A DNA stretch of 64,000 nucleotides, taken from NCBI GenBank assembly GCA_024137785.1, contig JAHRHZ010000288.1, forward strand, positions 735,468-799,467, in the 5' to 3' direction. Made by a program: the position numbers and the translations under genes. This stretch comes from Ginglymostoma cirratum (Eukaryota). Below are positions 1 through 64,000 of the stretch, piece by piece (positions within the stretch are counted from its first letter, which is position 1; each line of letters begins with the position of its first letter). The notes beneath the pieces are model-generated. The model was not told the origin of the DNA and did not search any database. It saw only the letters and a list, made by a program, of their open reading frames with translations.

Positions 1-112
1 ATGCTGTTTTAGGTTAACAAAGCAGACAATCAACAATTTTGTTTATATTACATGATGGAAATTGAATTGGAAATTGAGCACACTCCCAAGGACTGTCTGC
101 AAGTTGACTCAC

Positions 113-161
113 CCTTTGAAAAGCCACTGTAGAACTCCTTCTTGTTCAGATTTACTTGTTG
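113..161 (-). CDS. Putative 49-bp host coding exon (QQVNLNKKEFYSGFSK-G or TSKSEQEGVLQWLFK-G); gene unidentified
   Basis: Minus strand reads ...gtgacctgttgttttaag|CAACAAG...TTCAAAGG|gtgagtc: pyrimidine tract + AG acceptor and a strong GTGAGT donor, two of three frames open, in non-repetitive DNA. No homology confirmed. Confidence 0.35.
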
Positions 162-739
162 CTTAAAACAACAGGTCACAAACATGCATTCTGTGACAGC
201 AATGCAGGGTGTGTTTTTACTGAGACATCATCTTTCTCAGTTCCGTTGTGAGGAAATATCATACAATGATTCACTCACATCTCTTACACAATTCTTACTT
301 CTGATCTTTGCATTTCTGCGTATATCACCAGTAGATCACAGCAAAGCAAATATATATATAAAAGAGAATAACAAAACAAAAACAGAATAACAAAATGGAG
401 CCAGACAAATGCATTAACCTTTCTCAATCTCTTCTAATCATCCCGTTACCATGGTTATCTTGTCCTCTTAAACTCTTATATCATTGTATTACTGTAAGCA
501 CGATCTACAAACTAACATTTTCAGACTATCCCAAACATGGCTGACTGGCTCTCACACATACCATCACCCTCCTAGGATCTGGAGGGATCATTGCCAAAGC
601 TCATTTATGCCATGCATGTCCTGCTCAGCAGAAATTTGATTTCACTCATTGTGCTCCGACCTCAGTGACAACCCAGGAATTGAGATACTCAGACACTGGA
701 GCTATTTGTCCCACACTATCAGAATCAGAGGATAACAAA

Positions 740-966
740 ATTAAAGAACCACAGACACTGGACATCTGAAACAAAAAACAGAAAGCGTTGGAGAAATGAA
801 ACAGAACTGGCAGCATCTGTATAGAGAAAAGCAGAGTTAACATTTTGAGTCCAGTGACCCTTTAGGTTCTAATGAATGGTGACTGGACTTGAAATGTCAA
901 CTCTGTTTTTCCCTCCACAGTTGGTGTTAGACTTGCTGAGTCTCTCCAGCACTTCCTGTTTTTGTA
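740..966. mobile_element. Degenerate palindromic Penelope-derived non-autonomous element
   Basis: Left arm ctggcagcatctgtatagagaaaagcagagttaacattttgagtccagtgacc is mirrored by gtgactggacttgaaatgtcaactctgtttttccctccacag; same family as 11100, 12722, 31748, 38020 and 50430. Confidence 0.6.
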
Positions 967-1007
967 TTAGAACCACAGAGTTGGTCACCCAAAACCAAGT
1001 ATACTTC

Positions 1008-1615
1008 GAGTCATACGCTCATACAGCAGGGAAACAGACCCTTCGGTCCAACCAGTCCATGCTGACTATAATCCCAAATTAAACTAGTCCCACCTGTCTG
1101 CTCCTGGCCCATTTCCCTCCAAACCATTCTTTTCATGTACTTAAATAAGTGCCTTTTAAATGTTGAAACTGTGCCTCCATCCACCACTTTTCCAGGAAGG
1201 TCATTCCACATGCGAACCACTGTTTGTGTAAAATATTTGCTCCTCATGTCTTTTTTAAATCTCTCTCCTCTTACCTTAAAAATATGGCCCCTAGTCTTGA
1301 AATCCTCCTTTCTAGGGAAAAGACACCTACCATTAACCTATCTAAGACCCTCATGATTTTATAGACCTCTATAAGGTTACCTCTTGACCTCCTATGCTCC
1401 AGTGAAAAATGTCCCAGCCTGTCCAGCCTTTCTTTATAACTCAAACCTTTCTTACTCAGCAGCATCCTAGTAAATCTCTGCTGAACCGTCGCTGGCTTTA
1501 TAATATTCTTCCTATAACAGGGTGACCAGGACTGGACACGGTACTCCAGAAGAGGCCTCACCAATGTTCTGTACAACCTCAACATGACTTCCAAGCTCCT
1601 ATACTCAAAGGATTG
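1008..1615 (-). mobile_element. CR1 LINE 3' fragment (ORF2 C-terminus + 3' UTR)
   Basis: ORFs 1271-1594 (LYRTLVRPLLEY..SWSP..RFTRML..SYKERL) and 1011-1247 (FTQTVVRMWNDLP) are CR1 ORF2 C-terminal motifs. Confidence 0.92.
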
Positions 1616-1616
1616 A

Positions 1617-1712
1617 GAGCAGGAGCAGGCAAGTAGGACTAGTTTAGTTTGGGATTATGTTCGGCATGTACTGGTTGGACCGAACGGTCTGTTTCCGTGC
1701 TGCATGACTCTC
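1617..1712 (+). mobile_element. Short CR1 3'-end fragment, opposite orientation, inside the preceding CR1
   Basis: ggttggaccgaacggtctgtttccgtgctgcatgactct is the CR1 3' terminus; inverted relative to 1010-1105. Confidence 0.8.
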
Positions 1713-1859
1713 TGAGGATAAGCGTGCTAAACATGTTTTTAACCACTTGTCTATATGTAATGCAAATTTCAAAGAATTATGTACTTGAACGTCTACAACA
1801 CTCCCAAGATGCTACCAATTCTAATCACTGTTACAATGCATCAAAAATAAGAACAAAAG

Positions 1860-3020
1860 ACCTTGTATTTATATAACGCCTTTTGCACGTCCCAAAACAC
1901 TGTACAGGTAACTGAGCGCTTTTGAAAAATAGTTGTGATTGTAACGTAGGAAATGCAGCAATAAGTCACCTCCAAACCATTGTGGTAACGATCCAATAAC
2001 TTTTTTCTTGAATAATAAAACAAAGGACTGAGGCTGCTGGAGATCTGAAACAAAGAAAAATGGAAATTGCTGCAGAAAATCAGCCGGTCTGGCAGCATCT
2101 GTGGACAAAAAGCAGAGTTAACGTTTTGAGTGAAGAAGGCATTTGGTACTCTTGTCTTTATTGGTCAGTGCATTGAGTATAGGAGTTAGAAAGTCATGTT
2201 GCAGCTGTGCAGGATATTGGTTACGACACTTTTGGAATACTGTGCACAGTTCTGGTCTCCTTGCTATAAGAAGGACATTGTGAAACTTGAAATGGTTCAG
2301 AAAAGATTTACAAGGATATCGCCAGGGTTGGAGAGTTTGAGTTATAGGGAGGGGCTGAATAGGCTGGGGCTGTTTTCCCTGGAATATTGGAGGCTGAGAG
2401 GTGACCTTATTAAAGTTTATAAAATTATGAGGGGCATGGATAGGGTGAATAGACAAGGTCTTTTCCCTGGGGTGCGGGAGTCCAAAACCAGAGGGCATAG
2501 GTTTAAGGTGAGAAGGGAAAGATTTAAAAGGGCCCTAAAAGGCAATATTTTCACGCAGAGAGCGTGTATGGACTGAGCCGCCGGAGGAAGTGGTGGAGGC
2601 TGGTACAATTACAACATTTAAAAGGCATCTGTATGGTTATATGATTAAGAAGGATTTAGAAGGATGGGATGCTATCAAATGGGACTAGATTTATTTTGTA
2701 TATCTGGTCGGCATGGACAAGTTGGACCGAAGGGATCTGTTTCTATGCTGTACGGCTCTACGACTATATGAGTTCATTGACCCTTCTTCAGAAGTATTTC
2801 CTGATATTGGTTGAGGGACAAATATTGGCTAGGATACTGGAGAGCACTCCACTTTTCTTCAACAAAATAATGGCATGAAATTTTTGATGTTGACCTAAGA
2901 GGGAAGACAGGGCCTCAGTTTAATGCTTCATTTGAGGGATGACACTCCTGACAGGGAAGTACTGTGTTAGGAAGCCAGGCTAGATTTTATCCTCAGGTTT
3001 CTGTAACAGGATCTGATCAT
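1860..3020 (-). mobile_element. Deu-domain SINE (SacSINE1/AmnSINE1-like), interrupted by a Penelope-derived half element and a CR1
   Basis: 2800-2960 (ggttgagggacaaatattggctagg...gacagggcctcagtttaatg) resembles the reverse complement of the Deu domain; tail-like cttgtatttatataacgcc at ~1862. Confidence 0.6.
2132..2769 (+). mobile_element. CR1 LINE 3' fragment
   Basis: ORF 2196-2576 (LEYCAQFWSPCYKKDI...RLRGDLIKVYKIM...KTRGH); ends in ctctacgactat repeats; splits a Penelope-derived arm (2015-2131 / 2770-2793). Confidence 0.93.
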
Positions 3021-4992
3021 AACCTTTTTGGACTATACCTGAATTTTATTTATTCATCTTTGCTTCATATCTCTGGATACTGTAACCTCACCATACGTGA
3101 CATTGATGCATGGTATGACTTGCTGATATAAACATCAGACAACCCGAGAGATACCTTTCTTGACCAAAAACTGAACCAAAGAAAGAAAAGAAGCTGCTTT
3201 GTCAAAATACATGTTGGTGACATCTCGTATTCTCTGAGTTACAACAGAAATTGCATTTATATAGCACCTATAACATAACATCATGAAATGCTTAACAGGA
3301 GCATTATTGAACAGAATTTGATGCTGACTCAAATGAGGTGACGGTGGTTAGATGATCAAAAGCTGTGTCAAAGTGATCCATTTAAGGTACACAATAAAGG
3401 AGAATGTAGGTAGCGAGGTGGAAAGGTTTAGGGAGAGAATTCCAGAGTTACTGACCCTAGTAGGTTATATATTCCACCACTTTCAGTTGTGTCTTTACCT
3501 ATTAGGGGAAATGATGGAATATACATATTAAAAAATAGTCAGGGATAAGCAAAAGACCAGAACTGGAAGATCTCGATGTAAGCACCATTTTTGAAGATTT
3601 GAAGAATCTTATGCATGTTTATACCTAATACTGAGAAAGTGTCACACACTTTAAAGCAGCATTCTCTATGTGAGGTATTGTACTAAAGCACTTCAAAGTG
3701 TCCTTGAAGATAGCAGAACATTGAAAGAAAATCAGGAATCTATGGAGAGAGAGCAAGCTAACGTCTTGAGGCTGGATGTCTGACCCGATGTGATCTCCAG
3801 CATTTGTTGTTTGGAGTATAGATTCCAGCATGTGCGATAATTTGTTCCTAGATCAGGAATCTGTCCAGGAACGTTGGGAATAACTGTTCCCTCAGCTGAT
3901 GAAAGGAAATTAACCAGTCTTTTGCCTAATTGCTGTTAATGGGATCTTTCTGTACATTAACAACTCTTGTGCTTGCCTACAACAAATCAGCCTGTCTAAC
4001 CCACTGCACATGACGTTCCTTAAGATGTTTCTGGGAGATTTGATAGAGCATTATTTTAATGCAAGTGTTTCTATTTAAAGAAAGCAGTTATGGGAATGCG
4101 GCCCCGATAAAGACTGCAGTAAACTGATCCCATGTGCTTGTTTTTGGTCTGAATTTCTTGAGGTAATTTCCCACTTGAAAACAAAGGCAATTTTTTGTTC
4201 AGATGAGAATCCTCTACACATTGAATTATTTCTATTTACAGCAGTGATCTCAATGATAAAATGCTCCTTAAGCATTTTAAAACCGGCATTTTACTCTGTG
4301 GCTATGTTTAATGTAATATTCCCTCCTGTCCTCTGTATCTCATTGACATAATCAAGTTAGTATGTTTTTGTGGCTGCGATTCAAGTACTTAACAGATCTA
4401 ATTAGTTAACAGTGGCAAAACAAACATTAACAAGCACATCACTAATTGTTTATTTGGTGGGGGTGCTACAGGCAAAATGCCTTATTGTTAGATGATCATT
4501 CTGTTTAATCGTTGTTAGAAGGTGCATATATATAACAAAAATCTGTTCAGTTAATAATTCCTGTAATAATCTAACGCTGCATCAAGCCAATGTAGGTTAC
4601 ACAACAGTTATAAAGCTATAAATGGTCAAAGCCAAAAGCTAACACTTGCAAATGCAAAGTATTTGCATAACAAGAGAAAATGGAGCATTTTAATCTTAGT
4701 GGTTTATCAATTTTAAATGAGAAATATCCAGTGACAGTCAATGTTAATTCACTGCGCAGTCTCACAAAAAGAAATAAATTTCTTTTATATTTTAAATATT
4801 GTGTTGATTAATTTGCTAGCACGTCTGAATAGCAAGAGCAGTCTTCCTATGGTTAATCAGCCCCTCCAACCTCCACTCTTCCCATACCTTGATCATGGAA
4901 AGAGGACATGCTGATTTATAAGGATCATAGCTGGACATACTCAAGCTTCCTGTGATGGTGGACAGCTCCATGCCCAGTTCCAAGAAAAACCC

Positions 4993-5090
4993 TTTTCTGA
5001 AGAAGGGTCCAGACCTGAAACGTCAGCTTTCCTGCTCCTCTGATGCTGCTTGGCCTGTTGTGTACATCCAGCTCTACACCTTGTTATCTC
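4993..5090 (+). mobile_element. Penelope-like element 3' terminal fragment with hammerhead core
   Basis: CTGAAGA-a-gggt-ccag-acct-GAAAC-GTC (4997-5024), followed by the same terminus as 44087-44150. Confidence 0.8.
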
Positions 5091-6551
5091 TATTTGGAAG
5101 AGCAGCTGAGTTTAAGCCTTGCCTGCTCTCCCAAGTGAATTTAAATAACCCAACAGTGCTATTTCAAACAGGAGCAGAGCAGTTCTTCTTCGTGTTCTGA
5201 CCAACTTTCATCCCTAAAACATCACTAACAAACAAACAATCTGGATTTTATTTCATTGCTGTATGTTTCAGTTGAGTCAAGTATGACACCACTAAATGCC
5301 AAACGATACAGTCCTATCCTTTCCTCATAAGACAATCTGCTCATTTCAAGTACTAGCCTAGTCACCCTTCTCTGAACTACTTTCAAAATATTAATATATT
5401 TTTGTAGGTACAGTTACCAGTACACAGTAGTCCATATGCTGTCTCTCTATTGTCCTGTATGACTGAAGGCCCTTAGTATACCAGATGGGCCTTTACACCG
5501 ATCAGTGATAGTTATGATGGTCACCATTATTGGAAATAGCTTTTGCATTCCAGATTTTATTAATTAAATTTCAACTCCGCCAGCTGCCAGAGTGAGGATT
5601 CAAATCTGTATTCCCACGCTGTTCGTATGGGCCGCTAGTCTCATGATTTTACCAGTGTACCATTGTCTTCTGTATATGCTCAGATCTCTGGAATGGAGTT
5701 TGAACTCATGAACATCTCAAATCAGAGGTGAGAGTGTTACCCACTGATCGACAACTAGCAATGATGAACTTAAAAAAAGCGTTCACATCCCACAGGATGT
5801 CCTCTGTTGTAGGAATAACGTAGTTTTCTTTCATGTAGTACCGCTTATAATGTCAGGATGTTCCAAAATGTTTTACAGCCACTGAGTGCTTTTGGAAATG
5901 TGTTCATTACCCTTAAGTAGAACAGGACTTTCTGATGGGATATGAATTGGAGGCCTCACCTGTCCCTTTCAGTGGACATAAAGCATCTTGCTTCGCTATT
6001 TGAAAATAATCAGGCAAGTTTTTCCCATTGCTCCCACAGAGCCAAAGAAATTCATCAAGATTATTGATTTCCAGTTTCCTTGACCTAAAGGGACTAATAG
6101 GCCCATGTCCTATGGACAGGGACACTTCCTTTATATAACCTACTTGAAAGGCTAAAAATTAAGTCGACTCTTCCTGTCATACTCTTGTTGGCTCATAGCC
6201 AGGCGTAAAGAGATGGTTCGATTGCCTTTAGTTTTATAAGTGTATAAATTGACTGGGTGTCTGGTGATTCTTCCTTTCCCTGAGAGTGGTGATTGTCGGG
6301 ACTGCGTTGTTGGCTTGTGGGATGGGTGCTGACTCTACATTACCTTCATGCAAGGAGCTGAACTAGTTGGTTGCTGACTGAGTCAGAGATCACAAGAGAG
6401 CAATGGCATGGAGGCAATACAACTGAATGAGTAATGGAAAGGTCTGAACTAATCCTGTGGAGCCATAAATTCAAATCCAAATTAAATTCAATTAATTGTT
6501 AAATGCTAGTCTCATTAATAATAATCATGAAACTGCAGTCATATGAAAAGA

Positions 6552-6845
6552 GGAGGCAATCACCTAGTAGTATTATTGATAGACTATTAATCCAGAGACC
6601 CTGGTAATGTTATGAGGACCCAGGTTCAAATCCCACTGTGGCTGATGGTGGAATTTGAATTCAATTGAATTCAATGAAAACCTTGAATTAAAAGTCTAAT
6701 GATAACCATGCCATACCCTCATTTTGCGAATGAATTTGTCTAAAAAATCTGCTTATGTAATTTTAGGGAAAGTAAATCTGCCCTTCCAGAACAACAGTGA
6801 TCTGGTTAACCTTGAACTGCCCTCTAAAATGGTCTAGGAAGCTCC
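6552..6845 (+). mobile_element. tRNA-derived SINE (family shared with 19991, 58353, 60612)
   Basis: B-box GGTTCAAATCC at ~6623; body gactattaatccagagacc...gatggtggaatttgaattcaa. Confidence 0.7.
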
Positions 6846-8487
6846 ACACTTTAATGACAGGTCTTTTCAGAAATGCTTGCACCACAAGAATAAATAAAAT
6901 ATACAGCGTCTTTATTCCATTATAGATCCTATATTTTTGTATCTCTCTCTTTACCTCTCGCAGGAGATTACAAAGCTTCAGTGACAAGGGACAAAAGCTG
7001 GAGGACTGGGTTGGGGAGGTCCATACATTGTATGGACCGATGAAAAGAAATGCATAGTCAGCAAGGTTCCAACTGTCATGAGGTGTGGGTAGGCCTGATG
7101 AACCAACTAGCCTTTATTGGCCCTTAAATTTTGTATAGTCACTGTTTTATCACCTCAGAATAATCAGTGCTGATAGCACTGCAGTCATAATCCCACACTT
7201 ATCCATCGAGATCAGCATTTAATCTGCGCTTCCTTATTTCTGTCAGGTTAGATCAGTGATGTTTCTCCCCATATGCACTTGGCTGCAAAAGTATTCCATT
7301 AATTTTACACAGCCTGGTGAATGCAAGCTCCCAAAATCCACAAGGCAGTTCTATTCTGCTGTTTATTTACCTGAACTTGTACTTTTTAATACATTATTTG
7401 ATAGATCTCCATTTTCTGTTGGATCATGAGAGTCAACAAACTTTGTTAGAAACACATTGGGCTAGAATACTGCTGGGAAAGTAACAATGATGCTATCAGA
7501 GCTCACCATTAAATATGGACAAATGGGACAGCAAATTTTGGCAGAGCCTAAACGCAGAAAACTCAGAGGTTGCTGCCTGTAAGGATCACCTCATAATACA
7601 GATCCCTATTTAAATGTATGGCAAGATGAAGTCCTTATACTGGCAGTGTAGATATAGACTTTATTTGCTTCAAAACATCAAGGTTTATCAATCTTAGTCT
7701 AACAATCATTCTTTGATAGTATGATAAGTCCTAGTCACTGCCAAACATCTTCTGTGTTGTGGAAACAAATTTGACAAATGTTGAGTTGGATTTCTTCAAT
7801 TTATAATTATATATTCATTGTGTGGTACAGTAGATGATCAGTTAAATTGCTTTGTCCTTTGGGCTCCCTGTGTGAAGAACTCTGGCAGTTTTACTCCCCA
7901 GCCCTTTCCCTATAGCCCAAAATGTGCTTTCTCTTCAGATTCTTGTCCAATTCCCCTTAGAAAGTGATGACTGAACCTGCCTCAATCGCAATCCCAGGCA
8001 GCATCTTCCACATCCTAACCACTTGCTGCTTACAAAAGATTTTCCTCACAATTGCTTCTTTTTACAATCACCTTAAGTTAGTATCCTTTGGTCCTGTAAC
8101 TCATACAAACATGAACTGTTTCTGAAAATCTACACTGCTTAGATGCCTCATGATTTTAGATAGCGCTATCAAATCTCCTCTCAATCTCAGGAAACAGTGA
8201 ATCAATCAAATTCTTAAATCCATCTTTGTAACTAAAATTTCTCATCTCTGAAATATTTTCACAATCCTTTTATGCAGACCTTCACATCCATCCTAAAATG
8301 TAATGTCCAAAATTGGACACAATATTGCGGTATTTTATACAGGTTCATCTGAATTGTTTTGCTTTTGTCCTTTAGGTTTATAATTGTAAAAGACAGTTCA
8401 AATGAACCTGTAAAAAGCTCAAAATCTCATTAACTTTTCCAAGCACCTTGTCAACTCAATCTGTCAATTTTAATGATTTGTACACAC

Positions 8488-9841
8488 TGTTGCGAACACG
8501 TGCATATTTGTGGATTATGAGAATTAGAGAAAACGAAGATTTAGATGATTCCTGAGTTGCAAAAGACTTACCATGTGATTTTTTTTGGAATGGAAAAGAC
8601 AAAAGGTAAAAGAAGCGAGGATTTGTTTTTGGCACAAAGTCCAGTGGCTTTGGGACAGTAGCTTTTACAAGTGAGATCAGAGAATATTTAATAGCCTATA
8701 ATTGTTACAGAAACAGTCTGAAGGGGTTTAATTTGGAATCATAGAGATAGAGGTCATTCAACCCATCAAGTTTGCACTGATCTTCTGAAGTGCATCTAAC
8801 CCTATTCCCATAATCCCACATATACCATGGCTAATCCATCTAGCCTGCAAATCCCTGAAAACTGCGATACAATTTAGCATGACCAATTCACCAAACCTGT
8901 ACGTCTTTAGACTGTGGGAGGAAACCAGAGCACCCAGAGGAAACCCACCTAGACACAAGGAGAACATGCAAACTCCACACAGACATTCACCCAAGGCCAG
9001 TATCATTCCTGGTCCCCTGGCGCTGTGAGGCAGCAGTGCTAGCCACTGTGCCACTCTGAAGGTTGTCTAGCAACAGCCTCTGAACCTCTGATTCTCGTTT
9101 TGTCACAGACTTGAAAACTGTTCAGTTGAGGAGAAGCTTGTGAGGAAATAATGCTATCTGTCTGTCTCTCTCTCACTGACTAAGAGATGATCTTTAAAGA
9201 AAAACTAAATAAAGAAATAATTCGGTGAAGTAGTATATTGGGTACTTCAGAAAGTTGCAGAATCAGTAACTTCGAGCTCCTCATAGACTCTGAATGATGA
9301 ACTGTTGTTAGTCCAAACACCTGTGTCTAACTCCGTTTGAACTTAGGATCTTCCATCGCTTTGTGGCTAACAGCAACATAATCTCATTGACAAGAAACCA
9401 AAGGAACTGTGAGGAAGTTTCCTTATTCTGCATTTTAATTTGGACTCTTAATAGGGTTCTTCCCTATTTCTCTGCCCATAATTGCTCTGCAGAGCTGTCC
9501 CATCTTGTCCTGTTTCAGTGTAAGTGTGTGTGTGTGTGCGCGTGCGTTCGGGATTAAGGAACCACAATTTAATCCTGTAAAGAATCTTATTTAATAAGCA
9601 GTTTGGCAATATGTTTAAAGCATGAGTTTTGTTTCTATTAAGTAGGTTATTCTTCAGTTCACTGAATAAACATGGTGAAAATCTCTTCTTTTCGAGAACT
9701 GTAAAAAAGAGGACGATTCGACTACTTTGGTGATTAAATAAGACATTTACATGTTTGATCTGGCTCATAGATTAGGAGACACGATTTTAAGAGTACTCAG
9801 CCTTTCAGAGTCATTACATACAACTCCAGTTCTGCTGCAAC
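8488..9841. mobile_element. Possible solo LTR inserted in an old minus-strand CR1
   Basis: Starts tgttgc and ends ~gcaac; CR1 sequence resumes on both sides; internal (GT)n and AATAAA at ~9665. No clean TSD. Confidence 0.35.
8738..9056 (-). mobile_element. HE1-type V-SINE
   Basis: Minus strand ggcacagtggctagcactgctgcctcacagcgccaggg...gtgtggagtttgcatgttctcc...ggtttcctcccacagtc (V-domain) with a CR1-like tail. Confidence 0.87.
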
Positions 9842-10551
9842 GGGATTGTACCATTTAAATTATATTTACCTCTTGTAATTCTTCTTACAAAAGGTATCAC
9901 TTCAAACTCCTCTGCATCAAATTTCATCAGCGTTGTGTTCCCTCTTTCACGGTGAGGTTTCTTGAGGTTTGTCACTGTACTCCTTACAGCCCACAATACA
10001 TCAATATTTATATTTTTTAAAATATGTTCTTTTCAAACTTATTAAAAATTTGTCTCTTAATCCAATCTTCCCTCCACACTCTCTATTTCACTTTCTGTGC
10101 CTGAATTGACATTGAAATTATTATTTCAACTTCCACTTCCTGGCTGAGAGTCTGTGCAGCTCACCATCAAAGCCTACCTGTGAATAGCTAAGTAAATACA
10201 TAGTAGTTTGCCCATTTCATGACTGAACCTCCATAGCCAACTTCTCTTTCTCTCTCTCTATCCCCATTGGTTGGCATTCCTTTGTTCCCTTAGTACACAA
10301 AATTATCTTGATCTCAGACCCAAATGTACCCAATGACTATCGCAACCATTTAGTATCTATCCTGTCAAGCCCTCTGAAACATTTATACATATCAATGAGA
10401 TCATTTTCTATTCCTCTAAATTCCAAAGAATATAGGCTTTTTTAATTATTTGCTTTACATTATTGGCAAATTTGGATACATTATACTCAATCCCCTCATC
10501 AAAATCATGAATATATATCATAAGCAACTGAGGTCCCAGCTCTGATCCTTG

Positions 10552-10638
10552 ATAACAAGCATGGGGCTGGATGAACACAGCAGGTCAAGCAGCATCATAG
10601 GAGCAGGAAAACTTGACGTTTCGGGCCTAAACCAGGTG
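10552..10638 (-). mobile_element. Tiny Penelope-like terminal fragment with 14-bp TSD
   Basis: Near-identical to 42566-42648; TSD agctctgatccttg at 10538-10551 and 10639-10652. Confidence 0.88.
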
Positions 10639-11099
10639 AGCTCTGATCCTTGTCAGTTTAAGCCTGTTCACCTGAAAATGATTCATTTTCTGTCCATTAA
10701 TTAATCCTCAATCCATGCTAATACATTACCCCCAAACCCAACTTTTATAATGGCTTATATAGATAGACTGTACAGGGCACCACTTCATTTAGACGTATTG
10801 CTGACTGAAACCTATTCAGTAAAACCCCTTGAAAACGGTTAAACGTAAATCTAAAAAATGCTGGGCACCACTTCTTAACCACTTACATCTAAGTGCAAAG
10901 TGTTTCAAGACATTTTGATAGCTAAGACACAGTGTGAATTTTAAAATGAAGAGATAATGTATTGGAGGTAGAGATTTAAAGTCAAACCAGCTATCAATTG
11001 GCCAGATCCCCAAATTAAACTCAAAATAACTTGTACAATTTCGAATAGAATGTTATAAGACTGGCTTATGTAGGTCAAACAAGGTAACAAAATCTCAAA

Positions 11100-11350
11100 T
11101 AAAATTAAAACTATGAATGCTGGCAATGTGTAAAAAAACAGAAACTACTGAAAATATTCAGTAGTTCTGGCAGGATCTGTGAAAAGAGAAACATGTTGAA
11201 TGTTTTGAGTTCTGTGTAACTCTTCTCGATATGACCTTGCTTCTGAGTCTGTGAGGAAGAGCCACCTTCAACTCAGTTTATTAACTCTGTTTCTTTATTT
11301 ATGGATGCTACCAGGCTAGTTGATTATTTCCAGCATATTTTGTTTTTATA
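11100..11350. mobile_element. Palindromic Penelope-derived non-autonomous element (degenerate)
   Basis: Inverted arms aaacagaaactactgaaaatattcagtagttctggcaggatctg / ggatgctaccaggctagttgattatttccagcatattttgttttt. Confidence 0.6.
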
Positions 11351-11836
11351 ACAAAATTATGCTTCATATTGAATAATTTGCTTTAAAAAGGTATTTCTGT
11401 TCCAGCCCTTGGGTGCATTGGTGATGACATAAGATAAAATATATAAAAGTGTCAAGCTGTCCATCTGTTTGTTTGATGCCAAACCCTGTGATGCTTGGGC
11501 CAACCTCAACCAAACCTGGCGAATGAGACCTTGAACCAAGGATGGTTGATACCTATGTACCAAAAGTGGGTGGGAGCAGAGGGCTTTGTCTTCTTAGGGT
11601 TTCCCTTGGCCCTCATGACACTACACCCCCACTAACATTTACACATGCTTTACCAACCTTTGCCACACATTCCAAGAAATAATATGATGAATTTGCATAA
11701 TAATCTCTGATTTTCATGTTTTTATTCACGAATTTTATCTGTTTCATATTGGTTATGTTCTGCGACACTATACATTATCACCTAAGTGACAGGCAGCATA
11801 TGGAGCCAACAAAATAGAGTGAAAACAAAAGGACAC

Positions 11837-12265
11837 AAGAATATAAGAAACAGGTACAGGAGGAGGCAATTCAACCCCTGCAGCCTGCCTTACTGCTGTA
11901 TAAGATCATGGGTGATCTAGCCCAGACTTACAGTCCTCTTGTGTGCCTGTTCTGCATTGCCGTCAACACCTTTACATTTCAATAATCTATCTACGTCCTC
12001 TTTATATACTTTAAGTGATTTAGTCTCTACAGCTGTATCGGGTGGAGGATACCAGACATTCAATAAGGTCTAAGAGAAGAAATTCCTTTGCATCTCAGTT
12101 TTAAATGGGTGTTCCCTTATTGTCTAACTATGTCCCCTTGTCCAAGATTCCTCCATTCGTGGAAACACCTTCTCAACCTCTATCCTGTCAAGCCCCCTCA
12201 GCATCTTGTATGTTTCAAAAAGATCATCGCTCATTCTTCTAAACTCAAATAATCAAAGGCCTAAC
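11837..12265 (-). mobile_element. CR1 LINE 3' fragment
   Basis: Tail caagaatataagaaacagg; body agaagaaattcctttgcatctcagttttaaatggg. Confidence 0.8.
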
Positions 12266-12429
12266 CAAAACAACAGGCAGTTAACAGAAGGCAACGGACA
12301 GCAAACAGAGAAAAAGATAATGAAGAAACTAGAGTTAGAAGGCAATAAATTGACAGAATAGCAACAAAATGCAGAAAGAACCATGTTCCAAGTAAGAGAA
12401 TATAACTCCTAATGGAAACTTTCCCTAAG

Positions 12430-13850
12430 ACCATGAAAAATAGGAAGAGGAGTAGCCATTTGGCCTGTTAGCCTGCTCCATGACCCAATAGGATCATGGC
12501 TGATCCAACACTCCTCATGTCCACTTTCTTGCCCTTTCCCCTCACCCTCAATTGTCCGACTGATCAAGAATATACCTATCTCAGTCACTAATATACACAA
12601 AGATTCCACTCCATCAGCTTCCTGTGGCAAAGACCTCCAGAAACTCATGACCCTTTGAAAGAAGAATTTCCTCCTCATCTCAGTCTTAAACTGGCACCAC
12701 TTACTTCTGAAACTATGCCAAATAAAAATCGACAAAACTGTGAATGTTGTAAATCAGAAACCAAATTAGAAATTGCTGAAAAAGATCAGTTCTGGCAGCA
12801 TCTGTGGAGAGAAATCAGGGTTAATTTTTTGGGTCAAATGACCCTTCCTTGAGGAATTTTTGTTTCTGAAACTGTGCCCGCTGGTCCTAGATGCTCTTGT
12901 AAGGGAAACATCCTCTCAGCATTTACCCTTTCAAATCCCTTAAGAATCCTCTATGTTTCAATAAAATCACCTCTCATTCTTCCAAACTCCAGTGAGTAGA
13001 GTCCCAACCTGTTTAACCATTGCTCAAAAGAGAATCCCTTCATAGGCTCACCCTAGTGAATATTCTCTGAACAGTCTTCAATAAATAATATATTTCTTAA
13101 ATAAGGGAACCAAAGTTGCTGGCAGTACTCCAGGTGTGGTCTCACCATCAGCTTATACAGTTACATTAAGACTTCCCTGCTTTCATACTCCAATACTTGA
13201 AATAAGGGGCAAAGTTCCATGAGGCCACCTACTCGCTGTACCCATGTGCTAGTCTTCTGTGTTTCATGTACAAATACCCCCAAGTCCATTTGTGTTGCAT
13301 TTTTCTGCAGTTCTTCTCCCTTCCAAAATGGACAACTTTACACTTCCCCATATAACACTCCATTTGCCAATTTTTTGCTCACTTAGTTAAATTATCAATA
13401 TCTGTGCTGTAAACTTTGTATCCCACGTAAACTGATTGTTTATCTTGCAAGCTGCCATGGAGTCATAGAGCTATACAGCGCAGAAACAGACCCTTCGATC
13501 CAACTTGTCCACGCTAATCAGATATGGTAAACTGATCTAATCCCATTTGCTTGCATTTGATCCATATCCCTCTAGACTCTTCCTATTCGTGTACCTATCC
13601 AGTTGTCTTTCTACCTATTTTTGTTTCATCTGCAAATTTGGCTACAGTACATTCTCTTCCTTCCTCCAATTCATTAATATATATTGGTAAACAGTTGTGA
13701 CCCCAGCACTGATCCCTGTGGAACCCCATTAGCCATAGATTACCAATCTAAAAAAGAACACCCTCTCCCCACTTGCTGTTCCCTGTCCATTAGCCAATTA
13801 TTGTCCATGTCAATATATTACCTCCAACACCATGAGCTCTTATGACTTAA
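12430..13850 (-). mobile_element. Older CR1 fragment containing nested Penelope-derived half element (12722-12868) and CR1 3' end (13460-13610)
   Basis: ORF 12409-12735 (FKTEMRRKFFFQRVMSFWRSLP); GVPQGSVLG-like gaccccagcactgatccctgtggaacccc at ~13700. Confidence 0.8.
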
Positions 13851-14130
13851 ACTTTTGGTGATTCTTTTGTGATCCTTATCATAATAATGACTCAAATCTA
13901 GAATATGATGTTGGCAATAAATCTGATGTATGTGACTACTATGATGTTATAAAGTAGAAGAAGAGCCACATTGCAAGAATTAGGCAAATAATAAATTATA
14001 ATAAGTGGCCAATTGAATATTCGACTTTTGGAGACGAAAAGAAACAAAACAGTTCTTGAAAAGCATCAGAGCATGTAATATTAGTTGAGAAAGATAGATC
14101 ACTAAGAAATGATTTATTTTGATTTATAAG

Positions 14131-14310
14131 GGTTCCCTTATTTAAGAAATATATTATTTATTGAAGACGGTTCAGAGAATGTTCACTAGGATGAGTCTAT
14201 GAAGGGATTCTCTTTTGAGCAATGGTTAAACAGTTTGGGACTCTATTCACTGGAGTTTGGAAGGATGATAGGTGATTTTATTGAAACATAGAGAATTTTT
14301 AAGGGACTTG
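14131..14310 (+). repeat. 180-bp inverted duplicate of 12932-13111 (CR1-derived)
   Basis: Reverse-complement match along its whole length, including shared idiosyncratic deletions. Confidence 0.85.
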
Positions 14311-15142
14311 CAAGAATAGCTTCCAATGTGATCTATCCAATGGAATATTTAACAAACACTGAAAATTGTGACACTGAAGAAATAGAAATCAATGAATATA
14401 GATGTCTCTGGCACTGATGATGAAATATTCACTGTATTGACAATATTAGGGCAAAAAATGGACTTTAACAACTTTCTGTTTCCATCAAGTATGATTTTTA
14501 ATATCTGAGACGTTTCATGGACTAAAATGGTTTTCAAAGGACAATGCTGGCCTAAAATGATCACCTGCAAGAATTAAGGCAAGTTCAAAAAAGTCAATAT
14601 GCAATAAACAAAACAGTTTGAATTGAAAATACTGTTTTATCCAAAGTGATTGAAGCAAATCAACTCAGTCTGGCATTGAAAAACTTGTATTTCCCATATT
14701 AATTTACACTGGTATGAGAAGTTGCACATATTAGAATGGAAAGGGTTGCCTGCCACTATCCAGCTTGGAAAGACAATGGAGCCAGACTTGGCAATACACA
14801 AATAAACCATATTTCTGTTCCTGATGGCAGAGTAGAAGATAGAAAGAAATATGGACTGGGAACAGCAATTACTGACGTCTCTTTCTCCTTATCCCCCTAT
14901 TTCCTCATCACCGTCTTAAAACAGCATCCAGCAATAAAAGCAAATCGAAGAAACAAACATTCAATGAGATGTCAAAGATATCGATATATTTTGCTGTGAT
15001 GGAGGATACAAGTCAGCCATTAAACAAACAGCTGTGCTTTCAGGTTAAAAACTAAACTTCTAGGACTCTAAGGAGTTTTAAACCGTGTAGCCTTTATACT
15101 TTCCATCTTTCCATTTGTTTAAGGGATCTATACTGTGTGTGC

Positions 15143-17209
15143 TTGATATGTTTGTCCCTCGCAGGCAGGGAAGATGTGGTCAAGTGAGGAAGCCTTGGCT
15201 CTCAAGAGAGGTCGAATGACTAGTTAAGAGGAAGAAGGATGCTTATATAAGGTTCAGAAAACAAGCATCAGAAAAGGCTTTAGAGGGATACAAGTTAACC
15301 AGGAAGGAGCTGAAGAAAGGGCTTAGGAGAGCTATAACAGGGCATGAGAAAATCTTGGCAGATAGGATCAAGGAAAACTCCAAGGCTTTTTACACGTATG
15401 TGAGGAATAAGAGAATGACCGGAGAAAGGGTAGGGCTGATCAAGGATTGTAAAGGAAATTTGTACACAGAGCCTAAAGAGATAGGAGAGGTCCTTAATGA
15501 ATAGTTTTCTTCAGTATTCACAACTGAGAGGGGCCTAGTTGTAGAGGAGGACAGTGTGAAACAGGCTGGTAGGCTAGAGGAGGTCGATGTTAGTAAGGAA
15601 GATGTACTAGGAATTTTGAGGACCTTGAAGATAGATAAGTCCCCCAGGCCTGATGGGATTTATCCAAGGATTCTATGGGAAGCGAGGGAAGCGATCTCAG
15701 GGCCTTTAGTGATGATCTTTTCATCCTCACTGTCCACAGGCATAGTGCCGGAAGATTGGAGAGAGGCAAACGTCATTCCCTCGTTCAAAAAAGGGAATAG
15801 GGATAACCCTGGAAATTACAGGCCACTTAGTCTTACATCTGTGGTGGGCAAATTATTGGAAAGGACTCTGAGAAATAGGATTTATGATCACTTGGATAGG
15901 CACAGTTTCATTCGTGATAGTCAGCATGGATTTGTGAGGGGTAGATCGTGCCTCATAAACCTTATTGAATTCTTTGAAGAGGTGACCAAACACATGGTTG
16001 AAGGTAGAGCAGTGGATGTGGTATACATGGATTTAAGTAAGGCGTTTGATAATGTTCCCCATGGTTGGCTCATGCAGAAAGTAAGGAGGCATGGGATAGG
16101 GGGAAATGTGGCAGATTGGATTCAGAATTGGCTGACCCTTAGAAGAATTCGGGTGGTAGTGGACAGAAAATATTCAACATGGTGCTCAGTTACGAGTGGT
16201 GTACCACAAGGATCTAGTCTGGGTCCTCTTCTGTTTGTGATTTTTGTACATGATTTGGATGTAGGAATGGAAGGGTGGATTAGTAAGTACCCGGATGATA
16301 TGAAGGTGAGTCGAGTTGTGGATAGTGCGGAGGGCTGTTCTAGGTTACAAAGGGACATTGATAGGATGCAGAGCTGGGCTGAGAAGTAGCAAATGGAGTT
16401 TAACCTTGAAAAGCGTGAGGTGATTCATTTTGGAAGGACAAATTTGAAAGCAGAATACAGGGTTAACAGAAAGATCCTTGGCAGTGTGGAGGAGCAGAGG
16501 GATCTTGGGGTTCATGTCCACAGTTCCCTGAAAGCTGCCACCCAGGTGCATAGAGTTGTCAAGAAGGTGTTTAATGTGTTAGCTTTTATTAATAGAGGGA
16601 TTGAGTTCAAGAGCCGTGAAGTTATGCTCCAGCTATACCTGATACCTAAAACCCTGATTCGGCCACATCTGGAGTATTGTGTCCAGTTCTGGTCGCCTCA
16701 TTACAGGAAAGGTGTGGAAACATTGGAAAAGGTGCAGAGGAGATTTACCAGGATGTTGCCTGGAATGAAAGGAAGGTCTCATGAGGAAAGGTTGAGAGAG
16801 CCAGGGCTTTTCTCTTTAGAATGATGGAGGATGAGAGGTGACTTGATAGACGTGTACAAAATGATCAGAGGTATAGATAGAGTGCACAGCCAGAGACTTT
16901 TTCCTATGGTGGAGGTAGCTATTATGAGGGAGCATTGTTTTAAAGTGAGTGGAGGTAGATATAGAGGAGACGTCAGAGGTAGGTTCTTTACTCAGAGAGT
17001 GGTAGGGGTGTGGAATGCATTGCCGGAGAGGGTAGTGGAGTCGGCCTCATTAGGGGCATTTAAGCGGCAATTAGATAGGCATATGGATAATAGTATAAGG
17101 TAGGGGTGGAGGTTAGATAGACCTTAGGTTTAGGGTAAAAGCTTAGCACAACATCGTGGGCCGAAGGGCATGTACTGTGCTGTACTGTTCTATATTCTGT
17201 GTTCTATGT
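15143..17209 (+). mobile_element. 5'-truncated CR1 LINE with the whole RT domain, disabled
   Basis: ORFs 15556-16389, 16393-16824 and 16831-17103: KSPRPDGI, NYRPLSLTS, QHGF, DLSKAFD, GVPQGS.LGPLLF, YPDD; in-frame stops at 16387 and 16822; (ttcta/ttctg)n tail. Confidence 0.96.
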
Positions 17210-18329
17210 ACCAGACAGTCCGTCTCTTTTAAAATTTATACTTGTATTTACATGCGTATTTAATGTCATGTTTTAACATTTATCTCAAATTTAGTAAATA
17301 ATAACATTCATCATCCTTTCACTCAAGAAAATCATGTAACTGGCTCCTTAATTTTGACAGGCACTACATCTTAATAGGACTATGATACTTGCATGCGAAA
17401 AAGAAATAAATAATATTATGACTGACTGTGCTAGGGCTCAGAAGAGGGGTGCTGACTTCTCACTTATCATAACAATAGATACTGAGGAAATAGGTATCTA
17501 CGCAACTATTGATCATGATGATTTTGAGAATAATATACAGTGATAGAGAATGATCATTAGAAATCATTTAGTAAAAACAAAATCAAACTAAATTAGGGTT
17601 CAGCAAATGAAAGAAAATGCAAGTAAATACATTGTAAGGGGCTTGTTTTTAATTAAATGATGATTTGAGAAAATAATTTTGTGTGATTTTAGATATTTCT
17701 GTTCCATATTTGTGGGATTAAATTGTTACTGAAGATGATTCAGTGAAATAAGATAATTAAGTGAATTTTTGAATGAGAATAGGAAACACTTCAAATAAAT
17801 TACTTTATGGAGACATTCTTATGGTTTGATTTTAAGCTTTGTTGCCTATCTCATTCAGCCCTTCTGCCCAGAGAGTGAAAAGCCCAGTTTCGTAGTTCAT
17901 AACATCATTTTCTTTATCCAATTTTGAAAATCTTATTATAAACTTTCATCCCTTTATTTCCAGGATGCAGGATGGATAGCTCAGCATTGACATCACCTAG
18001 TGCTGAGAGTTATTGTTAAGCAGTTAATTGGCACGATGTGGAAGACAATCTCATACAGAAATTCAACAATAGCTTTCACAAGGATAGTGGTTTACTAGAA
18101 AAAACAAATCCTCTGTCTCTCAGGGAAAAAGAACAGGGGAATGAGAATAATTGTAGCCCTTTTGAAGGCCCAGCGTGAGCACAACAGCACAACAGGCCAC
18201 CCCCAGCGCAGAATGAGTTCATGGAGTGAATGGAAAGGACTCCATCAGGATATAATGAAATATGTCTAATATAGTCATTAAAATTATTAGACAGATCATA
18301 TCCTGAACCAATTTTCTCTTTGGGTTTCA

Positions 18330-18870
18330 GTTATAGAAACAGACCCTTTGAACCAAAAAGTCCATGTTGATCATAAGCCTGAGTTAAACTAGTCTTACCT
18401 GCTTGCTCTTGGTCCATATCCCTCCAAATATTTCTTATTCGTGGACTTATGCAAATGTCTTTTAAATGTTATAACTGTACCCATATTCATCTTTTCCTCT
18501 GGAAGTTCATTCCTCATATGTCCCACTCTCTACGTAAAAAAGTTGCCCTTCACATATTTTTAAAATCTTTTTTCTCTGACTTTAAAAATATGCCCTCTAG
18601 TCTTGATATCCCCAACCCTAGGGAAAAGACACCTACCATTCACATTACCTATACCCCTCACGATTTTATAAATCATTATAAGGCCACCCATCAACCTCCT
18701 AAGCTCCAGTGAAATAAGTCCCAGCCAATCTAACGTCTCCTCGTAACTCAAACCCTCCATTCCCGGCAACATCCTGGTAAATCTTTTGTGAACTTCTCCA
18801 TCCTTCCTATAACAGGGCAACCAAAACTGGACACAGTACTTCAGAAGAGGCCTCACAAACATCCTGTTCA
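18330..18870 (-). mobile_element. CR1 LINE 3' fragment
   Basis: ORF 18560-18892 (VRPLLKYCVQFW...KTRGH); same subfamily as 1008 and 61091. Confidence 0.9.
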
Positions 18871-19149
18871 GGGAATCCAGGTACAAAAACAAAAATACTT
18901 ATCTCTTAGACTTTAAATCAATGAATGATGTGTAGCAGTAGGTTTGGCACAGTTCTGGCACTATTGGTGATAAATAATCGCACTATCCATTTTGTTGGAA
19001 ATCCTGAGGCCAAAACATTTTAAGCTGTCATGATAGCTCACTTTGCAAAAACACATTGTAACTGAACCTTTGAATATCTCAGCCTATTGTTGGAAAGACT
19101 GAGATCAAAGAAATGGCTGTTAGTTTGACCCAAAAAAAAATCACGAGGA

Positions 19150-19500
19150 AGTAGCTTTAAAGAGGAATAAAAGAATGAGTTCAGCTCCACATTTGAGGAG
19201 AGAAGTAGAGATTTGGAAGATGTTATGTCACAAAAAAAAGATTAATAGAGTAGTATTTATGTTCTAACAGTGCTGAGGCTCTAGAAGAATCACAAGACAT
19301 TGGAAATTAGTAAATGTATCATATTTATTGAAGAGAGGAGAAAGAGAGAGCAGGAATCTATAGGCCCAATAGCCTAACATTTGGAATACAAAAATTGCCC
19401 AATACCATTATTAAGGAGGGTTTTTAGAGAAGCCATAATGAGATCAGGCAGCATCAACATGGATTTGTGAAAGGGAAAATGTGTTTTACTGATTTATTCT
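19150..19500 (+). mobile_element. Old CR1 RT fragment (continues at ~25040-25530 and ~26350-26640)
   Basis: caacatggatttgtgaaagggaaaatgtgttttactgattta = QHGFVKGK.C.TDL; resumes at ctctttggggaagttaca (FFEEVT-like) at ~25040. Confidence 0.65.
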
Positions 19501-19504
19501 CATG

Positions 19505-19677
19505 TTAATCTTCATCTCCTTCATCAATTTCAGCTCTCCCACGATAAGGTCAGAAATGAGGATGTTCACTGATGATTGCACAATGTTCAGCACCATTTAC
19601 ACACTCCTCAGATACTGAAGCAGTTTCTGTCTATATGCATTAAGACCTGGACAGTCTGTTGGCCCATACTGATAAGT
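19505..19677 (+). mobile_element. L2/CR1-group LINE RT fragment, left of the retroviral insertion
   Basis: atgttcactgatgattgcacaatg = MFTDDCTM (FADD-like); continues collinearly at 24310. Confidence 0.7.
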
Positions 19678-19684
19678 ATGTTTT

Positions 19685-21105
19685 CTATGCTGTACCCATG
19701 AGTGTATCTGCATATTTGAACCCCAGTACCAGAAGTCATCCCACCAATTAGGCACTTTGATTTCCTTGATACCCATTTGAATTTGCTCTGTCTGTGGAAC
19801 ATTTGCAAATTGTGTCCGGACATGCTGTGGTTTTTCAGATAGGAGTTTGATGCCAGTACCATATTGCTACCAATAACCTCGTATCTGAGTTCGTCACTGA
19901 CTTGACAAATATTTCATTCCCCCTGTGGATATCTGTGTGCTTGATTAGGCCTACCCTGTTTGGTATGTATTGCCTAATACAAAAGGTGATATTTATTTTC
20001 ATTCATTAATGGGATGAGAGTGTCATTGACCAGCCAGCATTTATTGGCCAGAGGGCAGTTAGGAGTCAGCCATGTTGCTGTGGGTCCGGAGTCACATGTA
20101 GGCCATACCAGGTAAGGATGGCAGTTTCCATCCTTAAGGGACATTAGTGAACCAGATGGATTTTTCCGGCAATTGGCAACAGATTTACAGTCATCATTAG
20201 ACTCTTAATTCCAGATATTTATTGAATTCAAATTCCACCATCTGCCATGGCGGGATTCAAACCTGGGTCCCCAGGACATTGTCTGGGTCTCTGGATTAAC
20301 AGTCCAGCAATAATACCACATGACCATCCCCTCTTTTACACATGAAAGTCCTGTACTGGTAGCGTTTTAAAGAAGTTGTGATGCAGTATTCTCCCTTCCC
20401 CCTAAATACTACCCATGTGATGTCTGTGTTCTGGCTCCAGATCTGGAAAGTGCAATTTTGAACAGTGTTTTTCTGAAAACCGCACATGAAGGCATGCTTA
20501 TTTGAATACATGGTGTAGGTGCGAGCAATTCCTTCCTTTGTCTGTTAACGTTTACCTAGAGTGGTACCTACAAGACATCTCTCTTTCTCAACAGCATACA
20601 GCAGGGTGCTAACATATTCTAACCATATTATTTCTTGGATAATGCTGATATTTTAAACCTCAAAGACTTTTAAACCATTTTTGATTTGGTGCTATGATCA
20701 GGATCCCCAGTACCATCCCAGTGACCTTTCTTGGGATCTCCATACAATTGTTGGTGAATTGCCATAATTGGCAATTTGAAATATTGGGACATTCCTTCCC
20801 ATGGAACCAATGCTCCATCTGCTCATCATTGATCCAAGACAGGATCTGTCTTTGCTTAGTCTGCTTGAGGTTCTCCCTTAACTGTTCAATCATCCACTGG
20901 TCATAAATGCTGCACAAGGTCCTATTTTGCTGCCTGCTGTCATCATCTATCTTTCCCTGGTTGATCTCTTTTATGTTCCTGGTGTGCTCTTCTGGAACCA
21001 TTACCAGATGCTGTTCTGCCTGATTTTTTTTAATCCCCCATTTATGCCGATTGACCAGGTGAATCCACTAGATTGCCAAAGTGACATAAAGTCAGCTGAA
21101 TTGTT
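19685..21105 (-). pseudogene. env-like glycoprotein remnant (interrupted by SINE at 19991-20331)
   Basis: Fragments NSADFMSL; TLCSIYDQWMIEQLRENLKQ...ILSWI; CGFQKNTVQNCTF...GKGEYCITTS..YQY; VPNWWDDFWYWGS (~19717-19755). Downstream of pol on the same strand. Family assignment is inference. Confidence 0.55.
19991..20331 (-). mobile_element. tRNA-derived SINE, near full length
   Basis: B-box GGTTTGAATCC; tail ccaataaatgctggc...catcccattaatgaatgaaa shared with LINE 3' ends at ~24990 and ~63540. Confidence 0.82.
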
Positions 21106-21129
21106 GCAAGGGTACACGCTTCTGGGCAA

Positions 21130-21770
21130 AAGTTGAATGAAACTTTGCTCGATCAGAATGGTTAGGAGGTTCAGGCCGATAAAATAAGCAAAATGTTGTA
21201 CTGCCCAGAACAAGGAATGAACACTTGACCCTGTTAAAGGAACTGTTAACCCTCCTCACTAACGTCTGGATCAGACCCACTGAAATGACAGAAGACCCAG
21301 CAGCATAGGCAATTCTCTCAGAGCAATAGAGTGTGATGTATGCTTCTCACACATAGAGAAACCCTCTACTGGTGAAAGAGTCTGGCAGGCATAGGCTACC
21401 AATCTGAGTTCATTGTGATGTACTTGGAGAAGTACAACTGCCAATGTGGCACCTGTGGCTGCAACCTCCAAGGCAAAGGGAAGTTCTACGTTGGGTATTT
21501 GCAGTGTGGGGGCTTGCACTAGGACTAGTTTTAATTCAGCTATAGCATCTGTGTGCAGTTCAGTCCATTCCTACTGGGTATCGCTTGAAAGGAGGTCAGA
21601 GAGTGGAGCAGTTTTAATGGTGAAACCATTGATGTGGTTCCGACAGTGGTGCATTGAGCCAGAAAGTGACACAACAAGCTCATTTCCCTGGGGAAGAGCA
21701 AACAGGTTATGACCTCGATGAGCTTCTCCTCTACCTCATGTTTCCCCTGTGCTCTCACTGTTCCCAAGTC
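21130..21770 (-). pseudogene. RT connection + gypsy-type RNase H remnant, split by a 129-bp inverted insert
   Basis: ORF 21271-21519 (QAPTLQIP..LPFALEVAA...LVAYACQTLSPVEGFSMCEKH) resumes in ORF 21001-21213 (FWAVQHFAYFIGLN). Confidence 0.85.
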
Positions 21771-21779
21771 TGAGTGCTA

Positions 21780-22390
21780 GGACTTCATGATCTACATCTT
21801 CTTTGGGTTAACTGTCCATCTATCACTACCTCGCACTCTGTGCAACCACAGTCATGTTTGTGACTGGTCATCACACTCTATTGCTCTGAGAAAATTGCCT
21901 ATGCTGCTGGGTCCTCTGTCATTTCAGTGGGTCTGATCCAAATGTTAGTGAGGAGGGTTAACAGTTCCTTTAACACGGTCAAGTGTTCATTCCTTGTCTC
22001 AGTCTGCGGAAGGAAATTGTCCACGTACTGTACCAAGCAGTCCAGTTGGGACTCCAGTTCTAGCCCTTCCACCAACCTCTAATGAAATATTGTTCAGAAT
22101 TGTGAAAACTGTGGAGCTTGCAGATCCCTGTGTATTGCTGGTCCTGAAACATGAAGGTGAATTTATATTGGCAGTGTTGGTTGAAGGGTGTGGACCAAAA
22201 TCCATTACTAATGTCCAGCACTGTGAAATAGTTCACCTGTGGGGTTTGATTTATCAGGCTAGTTGCTGTTGTTGGTGCTGTGATCAGAGTGGTTTTATTT
22301 AGTTCCCAGTAATTGATGGTGAGCCATCAAGAGCTGTCTGTTTTCATAAGTGGCCATTGGTGAGATAACTGTAGATACAACAGGTGTATG
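21780..22390 (-). pseudogene. Reverse transcriptase core remnant
   Basis: LDISNGFWS (22192-22218), QYKFTF, FHNS, CLVQYVDN (YVDN 22016-22027), EHLTVLKELL, VNPKK; frameshifted. Confidence 0.88.
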
Positions 22391-22401
22391 TCTCCTTATT
22401 T

Positions 22402-22605
22402 GGCGGTCGGTTTAGCTCAGTTGGCTGGATGATTGGTTTGTGAAGCAGTGTAATGCTAACGGCATGGGCTTAAAGGCCACACTGGCTGATGTTATCATTA
22501 AGGATTCTCCTTCTCAACCTTTCTTTTCGCCTGAGGTATGGTGGTTCTCAGATTAAATCACTGCCAGTTGTCTCTCTCTCAAGACAGAGCAGCCCTATTG
22601 TCTAA
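22402..22605 (+). mobile_element. tRNA-derived SINE of a second family, inserted between pro and RT
   Basis: Head ggtttagctcagttggctgga (A-box); cgcctgaggtatggtggttctcagattaaatcac central motif. Confidence 0.65.
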
Positions 22606-22689
22606 TCCACAATTCCCCCACAGTACAATTTCTCTGTACGTATGTGCCTGTCGCAGTCTGCACTGGGGCCTCATTGAGTTTGGGCTTTT

Positions 22690-22930
22690 GCCAAATAGTT
22701 GGCTGGGTCAAAAATTGAATTACACTGCCTCATAAGGGCTAAGTCTAAGATGTGCTCGGCATCGAACGGGGATTAACCAACACTGCTCTGTAAGACCCGA
22801 TCTCCCAGTTTAAATTCTATAGGGTCTCCTGTAGGTGCCCATTGAATCCATTCAGAAGAACTTTTTTCCGGGTGCACCATGTATTATCAAAATCTGAGGA
22901 TATGTTAAGTGTCATTCTGGACCCTCTGCA
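22690..22930 (-). pseudogene. Aspartic protease remnant
   Basis: LLNGFNGH flap-like (22835-22855), PIEFKLG, EHILDLALMRQ..IFDPAN (ILG.D-like); catalytic D[ST]G not found. Confidence 0.5.
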
Positions 22931-22999
22931 TCCTATAAAAACTTAACAGGGCAGACTTCCACCTCACTGTGTGCCAGGGGCCTTTCCAGGGGCCTGTTC

Positions 23000-24250
23000 G
23001 GTGCTGCACAACCATTGAGGAGAAGTGTGGCTCTGTGTACACTCACAGAGAGTGTAACCCATGGAGGGTGTGGGTACAAGGAGTTAGAGGGTGAGATTTC
23101 CTCCAGTAAGCTTGGCTGTGTGATCTTCCCCACCAGATTAACTGTTGCTTGTCTCTACAGTCCTTCCAGCAGCATTGGCTGGGGTCTTGAGCCTGGCTCC
23201 TGTGGTGACACTGACTGCCTGGGTACCCTCCAGCTCCTTGCGTGTGCGACCACAGTTGTAACATTTTCTTGACCTGCTGCTGCTGATCCGTATCTATCAC
23301 TGCAACATAGACTAATGGAGGCAGATGGCTCCAATAATAACACCCCTTGTTTCATTTGCCTACATTATTTCTCCGCATGGAACTGGGGTTTGGTTTTATA
23401 AGAGGCATATTTTTCCCTTACCTGGTTTGGGGTGCCCCAACTCATGAATCTCTTTGTGCCAAGGCCAGACCATCACCACTATCACCCATTGTTCTGTGTG
23501 GATGTTGTCTGTGTTTTCTTCACTGCTTCGATGGTACACTAGACAAGCTGTGTCCACAGGCACCTGGCTAATGCAGTTGGGTTCTTTCCCGTTTGCTGCC
23601 TACTCTTATTTAATCCATCTATGGGATCTCCCCTGTTGTATGCTACAACGTCCAGGATTGTTGTTTTCATGGCCTGCAGCTCCCTTCCTCCCACATTCAG
23701 AGGATTGGGACTTGGGCACATTAATATTTATTTTACCTCCACGACATTTTTTTGAGCCTATGGAGAACTTTTATTAGTGGGTGCTGTCAAAATACATACA
23801 GGGGCCAGCTGTGGGCTCAAATGCAGGGATTTTTTTTGCTATCTCTGTCAATTGCACCACCGTAAACAGGGTTGTATAAGTAATTGGATTCTGGCTGTCT
23901 GATAGGTTATGGTTAATGGGTTCATTCGGGAAAGGGAAGATCCTAGGGGTGCTGAAGGATCTCCTCTCTTCAGAAAGGAAGGAGAGAGTCCCCAATCTTC
24001 ACTGCTGTCAATGTGTCTACAGATTGTCATTTGCTCCTAGTATGTCCCATAATCAATGTCCCCATCTGATTCTATTGTCTCAAGTGCACAAATCATTCCC
24101 TTTTGTGTGGAAAGTTAGGACTTTCATTCTCCAATCTCACACTGGTGTTTTGAATTGTTAACAGTGTGGGCTGTGTTTTCTTTGTGTATCTGGTGCAGGC
24201 ATCTCAGAGCAACCTGGAGGTTTTTACATTTCTTGGTTGGTTCATCCAAA
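23000..24250 (-). pseudogene. gag remnant with a broken CCHC zinc knuckle
   Basis: RKCYNCGRT at 23243-23269, with HARS in the adjacent frame; ORF 23774-23995 is gag-like; lies upstream of pro/RT. Confidence 0.6.
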
Positions 24251-24309
24251 GCTTTTTTGGGCTGTGTCTACATCACTGACTGTGCACTGTGCCTCCATTG
24301 TTTGACCAC

Positions 24310-25035
24310 AAGTGACAAGTAATCACACAAGTGCCAGGCAATGACCATCTCAAACAAAAAAGAATCAAACCATCACCCCTTGCCATTGCGAGCACTGGCT
24401 TCCCATTAGCAACAGATAGCAACTGAACCTGGCATATCAGTATTGTGGCTACAAGAATGCGTCAAAGATGAGGAATTCTATAGTAGTGACTCACGTCCTG
24501 ACACCCAATGCCTGATCACCATGTAGAAGGCACAGTTGGGAATGAGATGGAATACTCTCCATTACCTAGGTAAATGCAGGTCCAGTAGTACTCAACAAGT
24601 TTGACACCATCAAAGCAGTAAATTGACTGGATTCCATCCAGCACTTTCAATATTCACTTCACTTACCACTGATGCATAGTAGTGTCAGTGTCCACCATTC
24701 ACAAGATACATTGCAGTAACTTATCAAGGCTACTTCAACAGCATCTTCCAAGCCCACAACCACTGCCATTTGGAAGGACAGGGCAGCAGGTGGATGGGAA
24801 CACTGCTATTTGCAAGATTCCCTCCAAGTCATACATCATTCTGGTTTGGAACTATATTGCCATGACTGTCGCTAGGTCAATATCCCGGAGCTCCCTAACA
24901 GCACTGTGGGTGTGCCTATATCCTAAGGAATAAAGCAGTTGAAGAAGGCAGCTCACCTTCTCCAGAGCAATTAGGGATATGTAATAAACACTGGCCTAGC
25001 CAACAATACCTACATCCAGTCAATGAAAAAAACAA
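24310..25035 (+). mobile_element. L2/CR1-group LINE 3' part
   Basis: caagtgccaggcaatgacc...aagatacattgcagtaac...ccttccaagcccac-like body; homologous to 58790-60330 and 63270-63590. Confidence 0.8.
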
Positions 25036-25529
25036 AAGCTCTTTGGGGAAGTTACATGTGATAAGTAGAAAAATAAGTTTCAAGAGAAGGTGAAGAGTTT
25101 ACAAATGGAGATAGACAAGTTAATGAAGTTTAATGTGGGCAAATGTAAAAATTTTCACCTTTGCAGAAAGAATCAAAAAGCAATATAATATTGAAATGAA
25201 GAGAGATTTCAAAATTCTGTAGCACAAAGGGACCTGGAACTGCTGATACATGAATCACAAAAAGATAGCAGGCAAATATAGCAAGTGGTTAGGAAGGCAA
25301 ATGGAATGCTGATATTTAGTGCAAGAGGAATTTAATGTAAAAGTAGGCAAGTTTTATTAAGCTGTACGAGACCTTGCTGAGACCATATTGAGAGCATTGT
25401 GTAGATTTTTAGTCACTTTACTTGAAAAAGTATACAACTATAAAAGAAGCAATCAGTGATTGTTCATTTACCTCTTTCCTGGGATGATGAGCTTACCAAA
25501 TCAATAATGGTTGATCAGACTGGGCCTTT

Positions 25530-26350
25530 AAGAATAGTAAAACCTCAGAGCAGGAGTAGGCAATTCAGCCCCTCGAGCCTGCTCTGCTATTTAATACAGT
25601 CATGGCTGATCTTATCTCGGCCTCCACTTCACTTTCCTGCCCACTCTCCATAATCCTTCAACCCATTACTAATTAATAATCTGTCTATCTCCTTCTTATG
25701 TTTAATCAATGTTCTGGCATCCACCACACTCCACAGATTCACAACCCTTTGATAGAAGTGATCTCTCCCCATCTCTGGGTCAAATATTCTGCTGCTTATC
25801 TTAAAACTATGACTTCTCATTCTAGATTGTCCCACATTAGGAAACATCCATTCTGTCTACTTTATTAATCCCCTTTAGCATCTTATATACTTCAATTCGA
25901 TTTCTTCTCATTCTTCTAAACTCCAGAAAGTGTACATTGAAGCTGCTCAATCTCTCTTCATCAGACAAACTACCTCACTTCTGGAATCAGTCTAGTGAAA
26001 CTCCATTGAACTGCTTCCAATACAACTACATCCCTCCTCAAGTAAGAAGACTAAAATTTGCACACAATATTCCAGGTGTGGTCTCACTAATGCTGTGTAT
26101 AATTGCAGCAACACTTCCCAACATTTATACTTTATTCCTTTAAGAATACATGCCAGCATTCTCTTTTCCTTCCTCATTAACTCCTGTACTTGCATACTAA
26201 TTTTCAGCGATTCATGCACAAGGTCACCCAGATCCCTCTGCACCGAAGCACTCTGAAGTTTCTCTCTATTTAGATAATAAGTTGCTTTTCTATTCCTCCA
26301 AGCCAAATGGATAACATCACACTTATTCATGTTAAACTTCATCTGCCAAA
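25530..26350 (-). mobile_element. CR1 LINE 3' fragment nested in an older plus-strand CR1
   Basis: ORFs 25992-26342 (MKFNMNKCDVIH...LYTALVRPHLEYCVQ) and 25629-25847. Confidence 0.9.
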
Positions 26351-26654
26351 TATTTATTCATGGAGTTTAGAAGTATGACACGTGATATTATAGAATCAAG
26401 GGATCTTGACTGGATGGATATAGACAGTATTTATCTTTGCATAGAGGGGATGAAGAGCAAGAGATATTGTTTAAGAAAATGGGGTCTACATTTCAGGACA
26501 GAGATGAGGATTTTTTTCTCTCTCATAGGGTTGGTAGTTTTTCTTCTAAAAAGAGTACAGCTTGGTTAATTGAATTTATTCATGGCTAAGTTTAATAGAT
26601 TTTTGATAGATAAAGTAGTGGAGAATTATCAACAGTAAACCAGCATTAGGATTA

Positions 26655-27235
26655 TACAAGGTGTAGAGCTGGATGAACTCAGCAGGCCAAGCAGCATCAG
26701 AGGAGCAGGAAGGCTGAAGTTTCGGGCCTCGACCCTTCTTCAGAAATGGGGGAGGGGANNNNNNNNNNNNNNNNNNNNNNNNNNNNNNNNNNNNNNNNNN
26801 NNNNNNNNNNNNNNNNNNNNNNNNNNNNNNNNNNNNNNNNNNNNNNNNNNNNNNNNNNNNNNNNNNNNNNNNNNNNNNNNNNNNNNNNNNNNNNNNNNNN
26901 NNNNNNNNNNNNNNNNNNNNNNNNNNNNNNNNNNNNNNNNNNNNNNNNNNNNNNNNNNNNNNNNNNNNNNNNNNNNNNNNNNNNNNNNNNNNNNNNNNNN
27001 NNNNNNNNNNNNNNNNNNNNNNNNNNNNNNNNNNNNNNNNNNNNNNNNNNNNNNNNNNNNNNNNNNNNNNNNNNNNNNNNNNNNNNNNNNNNNNNNNNNN
27101 NNNNNNNNNNNNNNNNNNNNNNNNNNNNNNNNNNNNNNNNNNNNNNNNNNNNNNNNNNGGCCTGCTGTGTTCATCCAGCTCTACACCTTGTTATCTCAGA
27201 TTCTCCAGCATCTGCAGTTCCTACTATCTCTGAAA
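26655..27235. mobile_element. Penelope-like element with inverted termini spanning the assembly gap
   Basis: Arms acaaggtgtagagctggatgaac / gttcatccagctctacaccttgt; TSD cagcattaggatta (26641-26654) vs cagcattgggatta (27236-27249); minus-strand hammerhead core at ~26712-26747. Confidence 0.85.
26759..27158. other. Assembly gap (400 N)
   Basis: Run of N. Confidence 1.
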
Positions 27236-28769
27236 CAGCATTGGGATTACTTTGCCTGATATAGTAACTGCCTAACTTTGATCCCCAATAACTTCATTGG
27301 AAATAGAAATGGGGTTGGGTTCTATGACAACAGCAACAAATTACATTTGTGTAGTGCCTTTAGTGTTGTAAAGTACTCCAAAGTGATTCATAATGAGTGT
27401 ATCAAGGAACATTCAATATCAAACCATATAAGGAAATATTAGACTAGGAGGCCAAATTTTTCCTCAAAGAGATAAGCTTTAAGGAACATCTTAAAATATG
27501 AGAGTAAGGTGGTGGAACTGAAGACAACGTGTTAGATACATCTTGAATCATAGCCCGCAAGAGGCATCCTTTGAAATGTAAGTCCAAAGGTCTTCCTTAT
27601 GCCCATAGCTCCCACCAATGAAGGATCTTCCACTTACCCTCATGACATCTAATGTTCCTCCAACCCAGCATATCCCTTCCAACCATCTCTCCTGTCTCCT
27701 GTACCAGTCTATGTCCCTCCACCTGCTCTTGTCATGGCTGGTCATGCTCTGATGCCATGCTATGTCACCTTTATGCCCATTTTGGGTGCCAGCTTTGGAC
27801 TCTATAGTGACAGCTGTGTGTATTTAAAAAAAGGCTTATAGGAACATCAGTCATTTGGTATTTTTAAAAAAAAACCCTCCTTTCATTACAGCCCTGAAGA
27901 AGCGTCAAACATCCAAATCCTTTAAAGTTTCAGTAGCTAAAACTGCAAAGCAGTTGAAATGTCTAAACAGTGTATCTATAAAAACTGTGAAATTATTAGC
28001 CAAGATCAACTGTTTGCAAGTGGAGCCTCAGGTATTTCAAGAGACTAATAGTTCTCTCCTTAGCCAAGCCTCATTTTGCATTTTCAGCATGGAGGGGTGA
28101 AGAGGTGTTTTGGATGGAAAGACTTTTTATTTCTGGTTTTATTGTTAATTGCTGAAGCCTCATATTACCAAAGGGAGCTATTTAAACAGCCGACCTTGGA
28201 ACACAGCAAACCCAATGGTTGCCTCTGAAATTTATCTGGAATCAGCTGGCCTAACTGTAGATGGCAACCCCTAGCAATGAAGATTCCAACATTGTGAGCA
28301 CTTCCTCCTGAAGTGAGAGGGCTAAAGCTATCTCTCATTACCCATCTTGAAGTTGAAAATCTGGTGCTGTGTTCTGAGTTCCACTAGCCCAGTTTGGTTG
28401 AACAAAGTCATTAATCTGCTGTTGCAAACAGCTGAAGGGATTTGCTGTTTGAAATGATCCATCAGCAGCTGGGATGTATGACCCATATATATGGCATCAC
28501 ACAGGTATTTAACATGATATACTACATCACTTAAATGTTGCGGTGTGTTGGCAGCATCTTGTTACCAGAGAATACATTGCATTTGGTGCTGTACAATAGA
28601 AGCTTGAAACAGCTGGCATCACTTGTTGTTCAAATCTTGGAGTTTTCCTACCCAACCAGGAAATGTGGGCATTTCTCATATCTGAATGTGACAGCCTTTA
28701 AATGCATGTTCCTGTTCAATGTTAATGTTCTGTTTTTCTAAGAATATGAAAGCTATATGAGCTCTGATA

Positions 28770-30690
28770 AAAAGAAAATTCCATAACAGTTGCAACACTG
28801 GCCTCCACCCAACAACCTGACAGATCTCCAGTGTTTGTTCTGTCAAAGCAAAAGGAAGACAATCGAACTATGTCAGACTATTACCGAACAATGACAGCGT
28901 GATTGAAGTTGCTATCAACAGCACCATCAAGAAGGATATGCTCATTGATAACCTACTTTGCTGCATTTTCAGTTCCAGGATTCATGCCAGTGATATACAT
29001 TACAGATGAATTCCAGACATGGCTGCTTTTGCCACCAAACCAACATTTGGCCAAGTGTGGCACGAGGGAGCATTACTAAAACTGAAGTCAATGGGGATCA
29101 CGAGAAAACCTTACCATTTGACAGTAGTCAAAACCGGTTCAAGTGTGTCAGAAATGATCTTCCCTTCATTAGAACATCAGAAGTGGGGGTGATTGCATAA
29201 TATTCAGTGCTGTCACAAAATCTCAGATAATGAAGCTGCCTGTCTTCACATGCAACAACACCTGGACAACATTTGGGCATGGGCTGATCTTTAGCAAATA
29301 GCATGAGCACCACACAAAGCTAAGAAATGACTGAGGTTATTGGCTTGCTTGTTGAGCTGGCTGGTTACCGTACAAACATTTCATCACCATGCTAGGTAAT
29401 ATCACCAGTGCGTCCTCTGATGAAGCAACGTTGTCCTACTCAGCTTGGAATTTATATGATCTGGGTCTGTTAAGTTGGGCTGTGTCATTTCCGGTTGTTA
29501 ATTGCATGGATTTGTATATGGGGTCTAATTCTACAAGTTTGTTGATTGCATTACAGTTTGAAAACCAGGCCTCTAGGAATCCCCGTGTGCATCTGTGGTT
29601 GGCTTGAGCTAGGATGGTCATGTGTCCCAGTTAAATTGATGGCCTTCATTATCTGAATGCACTGAGATGAGGGAAAGCTCATCATGTCGTTTTGCTGCAA
29701 GGTGGTGTTCGTGTATCCTTATGGCTGGTTTCCTTCCAGTCTGGCCACTGTAATGTTTGTTGTGGTCATTGCAAGGTTTTTGTAAACTATTTTGTCCTGC
29801 AAGTCATGGGTATGTGGTCTTTGGTCCTTGTGAGTATTTGTCGTAGTGTGGCTGTGGGCTTATGGGCTACCATGATTCCTAGTGGTTGTAGGAGTCTTGC
29901 TGTCAGTTCTGATATGTTCTTGATGAAGGGTGGTGTGGCCAACGTCTTGGAGCATACTGTGACCCCTTGGCATTGTCTATCTAGTAGGCACCTGCAGATG
30001 GAATTGTTGGGATATCTGTTGTTAGCAAATACCTTGTATTAGTGCTCTTCCTCCTTCTTGCATAGAACAACATCGCTTCATCGGTGGCCGCACTGATGAT
30101 CTTACCTAGCATGGTGCTGTAACATCTGTATGATAACCAGCCGGCTTGGTGAGCAAGCCAACGACCTCATCCACAACCTGAGCTACAAATCTTCGCAAGG
30201 ACCCTAAGAAATGACTATTTCTTTGAAGAACCTAATCACTTTCTTTTGACATCCAATTCCACCATTATCTTTTAAGTAAAAATAAAGCATCCACTCAATC
30301 AGTAACTCTTCGATTAGCCTAAACATCCACCCCATCTTCTCTCATCTACTGTAACTACAGTGTACTCTATCTACGGCATTGCAATAGCTCTCCATGGCTG
30401 CTTGAGAGATGTCGTTCAGACCTTTAACCTTGACCACCTAGAAGAGTGAGAATAGCAGGAACATCTCCAATTCCAAGATTTTCTCCAGGTCACACATCAT
30501 CAAGAACTGAATACGTAATATAGTTTCTTCATTGTTGCTGTATGAAAATCCTTAAATTCTCTAATTAACAGCACGAGGACATCACTTTCATCAAATATTA
30601 TGTGGTGGTTTCAGAAAAAGACTGACCATCACTTCCTCAATAGCAATAAGGGATGAACAATAAATCCCAAAATTGCATCTGATACTAAAT
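28770..30690 (+). mobile_element. Highly decayed L2/CR1-group LINE split by a Penelope-like insertion
   Basis: cctggacaacatttgggcatgggctgat and 3' gggatgaacaataaat match the LINE family at 24310 and 58790. Confidence 0.6.
29333..30203 (-). mobile_element. Penelope-like element (Poseidon-type GIY-YIG C-terminus) with inverted arms and 13-bp TSD
   Basis: Minus strand ..HQFNWD..ILAQANHRCTRGFLEAWFS..AINKLVELDPIY; arms ~29333-29432 and ~30068-30168; TSD ctaagaaatgact at 29320-29332 and 30204-30216. Confidence 0.88.
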
Positions 30691-31747
30691 TTGAAAGTTT
30701 TTTCCTTTTAAATTGCTTGCTTGCTGAGAGGTTTTAGTTGTAGTAATGACATATTATACTGATTGAAAGATTATATTGCTAAGTTAAGATAACGCAAAAC
30801 CAATCCTCACAAACCACCACAATATGGTTTCTCTAATGTTCTTTATCTATGGAAATTCCTTCTACACAGATTACATCAAAAACATTTTCTTTTGTGTTGA
30901 CAAAGGAGATTTGCAATGAGTGAATAATTGTAGGGACATAATCTGCACAATCTTCTTGTTTCAGAAACTGTTTTCAGTTTTCACTATCTTTTCATATCAG
31001 CCATTTGTAAAGCAATCTTTTTTTCCATTACTTGATCCCTTACCATATGTCTAAGCAAATAAACAGAGCTGCCAAGACCAATAAAGCTGTTAATTTAAGT
31101 CTGATAGAGTTTCCGTGCTATCTTTAAAAGCCTTGGAACTGCACATGTAGAATCCTTTGCAAAACCATAATGTTATCATACCACGCTAAGCATGTTTTCC
31201 AAGAAAAATCTTTCACCAGTTGGCTCTGAGCACTTGATATATTTCACAGCCTTAAAAAATAGAAATGAACAGTTAGATTAAGTTTATCAGCTCTCAATCT
31301 CCCACTTCCTGTACACTGTAGCTTAACATAATATTGCAGATTAATAAGAGCTGTTAACTATTAAAAATACATCAGCGTTAGGAGGCAGAAATGATCACTC
31401 AACTATCACATTGCTATGAGACTTGAGCACAAAAATCTAGGCTAGCACTCCCAGTGCATTACTGAAGGCAAGTTTCACTATCAGATATTTTAGATGGCAC
31501 ATTGAACTGATACGAAACACCTATCCTTTTAGTTTGATGAAAACGACTGTTTAAAGACAAAAGGGGTCAGAAAGTTTTCCTACTGTGTTGATAAACATCA
31601 ATATATAAAGATTATGGATAGAATCTCCCAGCTCTGAACATTATTGGCAATGTCAGAAAGTTGGGAGATTTGAATGAGATGGCCAATGAGGAGCTTCCTA
31701 TCATCATGAGTAAATGGTTGTACTTTACAACAAAGTGTTGAACAATG

Positions 31748-31916
31748 ACAAAAACAAAAGTTGCTGGAAAAGCTCAGCAGCAGCTCTGAGGAAGGATCAC
31801 TGGACCCGAAACATTAACTCTGATTTTTCTTCACTGATGCTGCCAGACCTGCTGAGCTTTTTCAGCAACTTCTGTTTTTGTTCCTGATTTACAGCACCCT
31901 CAGTTCTTTCAGTTTT
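31748..31916. mobile_element. Penelope-derived mini element with partial inverted arm
   Basis: gttgctggaaaagctcagcag / ctgctgagctttttcagcaac; TSD tgttgaacaatg (31736-31747) vs tgttgaacagtg (31917-31928); CTGAGGA...GAAAC core. Confidence 0.8.
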
Positions 31917-33560
31917 TGTTGAACAGTGGGTCAGAATTCTCACCGGTGAGAGACCTATTAGCATGCATTATCATGTCTCTTTAATATCCAGTTTCCTATT
32001 CTCCTACTTGCCATACAGAAACAAGATGGCAGCAGTTTGCAGCATGAAAAGCTCTAGTTCATGGTTTGCTTGTCATCAGTTAGTCACCAACATGCCAGGG
32101 CTTGCTCCAGGTCTAGCAATCATGTGCTCACATCATCCATCAGGACCTGCATGTCCTGCAAATGTCAGCAAAGCAGGGTGCTAATTTGCCTCTGCTTATT
32201 ATGTTTGGGACAGTTGACAGGAACCAATCATGACATCTGTGGATTGCCAGCTCTGGACTGGGTGTACAGCTTGGCTTAAATGGAGCTGGTACCAGGAATC
32301 TTGGGAGGCCCCAGCTATGGCCAATACTTCGCTGCAACGAAGAATATGATGAGGAGGGTGCCACCCTCCATAAAACTTGCCAAAAATGGGTTAGATTTCT
32401 GTTAAGATTCAGCCCTGTCTTGTCATTTTTGCATTGCTATTTATAGCACCTGGTTACTTTGTTTCCTCTATTACACAAGTTACTCCACTCCAGCTATATT
32501 TAATACTTTGTAACATGTTTTGAGATGTCCTGAGATTGTGAAAAATGCAATATAACTGTCAGATTTTCTTCCTCTTTCCCTTGAATTTCAAAGAGCATCC
32601 TGCTATTATTCAGTAAATCAAAGGATGATCTTGAAGTGACTGTTGATGCTTCTATTTTTGTACAATTCATATCCTGAGAATGTTTCTCTTTACTTCTTTT
32701 GAGTGTTTAATGATAATCTTTATTGCTGATCAGTGGGGAAGATCTGACATATTTATCCAGGCTGATCCTTCCTTGGTGCTGCATTGCCAGAATTACAATA
32801 TTTGAACTGAAATGGTAAAACAGAACACTAAGTATGTGTTGAGTTTGTCATAAATAGGTCACATTTTGTTCAAGACAAATAGGCATGTTGTCCTGGAGTC
32901 CTGGTCAACATTTTTTCATAAAGCACGAGTTTTACAGCCAACTTAACTGGATGCTTATTTGAGTTACTTTTCACAATGATATTACTCAGTGCAAAATGGC
33001 TACAATGTTTTGCTATGTAACCATGACTACAACTCCAAAATTAATCATTGGCTATGGAGCACTTGTGAATGTCCTGTAAATATTGTATAAAAATGCCCCT
33101 TTCTTTCTTTTACTTTTATTTTTATTTCTTGTAACATTATGCAAGGCTGTGTTTCTGTCAGTGTCAATCAGCTAGCTAAAGAACTGGTGTTGCCGTCATA
33201 TGCTCAATATCTTGAAATTGACAGCTTCTTTGTAAAAAAATCTATTGCATGTTCAAAAAGGAGATGACTTCTGTGCCCTTTTTGTCTTTCCTACCCTGGA
33301 GCAGATATAATCAATGCTGGAGCCATGATTTGTCTTCATTATGCGACTGAAAATGGTTTGCCTGAAATATTTGTGACCTGGAGCAGAGACTTCACCACGA
33401 GTGCAACTCACTTCCAAAAACATATCAAGCCTTGTTATGCAACACCTAAATTAGCCAGCAATTGTTACCTAAGAATGTGAATTGACAACTTAGAATTCAC
33501 TTAGAGTTGACTTTGGCTAAAAATCTTTCCCCAACATTCCTTGAAATGTATATTTTTCAT

Positions 33561-34345
33561 GCAAGATGGCAGTAGTGTAGGACACTCCACTCGGAGCTCC
33601 TCTGCTCCACCTATTCTTTTAGTTTCTATTCTTTTTTCTCTCTGTCTTTAGCAACCCTGGAGCAGCATGTGGGGAAACAGTCCCTGAGCAGTGCATGGGG
33701 AAGTGAGTCCTGGAGCATCACAAGGGAAAATGAATCCTTGAGCAGCGCAAGGGGAAACGTGTCCGGAGCAGCGCAAGGGGAAATGTGTCCCAAAGCAGTG
33801 TGTGGGGAAGCGAGTCCTGGAACAGCACAAGGGGAAGCAGGTCCTGGAGCAACACGAGGGGAACAAGTTGGAGCAGCGTGAGGAGAGCAAGTCCTGGAGA
33901 TGTGCAAGGGGAGCCTGTCCTGGAGAATGCAAGGGGAAATGAGTCCCTAAGCAGCACAAGGGGAAATGAGCCGTGGAGCAGCATGAGGGGAAGTGAGTCC
34001 CAGTGCAGCACAAGGGGAATTGAGCAGCGCAACCTACCTTGGTGCAATTGAGTGCCAGTGTGGAGTGGACTGGAGGCTTGGAGTAGAGTGTGACTTTTGT
34101 TGGAATGGAGCCTGGCACGGTCAGTCAGACCACGTGCTGAGCTGCTGCTACTTTAAATTCTTTACTGGACTTTAATGTCAACCCTTTAACTATATTATAA
34201 CTATTTTATTTCTAACTTACTTCTTAGACACTGTAAATGAAGCTACCAATTTTGCGTTTATTCCTTTTTTGTATCCAAGAGTTGTACCTAGTTAATTGTA
34301 CCAAGAAGGTGCTATTGAAGGCAGCCATTGTAAAAACTTTTCACA
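33561..34345 (+). mobile_element. Non-autonomous element starting caagatggc and carrying an internal minisatellite
   Basis: Same layout as the minus-strand element at 48170-48666: YY1-like start, T-rich tract, GC-rich middle, ...ttttcac 3' end. Confidence 0.55.
33659..34031 (+). repeat. Minisatellite, about 14 degenerate copies of a ~27-bp unit
   Basis: Consensus ggagcagcacaaggggaaatgagtcct. Confidence 0.9.
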
Positions 34346-35309
34346 CATGGTAATAAAGGTCAGTTCTTCCATGAAACTATTTTTGATTGTTAGTGGATGA
34401 CATAACTGTCCAATGTTCATCATGTCAGACAATGCGTTGTTATAATGTAGGCAAAAGCAGTAGCCAATTTGCACCGAGTGATGTCCCAGGACAGCAGCTT
34501 GAAGTCATGCAATGAATTTCATGTAGCAACATATTGTAAGACACAGCATTGGAACAGAATCATTCAAAGAAGTTGATAACTCGCTCAAGTTATTAGGAGA
34601 GCTAATGAAAAACTTGATATAACTGCTATGTTTGAATGGTGCTTTAAAGGAAAGAAACAGTTTGATTTAGGTATAAAATTCCAAAGCTTAGATCCTCAAA
34701 GACTGAAGGCATTGCAGGCAATCGCATGGCAAAGAAAGTTGAGGAAGTTCACAAGCGACCAAGAGTTGGTGGAGAGCCGATATCTCACAGATGGTTAAGG
34801 CTGATGACATTACAGAAGGACAACAGCCATTGATGTGTTTGAAAAAGAAGATGAGGATGAGAACTGTAGATAAATGTGGAGAAAAATAACTCATCTTGGT
34901 TTAAGGTCTCATCCAAAAACTAGTGTCATTGACACTAGTACAGTGCTGTCTCAGGATTTCACAAGACTGCCAGCTTTGATATTTCTTTCGTAAGTCCTGC
35001 AGACCACATTTTTCTGACTCAGATGTGAAAATGTTCCCAACTGAGTCACAGCTGACACAAAATGTAAGCATTGGTAGATTGGGAGAAAATATGTCAACAA
35101 GATGCGAGAGTGATGTGTGAACAGAACTTGATGTGAATAAAGGTATGGGCAACAGAAGTTTGGGTGAGTTTAGATTTGTGGAAGTTGGCAGGTGGAAAGC
35201 CACGAGAAAAAATTCAGAATAATTGAACCTAGAAATTAACAAAAACCAGTATAGATGGTAATTTCAACAGAGGGTAAGATAATGTATGGCCTGAGACCAG
35301 TGACATTGT

Positions 35310-35880
35310 AGGAACATAGAAGCATAAGTCGGCCATTATCTCCTCAAGTCTGTTCTGCCATCCTAGACCCTGGCTGATCATCTACCTCAATATCATATCC
35401 CCATGTGATTTCCATAGCTAATTAAGAGCAATCAATTTCTTGAAGCTAATTAATTTCTGAGCTTCTACAGCCCTCTGGGGTAGTGAAATCCAAAGATCCA
35501 TGAACCACTGATTGAAGAAATTCCTCTTCACTTCAGCCCTGAATGGCTTCTCTTTCATTCTGAGACTGTGTCCTCTTGTTCAAGTCCACACAAAAGGGGA
35601 ATCATCATTTCTGTACTACACTGTCTATCCCTTTCAGAATTTTGTAAGTTTCTCTGAGATTGCCTCTCATTCTTCTAAACTGCTCAGAATACAGGCTCAG
35701 TTTCCTTGATCTCTCCTCACCAGCAACCAGACTGGTGAGTCTCTGCAGCAAAACCTCACTGGCAAGTATATCTTTCCTTAGGCAAGGGCACAAGAGCAGA
35801 GTACAATACTCCAGGTGTGGTTTCACCAGTGTTCTTCACAATTGAAACAATACATCTTTGCTCCTGGACTCAAATCTTCT
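35310..35880 (-). mobile_element. Old CR1 3' fragment
   Basis: ORF 35605-35826 (KPHLEYC...RRMRGNLRETYKILKG). Confidence 0.82.
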
Positions 35881-38800
35881 TGAAAGAAGTGAGAGTAGAA
35901 AGTGCAGGGATTGTTGTGGTCATATTCTTCGTCCCATCTAGAGTCAGAGGGAGATTATATCTTCAAGATGCTCCATCAGTTTTGTCAAACATCATTTCCC
36001 CTTCACATTTCCAAGTTAAGGCCACCCAATCAGACAATTACTTTCTAAATATCCAGTAATAACATATTTTATAGTTTATTCGAGTGTTTTCCCTACAACT
36101 AGCGTAAGGATCACATTCCTGGAGTTCCCTGTCTTCTTTCACCTTCCTTTTTAACGTACTGGCATTACATTTGCAATGTTCTGCCTTTTCAAAACCATTT
36201 TATAATTTGATTTGTGGTTGTTTCTAGGATTTCTTGCTTTCTAATTTTAATCACAACTTTTATACTTCTCGTAACCTGTTATGTTTTATTCTACCTCATC
36301 AGTTTCCCTAGCAAACAAGTTTAAACCTACCCCGAGAGCATTAACAAATCTCCCTGTGAGAATATCAGTCCCAGTCCTGTCAAAGTGTAACTCGTTCTCC
36401 CTGTAAAGTTTTGACCTGTTGCAAAATAGATCCCTGTGCCCCCCAAAATCTTAAAGCATTTTATCCAGAGACTGTTCTGGCACCAACAGCAATGGAACAA
36501 AAGACCAGTCATCTATATGTAATGTGAAGGGTGAATATAGACCAGGGTACCTGGAGAACTCGCATGCACTAGTAAGTTGTGCATACTTTCAGGTTTGCAT
36601 AAACACAGGATCATTACATAAACAACACTCTGTTGAAAAGTTTGAACTTTCATGTAGCTAGCAAAACTAAACAGTACAAAACAATCAAATGGTATGGCCA
36701 TTCTTATGTGGGGCCACCAGGTTCCAGTTGCTAGATGGTAATAGCCTATAGTGCCACTGATCTTCCATAGGTATGAGAGGGCAGACAGCTAACACTTTGG
36801 GTGGCAAGTTTTTCCTCAGTTCTGTACTGCTGGATGAGAATAAATACATTATCAACAATTTATACAAACATAGTTGGAAATCACACCAAATCCCATTCGC
36901 TCATCTAAACTGGCTGCATTGATATCTAGACTGGCAATGACTTGATGTTTTAAGTTTTTTAACTTTTTAAGCCTTAGTCCTCCCTACCTTTGTAATATCC
37001 TATAGTTGCACAACCCTCGTCTAGTTTTGGCCTATTCCCTGTTTTAATCCCAACATCTGTGACAACATTACTTTCAGCTTCCTGAGCCATAAGCTCTAGA
37101 ATTCCATTCCAAAACCTCTCCACCTGTCTAGCCCATTTATCTCCTCCAAGATGTTCCTTATAATCTTCGACCAAGCTTTTCATCGCATGCCCTAATACTG
37201 CTTTATGTAGTGCAATGTGATATTTCATTTTGTAACGCTCCTGTGAAAAACCTTTGGCTATTTTGTTACGTCAATGACACTGGATCAATAAGAGTTGTTC
37301 TGGTTGGCGAAACCAGTTGAGATCCATGAAAGATAGGGCGGTGTACTAAAGTACTTCTTTGAAGAAGTATCAAAATGCTTCATATTATGGCCTCTCCCTT
37401 GCCATTGTTTCCTGCAATTATCAATCAATGTTGGTACATGCCCAGCAAAAGGCACTCACCACCACAAAGCAACAGGGCACCCCATGAGGGAGCATGCTTC
37501 TTCGAGCCACCAGAGGGCAATGACCTATAGGGGCACTGCTCATTCACAAGTAGCTAAGAGGACAAACAATTCACACTTTGAGTGTCATGTTCTTCCTCAG
37601 TACTATAGAAGGTACTCTTTATAGAGAGAAAGCACCCAATCTGCTTTTTACCCTTTACCTACCTCAAATGTCGAATTTAGGGTAACACTAATTCAGCCAC
37701 CCAGAAATGGACCATTAGGCTGAACTGCTCTATCCCATTGTTTATTTCTGCTCCCATCAGACCCTCCTTCCATTGTATTTCATCTCACCATAACTGGATA
37801 TCTTTCGATTTCAGTCTCCATCCTTAAATACCATTCCACTAGTGGTAGTAATCTTCACACTTCAACTACTCTCTTGTGGGGGATGAAAAGGAATTCTGAA
37901 TTCCTTTCTGCATTTATGGATGACTGTCTTATGCCTTTGCTTTAGGCCAAGGGTTGAAGTTGTATTCTGAACAGTACAAATTGCCACAATTTAATATGCT
38001 GACAAACTGAAACACACACTAAAAATGCTGGAGACACTCTCTATAGCTAAAGAAGAGCTTCTGAAGAAGAGTCATATTGGACTTGAAATGTTAAGTCTCC
38101 ACAGATGCAGTCAGACCTGCTGAGTTTCTTGAGCATTTCTGGTGTTTGCCCCAAACTGAAATGCTCTTGCAAGCTAGTCTACCCTGAGCAGATTGAAGGG
38201 AAAAATAAGAGACTTGGGCAGAAACTGTGTCACTTTCCAGACCCTCCCAGTTTGCCATGAACAAGCACATTTCCAACATTGATGTGCAATTGCTCATCAA
38301 GGCTTTCATGAGATCACCGACCGGGGCAACAGAAGGCAATCAGGAATTTCTGTTTTGGGGTCATTCGTTTCCAGTGCCTTTAGGCTCCACAGCATCTAAA
38401 GGGCATGGTTTTAGCATGTTTTTATCCATATTGCTGCTGAAAAATGTGAGCTATGAATGTTCTTGATTGATGGATAAAGAACAGGCACGTATTTGACCCA
38501 GCACTAACAATAACAGGATATTTGCCCATATACACCTTAAATAAAATTTATCACTTAATAAGGGCATATTATTTCCAAATTCCATTTGTTTTATACATCA
38601 CACTAGGTGTATTACGCAATTCAGGCATCCAGCTTGATATAAAAAGAAACTAATGTTGTGTCCTGCATAATGTTTGGGCCAAAATACAAAAGATATCCAC
38701 TTGTGTTCTGTTTGCGCAGTACTAAGTTAATGCTTGCACAATGACATCTGAACATGGTCTCTGTTAAAAACTTTGGGGAAGTGTGGTAGGATTTCTGCAA

Positions 38801-39199
38801 CACCATGAACTGTTGTAATAAGATTGGGATACCAGTGAAGTTGTAAACAATATGGAGTAATATGTACTCTTCTGGGAGTTCTTAGTTTGTAACTAAAAGC
38901 ATTGAAGATGCCCTTGACCATGTCATGTATTTCAGAACTCAATGCCTCAATTAGCATACTTTGTGCATGAACTGTTGAGAGATTTTGTCATCTTTATGAC
39001 CTGCCTGGTTGCTGCAGTGCTTTCCAAACAGTGATATTACATTTAAATCCATGGCAACTTGTCGATATAAAAACTGTTGCTGTATTAAGAGTAGCCACCT
39101 GATTGGAAGTCAGATACAACTCTGTGAGGTGTGTAGATCATCTTATCCTACCCTTTGTACTCGGACAACTAACTTGCTCACTAAGCTCGGATTCAATAT

Positions 39200-39760
39200 A
39201 CAACAGTACCGAACATTTGTGTCCCAGAAGTTGCCACGCCCCTTACCAAGATATGCCTGTACAATTACAATACTCATATCTACCCAACAATATGTAAAAT
39301 TGCCCAGGTTTGCCCTGTATACAAAAAGAAGGACAAATCCAACCCAACCAATTACTGTCCAAGAGTCTACTCTCAATCATAAATAAAGTGAAAGAAGATT
39401 TCATCGAGAATGCAATCAAGCAACACTTGCTTAGCAATAACCTGCTCACTGGCACCCAGTTTGGATTCTGTTATGGCCCTTCAACTCCTGACATCATTAC
39501 AGCCTTCGTCCAAACAGAGACAAAACGGCTGAATTCCAAAGTGGAGGTAAGAGATGGGGAAGACTGGTCAAGATGTCAAGGCTGCATTGACTGAGTGTGA
39601 CACTAAGGAGCCTTAGCAAAACTGAAGCCATTGGAATCAGGGGGGATACTCTCTGCTGGTTGGAATTATAACTAGTACAAAGGAGATAGGTAATTAGGGA
39701 TGGGCAATAAATACTTTCTGGCCAGTGATGTCTACTTAACATGAACGAATAAATAAATAG
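39200..39760 (+). mobile_element. L2/CR1-group LINE RT fragment joined to its 3' tail
   Basis: KQHLLSNNLLTGTQFGF; tail ttagggatgggcaataaatac. Confidence 0.75.
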
Positions 39761-40764
39761 CAGGGTAAAATGTACCAAGATGTCTGTCATTCAGTTTCTC
39801 ATCCCTATGATCCTGACCATGACTGCCTCAAGCAGCTGACTAATTGTCCGCATGCCCCTGGATTGATATCAGACAAAGTTCTTGACTAGCTGCACGGGAA
39901 TTCCCTGACTGATGGCAATCCCCCTGTACTTGGTTGAGGACTACTTCCCTTTGACTTTGAGACATGGCTATTCCGTTAATCTGTTATTATTAGGTTGCTA
40001 AGGACTAGAGTAGGTCTAGTATGTTGTGATAGTCACAGTTTGTGAAGTCAGTAAGCACTCTGGCATTCCAGTTAAAGAAAGGATGATTGTGTTACTCTGA
40101 GTGCTGCAAACAAGTTAATAAAGAAAGCAGTCTACAGAACCAAATATTGTGAAAATTGACAGTTCAACTGCCAATGTCAGTGCTCTCAAAGCAATCCAAT
40201 AATTGCTGCGAAGTCACCTTATTTGTTCTTGATGAACAATTTAACGACTGATCTACATCATTTTTTTGTACTTCCATCTTTTTAGATACAGTTCTTTGGC
40301 TTGTAGAAATTAATAAACTTCACTCTATGTTAATTCAAGAAAGGTTGGCTGAACTAGCTCCTTTTTAAAGCATAAGTTAACTTGGATCTGGAAGAAAGGT
40401 ATCCACAAAGGAAGCGACCCTTTGTAAATTAACCTTGATGCAACCGACTGAGAGGGTGGATGAGTAAAGGAAGGGGTCCAGTGCATGTCTCCTCTGGATC
40501 TGTAACAAATTGAGGATCCTCTCTCAGGGCCTGGTCGTAACAATAGTTCATCATCTTTCTCATCATACCAATCTTGGTTCCTGCAAGATTCAAATCTGAT
40601 AACCCAGGTACATGTCTCATGGATTACAAATGTGATCTTGACAATCAGATAGGGCCTTGGTGGGACCACACCTGGAGCCCTGTGTACACTTAACCTCTCC
40701 TTACCCAAAGAATGATATACTTATCTTCAAGGCAGGGCAACATATTTACCATACTGATCTTTGT

Positions 40765-41560
40765 CATAGAGTCATGGATTCATATACTGCTGTAAAGACT
40801 TTTCATCCCATTGGGTCCACACTGACTTAAGTGCCATTAAAGGGGTTGCTAATCTCAGTTTCCTGCACTTATCCCACAGCCTTAATTTTACGATATTTCA
40901 AGTGCTCATCCAAATATATTTTTAAAGGTTCGACCTCAACTACTTTCCCAGGCAGTGCGTTCCAGATTCCCACCACTCTCTGAGTGAAAATGTTTTTTTT
41001 CTCAAATCCCGTCTGAATCTTCTGCCCCTTACCCTAAAACGATACTCCCTTGTGATTGACCTCTCAACCAAGGAGAACATATCTTCACCCTGTTCATTCC
41101 CCTCATAATCTTATACACATCAATTATTGGGATGAAGGGATTGCCTAATGGGGAGAGATTGTGTAGATTATGTTAAAATTTCAGAGTCGTGAGAAGAAAG
41201 GATGATCATCTGATTGAAAGATGTACATTTCTGTCAGGATAGATGCTGGGAGGATATCCACCCTGGCTGGGGAGGCTGGAACTTTGGGTCATTGTCTTAG
41301 AATGAGCAGTCAGTCATTTAAGACTGAGGTAAAGAAAACCGTCTTCACTCAATTAAATGTATTTAATTGGAATTCTCTACTCCAATGAGGCTGTAAATGC
41401 TCAGGGGTACCTTCAATGCAGAAGTTAATAGAGTTTTTGATACTGAAGGAATCAAGCAATTTGGTGTGGGAAGCATTAGATCAACAGTGATGGTATTTAA
41501 TAGCTATATGGGTGAGCTTGAAGGGCTAACACTGGGCTACACCTCCATCTACGTTTTGTC
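40765..41560. mobile_element. Two adjacent CR1 3' fragments (minus 40765-41125, plus 41127-41560)
   Basis: catagagtcat tail and ccctcataatcttatac on minus; tttaagactgaggt...ttcactca...tggaattctctac on plus. Confidence 0.7.
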
Positions 41561-41934
41561 AATGTCTACGCCTTTGTTTGAAGAATGGATTCCTGCTGCC
41601 TTATGATGAGCCTTCAGCTTGAAACCAAGCCTAACATGAGTCAAAGGCTTGAGGATGATGAGACTTAAGCCATTTCCTGTTTCTTTTGCTGTCCTTGCGC
41701 TTCTTCATATTTAACTTGTGGGTACAAATGTTGTTGGAAATATTACATATGATTCACCTAACCATCAGCCAACACAGCACTAATTTTGTGAGGGTATGTG
41801 TTGTAAAATTCCGCAAGTCAGTTCATGTGGTCACCTGACATCAGGGAGAGAAAAAAACAGCCAAGATGTAAGTGTAATCAAGCATAGAATATGTAGAAAC
41901 ATTTTAATAAATCATGAAAGAGAAATGCAGAAAC

Positions 41935-42390
41935 CCTAACTGTTCTCCTTAGAAGACAGAGGATTAATGGGAGATCTGATAGAAGTGTAAAAATCATGAG
42001 AGCTCCAAAAGAGTAAAGCAGGAGAAGGGCTTCCTATTAACAGAAAGGTCAACAACCAGAGGAGACAGATTTAAGGTACCTGACAGAAAAAAAAACAAGA
42101 GCAAAAGGATGAGCAATTTTTAAAGATTCTATTTTTAAATTCTATTTTTTTAAATTTTAAAGTTGTCATGATCTGGAATGCACTACCTTAAAGGCCAATA
42201 GAAGCAGATACAATAGTAGCTATCAAAAGGGATTTTGTAAAATATTCAAAAATGAAATGAAAATAAAGCATCTTGGGTAAGAGGAGGAGGGTGGAACTAA
42301 CTGGATAGTTCTTTGGAAGGGCAATCACAGACGCAAAGGGCTGCATGACCTCCTTCTTTATCGTACCATTACATGGTTCTATCATTCTGT
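41935..42390 (+). mobile_element. Old CR1 3' fragment
   Basis: ttctccttagaa...gggagatctgatagaagtg...aaccagaggagacagatttaagg; ttctatcattct tail. Confidence 0.7.
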
Positions 42391-42625
42391 TAGCAGTCTC
42401 AGATTTCTCCCACAATTTCAGTGTGCTTGGGATATAAGTACAAATATATTAACTTTTGAATTAGGAGCAGATGTGGGCCATTCAGCCCCTTGAACCTGCT
42501 CCACCATTCAACAAGATCATAGCTGTGTTGGAGATAAAAGGTACTGCAGATGCTGGAGAATCCGAGATAACAAGCATGGGGCTGGATGAACACAGCAGGT
42601 CAAGCAGCGTCATAGGAGCAGGAAA

Positions 42626-42661
42626 ACTTGACGTTTCGGGCCTAAACCCTTCATCAGAAAT
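42626..42661 (-). ncRNA. Minimal type I hammerhead ribozyme motif
   Basis: AUUU-CUGAUGA-A-GGGU-UUAG-GCCC-GAAAC-GUC-AAGU. Confidence 0.75.
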
Positions 42662-43059
42662 GGGGGAGGGGAAGAGGGTTCTGAAATAAATAGGGAGAGA
42701 GGGGAAGGTGGATAGAGGATGGATAGAGGAGAGGATACGTGGAGAGGAGGCAGACAAGTCGAAGAGGCGGGGATGGAGCCAGTAAAGGTGAGTGTAGGTA
42801 GGGGGTAGGGAGGAGATAGTTCAGTCCAGGGAGGACGGACAGGTCAAGGGGGCGGGATGATGTTAGTAGATAGTAGATAGGAGATAGGACTGGAATACAC
42901 CTCCTCCCACCCACCCTCCTGCAAAAATGCCATCCCCTATTCCCAATTCCTTCGCCTCCGCCGCATCTGCTCCCAGGATGAGACATTCCAATCCCGCACA
43001 TCTCAAATGTCCTCATTCTTCAAGGACCGCAACATCCCCCCCCACAGTGGTCGAGAACC

Positions 43060-43803
43060 GTGTCTCTCGACCGTGTCTCCCGCATTTCCCGGAACACATC
43101 CCTCACGCCCCGTCCCCGCAACAATAACCAAAAAAGAATCCCCCTCGTCCTCACATGCCACCCCACCAACCTCCAGATCCAACGCATCATCCTCCGACAC
43201 TTCCGCCATCTGCAGTCAGACCCCACCACCAAAGACATATTTCCCTCCCCACCCTTATCTGCCTTCCGGAGGGACCACTCCCTCCGCGACCCCCTTGTCC
43301 GCTCCACACTCCCCTCCAGCCCCACCACACCCGGCACTTTTCCTTGTAACCGCAGGAAGTGCTACACCTGCCCCCACACCTCCTCCCTCACCCCAATCCC
43401 AGGCCCCAAGAAGACTTTCCACATCAGGCAGAGGTTCACCTGCACATCTGCCAATGTGGTATACTGCATCCGCTGTACCCGTTGTGGCTTCCTCTACATC
43501 AGGGAAACCAAGCAGAGGCTTGGGGACCACTTTGCAGAACACCTGCGCTCAGTTCGCAACAAACAACTGCACCTCCCAGTCGCGAACCATTTCAACTCCC
43601 CCTCCCATTCCTCAGATCACATGTCCATCCTTGGCCTCCTGCAATGCCACAGTGATGCCACCCGAAGGCTGCAGGAACAGAAAATCATATTCAGCCTGGG
43701 ATCCCTGCAGCCCAATGGCATCAATGTGGATTTCACAAGCTTCAAAATCTCCCCTTCCCCAACCGCGTCCCAAAACCAGCCCAGCTCATCTCCACCTCCC
43801 TAA
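43060..43803 (+). pseudogene. Penelope-like ORF C-terminus: Cys-rich linker + GIY-YIG endonuclease
   Basis: PCNRRKCYTC; FTCTSANVVYCIRCTRCGFLYIRETKQRLGDHFAEH; VANHFN; LQPNGIN. YIG has become YIR and the catalytic Arg position is His. Confidence 0.92.
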
Positions 43804-44054
43804 CCGGTTTTTCCTCTCACCTCAAGCCCCACCCCCATCTCCGATCTACTAACATCATCCCGCCCCCTTGACCTGTCCGTCCTCCCTGGACTGAACTATC
43901 TCCTCCCTACCCCCCTACCTACACTCACCTTTACTGGCTCCATCCCCGCCTCTTCGACTTGTCTGCCTCCTGTCCACCTATCCTCTCCTCTATCCATCCT
44001 CTATCCACCTCCCCCTCTCTCCCTATTTATTTCAGAACCCTCTTCCCCTCCCCC

Positions 44055-44090
44055 ATTTCTGATGAAGGGTTTCGGCCCGAAACGTCAAGT
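44055..44090 (+). ncRNA. Minimal type I hammerhead ribozyme motif
   Basis: AUUU-CUGAUGA-A-GGGU-UUCG-GCCC-GAAAC-GUC-AAGU; predicted cleavage after C44086. Confidence 0.78.
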
Positions 44091-44715
44091 TTTCCTGCTC
44101 CTATGATGCTGCTTGACCTGCTGTGTTCATCCAGCCCCATGCTTGTTATCATAGCTGTGTTGTTTGTTTCGTCAAATTTGCATTCTCATCTATTCCAATA
44201 ACTTTCACCCACTTGTGTAACAGGTATCTGTATACCTCTGCCTTAAAAGTATTCAAGGACTTCACTTCCATCACCTTTTCAGGAAGAAAATTCCAAAGAC
44301 GTCCAATCCTCTGAAAGGAAAAGATATTCACCTAATCTCTGTTTTAAATGGGCAATTATTGATTTTTAAACAGCGACCCCCCCCCCCCAGTTTTATATTC
44401 TTTCAGAAAGGAAACATCCACTACACTTTCAAGATAGCTCAGGATCTTATATGTTTTAATCAAGTCACTGCGTCCCTCTCTAAACTCCAGCAAATATAAG
44501 CCTAATCTGTCTAACCTTTTCTCATAAGACACCTTCTCATACTAGGCATTAGTCTGCTAAACCTTCTTGGAACTGTCTCCAATGCATTTATAGCAAGGTA
44601 AAGCAGGAGTGGGTCATATGTCACGAGCTCCCCCATCCAATTTGACCATCATTGGATCTTCACCACAAAACAAACTAACCAACTTTTGCTCCATGTTCAT
44701 TGAAGACATTCAAAA

Positions 44716-45252
44716 GATCTTATGCCCTTCATGATTTTATAAACCTCTAAAAGATCACCCCTCCAGAAAAAAAAAGTCCCAGCCTATCTAGCCTCTCCTT
44801 ATAACCTAAACCCTCCATTCCCAGCAACATCCTTGTAAATATTTTCTGCACCCTGTCCAATTTAATAATACCCCTCTTCTAGCAGGTAAACCAGAACTGT
44901 ACACAGTATTCCAAAAATGGCCTTATCAACACCTTTTCCCTAGAATAGGGGAGTTTAAAACTAGAGGGCATATTTGTCAGGTGAGAGGAGAAAGATTTAA
45001 AAGGGACCTGAAGGGCAACACTTTCATACAGAGAATAATTCGTATGTGGAATGAACTGCCAGAGGAAGCAGTAGATGCAGGTACAGTAACAACATTTAAA
45101 AGACACTTGGACAAGTACATGAATGGGAAAGGTTTCGAAGGATATGGGCCAAATGCAGGCAAATAGTCTAGTTTGGGAAATTTGGTTGGCATGGATGAGT
45201 TGAACTGAAGGGTCTGTTTCCATAATGTATGACTCTATAACTCTATAACTCT
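44716..45252 (+). mobile_element. CR1 insertion with inverted 5' part
   Basis: 44716-~44930 is minus (RPFLEYCVQFW...IMKG); ~44931-45252 is plus (FPR...RIIRMWNELP, (ctataact)n tail). Confidence 0.85.
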
Positions 45253-45808
45253 AAGTAGGCTGTTCAACCCATCAAGTCTTCTTCACTATTCAATGGGATC
45301 ATGGCTAATCTGATAATCCTCAACACCACTTTTCTGCCTTATTCTCATAACTCTTGATTCCCTTAAAGAAATCTGTGTATGTCAGCCTTGACTATACATA
45401 ATGGCCTAGACTGGAGAACCCTCTCTGGTCAAGATTTTCACAGGTACTTTCACAGTTGATGGATCAAAATCCTGGAACACCCTTCTAAATGTAATGTGGT
45501 TGTCCCTACACCCGAGGCTTGTAACGGTTCAAGAAGGCAGCTCACAACCACTTCCTACATGGCAGTTAGGGGTGGGCAATAATTGTTGGCCTAGCCAATG
45601 CTGCCCACATCTCATGAACAAATTAAAATGATTCACGCGGAATGGAAGTAGGTCATCCATGAACCCAAGGGACCACCTAAGAAACAGAAGGGTTAGAAGC
45701 AATGACTTTCACAAAGGAGAATTCGTGATTATACGGATGTTCTAGTAACCCAGAGGATTCTTGTAATATTCTGGGGAACCTGAGTTCACATCCCACCAAA
45801 ACCTTGTG

Positions 45809-45854
45809 ACAATTTAAATTCAGTTTCTAACAATTTAAATTCAGTTTCTAACAA
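45809..45854. repeat. Perfect 21-bp tandem duplication
   Basis: acaatttaaattcagtttcta x2 + acaa. Confidence 0.9.
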
Positions 45855-47399
45855 AGCCAAAATATCGACAAATGAGTAGCTACTGCGAGCAAAAGTGATA
45901 TTGAAGTTGTTTTCAAGAACGTATGTCTGCCATTTCACTCCAATCCAATGTAGATGACACTCCTCAGCCCTCTGTAAAACCCAAATCCTAAGAACTAACT
46001 TTTAATAAAAAAAAACTCATTTCAGCTTTGCTAGATCCAAGTTGTAACATTATTTTGATCAAACTTGGAAATTAGGAAGATGAAAATTAAAGTATAGTCA
46101 TTGGCAGCTCTGACATGTTGCGCACACTGTGACACTGTGTAGTGATTGTAAAGAGACTGAAAGGCTAGTGATTTCACTTCATTTAAGCTGTGGCTGCTTC
46201 ACAGCAATACAAAACAGTATTCCATTAACAACCCAATAACGAATATACACTGGGTATGGAGAACCACAGACATTTGTGCGGCTGCGAATGATAAGGTTTC
46301 ATCAGGAATCATTAAGTGCAATCTTCATAATGTTCACCTTTATTATGTCATGAAATGATTATCACTTTCAGTAAGCCAGTACACCAGGGCTCTCATTTCC
46401 TTTATACGGTACAGTGAGTCCCATGCACAGAAAGGAACAAACCATTTCACACAAGACTCATAAATGCCTACAGAAAAGAAAGAGAGGATATGCCATGCTG
46501 AAGACATACAGAGTTTCAAATGAATATATGCCACTATGTTGTAATCATCACTTCATTACTGCTGAGAGATTTCTAACAAGGTCTCATGGGAGAGAGGTCA
46601 TAGGAAGGGCATGTCAGGGGGATCAGAGGCAAAGCAGTCTGGTGGGCACTGGTAGCCACCCCCTTGAACACATTCCCACACCTAAATGGCCCCAGATTAA
46701 GGCAAATGGAGCCCCTACCCCTTGCCCAGCCAGAAATCCAGTATCTCTTCTGTCAAGAAAGTAGCTTATTCATCCAGTTGTGAGTGGAGACCCTTTGGTG
46801 CCTTGTCAATTGTTTAAGGGTCTTAATTGGTGTTGGGTCATTGATGGTCATTGATAAACTTTCTCACAAAACAATTCATTGCTAAGGTGGTGAGAAGGGA
46901 ATGAATATATCTGAGGCCAACTCGCCCAATTATTATCATACTCCATAACACTGGATCTTTAGTCTTAAAACATAACCAGCATACTATATTACCATGCCAA
47001 AGCCTGTCTGAAGTGTGATGCCCTGAATTGGATACAACACATGTTAATGGTCATCTATGAAGATTCAGTCCAAGCTCTGACATATAAATAAACAAACAAA
47101 GGATCCTGCTATAAATTAACATGCAATGAACTATGGTGAGAAATCCTAATGTGTGGAAACATTGGGTGAGGACAGAAGTTGAACTGGGATGAATAGAATC
47201 ACTTTTAAAGAAACCTGCTGATACTCAGTCTAAACAGGAGAGTGGGAAGACTAATCCATGGGCTCAAAGGTGTTAATGAGTACTGTGTTCATGATAAACA
47301 ATTCATACCTGGACATTTAAAGTGGCTGCATTTTATCACAAATTTTAAAGACAGGCTCATCCCATGCTGGTGGGAACAGGTTGGAAAACATGAGACTTG

Positions 47400-48060
47400 G
47401 ATACAGTAAGAACTGCAGATGCTGAAATGAGTCAATAAATGTGGAGCTGGAAAAGCACAGCAGGTCAGACAACAACTGAGGAGCAGGAAAGTTAATGTTT
47501 CAGGCTGAAACCCTTTGTCAGGAGTCTGCACCAACACTCTGAAGAGCATCCCAACCTATCCCTGCAACCTCACATTTACCATGGCTAGCACACTTAGCCT
47601 GCACATCCCTGGACCCTATGGCATAATTTAGCAAGGCCAATATACATAAGCTGCACATTTCTGGACTGTGGGAGGAACCCGGAGCACCTAGAATCACGCA
47701 CAGATACAGGGAGAACCTGCAAACTCCGTACAGTCACTCAGGGCTGGAACTGAACCCAAGTCCCCGGCACTATGATAATTTTCTGGAGATGTGAGTTCAA
47801 ATCCCAGCATGATAAATGACAACATATGAATTTAGTAAAAGAGAAAGATCTGATTTTCAAAAGAGTCTTGATCTAACAGTGACCATGTAACCACTGCTGA
47901 TTGTCCTTAATGTTATTTTATGAAGGGAAATTTGCCATTCTTACCTGATCTCACTGAAATGTGACTCCAGACGCACAACAATGTGGTTGTCTTTTAACTT
48001 TTAACCATAAATGCTTTCCTAACCACTGATGTCCACATTCCATGAACAAATTAAGAAAAA
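47400..48060. mobile_element. Cluster: Penelope terminus (47400-47525, -), V-SINE (47545-47772, -), tRNA-SINE (47780-48060, +)
   Basis: aactgcagatgctg...gagcaggaaagttaatgtttcagg; ggactgtgggaggaacccggagcac; gagttcaaatcccagc. Confidence 0.75.
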
Positions 48061-48169
48061 AAAACAGATGTTAAAAAGAAATGAATAGAACCATCTAATT
48101 GGGCATTGAAAAATGGATTTGGTTTCCAAGTGATTGGAAGACAGTGTGCCATCTTGGGGAGACCAATGA

Positions 48170-48666
48170 ATTGAATTGAGTCATTTATTATCATGCGTAT
48201 TCAATGTAAAGTACAGTGAAAATGTGTACCATTGGCATGCATAGGTGCCATTCTCTTTTACTTAAAATAAAAACTAAGAAAGATGACTTAAAGAGAGTCC
48301 AACTTTTCCTTCTCTGCAGATACAGAGAGCCCTTCTCTGGGCTACACCAGCCTGTGCTATGCCGTCGCTCGAGTCCCAATCTGAACTGCACCAGCCCACT
48401 CCACTGTGAGAGTCCTGCTCCTGGCTTCACAAGCTGACCAGCTTTGTAGCCGCACTGCCTCTGAAGATGCCACTGCTACTCCAGAACCCATCGCAGCCAC
48501 CTTCCTCCTGAAGAGCTCTCTTTATCAGGTAAATTTGAGTGAAAGCTAAATAAAACTGAGAAAAGAAGACAGGGTAAAAGGAAAAAGAAAAAGAAAAAGT
48601 GGATGAAGAGGACAAGCCTGGGCACAGGAGTTCGGACGCTGCTTAGTCTGCCGTCGCCATCTTGCA
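48170..48666 (-). mobile_element. Non-autonomous retro-like element with YY1-type start and Rex1/Babar-like 3' end
   Basis: Minus strand begins caagatggcgac and ends ttttcactgtac...gataataaatgactcaattcaattc. Confidence 0.6.
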
Positions 48667-50429
48667 TCAGTTGCTTCCTTTAAATGTTATTTTATTTTCT
48701 TGAGTTTCTGTCCTAATGTGAGCAAGATTAAGAGCTTCAACTCCGTGTCTTTTGCTAGTAATGTTCAATGATAGGAGTATGGGGAAAGGTAGAAAGGGTC
48801 ATAAAATGACCCGCCGGGAAGACTTGGCAGCCCTACTCAATCCCGCAAGTGTGAACATAAAAGAGTGCCCATATATAAGGGTAATTTATCGAAGTTAGCA
48901 ATTGCCACAGAAGGGCTATTGTGTGCAGTGGTAGTGTCCCTGTCTCTGGACTAGAAACCAGGTCCAGAGATGTATCTTAACATGTCTGAACACCGTGATG
49001 AAAAATATCTACAATCGTCACGAAGGTGGATGAATTCAGTAAGATTTATCTCTGAGACACCTTATGGCCTTAATCATTTTTACAATTCATGATCAATGTT
49101 TTCATGTGGACTGGAAGTCCTGGGGGTTTGGACTGGCGCTTCTGACATAGATGTGGAGAGGGAGGGAATGAGTTATTGTTTCAGGGTGGAATCCTTACAT
49201 TGGACACTATGCTGGTCTCCAATCTTGATGTTCTGCATTCTTGCCATTCAACAATATTTTTCTTCCCTTCTTATCTGGGTCTATGGAATTTTCTTTTCCT
49301 GGCCAGTCTTTCAAACTTCCTCTTCTACCTGCCTCAGCATCCCATCCCTTTTAGCTATTCTAATGATCAATGTGTGTCAGAAGTTTGTTGTCCAATTGAT
49401 ATTACTTCTGCTATTTAACCATCTTCTCCTTTTCACTTTGCAATTCATTTTATTGCTTCACTTGCAAGATACTGGATGGTTATTCCTCTCTCTTTTTGGT
49501 TTCTCTCTTTTTAAATGCTGTTTATCTATCATGGTCTCAAGCTGTGAAGAAAAGCCCGTAACTTTAGGCCTACGCCCAGCCCGTAAATAATGTTTGATCT
49601 ATTGTGTGTCTTCTGCATTTTTTCAAGGAAAGACATTCTTTTTTCTAATCAATTTTCTAACTTTAATTTGCACATGAGCTAATTTTCTTTTGCGGTCTGC
49701 ATGATTCAGTGTCAACTAATAATAAAAGCTGTAAGCTTAACTTGCAAAGTGGGAACTTATGGCTGGATGTAGAAATACACACAAGGCTTCGTTATGTGGC
49801 TTTGACACGCATGACATGCTACTGGTTATCAATTTTATGAAGCAATTAATTAGTTTCAAATCATTATCTCCAAAGTCCAATACTTTCACTGTGGATTGTA
49901 GCTGCTGAGTGAAATGATTTTTCTTTGATTAGTCCTAGGCTATGGTCTTGTAGCTTTGGAACGTAATGACCAAGAACAGATTTTTGCATGTAATGAGCAA
50001 AAAAACTTCTTTTACAGGAACCATTGATCTGAATTAAAAGCAAGATCTAAAGCTGTTGTTTCATTACAGAATCCAGGTGAAAAGTCCAAAAAGTGACATT
50101 ATGAGGACTTGTTGTACAGACTACACTTGCAATTTAATGGAAGGATGAAGAAGTGATTTAATGAATGTGTTCAATTAATAAAACAGATAATCATCTTCTT
50201 CAATATGATGAATAGAGCTGAGAGAGAAGTTGCTAAAAAAAAACTGTTCCTTTGATGAGGAGAGCTCAAGGGCAGAATTTTTATTCCAAGTTGGTGACAA
50301 GAAAGGAGGAGTGTGGCATCTAATTTCACACCAACAGCTGGCATGCCAACTTGCCAATGCCATCCCACCCCTGGGCCATTTTCCTGGAGGCAGGATTAGA
50401 GATGAAAGGGTTACTAACAGTTATCACTA

Positions 50430-50745
50430 AATAAAAATCAAAAGAACTGCGGATGCTATAAATCCAAAACAAAAATACAAATTGCTGGAGATAGTAAGAA
50501 CTGCTGATGCTGGAGTCAGAGATAACACAGTGTGGAGTTGGAGGAGCACAGCAGGCCAGGCAGCATGAGAGGAACAGGAAAGTTGACGTTTCGGGTCGGG
50601 ACCCTTCTTCAGAAAAAGAAGGGTCCCGACTGGAAACGTCAACTTTCATGCTCCTCTAAAAATTGCTGGAAAAGCTCAGCAGGCCTGGCAGCATCTGTGG
50701 AGAGAAATCAGAGTTAACATTTCAGGTGACCCATCCTCAGAACTG
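50430..50745. mobile_element. Penelope-derived arm with a nested Penelope fold-back fragment (50490-50659)
   Basis: TSD aaattgctgga at 50479-50489 and 50660-50670; internal inverted gggtcccgac...gaaacgtcaac. Confidence 0.85.
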
Positions 50746-50907
50746 GAGGAGCACTGTTTAAAAAGAGAAGGAGAGAAAACATAGAGAATTGCTAGTTAGT
50801 CGTGGGGAAAATGTTAGAGTCCATTATAAAAGACATGAAAACAAACCATTTGGAAACCATTAAGGAGATTGGATAAACCAGCATGGGTTTATAAATGACA
50901 ATTTATA

Positions 50908-52100
50908 GGGGGAGATATTATCACTAGACTCTTAAACCAGAAACTCTGCCAAATTTCTGGGGACCTGGGTTTGAATCCCACCACGATAGTTTGAACACAA
51001 AAAAAAATGTATAACTAAGAATCAGCTAATGACTGCAAAGCCATCACTGACTGTTGGGAAAAACCCATCTGACACACTGATGCCTGTCCAGACATTCTCA
51101 CCTGGTTTGGCCTACATGTGATTCCAGATCTATAGCAGCGTAGTTGACTCTCAACTGCCCTCTGAAGTGTCTTACCAAGCTACTCAATTGTTTCAATTGC
51201 TACAACGTCTCAACAAAGAAATAAAACTGGATGGATCACCTGGTATTGACCTAGGCACCGGAAAAGACAACAGCAGAAACAGCCGTCGACCCTGCAAAGT
51301 CATCCTTATTAACAGCTGGTGGTTTGTGCCAAAATGGAATAGCTGTCCCACAGATCAGTCAAGCAAAAGCTTGACATATTCATACAATTGGAATCATACC
51401 CCAGAAACAAAAAACACTATCGCCAGACATATCCTGTCCCACAGGCAGCACAGTGGTATACAGTTGGGAGGAAGTTTTCCTGGGAGACTTCAACATTGAC
51501 TCTGACCCCATGAAATCTCATGGCTCCAGGTTAAACATTGACAAGGAAACTTCCTGCAGATAATCATGTACTGTTTTCCCTCGGCTGATGAATAAGTATT
51601 CTTCCATGTTGAACAACATTTGGAGAAAGCATTGAGAAAAGAAAGGACGCAAAATGTACTCTGGGTAGGGGAATTGAATGTCCACCACCACCAATTGGGC
51701 CAATAGCAGCACTATTGATTGAGATGTTTGGACCCTAAAGGACATATCTGATAAACTAGGTCTGCAACATTTGGTGGTGAGGGAACTAACAAAGGGGAAA
51801 AACATACTTGACCTCATCTTTATCAATCTGCCAACTGCAGATGCATCTGTCCATGACAGTGTCAGTAAGAGTGACCATCGCACAATCCTTGAAGTCGCAC
51901 CTACACATTGACAATGCCCTCCATCGCGTTGTATGGCACTACCAATGTGCTAAATAGGACAAAACTTCAAACAGATCTAGCAACTCAACTATTGGCAACC
52001 ATGAGGCACTATGGGCCATCAACAGCAGCAGAATTGTACTCTAACACAATCTACCCGCCTATCCCCCTCTCAACCATTTCCATCAGGCCGGGGATCAACC
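50908..52100 (+). mobile_element. 5' part of an L2/CR1-group LINE: tRNA-derived head followed by decayed APE endonuclease
   Basis: B-box GGTTTGAATCC at ~50968; later GELNVHH (GDFN-like), NILDLIFINL and SDHRTIL motifs at ~51670-51890. Confidence 0.8.
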
Positions 52101-52124
52101 CGGTGTCGCTCCTCAAATTTGCTT

Positions 52125-53810
52125 TCTGAATCACTGCAACTCTGGAGGAGGCTGAGGATAGACATGTCAGAGGGGAGGCCAGGGGGCACGTTGAAACAGG
52201 TGGTGACTAGAAGGTTAGGTTGGCTGTTACAGATGCTGTGCGAAACGGTTACCTAGTCTATGCTTGGTCTCACCAACATAGAGAAGACCACATCGGGAGC
52301 ACTGGATGCATTGGACTAGGTTGGAGGAGATACAGGTGAAGGTCTGTCTCACTTGGGAGGATTGTTTAGGGCCCTGGATGGAGGTGCGGGAGGTGGTGTA
52401 TGGGCAAGTGTTGCATTTTTCATGGCTACAGGGTTATGGGGGTGGGGGTTGGAATGGTTGTTGGGGATTGTGGTGCAAACTAAGGAGCAGTGAAGAAATG
52501 GTCCTTGAGGAAGGCAGAGAGCAATGGGGAGTGGAAGATGTTCTGGGTGGTGGGGTCTAATTGGAGTTGGTGGAACTGTTTAAGGATGATACTTTGGATG
52601 CCAAGGCTGGTGAGGTGGAAAGTGACGACAAGGGGGATCCTGTCTTTATGGTGTTTGGAGGGGAGAGCTGTGGAGCAGGGAATGGAGGAGGTGCGGTGGA
52701 GGGCTGTCTGGATGACACAGCAGGGAAAAAAACATTGTTTGACAAAGGAGGACATCCAGGATGCTTGGGAGTGGAACATCTCCTCATCAAAGCAGATGCG
52801 ACGGAGACAGAGGAATTGGGAAAACAGGATGGAGTTTTTCAGGATATAGGGCATGAGGAGGTGTAGTCTAGATAACAATGGGAGTCTGTGGGTTTGTAGT
52901 AAATGTTGGCCTGTAAACTGTTGCCAGAAATGGAAACAGAGAGGTTAAGAAAGGGGAGGGAGATGTCTGAGATAGACCAAGTGAATTTGATGGTAGGGTG
53001 GAAGTTGTTAGTGAAGTCGATGAACTGCTCCACTTCAGCTTGGGTGCAGGATGCAGCACCAATGCAGTTATTGATGTAATGGTGGAAGAGTTAGGAAACA
53101 GTACCAATGTACATACTGGAGACGGACTGTTTGAAATAACCTACAAAGAGGCAGGCATAGCTGGGGCCCATGGCAACCCCCTGGATTTGGAGAAAGTGGG
53201 AGGAATTGAAGAAAAAGTTATTGAGGGTGAGGACTAGTTCAGTGAGGTGGAGGATTGTAATTGTGAGAGGGAACTAGAATGGGTCTGTTGGAGAGGAAAT
53301 AACTGAGGGCCTGTAGGCCGTCTTTGTGGGGTATGGACGTGTATAGGGATTGCACGTTCATAGTAAAGATGAAGCACTGGGGGCCAAGGAACTGGAAGTT
53401 TTCAAAGAGGTGGAGGGCTTGGTTTGTGTCCCACATGTAGGTGGGGAGTGCCTGGAGTAATGGGGAGAGAATGGAGTCGAGGTAGGAAGAGGTGAGTTTG
53501 ATGGGGCAGGGGCACGTGGAGATGTTGGGTTGGCTTGGGTGGTTGTGCTTGTGGATCTTGGAGAGCAGGTAGAACCGGGCAGTGCAGGGCTGGGGGACTA
53601 TAAGGCTGGCGGCAGTGGAGGGAAGGCCACTAGAAGCGATGAGGTCATGGACAGTGTGAGAGACGGCGGTTTGATGGGCCATGGTGGGGTCATGGTCAAG
53701 GGGGTGGTAGGATGTGGTATCAGAGAGTTGGCGTTTAGCTTCTGTGACATAGGGGTCCATCCTCCAGGCTACCAACACCCCTCCTTTGTCAGCGGGTTTG
53801 ACAGACAGTG
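52125..53810 (-). mobile_element. Decayed Penelope-like element with RT and GIY-YIG
   Basis: KPADKGG at ~53780-53800; ORF 53239-53778 (ARFYLLSKIHK, TMNVQSLYTSIP); FHPTIKFT, YYKPTDSH, SQFLCLRRIC. Confidence 0.92.
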
Positions 53811-54815
53811 ACTATTAGGTATCACAAAGGTCAGTGTTTGGGCAGTAACTATTCATAATATATATAAATGACTTGGATGAGGGAACCAATACAACATTTC
53901 AAAGTTTGCTGACAACACAAAAAAGGTGGGATTGTGAGTTGTGTTGAGGATGCAAGGAAAATTCTAGGTGACTTAAAAAATTGACCGTCAAACTCATTGC
54001 AGATACAGCACAATGTGGCTAATTGTGAAGTTATAGACAGAAAGGAAGACTATGACTTCAATGTTGACATATTGGGAAGCACAGATGTGCTTTTGGATCT
54101 GAGTGTTCTTGTACACCAGCCAATGAAGGTAGACAGGCAGGTGCAGCAAGCAATCGGGAAGGCAAATGGTATGTTGGACTTAACTCCAAGACGATTAGAG
54201 TTCAGCTGTAGGGATGCCTTACTACAGTTGTACAGGGCATTGGTGAGACCACACGTGGAGTATTGCATGCAGTTTTGCTCTCCCTACCTAAGAAAAGGTC
54301 TACTGGCCGTAGAGGGAGTGCAGCAGCTGTTCACTAAGCTGATATCAGGGACAGCAAGACAGTCATATGAGGAGAGATTGGTTCGACTGGGTCTGTATTC
54401 ACAGGAGTACGGAATAATGAAAGGGGATCTGATTGAAATGTATAGAATTCTAACAGGGCTGGACAGATTAGATGCAAGGAGGGTGTTTACCCTGGTTGGG
54501 AGGCTAGAATGAGGGAACATAGTCTCAGCATAAGATGTAAACCATTTAGGACTGAAATGAGGAAAGCTTTCTTCACTCAAAGGCTATTGAACTGGTGTAA
54601 TTTTGTACTACAGAGGTCTGCAGAGGTCAAGTTACTGAATAAATTCAAGAAAGAGATAAATAGTATGTTTTTAAAAATTAAAAGCATGAATGGGGAATGC
54701 AGAGAAATCAGGAATATGGCATTGAGATAGAGAATCAGCCTTGATTATGCTGGATGGCTGAACATGCTAAAGGAACCGACTGGTCAACTCCTACTCCTGA
54801 TTTCAGTGTTCCTAT
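53810..54815 (+). mobile_element. CR1 LINE 3' fragment
   Basis: KFADNTK; ORF 53997-54512 (LYRALVRPHVEYC); FFTQR..WCN. Confidence 0.9.
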
Positions 54816-55024
54816 GAGTGCCTCTTGTGAAACATCAGGCTGAACTCAAGACTAAATTAACACTACTGCTATTCTCACACAGTATTGGTAGCAAGCACAG
54901 AACCAGATGCAGAATTGGCGAAGCCATAAATGCATACTAGTTAGATCCTCCTAGGAATGGTCCTCTTATCTTGATGGACAGAGCTTATCCTGTAATGTCA
55001 GTTACCCTTTTCAAGTACATTTTT

Positions 55025-55300
55025 TTATAAGGTTATGAGTGTCGCTGACTGGGCCAGTATTTGTTGCTCATCCATAAGTGCCCTTGTGAAGGTGTTGCTG
55101 AGTTGTCTTCTTGAGATGTTGCAGTCCATTTTTGGTAAGTTGACCCATGATGCTGTTAGGGAGGCAGTTCCAGGATTTTGACCCAGTGACACCAGAAGAA
55201 TGGCAATATATTTCCAAGTCAGGATGGTGAGTGGCTTGGAGGGGAACCCTGCAGGTGGCAGTGTTTCCATGTACCTGCTGCCCCTTTCCTTCAACATGGT
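55025..55300 (-). mobile_element. L2/CR1-group LINE 3' end
   Basis: Reverse complement of the 63270-63590 family (FPSKPLTILTWKYIA). Confidence 0.8.
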
Positions 55301-58300
55301 CTGATGCAATAGCAAGAGAAATTGCCGACTTTTAACTTGCAGTTAAATTGATGGAAATCAAGATTGGGTGATTGTTCTGACTTGCAAATGGCCCATAATT
55401 CCAATTATACATCTTACACTAAGTGAAAAATCTATTCCCATTGAATTCAGATTTTCGACATCTGTACGTTCTGTGAGGATAGAAGAGCAGGGAAGTAAGC
55501 AGCTGAGTGATAATTGCAGACTGGCTCCCAGAATGCAGGTAGCACTAGCAAAGGTACAGTCCATCAATAGTCACCCTGAAGCAATTGTCTATCATAATAA
55601 ACATTTGGCCATTTAAGAATCATCCACTGGAGGCAGATTTTGGCCAGTTTGGATAGGAGTGACATGTTCTCTTTCCTGAAGGACATTGGCTGATTAGCAT
55701 AGTTTTCCCAAGAAAGCACGAACTTTTATGATTTATTTTCCTTTGTTGCCAGTTCATAAATCATCAATATTATTGAATTCAGTCCAATGCACTACTAATA
55801 CGTAATTTTACCTTCATTCAACATAGCGAGGACTTATAAAACACAAATAATGCATTGGATATGAGAAATGGTGATATCAATAAATTAAAGTGAAGGGAGT
55901 GTGTGAAGAAACAAGGAATTGGAGTCAAAAACCAAGGATTTTCCATCAAGGATGGCAGGCATTTTCTTAGATAACAATGCAGCCTTGAGATTGTTCATAT
56001 TTTGCAATACCTCAGCATTTTATCAATTTGGCAAAGAATATTGAGGCTGGCTATAAAAGTGGGGATTATCTACAGATTCATAGGCGCACAGAAGGAGATC
56101 GTTTGGCTCATAATTCCTGGGTTAGCTCTTTGAGAACTATCCAAATGAAGCCCTTGCCTCTAATCTTTTCTCCTCTTCCTGTATTTGTTTTTTTGTTCTC
56201 CCTAATTATCTAATTTATCTATTTCTCTTTTGAATGGCACATTTGATTCTGCTTCTCCAGGATGGTGCATTCCGGGTCACAACTTGCTGTGTAAAAAACA
56301 AAACTTCTTTGCGTTATCCCTGTTTCACAATGTAGATCAATGAGTGTAGGGATAATGATTTATTGGAACTTGCTGTGAGTCATGATACATAGTTAAAAAC
56401 AAGATCTTTTTTCCAGGCCTAATAGATAGATATTAAAAAATGTTAAATGGGTCTTTAATAGGCTGGTGTAACTGCATCATAAATCATCGAAGTGGACAGG
56501 CAAAAGGATCATTAGGTTTGATCTTTACAAAGATCCAGTCTCAATTTACCAGTGAAAAATATTAGTTATAATTATATTTTATATTCCTGTGCTGGAAGGG
56601 AAAAGGTGAGAGCAACATAATTGGTTGTTTACGAACACAGAAATGCATAGGAATAAACTGTTGGTTCAAAAATATTAGGTTTGAGCTCCATAGAATTAAT
56701 AGACAGCTTTGAAATGGCCTTATTTCGGCCCACATGGTCAGACTCAATGGGCAGAATGGCAGTGTTAAAGCTAGAACACTAATTCTGCTATCGTGGGTTT
56801 TAAAATTCCCTGGAGTTTCTCCCATTTCCTATTATAAGATAAATAGATAGCCAACAAAATATCCAGGGGAATTGCAATGACAGAAATGTTAGGGCAAGAT
56901 CAATGGATTGAATGGGCTCCAGTATCAATGTTGCTATTCAACATGAATAAATTTTCCACATATGCTATCTGCAATTTTAATGAGATTTGTAATGGGAGTT
57001 AAAGGCAATCACTTTGGGAATTTCAGAACAGAACATATCAACAGGTGGCTGACATTCAGCCTCTCTATCTTATCTATCATTCAGGTAGATCTGGGTGATC
57101 CAGAGGCCTCAACTCCATTTACTCATCTTGATACCCCTACCTGACAAAATGATCTGCAAATATTCATAGAAACATATGGATAGGAGCAGGAGTAGACCAT
57201 GTAACCTCTCAAGCTTGCTCAATAAGATATTAAATAAGATCATAGCTGATCTGATTGTGGCCTCAACTCTAGAGTCCTGTGAACTCCCAGTAACGTCTAT
57301 CTCTTTTATTAGTCAACCATCTCAGCCATGGATCCAAGAAATGGATCTTCGATGGCCTTCTGGAATATTGGAATCCCTTTGATATCCAATCGAATCCGTT
57401 AGTCATTTTAAATGTCTCAATTAGATGTTAAGGCAGTCTTCTAAACTCAGAAAAATACAAACCAATTTCATGCAACCTGTCATCACAACTTTAGCCTTGA
57501 ATGCCTGGTAGCATTATGGGAAATCTGTACTGCTGGCCCCATTGAAGACTAACAGATCTTTCCTGATGTTCAGTGATCAAAACTGAACATAGAACCCAAA
57601 TAGAGTTGATCAATGGACTGTAGAACTAGATAACATTGTCATTTGTATTTCAGACCTCTTTGAGATAAAGGTCATTCATAAAAGCTTTTGTTTACTCTTT
57701 GAACCTGAGAGCTAATTTTCAATGATTTGAATACGTGCTCATTCATTTCATATGCTTGTCTGTATCTTTGCATCTTTCACCATTAAGTAGCAATGTTATA
57801 TGGTTACAAAGTAATTATAGCACAGATAGAGGCCATTCAGCCAATAGGTCTATGACATATTCATACTCAACCCACAAACTCCTTCCATATCTTTTCATCA
57901 AACCAAATTGACATGTTCTTCTATTCCTTTTTCTCTGAAGTTCTTATTTAAGTTGTCCTTAAATAAATCTGCAGTTTACCTCAACTTCGTTTGGAAGTGA
58001 GTTTCACATTCTCATTATTCTCTCAATATGCACATTTCTGCTGAAATCCCAAATGGATTTTTTATCGTATTGTTTGCAAGCACTGCCGACATATTTGCTG
58101 CCAGCAATCCTTCTTGTTGGTTTCAGTCAAATCTAATGATAACAAATGCAGAAGGTTACCCATGTGAAGTCTTCAGCAAAAATAAGGCTCAATTTTGATA
58201 AACAGCAATGGTCAATTATGCAGGGTTTCATAGCTAATTACAGTAAGATAAATGATTGTCTTTTGTGAAACATCAGGTATAAATTATAAGTAAGTACACA

Positions 58301-58352
58301 TTACTGCTCCTGAAGCATTCTGACGGAAAATTTGTTCAGAGACTTTATATAT

Positions 58353-58680
58353 ATTCATTCATGGGATGTGGGCATCTCTAGCTAAGTCAGTATTTATTGC
58401 ACATCCCTAATTGCTTAGAGGGTAATTAAGAGTCAACTACATTGTTGTGGGACTGGAGTCACATGAAGGTCAGTTCCCTTTCCTAAACAGTATTAATAAA
58501 CCAAGTGCATTTTTCTCCAACAATTGTTTCATGGTCATCTTTCGAGTCTTAATTCTATATCTTTATTGAATTCAAATTCCACCATTTACTGTGGCAGGAT
58601 TTGAACCCAGAACCCCAGGACATTACTCGGGTCTCTGGGTTAATAGTCTAGCAAAGGTAACACTAGGCCACTGCCTCCCC
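58353..58680 (-). mobile_element. tRNA-derived SINE, full length
   Basis: A-box TGGCCTAGTG, B-box GGTTCAAATCC; tail cccacatcccatgaatgaat. Confidence 0.85.
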
Positions 58681-58789
58681 TCAACCACAATCCGTTAGTG
58701 CCTTTCAGGAATAGTCCTTTTATGCCCTGATGTGTGGAGCTTTTCGCATGATGTCAGTACGGTACTCTGAACCCATTAGCCTAAATGGC

Positions 58790-60330
58790 CTCAATGGAAG
58801 GTACCGATCTGGTGAAGTGAAATTGCGGGAATACCCATATGCCCAACAATGGTGGCCGCATGGAATAAACAGCTATAAGTAATTCTACAAGTAATGGATC
58901 AGATCTAAGCTCTTTAGTGCTGCTATATCAAGTTGTAAAAGGTGGTACATAAGGAAACTGCTAACAGGAGGAAACACTTCACAAAAATCTCCATCCTCAA
59001 TGGTGGAAGAGCTCAGCACTTCAGAGCTAGAGACAAGACTGAAACATTTGCAACAGCTTTCAGCCAAAAGTGTATCCTAGATCATTCATTTTGGCCTCCA
59101 TCTGAAGTTGTAAGCGTCATGGATTCCAGACTTCAAACGATTCAATTCATCCCACATGATATCAAAGAACAGCTGCAGCCTTTGGATACTGTAAATGCTA
59201 TTGGGTCTGACAACATTCCTGGAATAACACTGAAGATGTGCACTCCTAAATCAGCTGCATCCCAGCCAAGTTGTTCCAGTACAGGTACAACACTGATATC
59301 TACCCAACAATGTAGAAAATTGCCCAGGTATGTCCTGTCCACAAAAACAGAACAAATCCAACCAGGCCGATTTCTACCCTATCGGTTTATTTTCAATCAT
59401 CAGAAAAGTGACAGAAGGTATCATTGATAGTGCTATTGAGTGGCATTTCCAAAGAAATAACTTGCTCACTGGCGATCAATTTGGGTCTGTCTGTGTCACT
59501 CAACATCTGAACTCTATAGCCTTCGTCCAAAAATGGACAGATGAGCTGAATTCCAGATAGGAGGTGAAAGTGATTCCACTTGATTTCAAGGCAACATTTG
59601 ACTGAGTGTAGCGTCGAAGGGCCCAAGCAAAACTGGAGGCAATTTGAATCAGGGGAAATCTCTGCTGGTTGGAGTTATATTTGACACAGATGTTGATGGT
59701 AGTGATTCTTGGAATTCAATCTTCTGAGTCCATAGATGTGGAGCAGCCCTATAATTATTGTGGCTACAAAACAGACCAGGAATTCAACAATCTACTATCT
59801 CCCAAGTGGCTGACAACAATCTACAAGGCACAAGTCAGGAATGCGATGGATATCCTTCACTTGCCTGGATGGGTACAACTCCACCAACACTCAAGTAGCT
59901 TGACACCATCCAAGAAAAATCAGACTGCTTGATTGGCACCACATCCACCATCTTCAATCATCACAACCTCCACCACCAATGCACGGAGGCAGCAGTATGT
60001 ACCATCTTCAAATGCACTGCAGTTACTCAACTAGCCTCCTTCGATAGCTCCATTCAAATTCATGACCTCTGCCATCAAGAAAGGTAAGGTCAGCAGATGC
60101 ATAGAGATACCGCTATTTGCAAGTTACCCTCCAAGCTATACCCCATCCTGAACTGGAACCATATCACTATTTCTTAACTGCCACTGGCTTAAAATTCCCT
60201 TCCTAACAGCACTGAAGAACTTCAGTTATTGAAGAAGGCAATTCACCACCACATTCTCCTGGGAAATTAGGGGTAGACAATGAATACTGACTTAGCTGGT
60301 GGTGTCCACATCATGTGGATGACAAAAAAA
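58790..60330 (+). mobile_element. L2/CR1-group LINE, decayed RT and 3' end
   Basis: AIGSDNIP..LK, FYPIGLFSII, LLTGDQFG, LDFKATFD, TIYKAQVR. Confidence 0.85.
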
Positions 60331-60611
60331 CCCTCTGTATTATGATGTTACCCTCAACTTTTAACTTTTACTTCCAATTCCTATGTCAAAATTGCTCACA
60401 CATCTAGTAATTTGTTTGGCTTCATCATCTCCACATTGAATTTCATCTTCCACAATAGTGCTCACTCAATCAATCTGTCTGTCTCCATTTTTAATTTCGA
60501 ACTCACAACTGCACAATTTACTTTGTTTTTCAACTTAGTGTCACCTTCAAAATTAGACAAACATTAAATCCACGCAAGTTATTCATATATCAGTGATTAG
60601 GTTTAGGATTA

Positions 60612-60942
60612 GAGACACAGTGGTATAGTGGAAATGTCACTGGGCTAGTAATCCATGAATTCCAGGCTAACATCTTTAGGATGTGGGCACAAATTCCAAC
60701 TTGCTAGATGGCAAAATTTAAATTTAATTAAAGTGAGTCCGATCGTGACCATGCAACTACAGTAAAGTTTTGTGAAAAATAATACCTAGTAAAGAAGGAA
60801 ATCTTCAATCCTTAACTGGTCTGACCTATACGTGACTCTAGAATCACAATGCGGTTGACTCTTAACTAACCTCTGGGCAGTTAGGGATGGGAAATATATA
60901 TTCACCTAGACATAAACATCCCATGAAGAAAATTTTAAAAAA
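60612..60942 (+). mobile_element. tRNA-derived SINE (degenerate)
   Basis: cagtggtatagtgg head; gttgactcttaac...gggcagttagggatggg tail. Confidence 0.7.
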
Positions 60943-61090
60943 ACCTTAATTCCCATTATAGATCTCTGGGGATCTCAATACATTATATTTCACCAATTAG
61001 AATATTCAGAAACTTGCTGTTATAATTCTTTAACCAATTATAAACTAACATTGCATAATAGTCTTGAAAACCTTATGTCATTGAATCAAG

Positions 61091-61690
61091 GAGTCATACA
61101 GCATAGAAACAGACCTTTTAGTCCAACTAGTCCATACCAACCATGTCTCCAAGCTAAATTAATCCAACTTGTCTGCATTTGCCCCTTATCCTTTCAAGCC
61201 TTTCCTATTCATGTCCTCATCCAAATGTCTTTTAAGTATTGTAACTGTACCTGCATACATCAGTCCTTCTGGAAGCTCATTCCACTCACAAATGACTCTC
61301 TGTTTGAAAGAGTTGCTGCTCATGTCCTTTTTAAAACTTTCTCCTCTCATCTTAAAAAGATTTTAAGTTTTGTATTCCCACCCGAGGGAAAAGACCCTTG
61401 TTATTCACCTTATCTATGTCCATCATGATTTTATAAACCTCTATAAGGCCATCCACCAACCTCCTACACTCTAGTGAAAAAGTCCCAACCTATCTAGCCT
61501 CAAGCCTTCCATTCCAGGCAACATCCTGGTAAATCTTTTCTGAACCCTCTCCAATTTCATAACTGTACATAATACTCCAGGAGAGGCCTCACCAACATCA
61601 TGTACAACCTCAACATGACATCCCAACTCCTATACTCAAAGGTCTGAGCAATGAAGGCAAGCATGCTAAACACTTTCTTAACTACCATAT
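61091..61690 (-). mobile_element. CR1 LINE 3' fragment
   Basis: Collinear with 1008-1615 and 18330-18870. Confidence 0.9.
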
Positions 61691-63269
61691 TTATGCTTTC
61701 ATTTTCTCAGATTGTGCAGCTCCTTATCAAATACTGTCCAAAAATCCATATAGAAGATATAATGACACCACCACCTTCATGCCAGCTCCTTCAAAACAAA
61801 AGTTGGTGCTGATTAATCAGACGTAGTTAACCCCTCATTAATCCTGCTGACTCTCTGATCTGATGTTTCAAACTGCTCACTTGACTAAAAGCTTTTTCTT
61901 TAGTTTCGTGAGAAAATCTAATGGTGAAGTTACAGGGCAGAATGACCTGAAGCAATCAAGCGTCAGGTTTACTGTTTAAAGCACAAGGTCTGCTAAGTCT
62001 TTTTTAAAGGAAAACCAACTTGTAGTATCAGGGAATGGCAAGCAGCTTGATACAAATTTTTTAAAAAACCCCAACATAAATTTTCCATTATCGTAGAATC
62101 CTACGCATTGACTAGAACCTGTCTCTGTCTCTGTTTGAAACACATTAGTTTTCTTGTTTGTGCTACTGTTTTTATATACTTTACTATTTGATGTACCTCT
62201 GTAAGATAATTTCTCAGTTGTCCTCTCTCGAAGTTGCGCAGTCCAAGTTTCTCCAGTCCTTCCTCGTAACTTTCTTCTTTGTTTCGACTCATGCTCTTCT
62301 CTGTACTACATGCAAGGCACTGAATGCTTCTTCTCCGTCCCTGTGAGCAGAATTGGAGAGTTCTCTAGGCGACTTGGCCAAGCTAATGTACCTGACTCTA
62401 GTTCTCTAGTCATTGGCTCATTTAGCATTCATTGTTTTGTTGATTACTGCTGCAGAATGCTTAATAGTTTTAGATGTCATTTAGTTTCAACAGATGCAAT
62501 TGCTTATGCTTTATAGTATGCCATCCTTTGTTTCTTGTGCCTTGCATTTCTTACATTTATCCATACCACACTTCTATTGAAACATATTATTTTTAACTAT
62601 CCAATACCATCGGCCAATCTAATCGTCTAGATATGACCTTTAACTTACTCACCTCTGACGCTGCCTTCTCAGATTCCACTGGCCAAATAGGTCAAGGAGC
62701 ATTGCAACAGTGACCACTTTACTTTGAGGTCCTGGTTACCCTGTGTCAATTACTCCAGTCACTGGCAACTGCCAGTTTAAAAACTGTCAGTATATTAAAA
62801 ATAGCATTGTGTTTAGGTTTGCTTACAACGTGAAACATTGTGTCCTTCTGTGTTCTTCTTTACATTTTTAATATGGGTTAAGAGCATTAGACCTCAGAAG
62901 TAAAGCAGAAGTGGTCCTGATTGGGCCTGCAACAGGGCAATTCAGATTGCTTTTCACTTACAATTTTGTTCCTGCCAACCAGTTAATGATGAAAATTAGC
63001 TAAAAAATAGTGCTTTGCGTCAGTATCATTGCATAAAATATCCAGCATAGAAACACCATTCAGCTCAATCTGTCTTTGCCTACTCCTAATCCTGATCCCT
63101 AATCCTGATCCTAACCCTAATCCTCAACCACTACTCTTCACTTAACCCTGGGCAATGTTCATAGGCAGTGTCACGTACATATGCAATATAATCACTAAGA
63201 GGTTGATATTTATACTGTGGTTACTTTAGATTCTTTTCCTTTCATGGATGGTGTCCAGGTTAGATCTAC

Positions 63270-63590
63270 TTCATGATCTACTTCCAAACCCACAACCACT
63301 TCCATCTAGAAGGACAAGGGCAGCAGATATATGGGAACACCATCACCTCCAAGTTCCCCTCCAAGTCACTTACCATCCTGACTTGGAAATATATCGCTGT
63401 TCCCTCTCTGTCGCTGGGTCAAAATCCTGGAATTCCCTCCCTAATAGCATTGTGGGTCAACCCACAGCAGGAGGACTGCAGCGGTTCAAAAAAGCAGCTC
63501 ACCACCACCTTCTCAAGGGCAACAAGGGATGGGCAAGAAAAATGCTGGCCAGCCTGCGATGCCCACATCCCACAAATGAATAAAACAAAA
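63270..63590 (+). mobile_element. L2/CR1-group LINE 3' end, well preserved
   Basis: KSWNSLPNSIV...GLQRFKKAAHHHLL; tail gatgcccacatcccacaaatgaataaa. Confidence 0.85.
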
Positions 63591-64000
63591 ATGATGCTGT
63601 CTCACCTCCAGCCAGGCTTTCGAAAGAGGCCTGGCAAACGAATTGACAAACTGCTCAGCAGAAGAAGAAAGCTGGTATATTTTATACTATGAAATCTGCA
63701 GCACTCTGAGCTTGATATATGTTGTGCTTATGTCCACTTGAAGTATTTGAGATACCTTGGGTAGAACCACTGCAACCAAACCTTCTTATTAGGATTAGTC
63801 TAAGTTACTTATGCCATGTAGAGAAGGATGCCCACATGAAGTGTCTATTAGAACAAAGTTCAGTTCTGATAAATAAACTGGGATAATTCCATAGCACTGA
63901 GTAGCCAGTTACATTACAGCAGAGTTTCTTGATAATCTTTTGTGAGACATCAGGCTATCCATAAGAGGACATATGATCATTGTTAGCTTCATAAAGTTAG

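Follow-up and report, generated by a model that had tools for sequence, protein, structure and literature searches.

Class III endogenous retroviruses (ERVs) have already been published from sharks and, with 2,843 loci in six genomes, they are the commonest ERVs of cartilaginous fish (PMC11089739). The described systems nearest to the locus reported here are the snakehead retrovirus (SnRV) and the clade Huo class III ERVs (Xu et al. 2018, PMC6001957), the SnRV-related lineage I of the elephant shark CmiERVs (Han 2015, PMC4422223) and a set of frog and coelacanth ERV Pols annotated as 'NYNRIN-like'. For lokiretroviruses the reported count among six chondrichthyan genomes is zero (PMC7947760). 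The described bearers of an F-type Env are lokiretroviruses, foamy viruses and invertebrate errantiviruses, and the foamy Env has the class Ib core common to the F proteins of paramyxoviruses and pneumoviruses (Fernandez et al. 2024, PMC11468914).

The window analysed here is a stretch of 64,000 nucleotides from Ginglymostoma cirratum. It contains what is probably a dead and rearranged member of a multi-copy class III ERV family in the SnRV-related ('Huo') group, with an env that is likely F-type (class Ib). A sequence-only reading had described a lokiretrovirus-like relic running from 19678 to 24309, and the motifs it quoted are real and all lie on the minus strand within that interval. The stretch is not a single continuous element: repeats have been inserted at two places, one piece is displaced, another is duplicated in inverted orientation and a large segment is deleted. 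The broken provirus retains gag, protease, RT, tether and part of the env TM subunit on the minus strand; neither an LTR nor the membrane anchor remains in this copy, and queries with the family LTRs matched neither of its ends.

The gag remnant (23200-24296, minus strand) has colinear DNA matches of 63-69% to loci L035, L066 and L070 that reach 24285-24296. It holds the first half of a zinc knuckle (CYNCG, first base 23263), as had been read; the His-Cys half is lost in the window, and the full CX2CX4HX4C lies at the matching place and strand in at least 7 of the 49 genomic loci scanned. The gag-side ORFs of the copies have only weak coiled-coil Pfam matches, and SnRV Gag also has a coiled coil. 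In the protease remnant (22601-22990, minus strand; tblastn of residues 1-94 of the intact family protein P0221 to 22858-22601, E 3e-8) the active-site motif is degraded, and the motif FLWD[TS]G is intact in six other loci. At the expected place of the protease-RT linker lies an inserted short repeat (22420-22589), whose 68% match in L045 lies at a separate place. It is likely a tRNA-derived SINE, its tRNA-like start having been read by eye. Residues 134-176 of P0221 have no match in the window.

The RT palm is frameshifted (21948-22397, minus strand) and corresponds to P0221 residues 177-318 at 55-63% identity. LDISNGFWS, QYKFTF and FHNS share the frame 22326-22060, on which Pfam RVT_1 matches with an E of 3.5e-4, below its curated cut-off, and YVDN lies in another frame near 22030. 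A displaced piece of the protease-RT linker (21815-21944, minus strand; P0221 residues 91-133) is located inside RT, between residues 318 and 322, and matches the normal upstream place in L045, L066 and L071. It is followed by the RT thumb and tether, a degenerate first RNase H (21126-21812, minus strand; P0221 residues 322-512). The 'gypsy-type RNase H' of the sequence-only reading was correct as to the motif, since VAYA...WAVQHF is present in 21570-21126 (RT_RNaseH_2, E 7e-13), and wrong as to the domain, which is a retroviral tether because fuller copies carry a second RNase H after it; the tether tree described below bears on the same region. Inserted in the tether is a 129-bp inverted duplicate of 21869-21997 (21210-21338, plus strand; inverted repeat I8, 5 mismatches in 129), which is younger than the displaced-piece event because it spans that junction.

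At the deletion junction (21064-21126) the second RNase H, integrase, SU, cleavage site and fusion peptide are absent, and the missing segment of about 3.6-3.7 kb measures 3.67 kb against L037 and 3.64 kb against L066. Beyond it lies the Cys-rich region that had been noticed earlier, which is a remnant of the env TM-subunit ectodomain (20336-21064, minus strand) comprising the end of the helical part and then the Cys-rich part. It matches P0237, the env-like ORF of another copy, from residue 58 to residue 290 at 46-49% identity (E 6e-50). A dispersed repeat inserted in env (19993-20335) matches window positions 58344-58677 and 50916-51164 as well as unrelated places in other loci, and env picks up in register on either side of it. 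The C-terminal part of env (19690-19994, minus strand; colinear with L037, L043, L066 and L071) runs to the Trp-rich membrane-proximal motif and has lost the anchor, the hydropathy maximum after this motif being 0.80 in the window against 2.1-2.4 in three of five other distinct copies. The 3' end of the element is truncated by a flanking repeat (19508-19675), by eye a LINE RT-like fragment, whose matches in L044 and L069 lie beyond the ERV parts of those loci; dispersed repeats on the 5' side (24325-25055) match window positions 59739-60351 and 63266-63590. Since its germline integration the copy has thus been stripped of the LTRs, RNase H, integrase, SU and anchor, has gained two repeats and has been locally rearranged. 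Judging from its stops, frameshifts and deletions, it presumably encodes nothing functional.

The family is large, with at least 150 genome matches to RT and at least 150 to env (first env ORF), and the fuller copies that the sequence-only reading proposed to look for were found; they carry an integrase and a second RNase H, with a glycoprotein gene downstream. The order RT-(tether)-RNase H-integrase-env is seen in L021, L038, L044, L046, L061, L065 and L066, and Pfam RNase_H, rve and Integrase_H2C2 match natural ORFs of the copies. Other copies have LTR pairs and a tRNA-Asn primer site (PBS), although the LTR pairs of L071 and L073 are possibly not both ends of one provirus. The canonical features of Retroviridae are thus represented by an RT within the retroviral clade (100/99) and, from the LTR pairs and PBS of fuller copies, by the layout LTR-PBS-gag-pol-env-LTR. 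The parent element had a Gag with one CCHC knuckle and, from the fuller copies, a Pol with protease, RT, tether, second RNase H and integrase. In its Env, an N-terminal part of 300 residues or more precedes a basic cleavage site, and the long subunit that follows carries a small-residue segment, long helices, ten columns of conserved Cys, a Trp-rich motif and a membrane anchor. Another basic site, upstream of the true cleavage site, was rejected as lying in the wrong frame. Reverse transcription was likely primed by tRNA-Asn beside the 5' LTR, and cell entry may have used furin priming and coiled-coil refolding, as in paramyxovirus F and foamy Env.

The polymerase groups on the SnRV side of the ordinary retroviruses and not with lokiretroviruses, which is the placement we favour from the sequence comparisons. 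The clade of canonical retroviruses that holds the family was supported at 99 (starred) in an 84-row RT tree, at 99 (starred) in a quick mixture-model tree of 55 rows and at 100/99 in a 38-row tree; both quick mixture-model and careful LG+G4 trees were used, on sets without alpha-, beta-, delta- or lentivirus rows. In the 38-row tree lokiretroviruses were separate (100/98), the family itself had 100/99, and the family together with the frog and coelacanth ERV Pols had 95/88. SnRV was sister at 89/93 in this tree and at 89 (SH-aLRT) in the 55-row tree, a position that is unstarred and that is absent from the 84-row tree. Loki rows were labelled by their match to RT texts in the paper's supplement, and four of the seven by host names. 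Class I rows formed a separate RT clade (100/100), so the earlier judgement that this is no gamma or epsilon ERV holds. The window RT is 60% identical to P0221, 41-42% to P0002, P0003 and P0004, 37% to SnRV, 26-28% to five Loki rows and 21-24% to six gypsy rows. The tether tree placed the family with canonical retroviruses (97/96) and lokiretroviruses apart (100/99). A scan with P0221 gave one distant match.

From sequence resemblance, the family env is likely of the paramyxovirus/foamy-virus fusion-protein type, its fold being unproven. The top ESM Atlas matches of P0237 were clusters bearing Baculo_F at 0.93, 0.92 and 0.91 (that family on 28-44% of members) and Fusion_gly at 0.82, with a recognition value of 1395, below the level where high scores are strong evidence; the SnRV TM returned the same cluster sets at 0.86-0.88. 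A profile of the non-coiled-coil part of env gave z 5.9 on the SnRV TM, the best of 17 targets (0 of 200 shuffles), z 4.2 on a six-sequence foamy TM profile (0 of 200 shuffles) and z of at least 3.2 on five of six single foamy TMs. On three gamma-type envs, SnRV gag and pol pieces and foamy SU, z was at most 1.3. In a first test with the coiled coil kept, the SnRV gag control had z 2.8. Several Cys of the family env are in register with the foamy TM. Because the viral contigs searched contained no Loki genome, the Loki Env was compared by eye only, and its text has the same motif order as the family env. A six-frame CX6CC scan gave 80 chance matches and was uninformative. We found no paper calling an SnRV-type Env F-like.

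The main competing account of env accepts the pol placement and takes the resemblance to be a coiled coil plus a Cys-rich beta region, common to many fusogens, in an Env that is not F-type. It would explain why the control SnRV SU segment reached z 3.3 and why hhalign was weak (SnRV Env, P 0.0075, probability 5%; foamy Env, P 0.11, probability 0.5%). An hmmsearch with the A1 env profile missed both SnRV Env and foamy Env, Pfam found no Fusion_gly, Baculo_F or Foamy_virus_ENV match on P0237, and the TLV_coat and Ebola-like HR models matched other ERVs of the genome and not P0237. Two AlphaFold2 models of single natural frames, from alignments of 67 and 133 copy fragments, had a mean pLDDT of 53.8 and 60.4, with the helices and C-terminal sheet folded and the Cys-rich core unfolded, and none of four fold searches with them (Foldseek on PDB and BFVD; a wide VIA search) returned a meaningful match. 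For the first model a shark paramyxovirus F ranked third (E 0.011); it was not counted and is absent from the 50 rows listed for the second. No longer homologue of P0237 was found in a set of 5.8 billion, and no homologue in PDB by sequence or profile or in metagenome contigs. Against this account, the signal survives removal of the coiled coil, the alignment is colinear over about 270 residues with the SnRV and simian foamy TMs, and searches with the family env and with the SnRV TM arrive separately at the same F-type clusters. We therefore consider it unlikely, and the claim of an env resembling fusion glycoproteins of negative-strand RNA viruses is likely right in kind.

As to the polymerase, the family and its frog and coelacanth relatives might form a separate early lineage nearer to Loki than to SnRV, with a Loki-like integrase and an F-type Env. 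The approximately unbiased (AU) test did not reject the wider clade with Loki (p 0.056), and the family integrase scores 131-151 bits to Loki against 50-60 to SnRV, the tether also scoring higher to Loki. The integrase tree, on a set without CGIN1, gave no clear order of branching along its backbone. Loki is nevertheless parted from the starred canonical clade holding the family in each of the three RT trees and in the tether tree, and the higher Loki scores may be a matter of slow evolution, since other class III rows reach them too; this alternative is improbable. The lineage first proposed, a true lokiretrovirus and the first from a cartilaginous fish, is more improbable still. It would account for the same integrase scores and for the dual RNase H and likely F-type Env, which are Loki features (PMC7947760), but a dual RNase H is not Loki-diagnostic because it is common to all retroviruses. 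Grouping the family with Loki was rejected (AU p 0.00077), the family integrase falls outside the 100/100 Loki integrase clade, the RT signature is LPQGFHNSP and QYVDD against PFGY.NSPAEF and (I/V)YVDD in Loki, and the N-terminal part of Env has at least 300 residues against about 100 in Loki texts. Least credible are a foamy-like ERV and a gypsy element that captured an env. In their favour, foamy RTs head the PDB sequence matches listed for the intact relative P0001, a listing without SnRV; grouping the family with foamy viruses was not rejected (p 0.089); and the tether matches gypsy-type Pfam models. Foamy rows form their own starred RT clade, which holds the family in no tree, and the spuma-like LDISNGFW occurs letter for letter in SnRV. 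The family has a Gag zinc knuckle and a tRNA-Asn PBS, neither of which is known from foamy viruses. Grouping the family with gypsy was rejected (p 0.00087), and fuller copies have the second RNase H, in agreement with the earlier exclusion of an ordinary gypsy element.

For an SnRV-related class III ERV with a likely F-type env, the interest lies in the pol-env pairing; the locus itself is only a dead fossil. If the shark family is F-type, a wider range of retroviruses has that entry protein, and if a canonical non-foamy lineage including the exogenous fish virus SnRV has it too, an F-like env, which foamy Env also has at its core (PMC11468914), is no Loki marker, contrary to the use first made of it. 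The origin of retroviral Env would then be testable on a known virus, SnRV. It is quite possible, though we stop short of calling it probable, that SnRV and the shark family retain an ancestral retroviral F-type fusogen common to Loki and foamy viruses, so that the last common ancestor of retroviruses was F-type and gamma-type Env repeatedly replaced it. An ancestral F-type Env is scenario 3 of the Loki paper (PMC7947760). A screen that depends on finding a gamma-type env homolog would overlook so large a family, and on motifs alone it would be miscalled Loki.

Compared with the known systems, the family is like SnRV in its RT motifs, tree position, tether plus RNase H and single Gag knuckle, and the family env is by its profile score of the SnRV type, its alignment extending over the SnRV TM subunit, which also shares its language-model neighbours. 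SnRV differs in an RT identity of only 37% (window) to 48% (P0221), in a distant integrase and in a primer site other than that visible in L118. Lineage I of CmiERV has LDISNGFW and LPQGFHNSP in its RT (supplement sequence, by eye) and a primer site different from the family's. Its env has, by eye, an LQNR..LD segment and CX6CC and is therefore gamma-type, whereas the family has a long Cys-rich TM subunit; on the ancestral reading, the replacement by gamma-type would have occurred even inside the same pol clade. The foamy TM gives a weak but colinear alignment with the family env, and the family Pol lies outside the foamy clade. Lokiretroviruses (Wang and Han 2021, PMC7947760) are alike in gag-pol-env, dual RNase H, an RXKR-type cleavage site and, by score, a similar integrase, and their Env likely belongs to the same F-type superfamily; they differ in forming a separate starred clade in RT, tether and integrase, in RT signature and in an Env with a short N-terminal subunit and a strongly hydrophobic fusion peptide. 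Some lokiretroviruses carry an smc-like gene before gag. The nearest named relatives across RT, tether, RNase H and integrase are the 'NYNRIN-like' Pols of frogs and coelacanth (P0002, P0003, P0006, P0008 and P0010), of which P0002, P0003 and P0008 share 54-58% RT identity with P0221.

Six-frame translation placed every motif quoted in the sequence-only reading on the minus strand of the window (G000:C288:735468-799467), and Pfam matches were obtained for 2 of 20 window ORFs tested, RVT_1 (E 3.5e-4) and RT_RNaseH_2 (E 7e-13). With an intact natural Pol relative, P0221 (taken from the cluster of a second such relative, P0001), the protease, RT and tether, a degenerate first RNase H, were mapped to 22858-21127. 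The window copy is heavily damaged. The protease-RT linker has given way to a short repeat, part of the linker is displaced into the RT, and a 129-bp piece across the new junction recurs as an inverted duplicate with 5 mismatches. A further 3.6-3.7 kb is absent at 21126-21064, env is interrupted by a repeat at 20335-19993, and both ends of the element are truncated by other repeats; family LTR queries matched neither end. Elsewhere in the window we observed an inverted repeat at 42566-44150 (I1, I19; 240-nt arms 98% complementary, inner arm pairs and a GC-rich skewed core), another at 12928-14314 (I2; 184-nt arms 93% complementary, spacing 1,019 nt), and the 3' part of a LINE ORF2 with few stops at 15220-17103, which we take from its motifs to be CR1-like.

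The genome searched (4.36 Gb, 289 contigs) contained at least 150 matches to the window RT piece (150 of 150 scored; 534 candidates), partly including other ERV lineages, at least 150 to the window env piece (150 of 150 scored; 353 candidates), and at least 141, from 129 scored (678 candidates), to P0237, an env ORF of another copy. Sixty stretches of 10 kb each were examined. An env match lay within range at 6 of 29 family loci selected by RT, and an integrase was present between RT and env in all seven loci picked as RT/env pairs; fuller copies, which the sequence-only reading had proposed to look for, exist, and 7 loci keep the order RT-RNase H-integrase-env. Three RNase H motif patterns were found at 7, 4 and 11 of 49 loci (the last including a few chance matches) and QY[VI]DD at 8 of 49. 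Eight candidate LTR pairs had K2P distances of 0.14-0.40, with 0.30 over 732 nt for L043, a locus of the subfamily nearest the window copy. The primer site 3' of the 5' LTR was clear in two loci (L031, L032) and degraded in two (L043, L070), and its complement was the tRNA-Asn(GTT) 3' end in all four loci checked out of 8 genomic matches.

Other ERVs were also encountered. Loci L048-L053 and L057 represent a second class III lineage, with an RT sister to reference protein P0014 (L048, L049) and a gamma-type env in L049-L052 (Pfam Ebola-like HR1-HR2 matches). Its LTR-like repeat pairs (L048, L052, L053, L057) are 92-96% identical, so this lineage is much younger than the family studied here. 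Long ORFs and a TLV_coat env mark the epsilon-like ERV L056, and L054 and L055 look like it in layout. A Mustelus asterias gene model named lysophosphatidylcholine symporter (P0029) carries a short RT stretch that is 91% identical to P0001 and covers 22% of the query; it may be a fragment of an ERV that was mis-joined or exonised.

For placement of the family, reference rows were gathered by sequence searches. P0046, encoded by the viral contig L118, is identical to the RT text labelled SnRV (snakehead retrovirus) in the supplement of the lokiretrovirus (Loki) paper; the labels of seven Loki rows likewise come from matches to this supplement, and four of the seven have host names. Feline foamy virus is represented by P0108 and WEHV-1 by P0125; ERV-L/S, gamma and gypsy labels were assigned by motif, by eye; the tree rows were without Odin, alpha, beta, delta and lentivirus. 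Three RT trees of 267 columns were built with 84, 55 and 38 rows, selected from 204 stretches of reference sequence together with 50 rows from the genome. In all three, Loki formed its own clade and the family fell inside the canonical retroviruses. The careful RT tree supported the family at 100/99, its grouping with frog and coelacanth ERV Pols at 95/88, and SnRV as sister at 89/93. The lokiretrovirus membership that the sequence-only reading had proposed did not hold (AU test of family with Loki, p 0.00077), and the nesting within gypsy that it had named as the opposing outcome was not seen either (p 0.00087). AU tests gave p 0.056 for the wider clade with Loki, and 0.089 both for the family with foamy viruses and for the family with SnRV alone. 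The tether tree agreed with the RT placement, with bootstrap not fully settled, and in the integrase tree, whose backbone is open, the family (100/99) and Loki (100/100) each formed a clade of their own. Scores of the family integrase (L030:4281-4967, L046:4142-5077) against Loki integrases were about 2.5 times those against SnRV integrase. The closest named relatives of the family integrase carry the annotation 'NYNRIN-like', and the family pol clade may be relevant to where the mammalian NYNRIN/CGIN1 gene came from (CGIN1 lay outside the comparison set).

P0237, a natural 306-residue ORF in L061, starts at a basic cleavage site and spans the part of env kept in the window. At least 300 further in-frame residues common to copies lie upstream; downstream is a Trp-rich motif, and three of five distinct copies besides the window's have a hydrophobic anchor after it, which the window lacks. 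In the TM part, Cys predominates at ten columns. In the ESM Atlas, P0237 matched clusters bearing Baculo_F (0.91-0.93) and paramyxovirus F (0.82), the recognition value being low; SnRV TM reached the same cluster sets at 0.86-0.88. The part of env outside the coiled coil was made into a score profile and compared with 17 targets (200 shuffles each), giving z 5.9 for SnRV TM, 4.2 for a foamy TM profile and 3.2-4.9 for five of six single foamy TMs (feline foamy, 0.8), versus 0.2-1.2 for three gamma-type envs and -0.5 to 1.3 for five other controls. One SnRV SU segment, also a control, scored z 3.3; SnRV Env (L118:6131-9532) has four basic cleavage-like sites. Other results speak against an F-type env: P0237 matched no F family in Pfam, hhalign to SnRV Env and foamy Env was weak, hmmsearch with the env profile matched neither, and in two AlphaFold models the env core was unfolded and fold searches were empty. 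Taken together, the family env is probably F-type, and the way the element works is likely that of a simple class III retrovirus whose fusogen is probably F-type.

In the literature covered (Repbase and most subscription journals lay outside it), we found no description of an SnRV-type Env as F-like, and the family is undescribed there, although supplements of bioRxiv 2021.11.23.469661 may list it. PMC7947760 defines Loki, sets out four scenarios for the origin of Env and records Loki in 0 of 6 chondrichthyan genomes, PMC9040795 covers Odin, PMC6001957 covers clade Huo, and PMC11089739 counts 2,843 clade III loci across 6 chondrichthyan genomes (see also PMC13524379, PMC12583693, PMC12440569, PMC13709493 and PMC8922424). 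PMC11468914 reports that foamy Env has the F core in common and covers class Ia/Ib; bioRxiv 2021.11.23.469661 reports gamma-type envs paired with SnRV-related Pols. CmiERV lineage I is likewise SnRV-related and was detected through a required Env homolog, according to PMC4422223, and its env, judged by eye, differs in being gamma-type.

Follow-up and report, generated by a model that had tools for sequence, protein, structure and literature searches.

Remnant of a shark endogenous retroviral envelope with a predicted F-type fold and a likely co-opted intact relative

A multi-copy family of shark endogenous retroviruses

The window (the whole stretch of 64,000 nucleotides of Ginglymostoma cirratum DNA that was analysed) very probably carries the broken env gene of a multi-copy shark endogenous retrovirus (ERV), likely of the snakehead retrovirus group. 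According to structure prediction, the envelope of this virus is a class I fusogen of the F type, and one distant envelope of the family survives undamaged, likely as a gene of the host. An earlier note, made from the letters of the window, had described an env-like remnant with nine peptide motifs and without the ISD and CX6CC motifs of retroviral envelopes. All nine motifs were located on the minus strand in the order described, in two frames between positions 21102 and 19720 (NSADFMSL starts at 21102, the others at 20920, 20725, 20604, 20484, 20457, 20394, 20346 and 19749), and neither the ISD nor the CX6CC pattern occurs in any of the three minus-strand frames. The 135-aa env frame at 20660-21067 gave 150 scored matches among 353 candidates in the 4.36-Gb genome, so that at least 150 copies are present. 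These matches show 35-82% identity, mostly with stops, the best match other than the frame itself having an E-value of 1.5e-33. The same frame matched a profile of 23 relatives, from which it had been left out, with 98.8% probability. Given the genome matches and the profile match, the motifs are not a product of chance. Relatives among public proteins were found in Mustelus, Chiloscyllium, Scyliorhinus, Heterodontus, Heptranchias, Pristiophorus, a frog and the coelacanth.

Other copies show the segment linked to pol. RT, tether, RNase H or integrase was identified upstream, on the same strand and within 7 kb, at 11 of 20 loci selected by env, with gag only at one more. This count covers the env-selected loci only; eight of 20 RT-selected loci had been picked for nearness to env matches, and env was seen at two of the remaining 12. 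Copies such as L026, L060, L073 and L075 have the gene order gag-PR-RT-tether-RH-IN(zinc finger, rve, SH3)-env, and Pfam matches across copies follow in the order RVT_1, RT_RNaseH, a weak RNase_H (PF00075, E = 0.0044), Integrase_H2C2 and rve, with zf-CCHC also matched. In the subfamily of the window copy, an element of approximately 0.8 kb follows env and is also present ahead of gag. In another subfamily, L057 (G000:C40:5692830-5702829) has two LTRs that share 89% identity over 727 bp, together with an env with long open frames and a partly deleted pol. The family is thus an ERV of the Retroviridae, with gag-pol-env between LTRs and the PR-RT-tether-RH-IN order in copies other than that of the window. 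In L026 (5527-6830), L060 and L075, at least about 1.3 kb with several short conserved frames separates integrase from the furin site, perhaps leaving room for an env leader/SU and for accessory genes too.

Anatomy and decay of the window copy

The window was mapped onto ten other copies of the family, which gave the following features.

23050..24296, minus strand: gag remnant, 5' end of the surviving part (64-74% DNA identity to L023, L073 and L076)
22600..23035, minus strand: protease region, decayed (tblastn with the natural PR-RT frame of L026; DNA match to L024 and L076)
21946..22350, minus strand: reverse transcriptase palm remnant (PF00078, E = 3.5e-4; DISNGFWS and QYVD motifs)
21816..21940, minus strand: displaced piece, in other copies just upstream of RT (matches L024 5761-5683, L037 6037-5906 and L076 7970-7915)
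21340..21813, minus strand: RT thumb and tether, a degenerate first RNase H (PF17919, E = 7.4e-13)
21210..21338, no strand assigned: 129-bp inverted duplication of 21869-21997, inserted in the tether (96% complementary)
21126..21210, minus strand: C-terminal piece of the tether (matches L039 6174-6099, L073 3455-3549 and L076 6682-6595)
21057..21124, minus strand: splinter of the true (second) RNase H, containing NSADFMSL (L039 5621-5571, within its PF00075 frame; L073 4064-4111; L076 6151-6087)
20334..21042, minus strand: env remnant part 1, with the second half of HRA, domain III helices, domain I strands (VTGMVLGILII, LLYAVE) and Cys-rich domain II (mapping to other copies)
19996..20333, no strand assigned: SINE-type repeat within env (other copies run across the site without it)
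19691..19994, minus strand: env remnant part 2, with the end of domain II, a shortened HRB and the W-rich membrane-proximal motif (mapping to other copies)

The regions of L023, L073 and L076 that match the window gag coincide with gag marker matches, and L024 has a zf-CCHC match. No LTR match was found upstream of gag within the window, the leader and 5' LTR being gone. The tether carries LEVAA in place of the catalytic Asp motif, as do 17 of 30 stretches. A deletion of approximately 0.45-0.5 kb, relative to other copies, follows its C-terminal piece. NSADFMSL, taken in the earlier note for an HR1-like part of env, belongs instead to pol: 21124-21057 aligns with the second RNase H of L039, L073 and L076 (73-79% DNA identity), and env in the window starts at about 21042, in the middle of HRA. 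The statement that env abuts RNase H is correct for this splinter of about 65 bp, but the larger RNase H-like Pfam match (21271-21570) is the tether. The deletion of integrase and of the N-terminal part of env, which had been suspected, is borne out by alignment to other copies. Approximately 2.6-3.8 kb is lost after the splinter, namely the rest of RNase H, integrase, the env leader/SU-F2, the furin site, the fusion peptide and the first half of HRA.

Within env, part 1 has one frameshift and two in-frame stops and part 2 one frameshift and one stop, giving two frameshifts and three stops for the whole remnant in its best frames. The insertion between the parts had also been proposed, and its limits are placed at 20333-19996; a second copy of the repeat lies at 58352-58680 of the window. 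SINE is the name given to it in the earlier note. Part 2 ends before the TM helix, as the same note had supposed: relatives and other copies carry a hydrophobic helix directly after the W-rich motif, the latter continuing beyond 19691 into it. Approximately 0.5 kb past this helix, other copies carry the 0.8-kb element that is also present upstream of gag and is therefore the LTR; in the window the 3' UTR and 3' LTR are gone. The window copy, which has lost both LTRs, integrase, the env N-terminus, furin site, fusion peptide and TM, is a dead fragment, and the remnant alone is ordinary junk. The arms of the inverted duplication in pol (21210-21338 and 21869-21997) are 96% alike, compared with about 72% between family copies; the duplication is therefore much younger than the ERV insertion. 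Two long and nearly perfect inverted repeats of a similar kind, their arms about 1 kb apart and consisting of common repeat sequence, occur elsewhere in the window at 42566-42805/43911-44150 (98%) and 12928-13111/14131-14314 (93%).

Predicted fold of the envelope

The paramyxovirus/pneumovirus F-like topology suggested in the earlier note agrees with structure predictions for two natural sequences of the family, namely P0016, a 739-aa relative from Chiloscyllium, and L007, a 306-aa frame of the same genome that begins at RHKR and is 46-49% identical to the env pieces of the window. The P0016 model has a mean pLDDT of 59, with 316 of 739 residues at 70 or more and the first 178 residues unresolved. 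Foldseek analysis of this model against the PDB gave human parainfluenza virus 3 (hPIV3) F (E = 9.4e-11) and RSV F (E = 2e-10), and all 46 matches listed were F proteins of paramyxoviruses or pneumoviruses. VIA aligned residues 190-600 with hPIV3 F (Z = 12.1, 332 aligned, rmsd 10.0) and with postfusion Nipah F (Z = 11.5, 289 aligned, rmsd 5.1). Matches in BFVD were mononegaviral and baculoviral F-type proteins, a walleye virus Env and feline foamy Env. For the L007 model (pLDDT 62), foamy Env was the top Foldseek match (E = 1.5e-6), followed by hMPV F (4e-6), with RSV and measles F also found. This model is the weaker of the two, its best library-wide VIA match, to foamy Env, reaching no more than Z = 5.7 (192 aligned, rmsd 10.2), a score that helical proteins of no relation also attained. 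TM-scores are low (0.25-0.37), and ESM Atlas neighbours are Baculo_F clusters at 0.91-0.93, which is weak by recognition value. Against individual walleye viruses, the P0016 model matched the Env of walleye epidermal hyperplasia virus (E = 3.8e-9) and of walleye dermal sarcoma virus (2.2e-5), hinting that the epsilonretroviral Env may be F-like too.

The 135-aa frame of the window maps to residues 335-456 of P0016, within the range aligned to hPIV3 F, and it is by homology to these folded relatives that an F-type fold is inferred for the window copy itself. A furin site precedes the fusion peptide in L007 and in all five full-length proteins (it is deleted in the window copy), and a C-terminal TM is present in relatives and other copies. 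Of 31 proteins of the family, none has CX6CC and one has a loose ISD pattern (P0003, in the N-terminal part, outside the TM subunit); by these motifs the family Env is not a gamma-type retroviral Env.

The likeness to viral F is structural. No match to the Fusion_gly profile (PF00523) was found among the window frames, L007, 20 relatives and the intact proteins, and a search of the whole genome with this profile was equally empty with its controls silent as well, hence uninformative. Searches of PDB sequences with env by phmmer and by profile returned coiled-coil noise only and no solved F, and nothing came back from word-based searches of proteins with either the window frame or an RT frame, which is weak as evidence. 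The family Env is thus predicted to be an F-type class I fusogen from its models, with no match at the level of sequence. In common with F of hPIV3, RSV, hMPV and Nipah virus, it has a predicted F2 strand, an HRC-like helix, furin site, fusion peptide, HRA, domains I-II, HRB and TM in equal order. It differs in that identity is only 9-15% and in being encoded by a retrovirus, with no separate gene for an attachment protein seen. An F-like fold has been described in a true retrovirus, for the foamy Env (PDB 8rm1, 8ozh), where the available text of that work (PMC11468914) gives F-like domains I-III as the shared part. The foamy receptor-binding domain is inserted in domain III, whereas the additional part of the shark protein is N-terminal and its furin site follows a short F2-like segment (PMC11468914).

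Relationship to known retroviruses

A search of PDB sequences with the family RT ranked gammaretroviral-type RT (1e-28) above foamy (3e-20) and Ty3 (2e-13). The PQGF/GFH-type RT motif was seen in 20 of 30 stretches, a loose pattern for which chance matches are possible, and the Loki/Ty3-type motif PFG[LY]xN in none of the 30. The RT motifs of the family match the row of snakehead retrovirus (SnRV) in the alignment of PMC7947760. Over 110 aligned positions, the RT of L026 is identical to SnRV at 68 and to Loki-Lca at 50, counted by eye for those two only. By these motifs and this count, in place of a tree, the family RT likely resembles that of SnRV more than those of lokiretroviruses. A scan of IMG/VR with the RT frame gave five pattern matches, none of them confirmed.

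SnRV-like ERVs are known from the elephant shark as CmiERV lineage I (PMC4422223) and form the clade Huo (PMC6001957). With these the shark family shares the RT motifs, the highest by-eye RT identity, a cartilaginous-fish host and gag-pol-env with LTRs. The available parts of these two papers describe no F-type Env for the group. Likewise, no description of an F-type Env in SnRV-like ERVs was found in the literature searched.

It is improbable that the element is a lokiretrovirus, which would be the first in cartilaginous fish. Loki is described as having a tether and RNase H together with an F-like Env that carries RxKR, a coiled coil and TM; a Loki Env shows the same layout by eye in the supplement of PMC7947760, and relatives of the family occur in a frog and the coelacanth, hosts with known Loki. 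The tether, though, is common to all retroviruses, and in the family it reads LEVAA against the LETG type of Loki. The Loki RT motifs (CPFG[YL]xNSP, no Gln before YVDD) are absent from all 30 stretches, the count over the L026 RT favours SnRV, and the family Env has an additional N-terminal part of about 180 aa compared with Loki. As a caveat on the SnRV placement, the Loki RT is also fairly close to that of the family. According to the accessible text of PMC7947760, lokiretroviruses were not found in any of six chondrichthyan genomes screened and Loki Env resembles PF00523, a profile with no match detectable here. The Env related to Mononegavirales F, the RxKR site and the dual RNase H (tether plus RNase H) are thus shared with lokiretroviruses as these are described in PMC7947760 and PMC9040795, while the RT and tether motifs and the N-terminal Env part set the shark family apart.

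It is highly improbable that the family is a Ty3/gypsy element of errantivirus type with an env like baculovirus F, or that an F gene of a paramyxovirus landed by chance beside pol. The Atlas neighbours are Baculo_F clusters, F-type env is described as widespread among Ty3/gypsy elements (bioRxiv 2023.10.26.564294) and paramyxovirus-like EVEs have been reported in sharks, but dual RNase H and retroviral RT motifs speak against Ty3/gypsy, env is constantly found behind integrase in many copies with shared LTRs, and likeness in sequence to paramyxovirus F is absent. Both readings are already refuted for the most part by the ranking of RTs and by the gene order that copies share.

An intact envelope gene conserved among sharks

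The earlier note had advised a search for intact, possibly domesticated paralogs, and one such gene was located outside the window at G000:C263:30444495-30446759 (L041:1456-3720; hereafter the C263 gene). It has 754 codons in an open frame of 764 codons without stops and is single copy in the Ginglymostoma genome by DNA comparison. Its protein is 93.5% identical to a protein of Chiloscyllium (GCC29952.1), 86.1% to one of Scyliorhinus (XP_072333160.1) and 85.9% to one of Heterodontus (XP_067889054.1). The four orthologs are pairwise 85-94% identical (Chiloscyllium-Scyliorhinus 86%), and all retain the furin site, 19-21 cysteines and 8-9 sequons, with a TM peak near residue 705 in the two that were profiled. 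The N-terminal part of the C263 protein has Ig-like neighbours at 0.84, a lead only. A polypyrimidine tract with AG lies two bases before the ATG, in the manner of a splice acceptor. In a tree of 22 env rows the orthologs form a clade (support 100/99) with branches of 0.02-0.06, against 0.28-0.56 in decayed copies; this clade stands apart from the subfamily of the window and so represents another sub-lineage. No gag or pol of the family was found within 30 kb on either side of the gene (60 kb). An RT 24 kb upstream was considered as its pol and rejected, being gypsy-type (LPFG, YLDD) and 24-28% identical to the family.

The C263 gene is likely a co-opted F-type envelope, that is, a host gene, judging from its sequence. 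It shows the features by which captured env genes are recognised, namely an intact frame, a single copy, conservation across species and a purifying pattern. The frame is also covered by contigs of two other organisms, from which it differs by about 2.6% and 8.4%; synteny was seen as flank matches in two organisms only. Among the 29 in-frame differences shown (of 241 found), 17 are synonymous and 12 non-synonymous, where a synonymous share of 23-29% would be expected (p 4e-5 to 8e-4). Four indels in other species are listed, all upstream of the ATG, and there is one further gap without a listing.

There is little probability that the gene is an old insertion merely not yet decayed in slow-evolving shark genomes. 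The shark substitution rate is slow (2.2e-10 is assumed in PMC4422223) and, because neutral rates may be very slow, high identity alone proves little for this gene. Hardly any reads were found in one polyA RNA run of the same species label, in which about two read pairs, out of 1.9 Gb of data, fall in the frame. Against an undecayed insertion, at least 150 amino-acid changes among three species have arisen without a stop, where about 10 stops would be expected under neutrality (P about 5e-5), and there are also the synonymous excess and the listed indels, which fall solely outside the frame. The gene was further found in contigs of runs merely guessed to be RNA; no RNA dataset is listed as containing it, and the protein collection lacks the exact Ginglymostoma protein.

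With the C263 gene, galeomorph sharks probably captured an F-type retroviral env before bullhead, carpet and ground sharks diverged some 200 million years ago, and have since retained it in a working state, as a fusogen of the host or as a block to entry. The source would have been a snakehead-like family, with an F-type Env ancestral to several basal retrovirus groups. To our knowledge, this capture would be older than the captured env genes of vertebrates, and its fold other than that of the gamma-type syncytins. A further captured env gene is Iris of Drosophila. Syncytins and percomORF/Percom-env resemble the C263 gene in being single-copy intact env genes without pol that are conserved over host orders, with a purifying pattern and a splice acceptor. 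The vertebrate examples in the available text of PMC12813294 are of gamma type. The screen of 40 chondrichthyan genomes in that paper required the ISD (CKS17) motif and CX5-7C and would likely not have kept the C263 gene; motif-based env screens in general likely miss it because it is without an ISD. One supplement file of PMC12813294 contains none of its peptides or accessions. A described shark F-type or captured env was not found in the literature, most subscription papers lying outside the search. The intact F-type paralog, as a likely co-opted gene, is likely what is new here, retroviral F-type Env being of a known kind (foamy viruses, lokiretroviruses). A survey from 2020 of co-opted retroviral genes in vertebrates may bear on this novelty.

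Proposed mechanism and significance

The ancestral Env would have formed trimers of a type I glycoprotein, with furin cleavage at R-x-K/R-R. HRA would drive the fusion peptide, now at a free N-terminus, into the target membrane, and HRB would then fold back to give a six-helix bundle, as in paramyxovirus and pneumovirus F and foamy Env; cleavage, insertion and bundle are inferred here by analogy with paramyxovirus F and foamy Env. The N-terminal extension of about 180 aa, for which a weak lead suggests an Ig-like nature in the intact gene, would have bound the receptor. Spliced to a host 5' exon, the C263 gene would yield a membrane-anchored, furin-cleavable protein. Its putative role could be cell fusion, tentatively held slightly likelier than receptor blocking against related viruses, which is possible but doubtful; some other putative role is a little more doubtful still.

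Several sharks are placental, and the C263 gene offers a way to test whether sharks make use of a captured envelope. Since egg-laying species carry it too, the gene cannot have originated in a placental role. If the capture in galeomorph sharks is true, this is an undescribed domesticated env with a fold not of gamma type, and F-type Env would be ancestral in several basal retrovirus groups. The snakehead-like group would join the foamy viruses and lokiretroviruses as retroviruses with an F-type envelope, the epsilonretroviral Env having also been matched. This bears on whether retroviral Env had a single origin in an F-like ancestor, a question for which four scenarios are set out in the available text of PMC7947760.

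Outside sharks, a full-length relative of 723 aa was identified in the frog Pelodytes ibericus (P0021, KAM8960540.1), 29-31% identical to the shark gene and with a similar N-terminal extension, and a fragment in the coelacanth Latimeria (P0028, XP_005994612.1). Both group loosely with the shark gene in the 22-row tree (94/90, long branches), and each may represent an independent capture or an ERV of recent origin.

Follow-up and report, generated by a model that had tools for sequence, protein, structure and literature searches.

A surplus of 5' junctions at the scissile bond of a Penelope-like minimal hammerhead in the genome of Ginglymostoma cirratum

The 5' junctions of one Penelope-like element (PLE) family in Ginglymostoma cirratum show a family-wide surplus at the bond that the hammerhead of the family is predicted to cut; this is new here and suggests a modest, testable lead. 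The family was studied from a window of 64,000 nt (the whole stretch of DNA that was analysed), in which the motif at 44055-44090 is, judged by its sequence, a real and intact copy of an already published kind of minimal hammerhead. Its parts are as follows.

44055..44090, + strand: minimal type I hammerhead (sequence and pair counts)
44055-58/44087-90, + strand: stem I, 4 bp including one G-U
44059-65, + strand: core CUGAUGA
44067-78, + strand: stem II (GGGU UUCG GCCC)
44079-82, + strand: GAAA
44082-85, + strand: palindrome ACGU
44084-86, + strand: GUC, with the predicted cut after C44086

In order, the motif consists of AUUU, CUGAUGA, A, GGGU, UUCG, GCCC, GAAA, C, GUC and AAGU. An earlier, sequence-only reading had described the core, stem II, the ACGU palindrome and the 4-bp stem I correctly, one stem I pair being G-U, and had overlooked the unpaired A44066 between A9 and G10.1. 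Its assignment to Penelope-type minimal hammerheads in a young element holds as well. A strict hammerhead descriptor had four matches in the window and none in 200 mononucleotide shuffles. The Rfam scan of the window gave no match to a hammerhead model, and its single match was unrelated (E 0.51). The UUCG loop is rare, with 1 of 100 among the matches listed in the exact-pattern genome search, and about 89% of the RNA reads covering 44073 carry A at this position.

Metazoan PLE hammerheads are marked by an extra 9/10.1 nucleotide, a G10.1-C11.1 pair and a palindromic 15.2-16.2, according to the text consulted of Cervera and De la Pena (2014, PMC4209133). The motif shares with these min-HHR the core, the extra nucleotide, G10.1-C11.1, the palindrome without loop 3 and the position in the PLE terminal repeat, and also the short helix I, the mostly solo copies and some opposite-strand pairs; it differs from them in a helix II of 4 bp. 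In fetched DNA, the extra nucleotide is A in 130 of 131 distinct copies, with GC in 114 and GT in 14. The exact hammerhead pattern has 82,468 matches in the genome of 4.36 Gb, and the reversed-pattern control has none; the same paper gives about 4,000 copies for coelacanth and about 9,000 for Xenopus, obtained with a different descriptor and on different assemblies. The literature search on Penelope-like hammerheads in elasmobranchs found no papers.

The motif is carried by an insertion with the following features.

42531..42881, - strand: inverted 5'-truncated copy of the terminal repeat (arm alignment)
42531-42565, - strand: optional 35-nt tail, left arm only (sister-locus ends)
42890..44150, + strand: 5'-truncated Penelope-like body (ORFs, identity to sister loci)
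42519..42530, + strand: left copy of the 12-bp target site duplication ATAGCTGTGTTG
44151..44162, + strand: right copy of the 12-bp target site duplication
44024..44030, + strand: TATA-like TATTTAT, a putative promoter, some 31 nt upstream of the start that short copies have in common

The 12-bp duplication flanks the whole 42531-44150 unit, which is therefore one insertion, and the window copy is a broken, dead fold-back Penelope-like insertion, a stub of 1.6 kb. The body encodes the last part of the RT thumb, then the linker CNRRKCYTC and a GIY-YIG region, followed by a 3' terminal repeat without the tail, and is 95-97% identical to several sister loci. The GIY-YIG region is frameshifted, and its YIG reads YIR; Pfam gave no match on the two frames of this truncated and frameshifted copy. 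The hammerhead lies about 250 nt past the stop of the GIY-YIG frame, inside the repeated arm. Arms of 305 bp had been proposed, and their existence and rough length stand, but the arms align over 316-317 nt with 97% identity, including a 308-nt core with six substitutions and one indel. The 3' ends of 60 anchored sister loci are at the tail end in 28, at about 44150 in 22 and elsewhere in 10. An older relative of the body, 73-74% identical to 42923-43284, is present at 52492-52839 (-).

Sister locus L035 encodes RT motifs QTKGVAMG and YIDD, the CNRRKCYTC linker and a GIY-YIG domain (Pfam E 3.1e-5, above the cut-off; RVT_1 E 0.002, below it). RT and a GIY-YIG at the C-terminus follow each other in one ORF, as in EN+ PLEs. 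A full-length parent with a start codon was not found among six fetched stretches. The inverted terminal repeat, the 35-nt tail on the left arm only and the 12-bp duplication also agree with the layout of EN+ PLEs, which have an optional tail and an inverted repeat (Arkhipova et al. 2013, PMC3846280; Craig et al. 2021, PMC8557442). In the parts of these papers available, such insertions are alike in the inverted 5'-truncated copy at the 5' end, the tail of 30-40 bp on one end and the short duplication, and differ from the window copy, which has no direct upstream repeat and no full ORF. A CX2-5CxxC linker between RT and EN defines Neptune and Nematis (PMC8557442); CNRRKCYTC is of this form, and the CX4CX2C linker of the element fits these clades.

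It is scarcely credible that the structure is a non-autonomous retrozyme, in which tandem hammerhead repeats make circular RNA. The type I hammerhead is related to PLE terminal repeats, which would favour it, but retrozymes are defined by at least two consecutive tandem units (bioRxiv 10.64898/2026.07.22.740005, in the text seen), and the motifs here are inverted and flank PLE coding sequence. No tandem units are present, and the inverted layout refutes a non-LTR retrozyme at the 42531-44150 locus.

Other hammerhead motifs were recognized in the window.

42626..42661, - strand: second hammerhead, loop UUAG, in the inverted arm (core at 42657(-))
4993..5028, + strand: sister-subfamily motif in a short stub, with C11.1>T at a CpG (core at 4997(+))
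26712..26747, - strand: sister-subfamily motif with a broken palindrome, GAAACUUC (core at 26743(-))
50581..50616, - strand: sister-subfamily motif in a short fold-back stub (core at 50612(-))

The loops of these copies are as the sequence-only reading had them, but the palindrome is broken at 26743, and stem I has only 2 bp in the three CUGAAGA sisters (4997, 26743 and 50612). Positions 10550-10633 (-) hold an 84-nt stub that is 99% identical to the right arm and starts inside stem II, so that it is without the CUGAUGA core; AGGATCAGAGCT flanks it on either side. Older families in which helix II varies are represented by decayed hammerhead-like ends at 31786(+), 38061(+), 47521(-) and 50740(-), and the fetched relatives of these ends have GUU instead of GUC at the cut. 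LTR-retrotransposon-type RT and RNase H remnants are present at 21210-22326 (Pfam RT_RNaseH_2 E 7.4e-13; RVT_1 E 3.5e-4), overlapped by a 129-nt inverted repeat of 96%. A separate inverted pair at 12928-13111 and 14131-14314 is 184 nt long, 93% complementary and 1,019 nt apart.

Variation of stem II between copies had been put forward as covariation kept by selection, and this was not upheld. A two-sided change was found in none of eight pairs of the six window copies, where 500 of 500 shuffles scored as high; the pairing of stem I is kept in just 66.7% of the cells. Among the 131 distinct copies from fetched DNA, a sample biased by the many loci picked with patterns fixing GGG or CCC, pair 4 of stem II varies on one side (UG 109, UA 18), and no stem II pair changes on both sides; invariant pairs carry little information on covariation. 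Methyl-CpG decay yields near-equal rates of both mirror changes at a CpG. C11.1>T, seen at 4997, keeps a G-U pair and has 10,379 matches genome-wide, and G12>A, the mirror change at the same CpG, destroys the core and has 10,775. These counts are near-equal, and there is therefore no sign of selection keeping the ribozyme in inserted copies, in which core loss proceeds at the neutral CpG rate. Selection on the parent elements remains likely because the core is common to older families with a longer helix II (5 bp in 8 of 11 copies).

The motif at 44055-44090 is probably idle at its locus and intact because the copy is young; in the RNA of the parent element its cleavage would be slow, in dimeric form or assisted by protein. 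In folding of the whole unit, the core is predicted to be paired in the arm duplex (P 0.96 on the + strand and 0.95 on the - strand). In both directions the antisense arm is transcribed before the motif, and the ribozyme is therefore predicted to be buried in this duplex; each RNA has a single sense copy, and therefore no dimer in cis. In the monomer, stem I is predicted not to form (P at most 0.02). PLE hammerheads cleave as dimers according to Lunse/Weinberg/Breaker (RNA Biol 14:1499), as cited in the available text of PMC6765202; they are alike in the short palindromic stem III requiring a partner, and unlike them, the 44055-44090 locus has no head-to-tail partner. The earlier proposal that the arms could form long dsRNA is supported. 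The accompanying claim of a usable ribozyme in either read-through direction is contradicted by the predicted burial and the missing cis dimer, and that of read-through by the flank, which is nearly silent in one polyA run: over 44534-60000 the mean depth at 98% identity does not exceed 7.4 in either direction, and no reads fall in 15 of the 30 bins examined.

An active and locally useful ribozyme, cutting read-through host RNA on either strand, is accordingly most improbable. Both motifs are intact, stem II is predicted to be retained (P about 0.8) in a short RNA that begins 3-4 nt ahead of the right-hand core, and the family RNA is abundant enough for conceivable dimers in trans; the antisense arm, however, precedes the motif both ways and is predicted to pair with it, and intactness is expected at 95-97% identity to sisters. 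No host exon was recognized by Pfam in 143 of the 147 selected non-repeat frames of at least 62 aa, a scan that omitted four overlapping frames near 26.7-27.2 kb and that short exons could escape; its best-scoring frames were RT/RNase H remnants only. Locus-specific activity is thus unlikely because the core is predicted to be buried, there is no cis dimer, the flank is nearly empty and no host exon was recognized.

In polyA run X22, 42,650 of 12,895,792 reads fit the family (42890-44500) at 90% identity or more, split about evenly between the two orientations; run X23 gave only 26 and 0 reads. About 0.33% of the reads of the X22 library thus match a single Penelope-like family in both orientations. 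No pile-up of RNA ends was present in X22 at 90% or more or at 98% identity, for which fragmented polyA libraries are a weak test.

When the tail is present, stem II is predicted to be lost (P 0.01), and at 42531-42661 (-) a helix is predicted between the last bases of the tail and the hammerhead core (-11.7 kcal/mol). This helix was found post hoc; 1.5% of 2,000 tail shuffles were as strong (p about 0.015), and it is not mirrored in the tail of the sister subfamily. As a weak lead from modelling, such pairing would keep the leader uncut beside the start of reverse transcription. An upstream 'anti-hammerhead' switch at 44031-44045 was discarded because stem II is disrupted equally well or better by shuffled versions of the 40 nt concerned (83% and 97% of 150 at or below the real value).

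The 5' junctions were counted as three mismatching bases followed by a 20-nt anchor and tallied by the first element base. Many short copies start 2-8 nt before the core. In 9,993 copies, non-element bases stand immediately before 44056, about 31 nt after TATTTAT; copies starting before 44056 hold the whole ribozyme, and their templates were therefore uncut. Copies that start just before the core often have extra T bases at the joint, which untemplated A on the cDNA end would give. Further downstream, 102 junctions were counted at 44079, 157 at 44080, 57 at 44085, 112 at 44086, 414 at 44087 (of 65,039 anchors), 400 at 44088 and 129 at 44089, numbers in which fold-back pairs and tandem duplicates are counted twice and which are not independent events. 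The count at 44087 exceeds those of six control positions (57-157), and is 4.8-fold above the control CpA at 44129 (85 of 63,906). After correction for the weights of the filter and of chance matches, 44087 and 44088 are about 2.5-8 times the other five near-cut positions. Reverse transcriptase stalling at stem II was rejected as a source of the short copies, with few junctions at the base of the stem (the 102 at 44079), and general CpA fragility is not supported by the one CpA control.

The surplus at 44087 may reflect cleavage by the ribozyme in vivo, with several hundred insertions copied from RNA cut at GUC/A, a reading to which we give somewhat better than even chances. The competing explanation, a serious one that we hold to be rather less probable, is that the hammerhead never cuts copied RNA in vivo; the excess at 44087-44088 would come from joint preferences for the AAG purine patch in a pyrimidine-rich strand at A-rich targets, and the motif would be kept for another role, e.g., protein binding or a promoter. 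At 44087, plain joints to unrelated DNA make up 17 of 30 loci; 3 others are indel or tandem cases, 1 is masked, and 9 are fold-backs, with 0-1 nt of microhomology in 6 of 6 measured. By script, 30 loci at 44088 comprise 11 plain joints, 12 fold-backs, 5 indels and 2 masked; by eye, 5 of these 11 plain joints are indel or sister copies that carry the hammerhead, so that 6 remain, and the fold-back joints have a 2-nt AG microhomology in 6 of 7 measured. The 400 junctions at 44088, many with AG microhomology, favour joint preferences, as does the start of the A-run, which is inflated too (157 at 44080 against 57 at 44085). The predominance of plain joints at 44087 speaks against them, as do its 2.6-fold excess over the A-run control and 4.8-fold excess over the CpA control and the placing of the rise exactly between 44086 (112) and 44087 (414). 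The target duplications at 44087 are divided: 2 of 5 overlap the element by 2-3 nt, which suits joint preferences, and 3 of 5 (L076, L080 and L090) have no overlap. L080 is a clean case, with the element from 44087 to about 44149 between 14-bp duplications.

A hand tally of 92 scored among the 100 matches listed (1,363 in total) gave, for the main subfamily, 12 starts at 83, 5 at 84, 5 at 85, 5 at 86, 20 at 87, 15 at 88, 5 at 89, 13 at 90 and 12 at 91+; eight of the listed rows were excluded as internal deletions, duplications or length variants. For the sister subfamily, with 98 scored among the 100 matches listed (1,700 in total), there is no peak at the cut (83: 8, 84: 7, 85: 17, 86: 6, 87: 11, 88: 15, 89: 12, 90: 14, 91+: 8; bins other than 87 range from 6 to 17). 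The flat tally, which counts in favour of joint preferences, fits weaker cutting with a 2-bp stem I and equally fits an AAG joint preference. Taken as a fossil record of cleavage, the junctions would amount to about one cut per 24 uncut-leader copies, strongest in the subfamily with 4-bp stem I, and we lean slightly towards this reading; the ratio of about 24:1 (9,993 against 414) is rough, as it rests on different anchors. The literature searched held no report of a genomic junction peak, and one may be in print.

In the proposed course of events, which takes cleavage in vivo as real, the 5' end of parent transcripts would lie some 3-4 nt ahead of the core and about 31 nt downstream of the TATA-like box, and such a start therefore places the hammerhead at the very front of the leader. 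Reverse transcription would have an internal start on the RNA, either at 44150 or 35 nt beyond it, and run back to the RNA 5' end, a step proposed because of the available text of PMC11167929 and the two 3' ends seen among sister loci. At the time of copying, most leaders would be uncut (9,993 copies with a start before the core) and a small fraction cut (414 with a start at the scissile bond). In the window copy, target duplication, inverted arm and one-sided tail show a single insertion event; decay of the core in copies follows the neutral CpG rate, and RNA running through the 42531-44150 locus is predicted to fold back and hide the ribozyme.

The function of hammerheads in these elements is called unclear in the text seen of PMC8557442. 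A close comparison is with Poseidon of Anolis carolinensis (Frangieh et al. 2024, PMC11167929), for which the available text describes two starts of reverse transcription, uncut RNA as the main template and protein-assisted hammerhead cleavage in vitro. Poseidon is alike in the hammerhead at the border of terminal repeat and ORF, the two 3' ends separated by the tail, the uncut main template and RNA-seq reads that do not end at the cut; it differs from the family here, which has the Neptune/Nematis CX4CX2C linker. That no RNA-seq reads end at the site, and that cleavage was not needed in vitro, is also in keeping with joint preferences as the source of the surplus. The same text does not say how many genomic copies begin at the cut, a number determined here.

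The single motif is ordinary, and the interest may lie in its family. Young copies number in the tens of thousands, and their 5' ends, taken base by base, suggest that the RNA has a fixed start directly ahead of the ribozyme and that starts at the scissile bond are in slight, position-exact excess. If the surplus does come from cleavage, it would be in vivo evidence, although indirect, that slow hammerheads cut a minority of retrotransposition templates, and it would provide a sequence-only measure of how frequently the ribozyme of each family cuts in the germ line.
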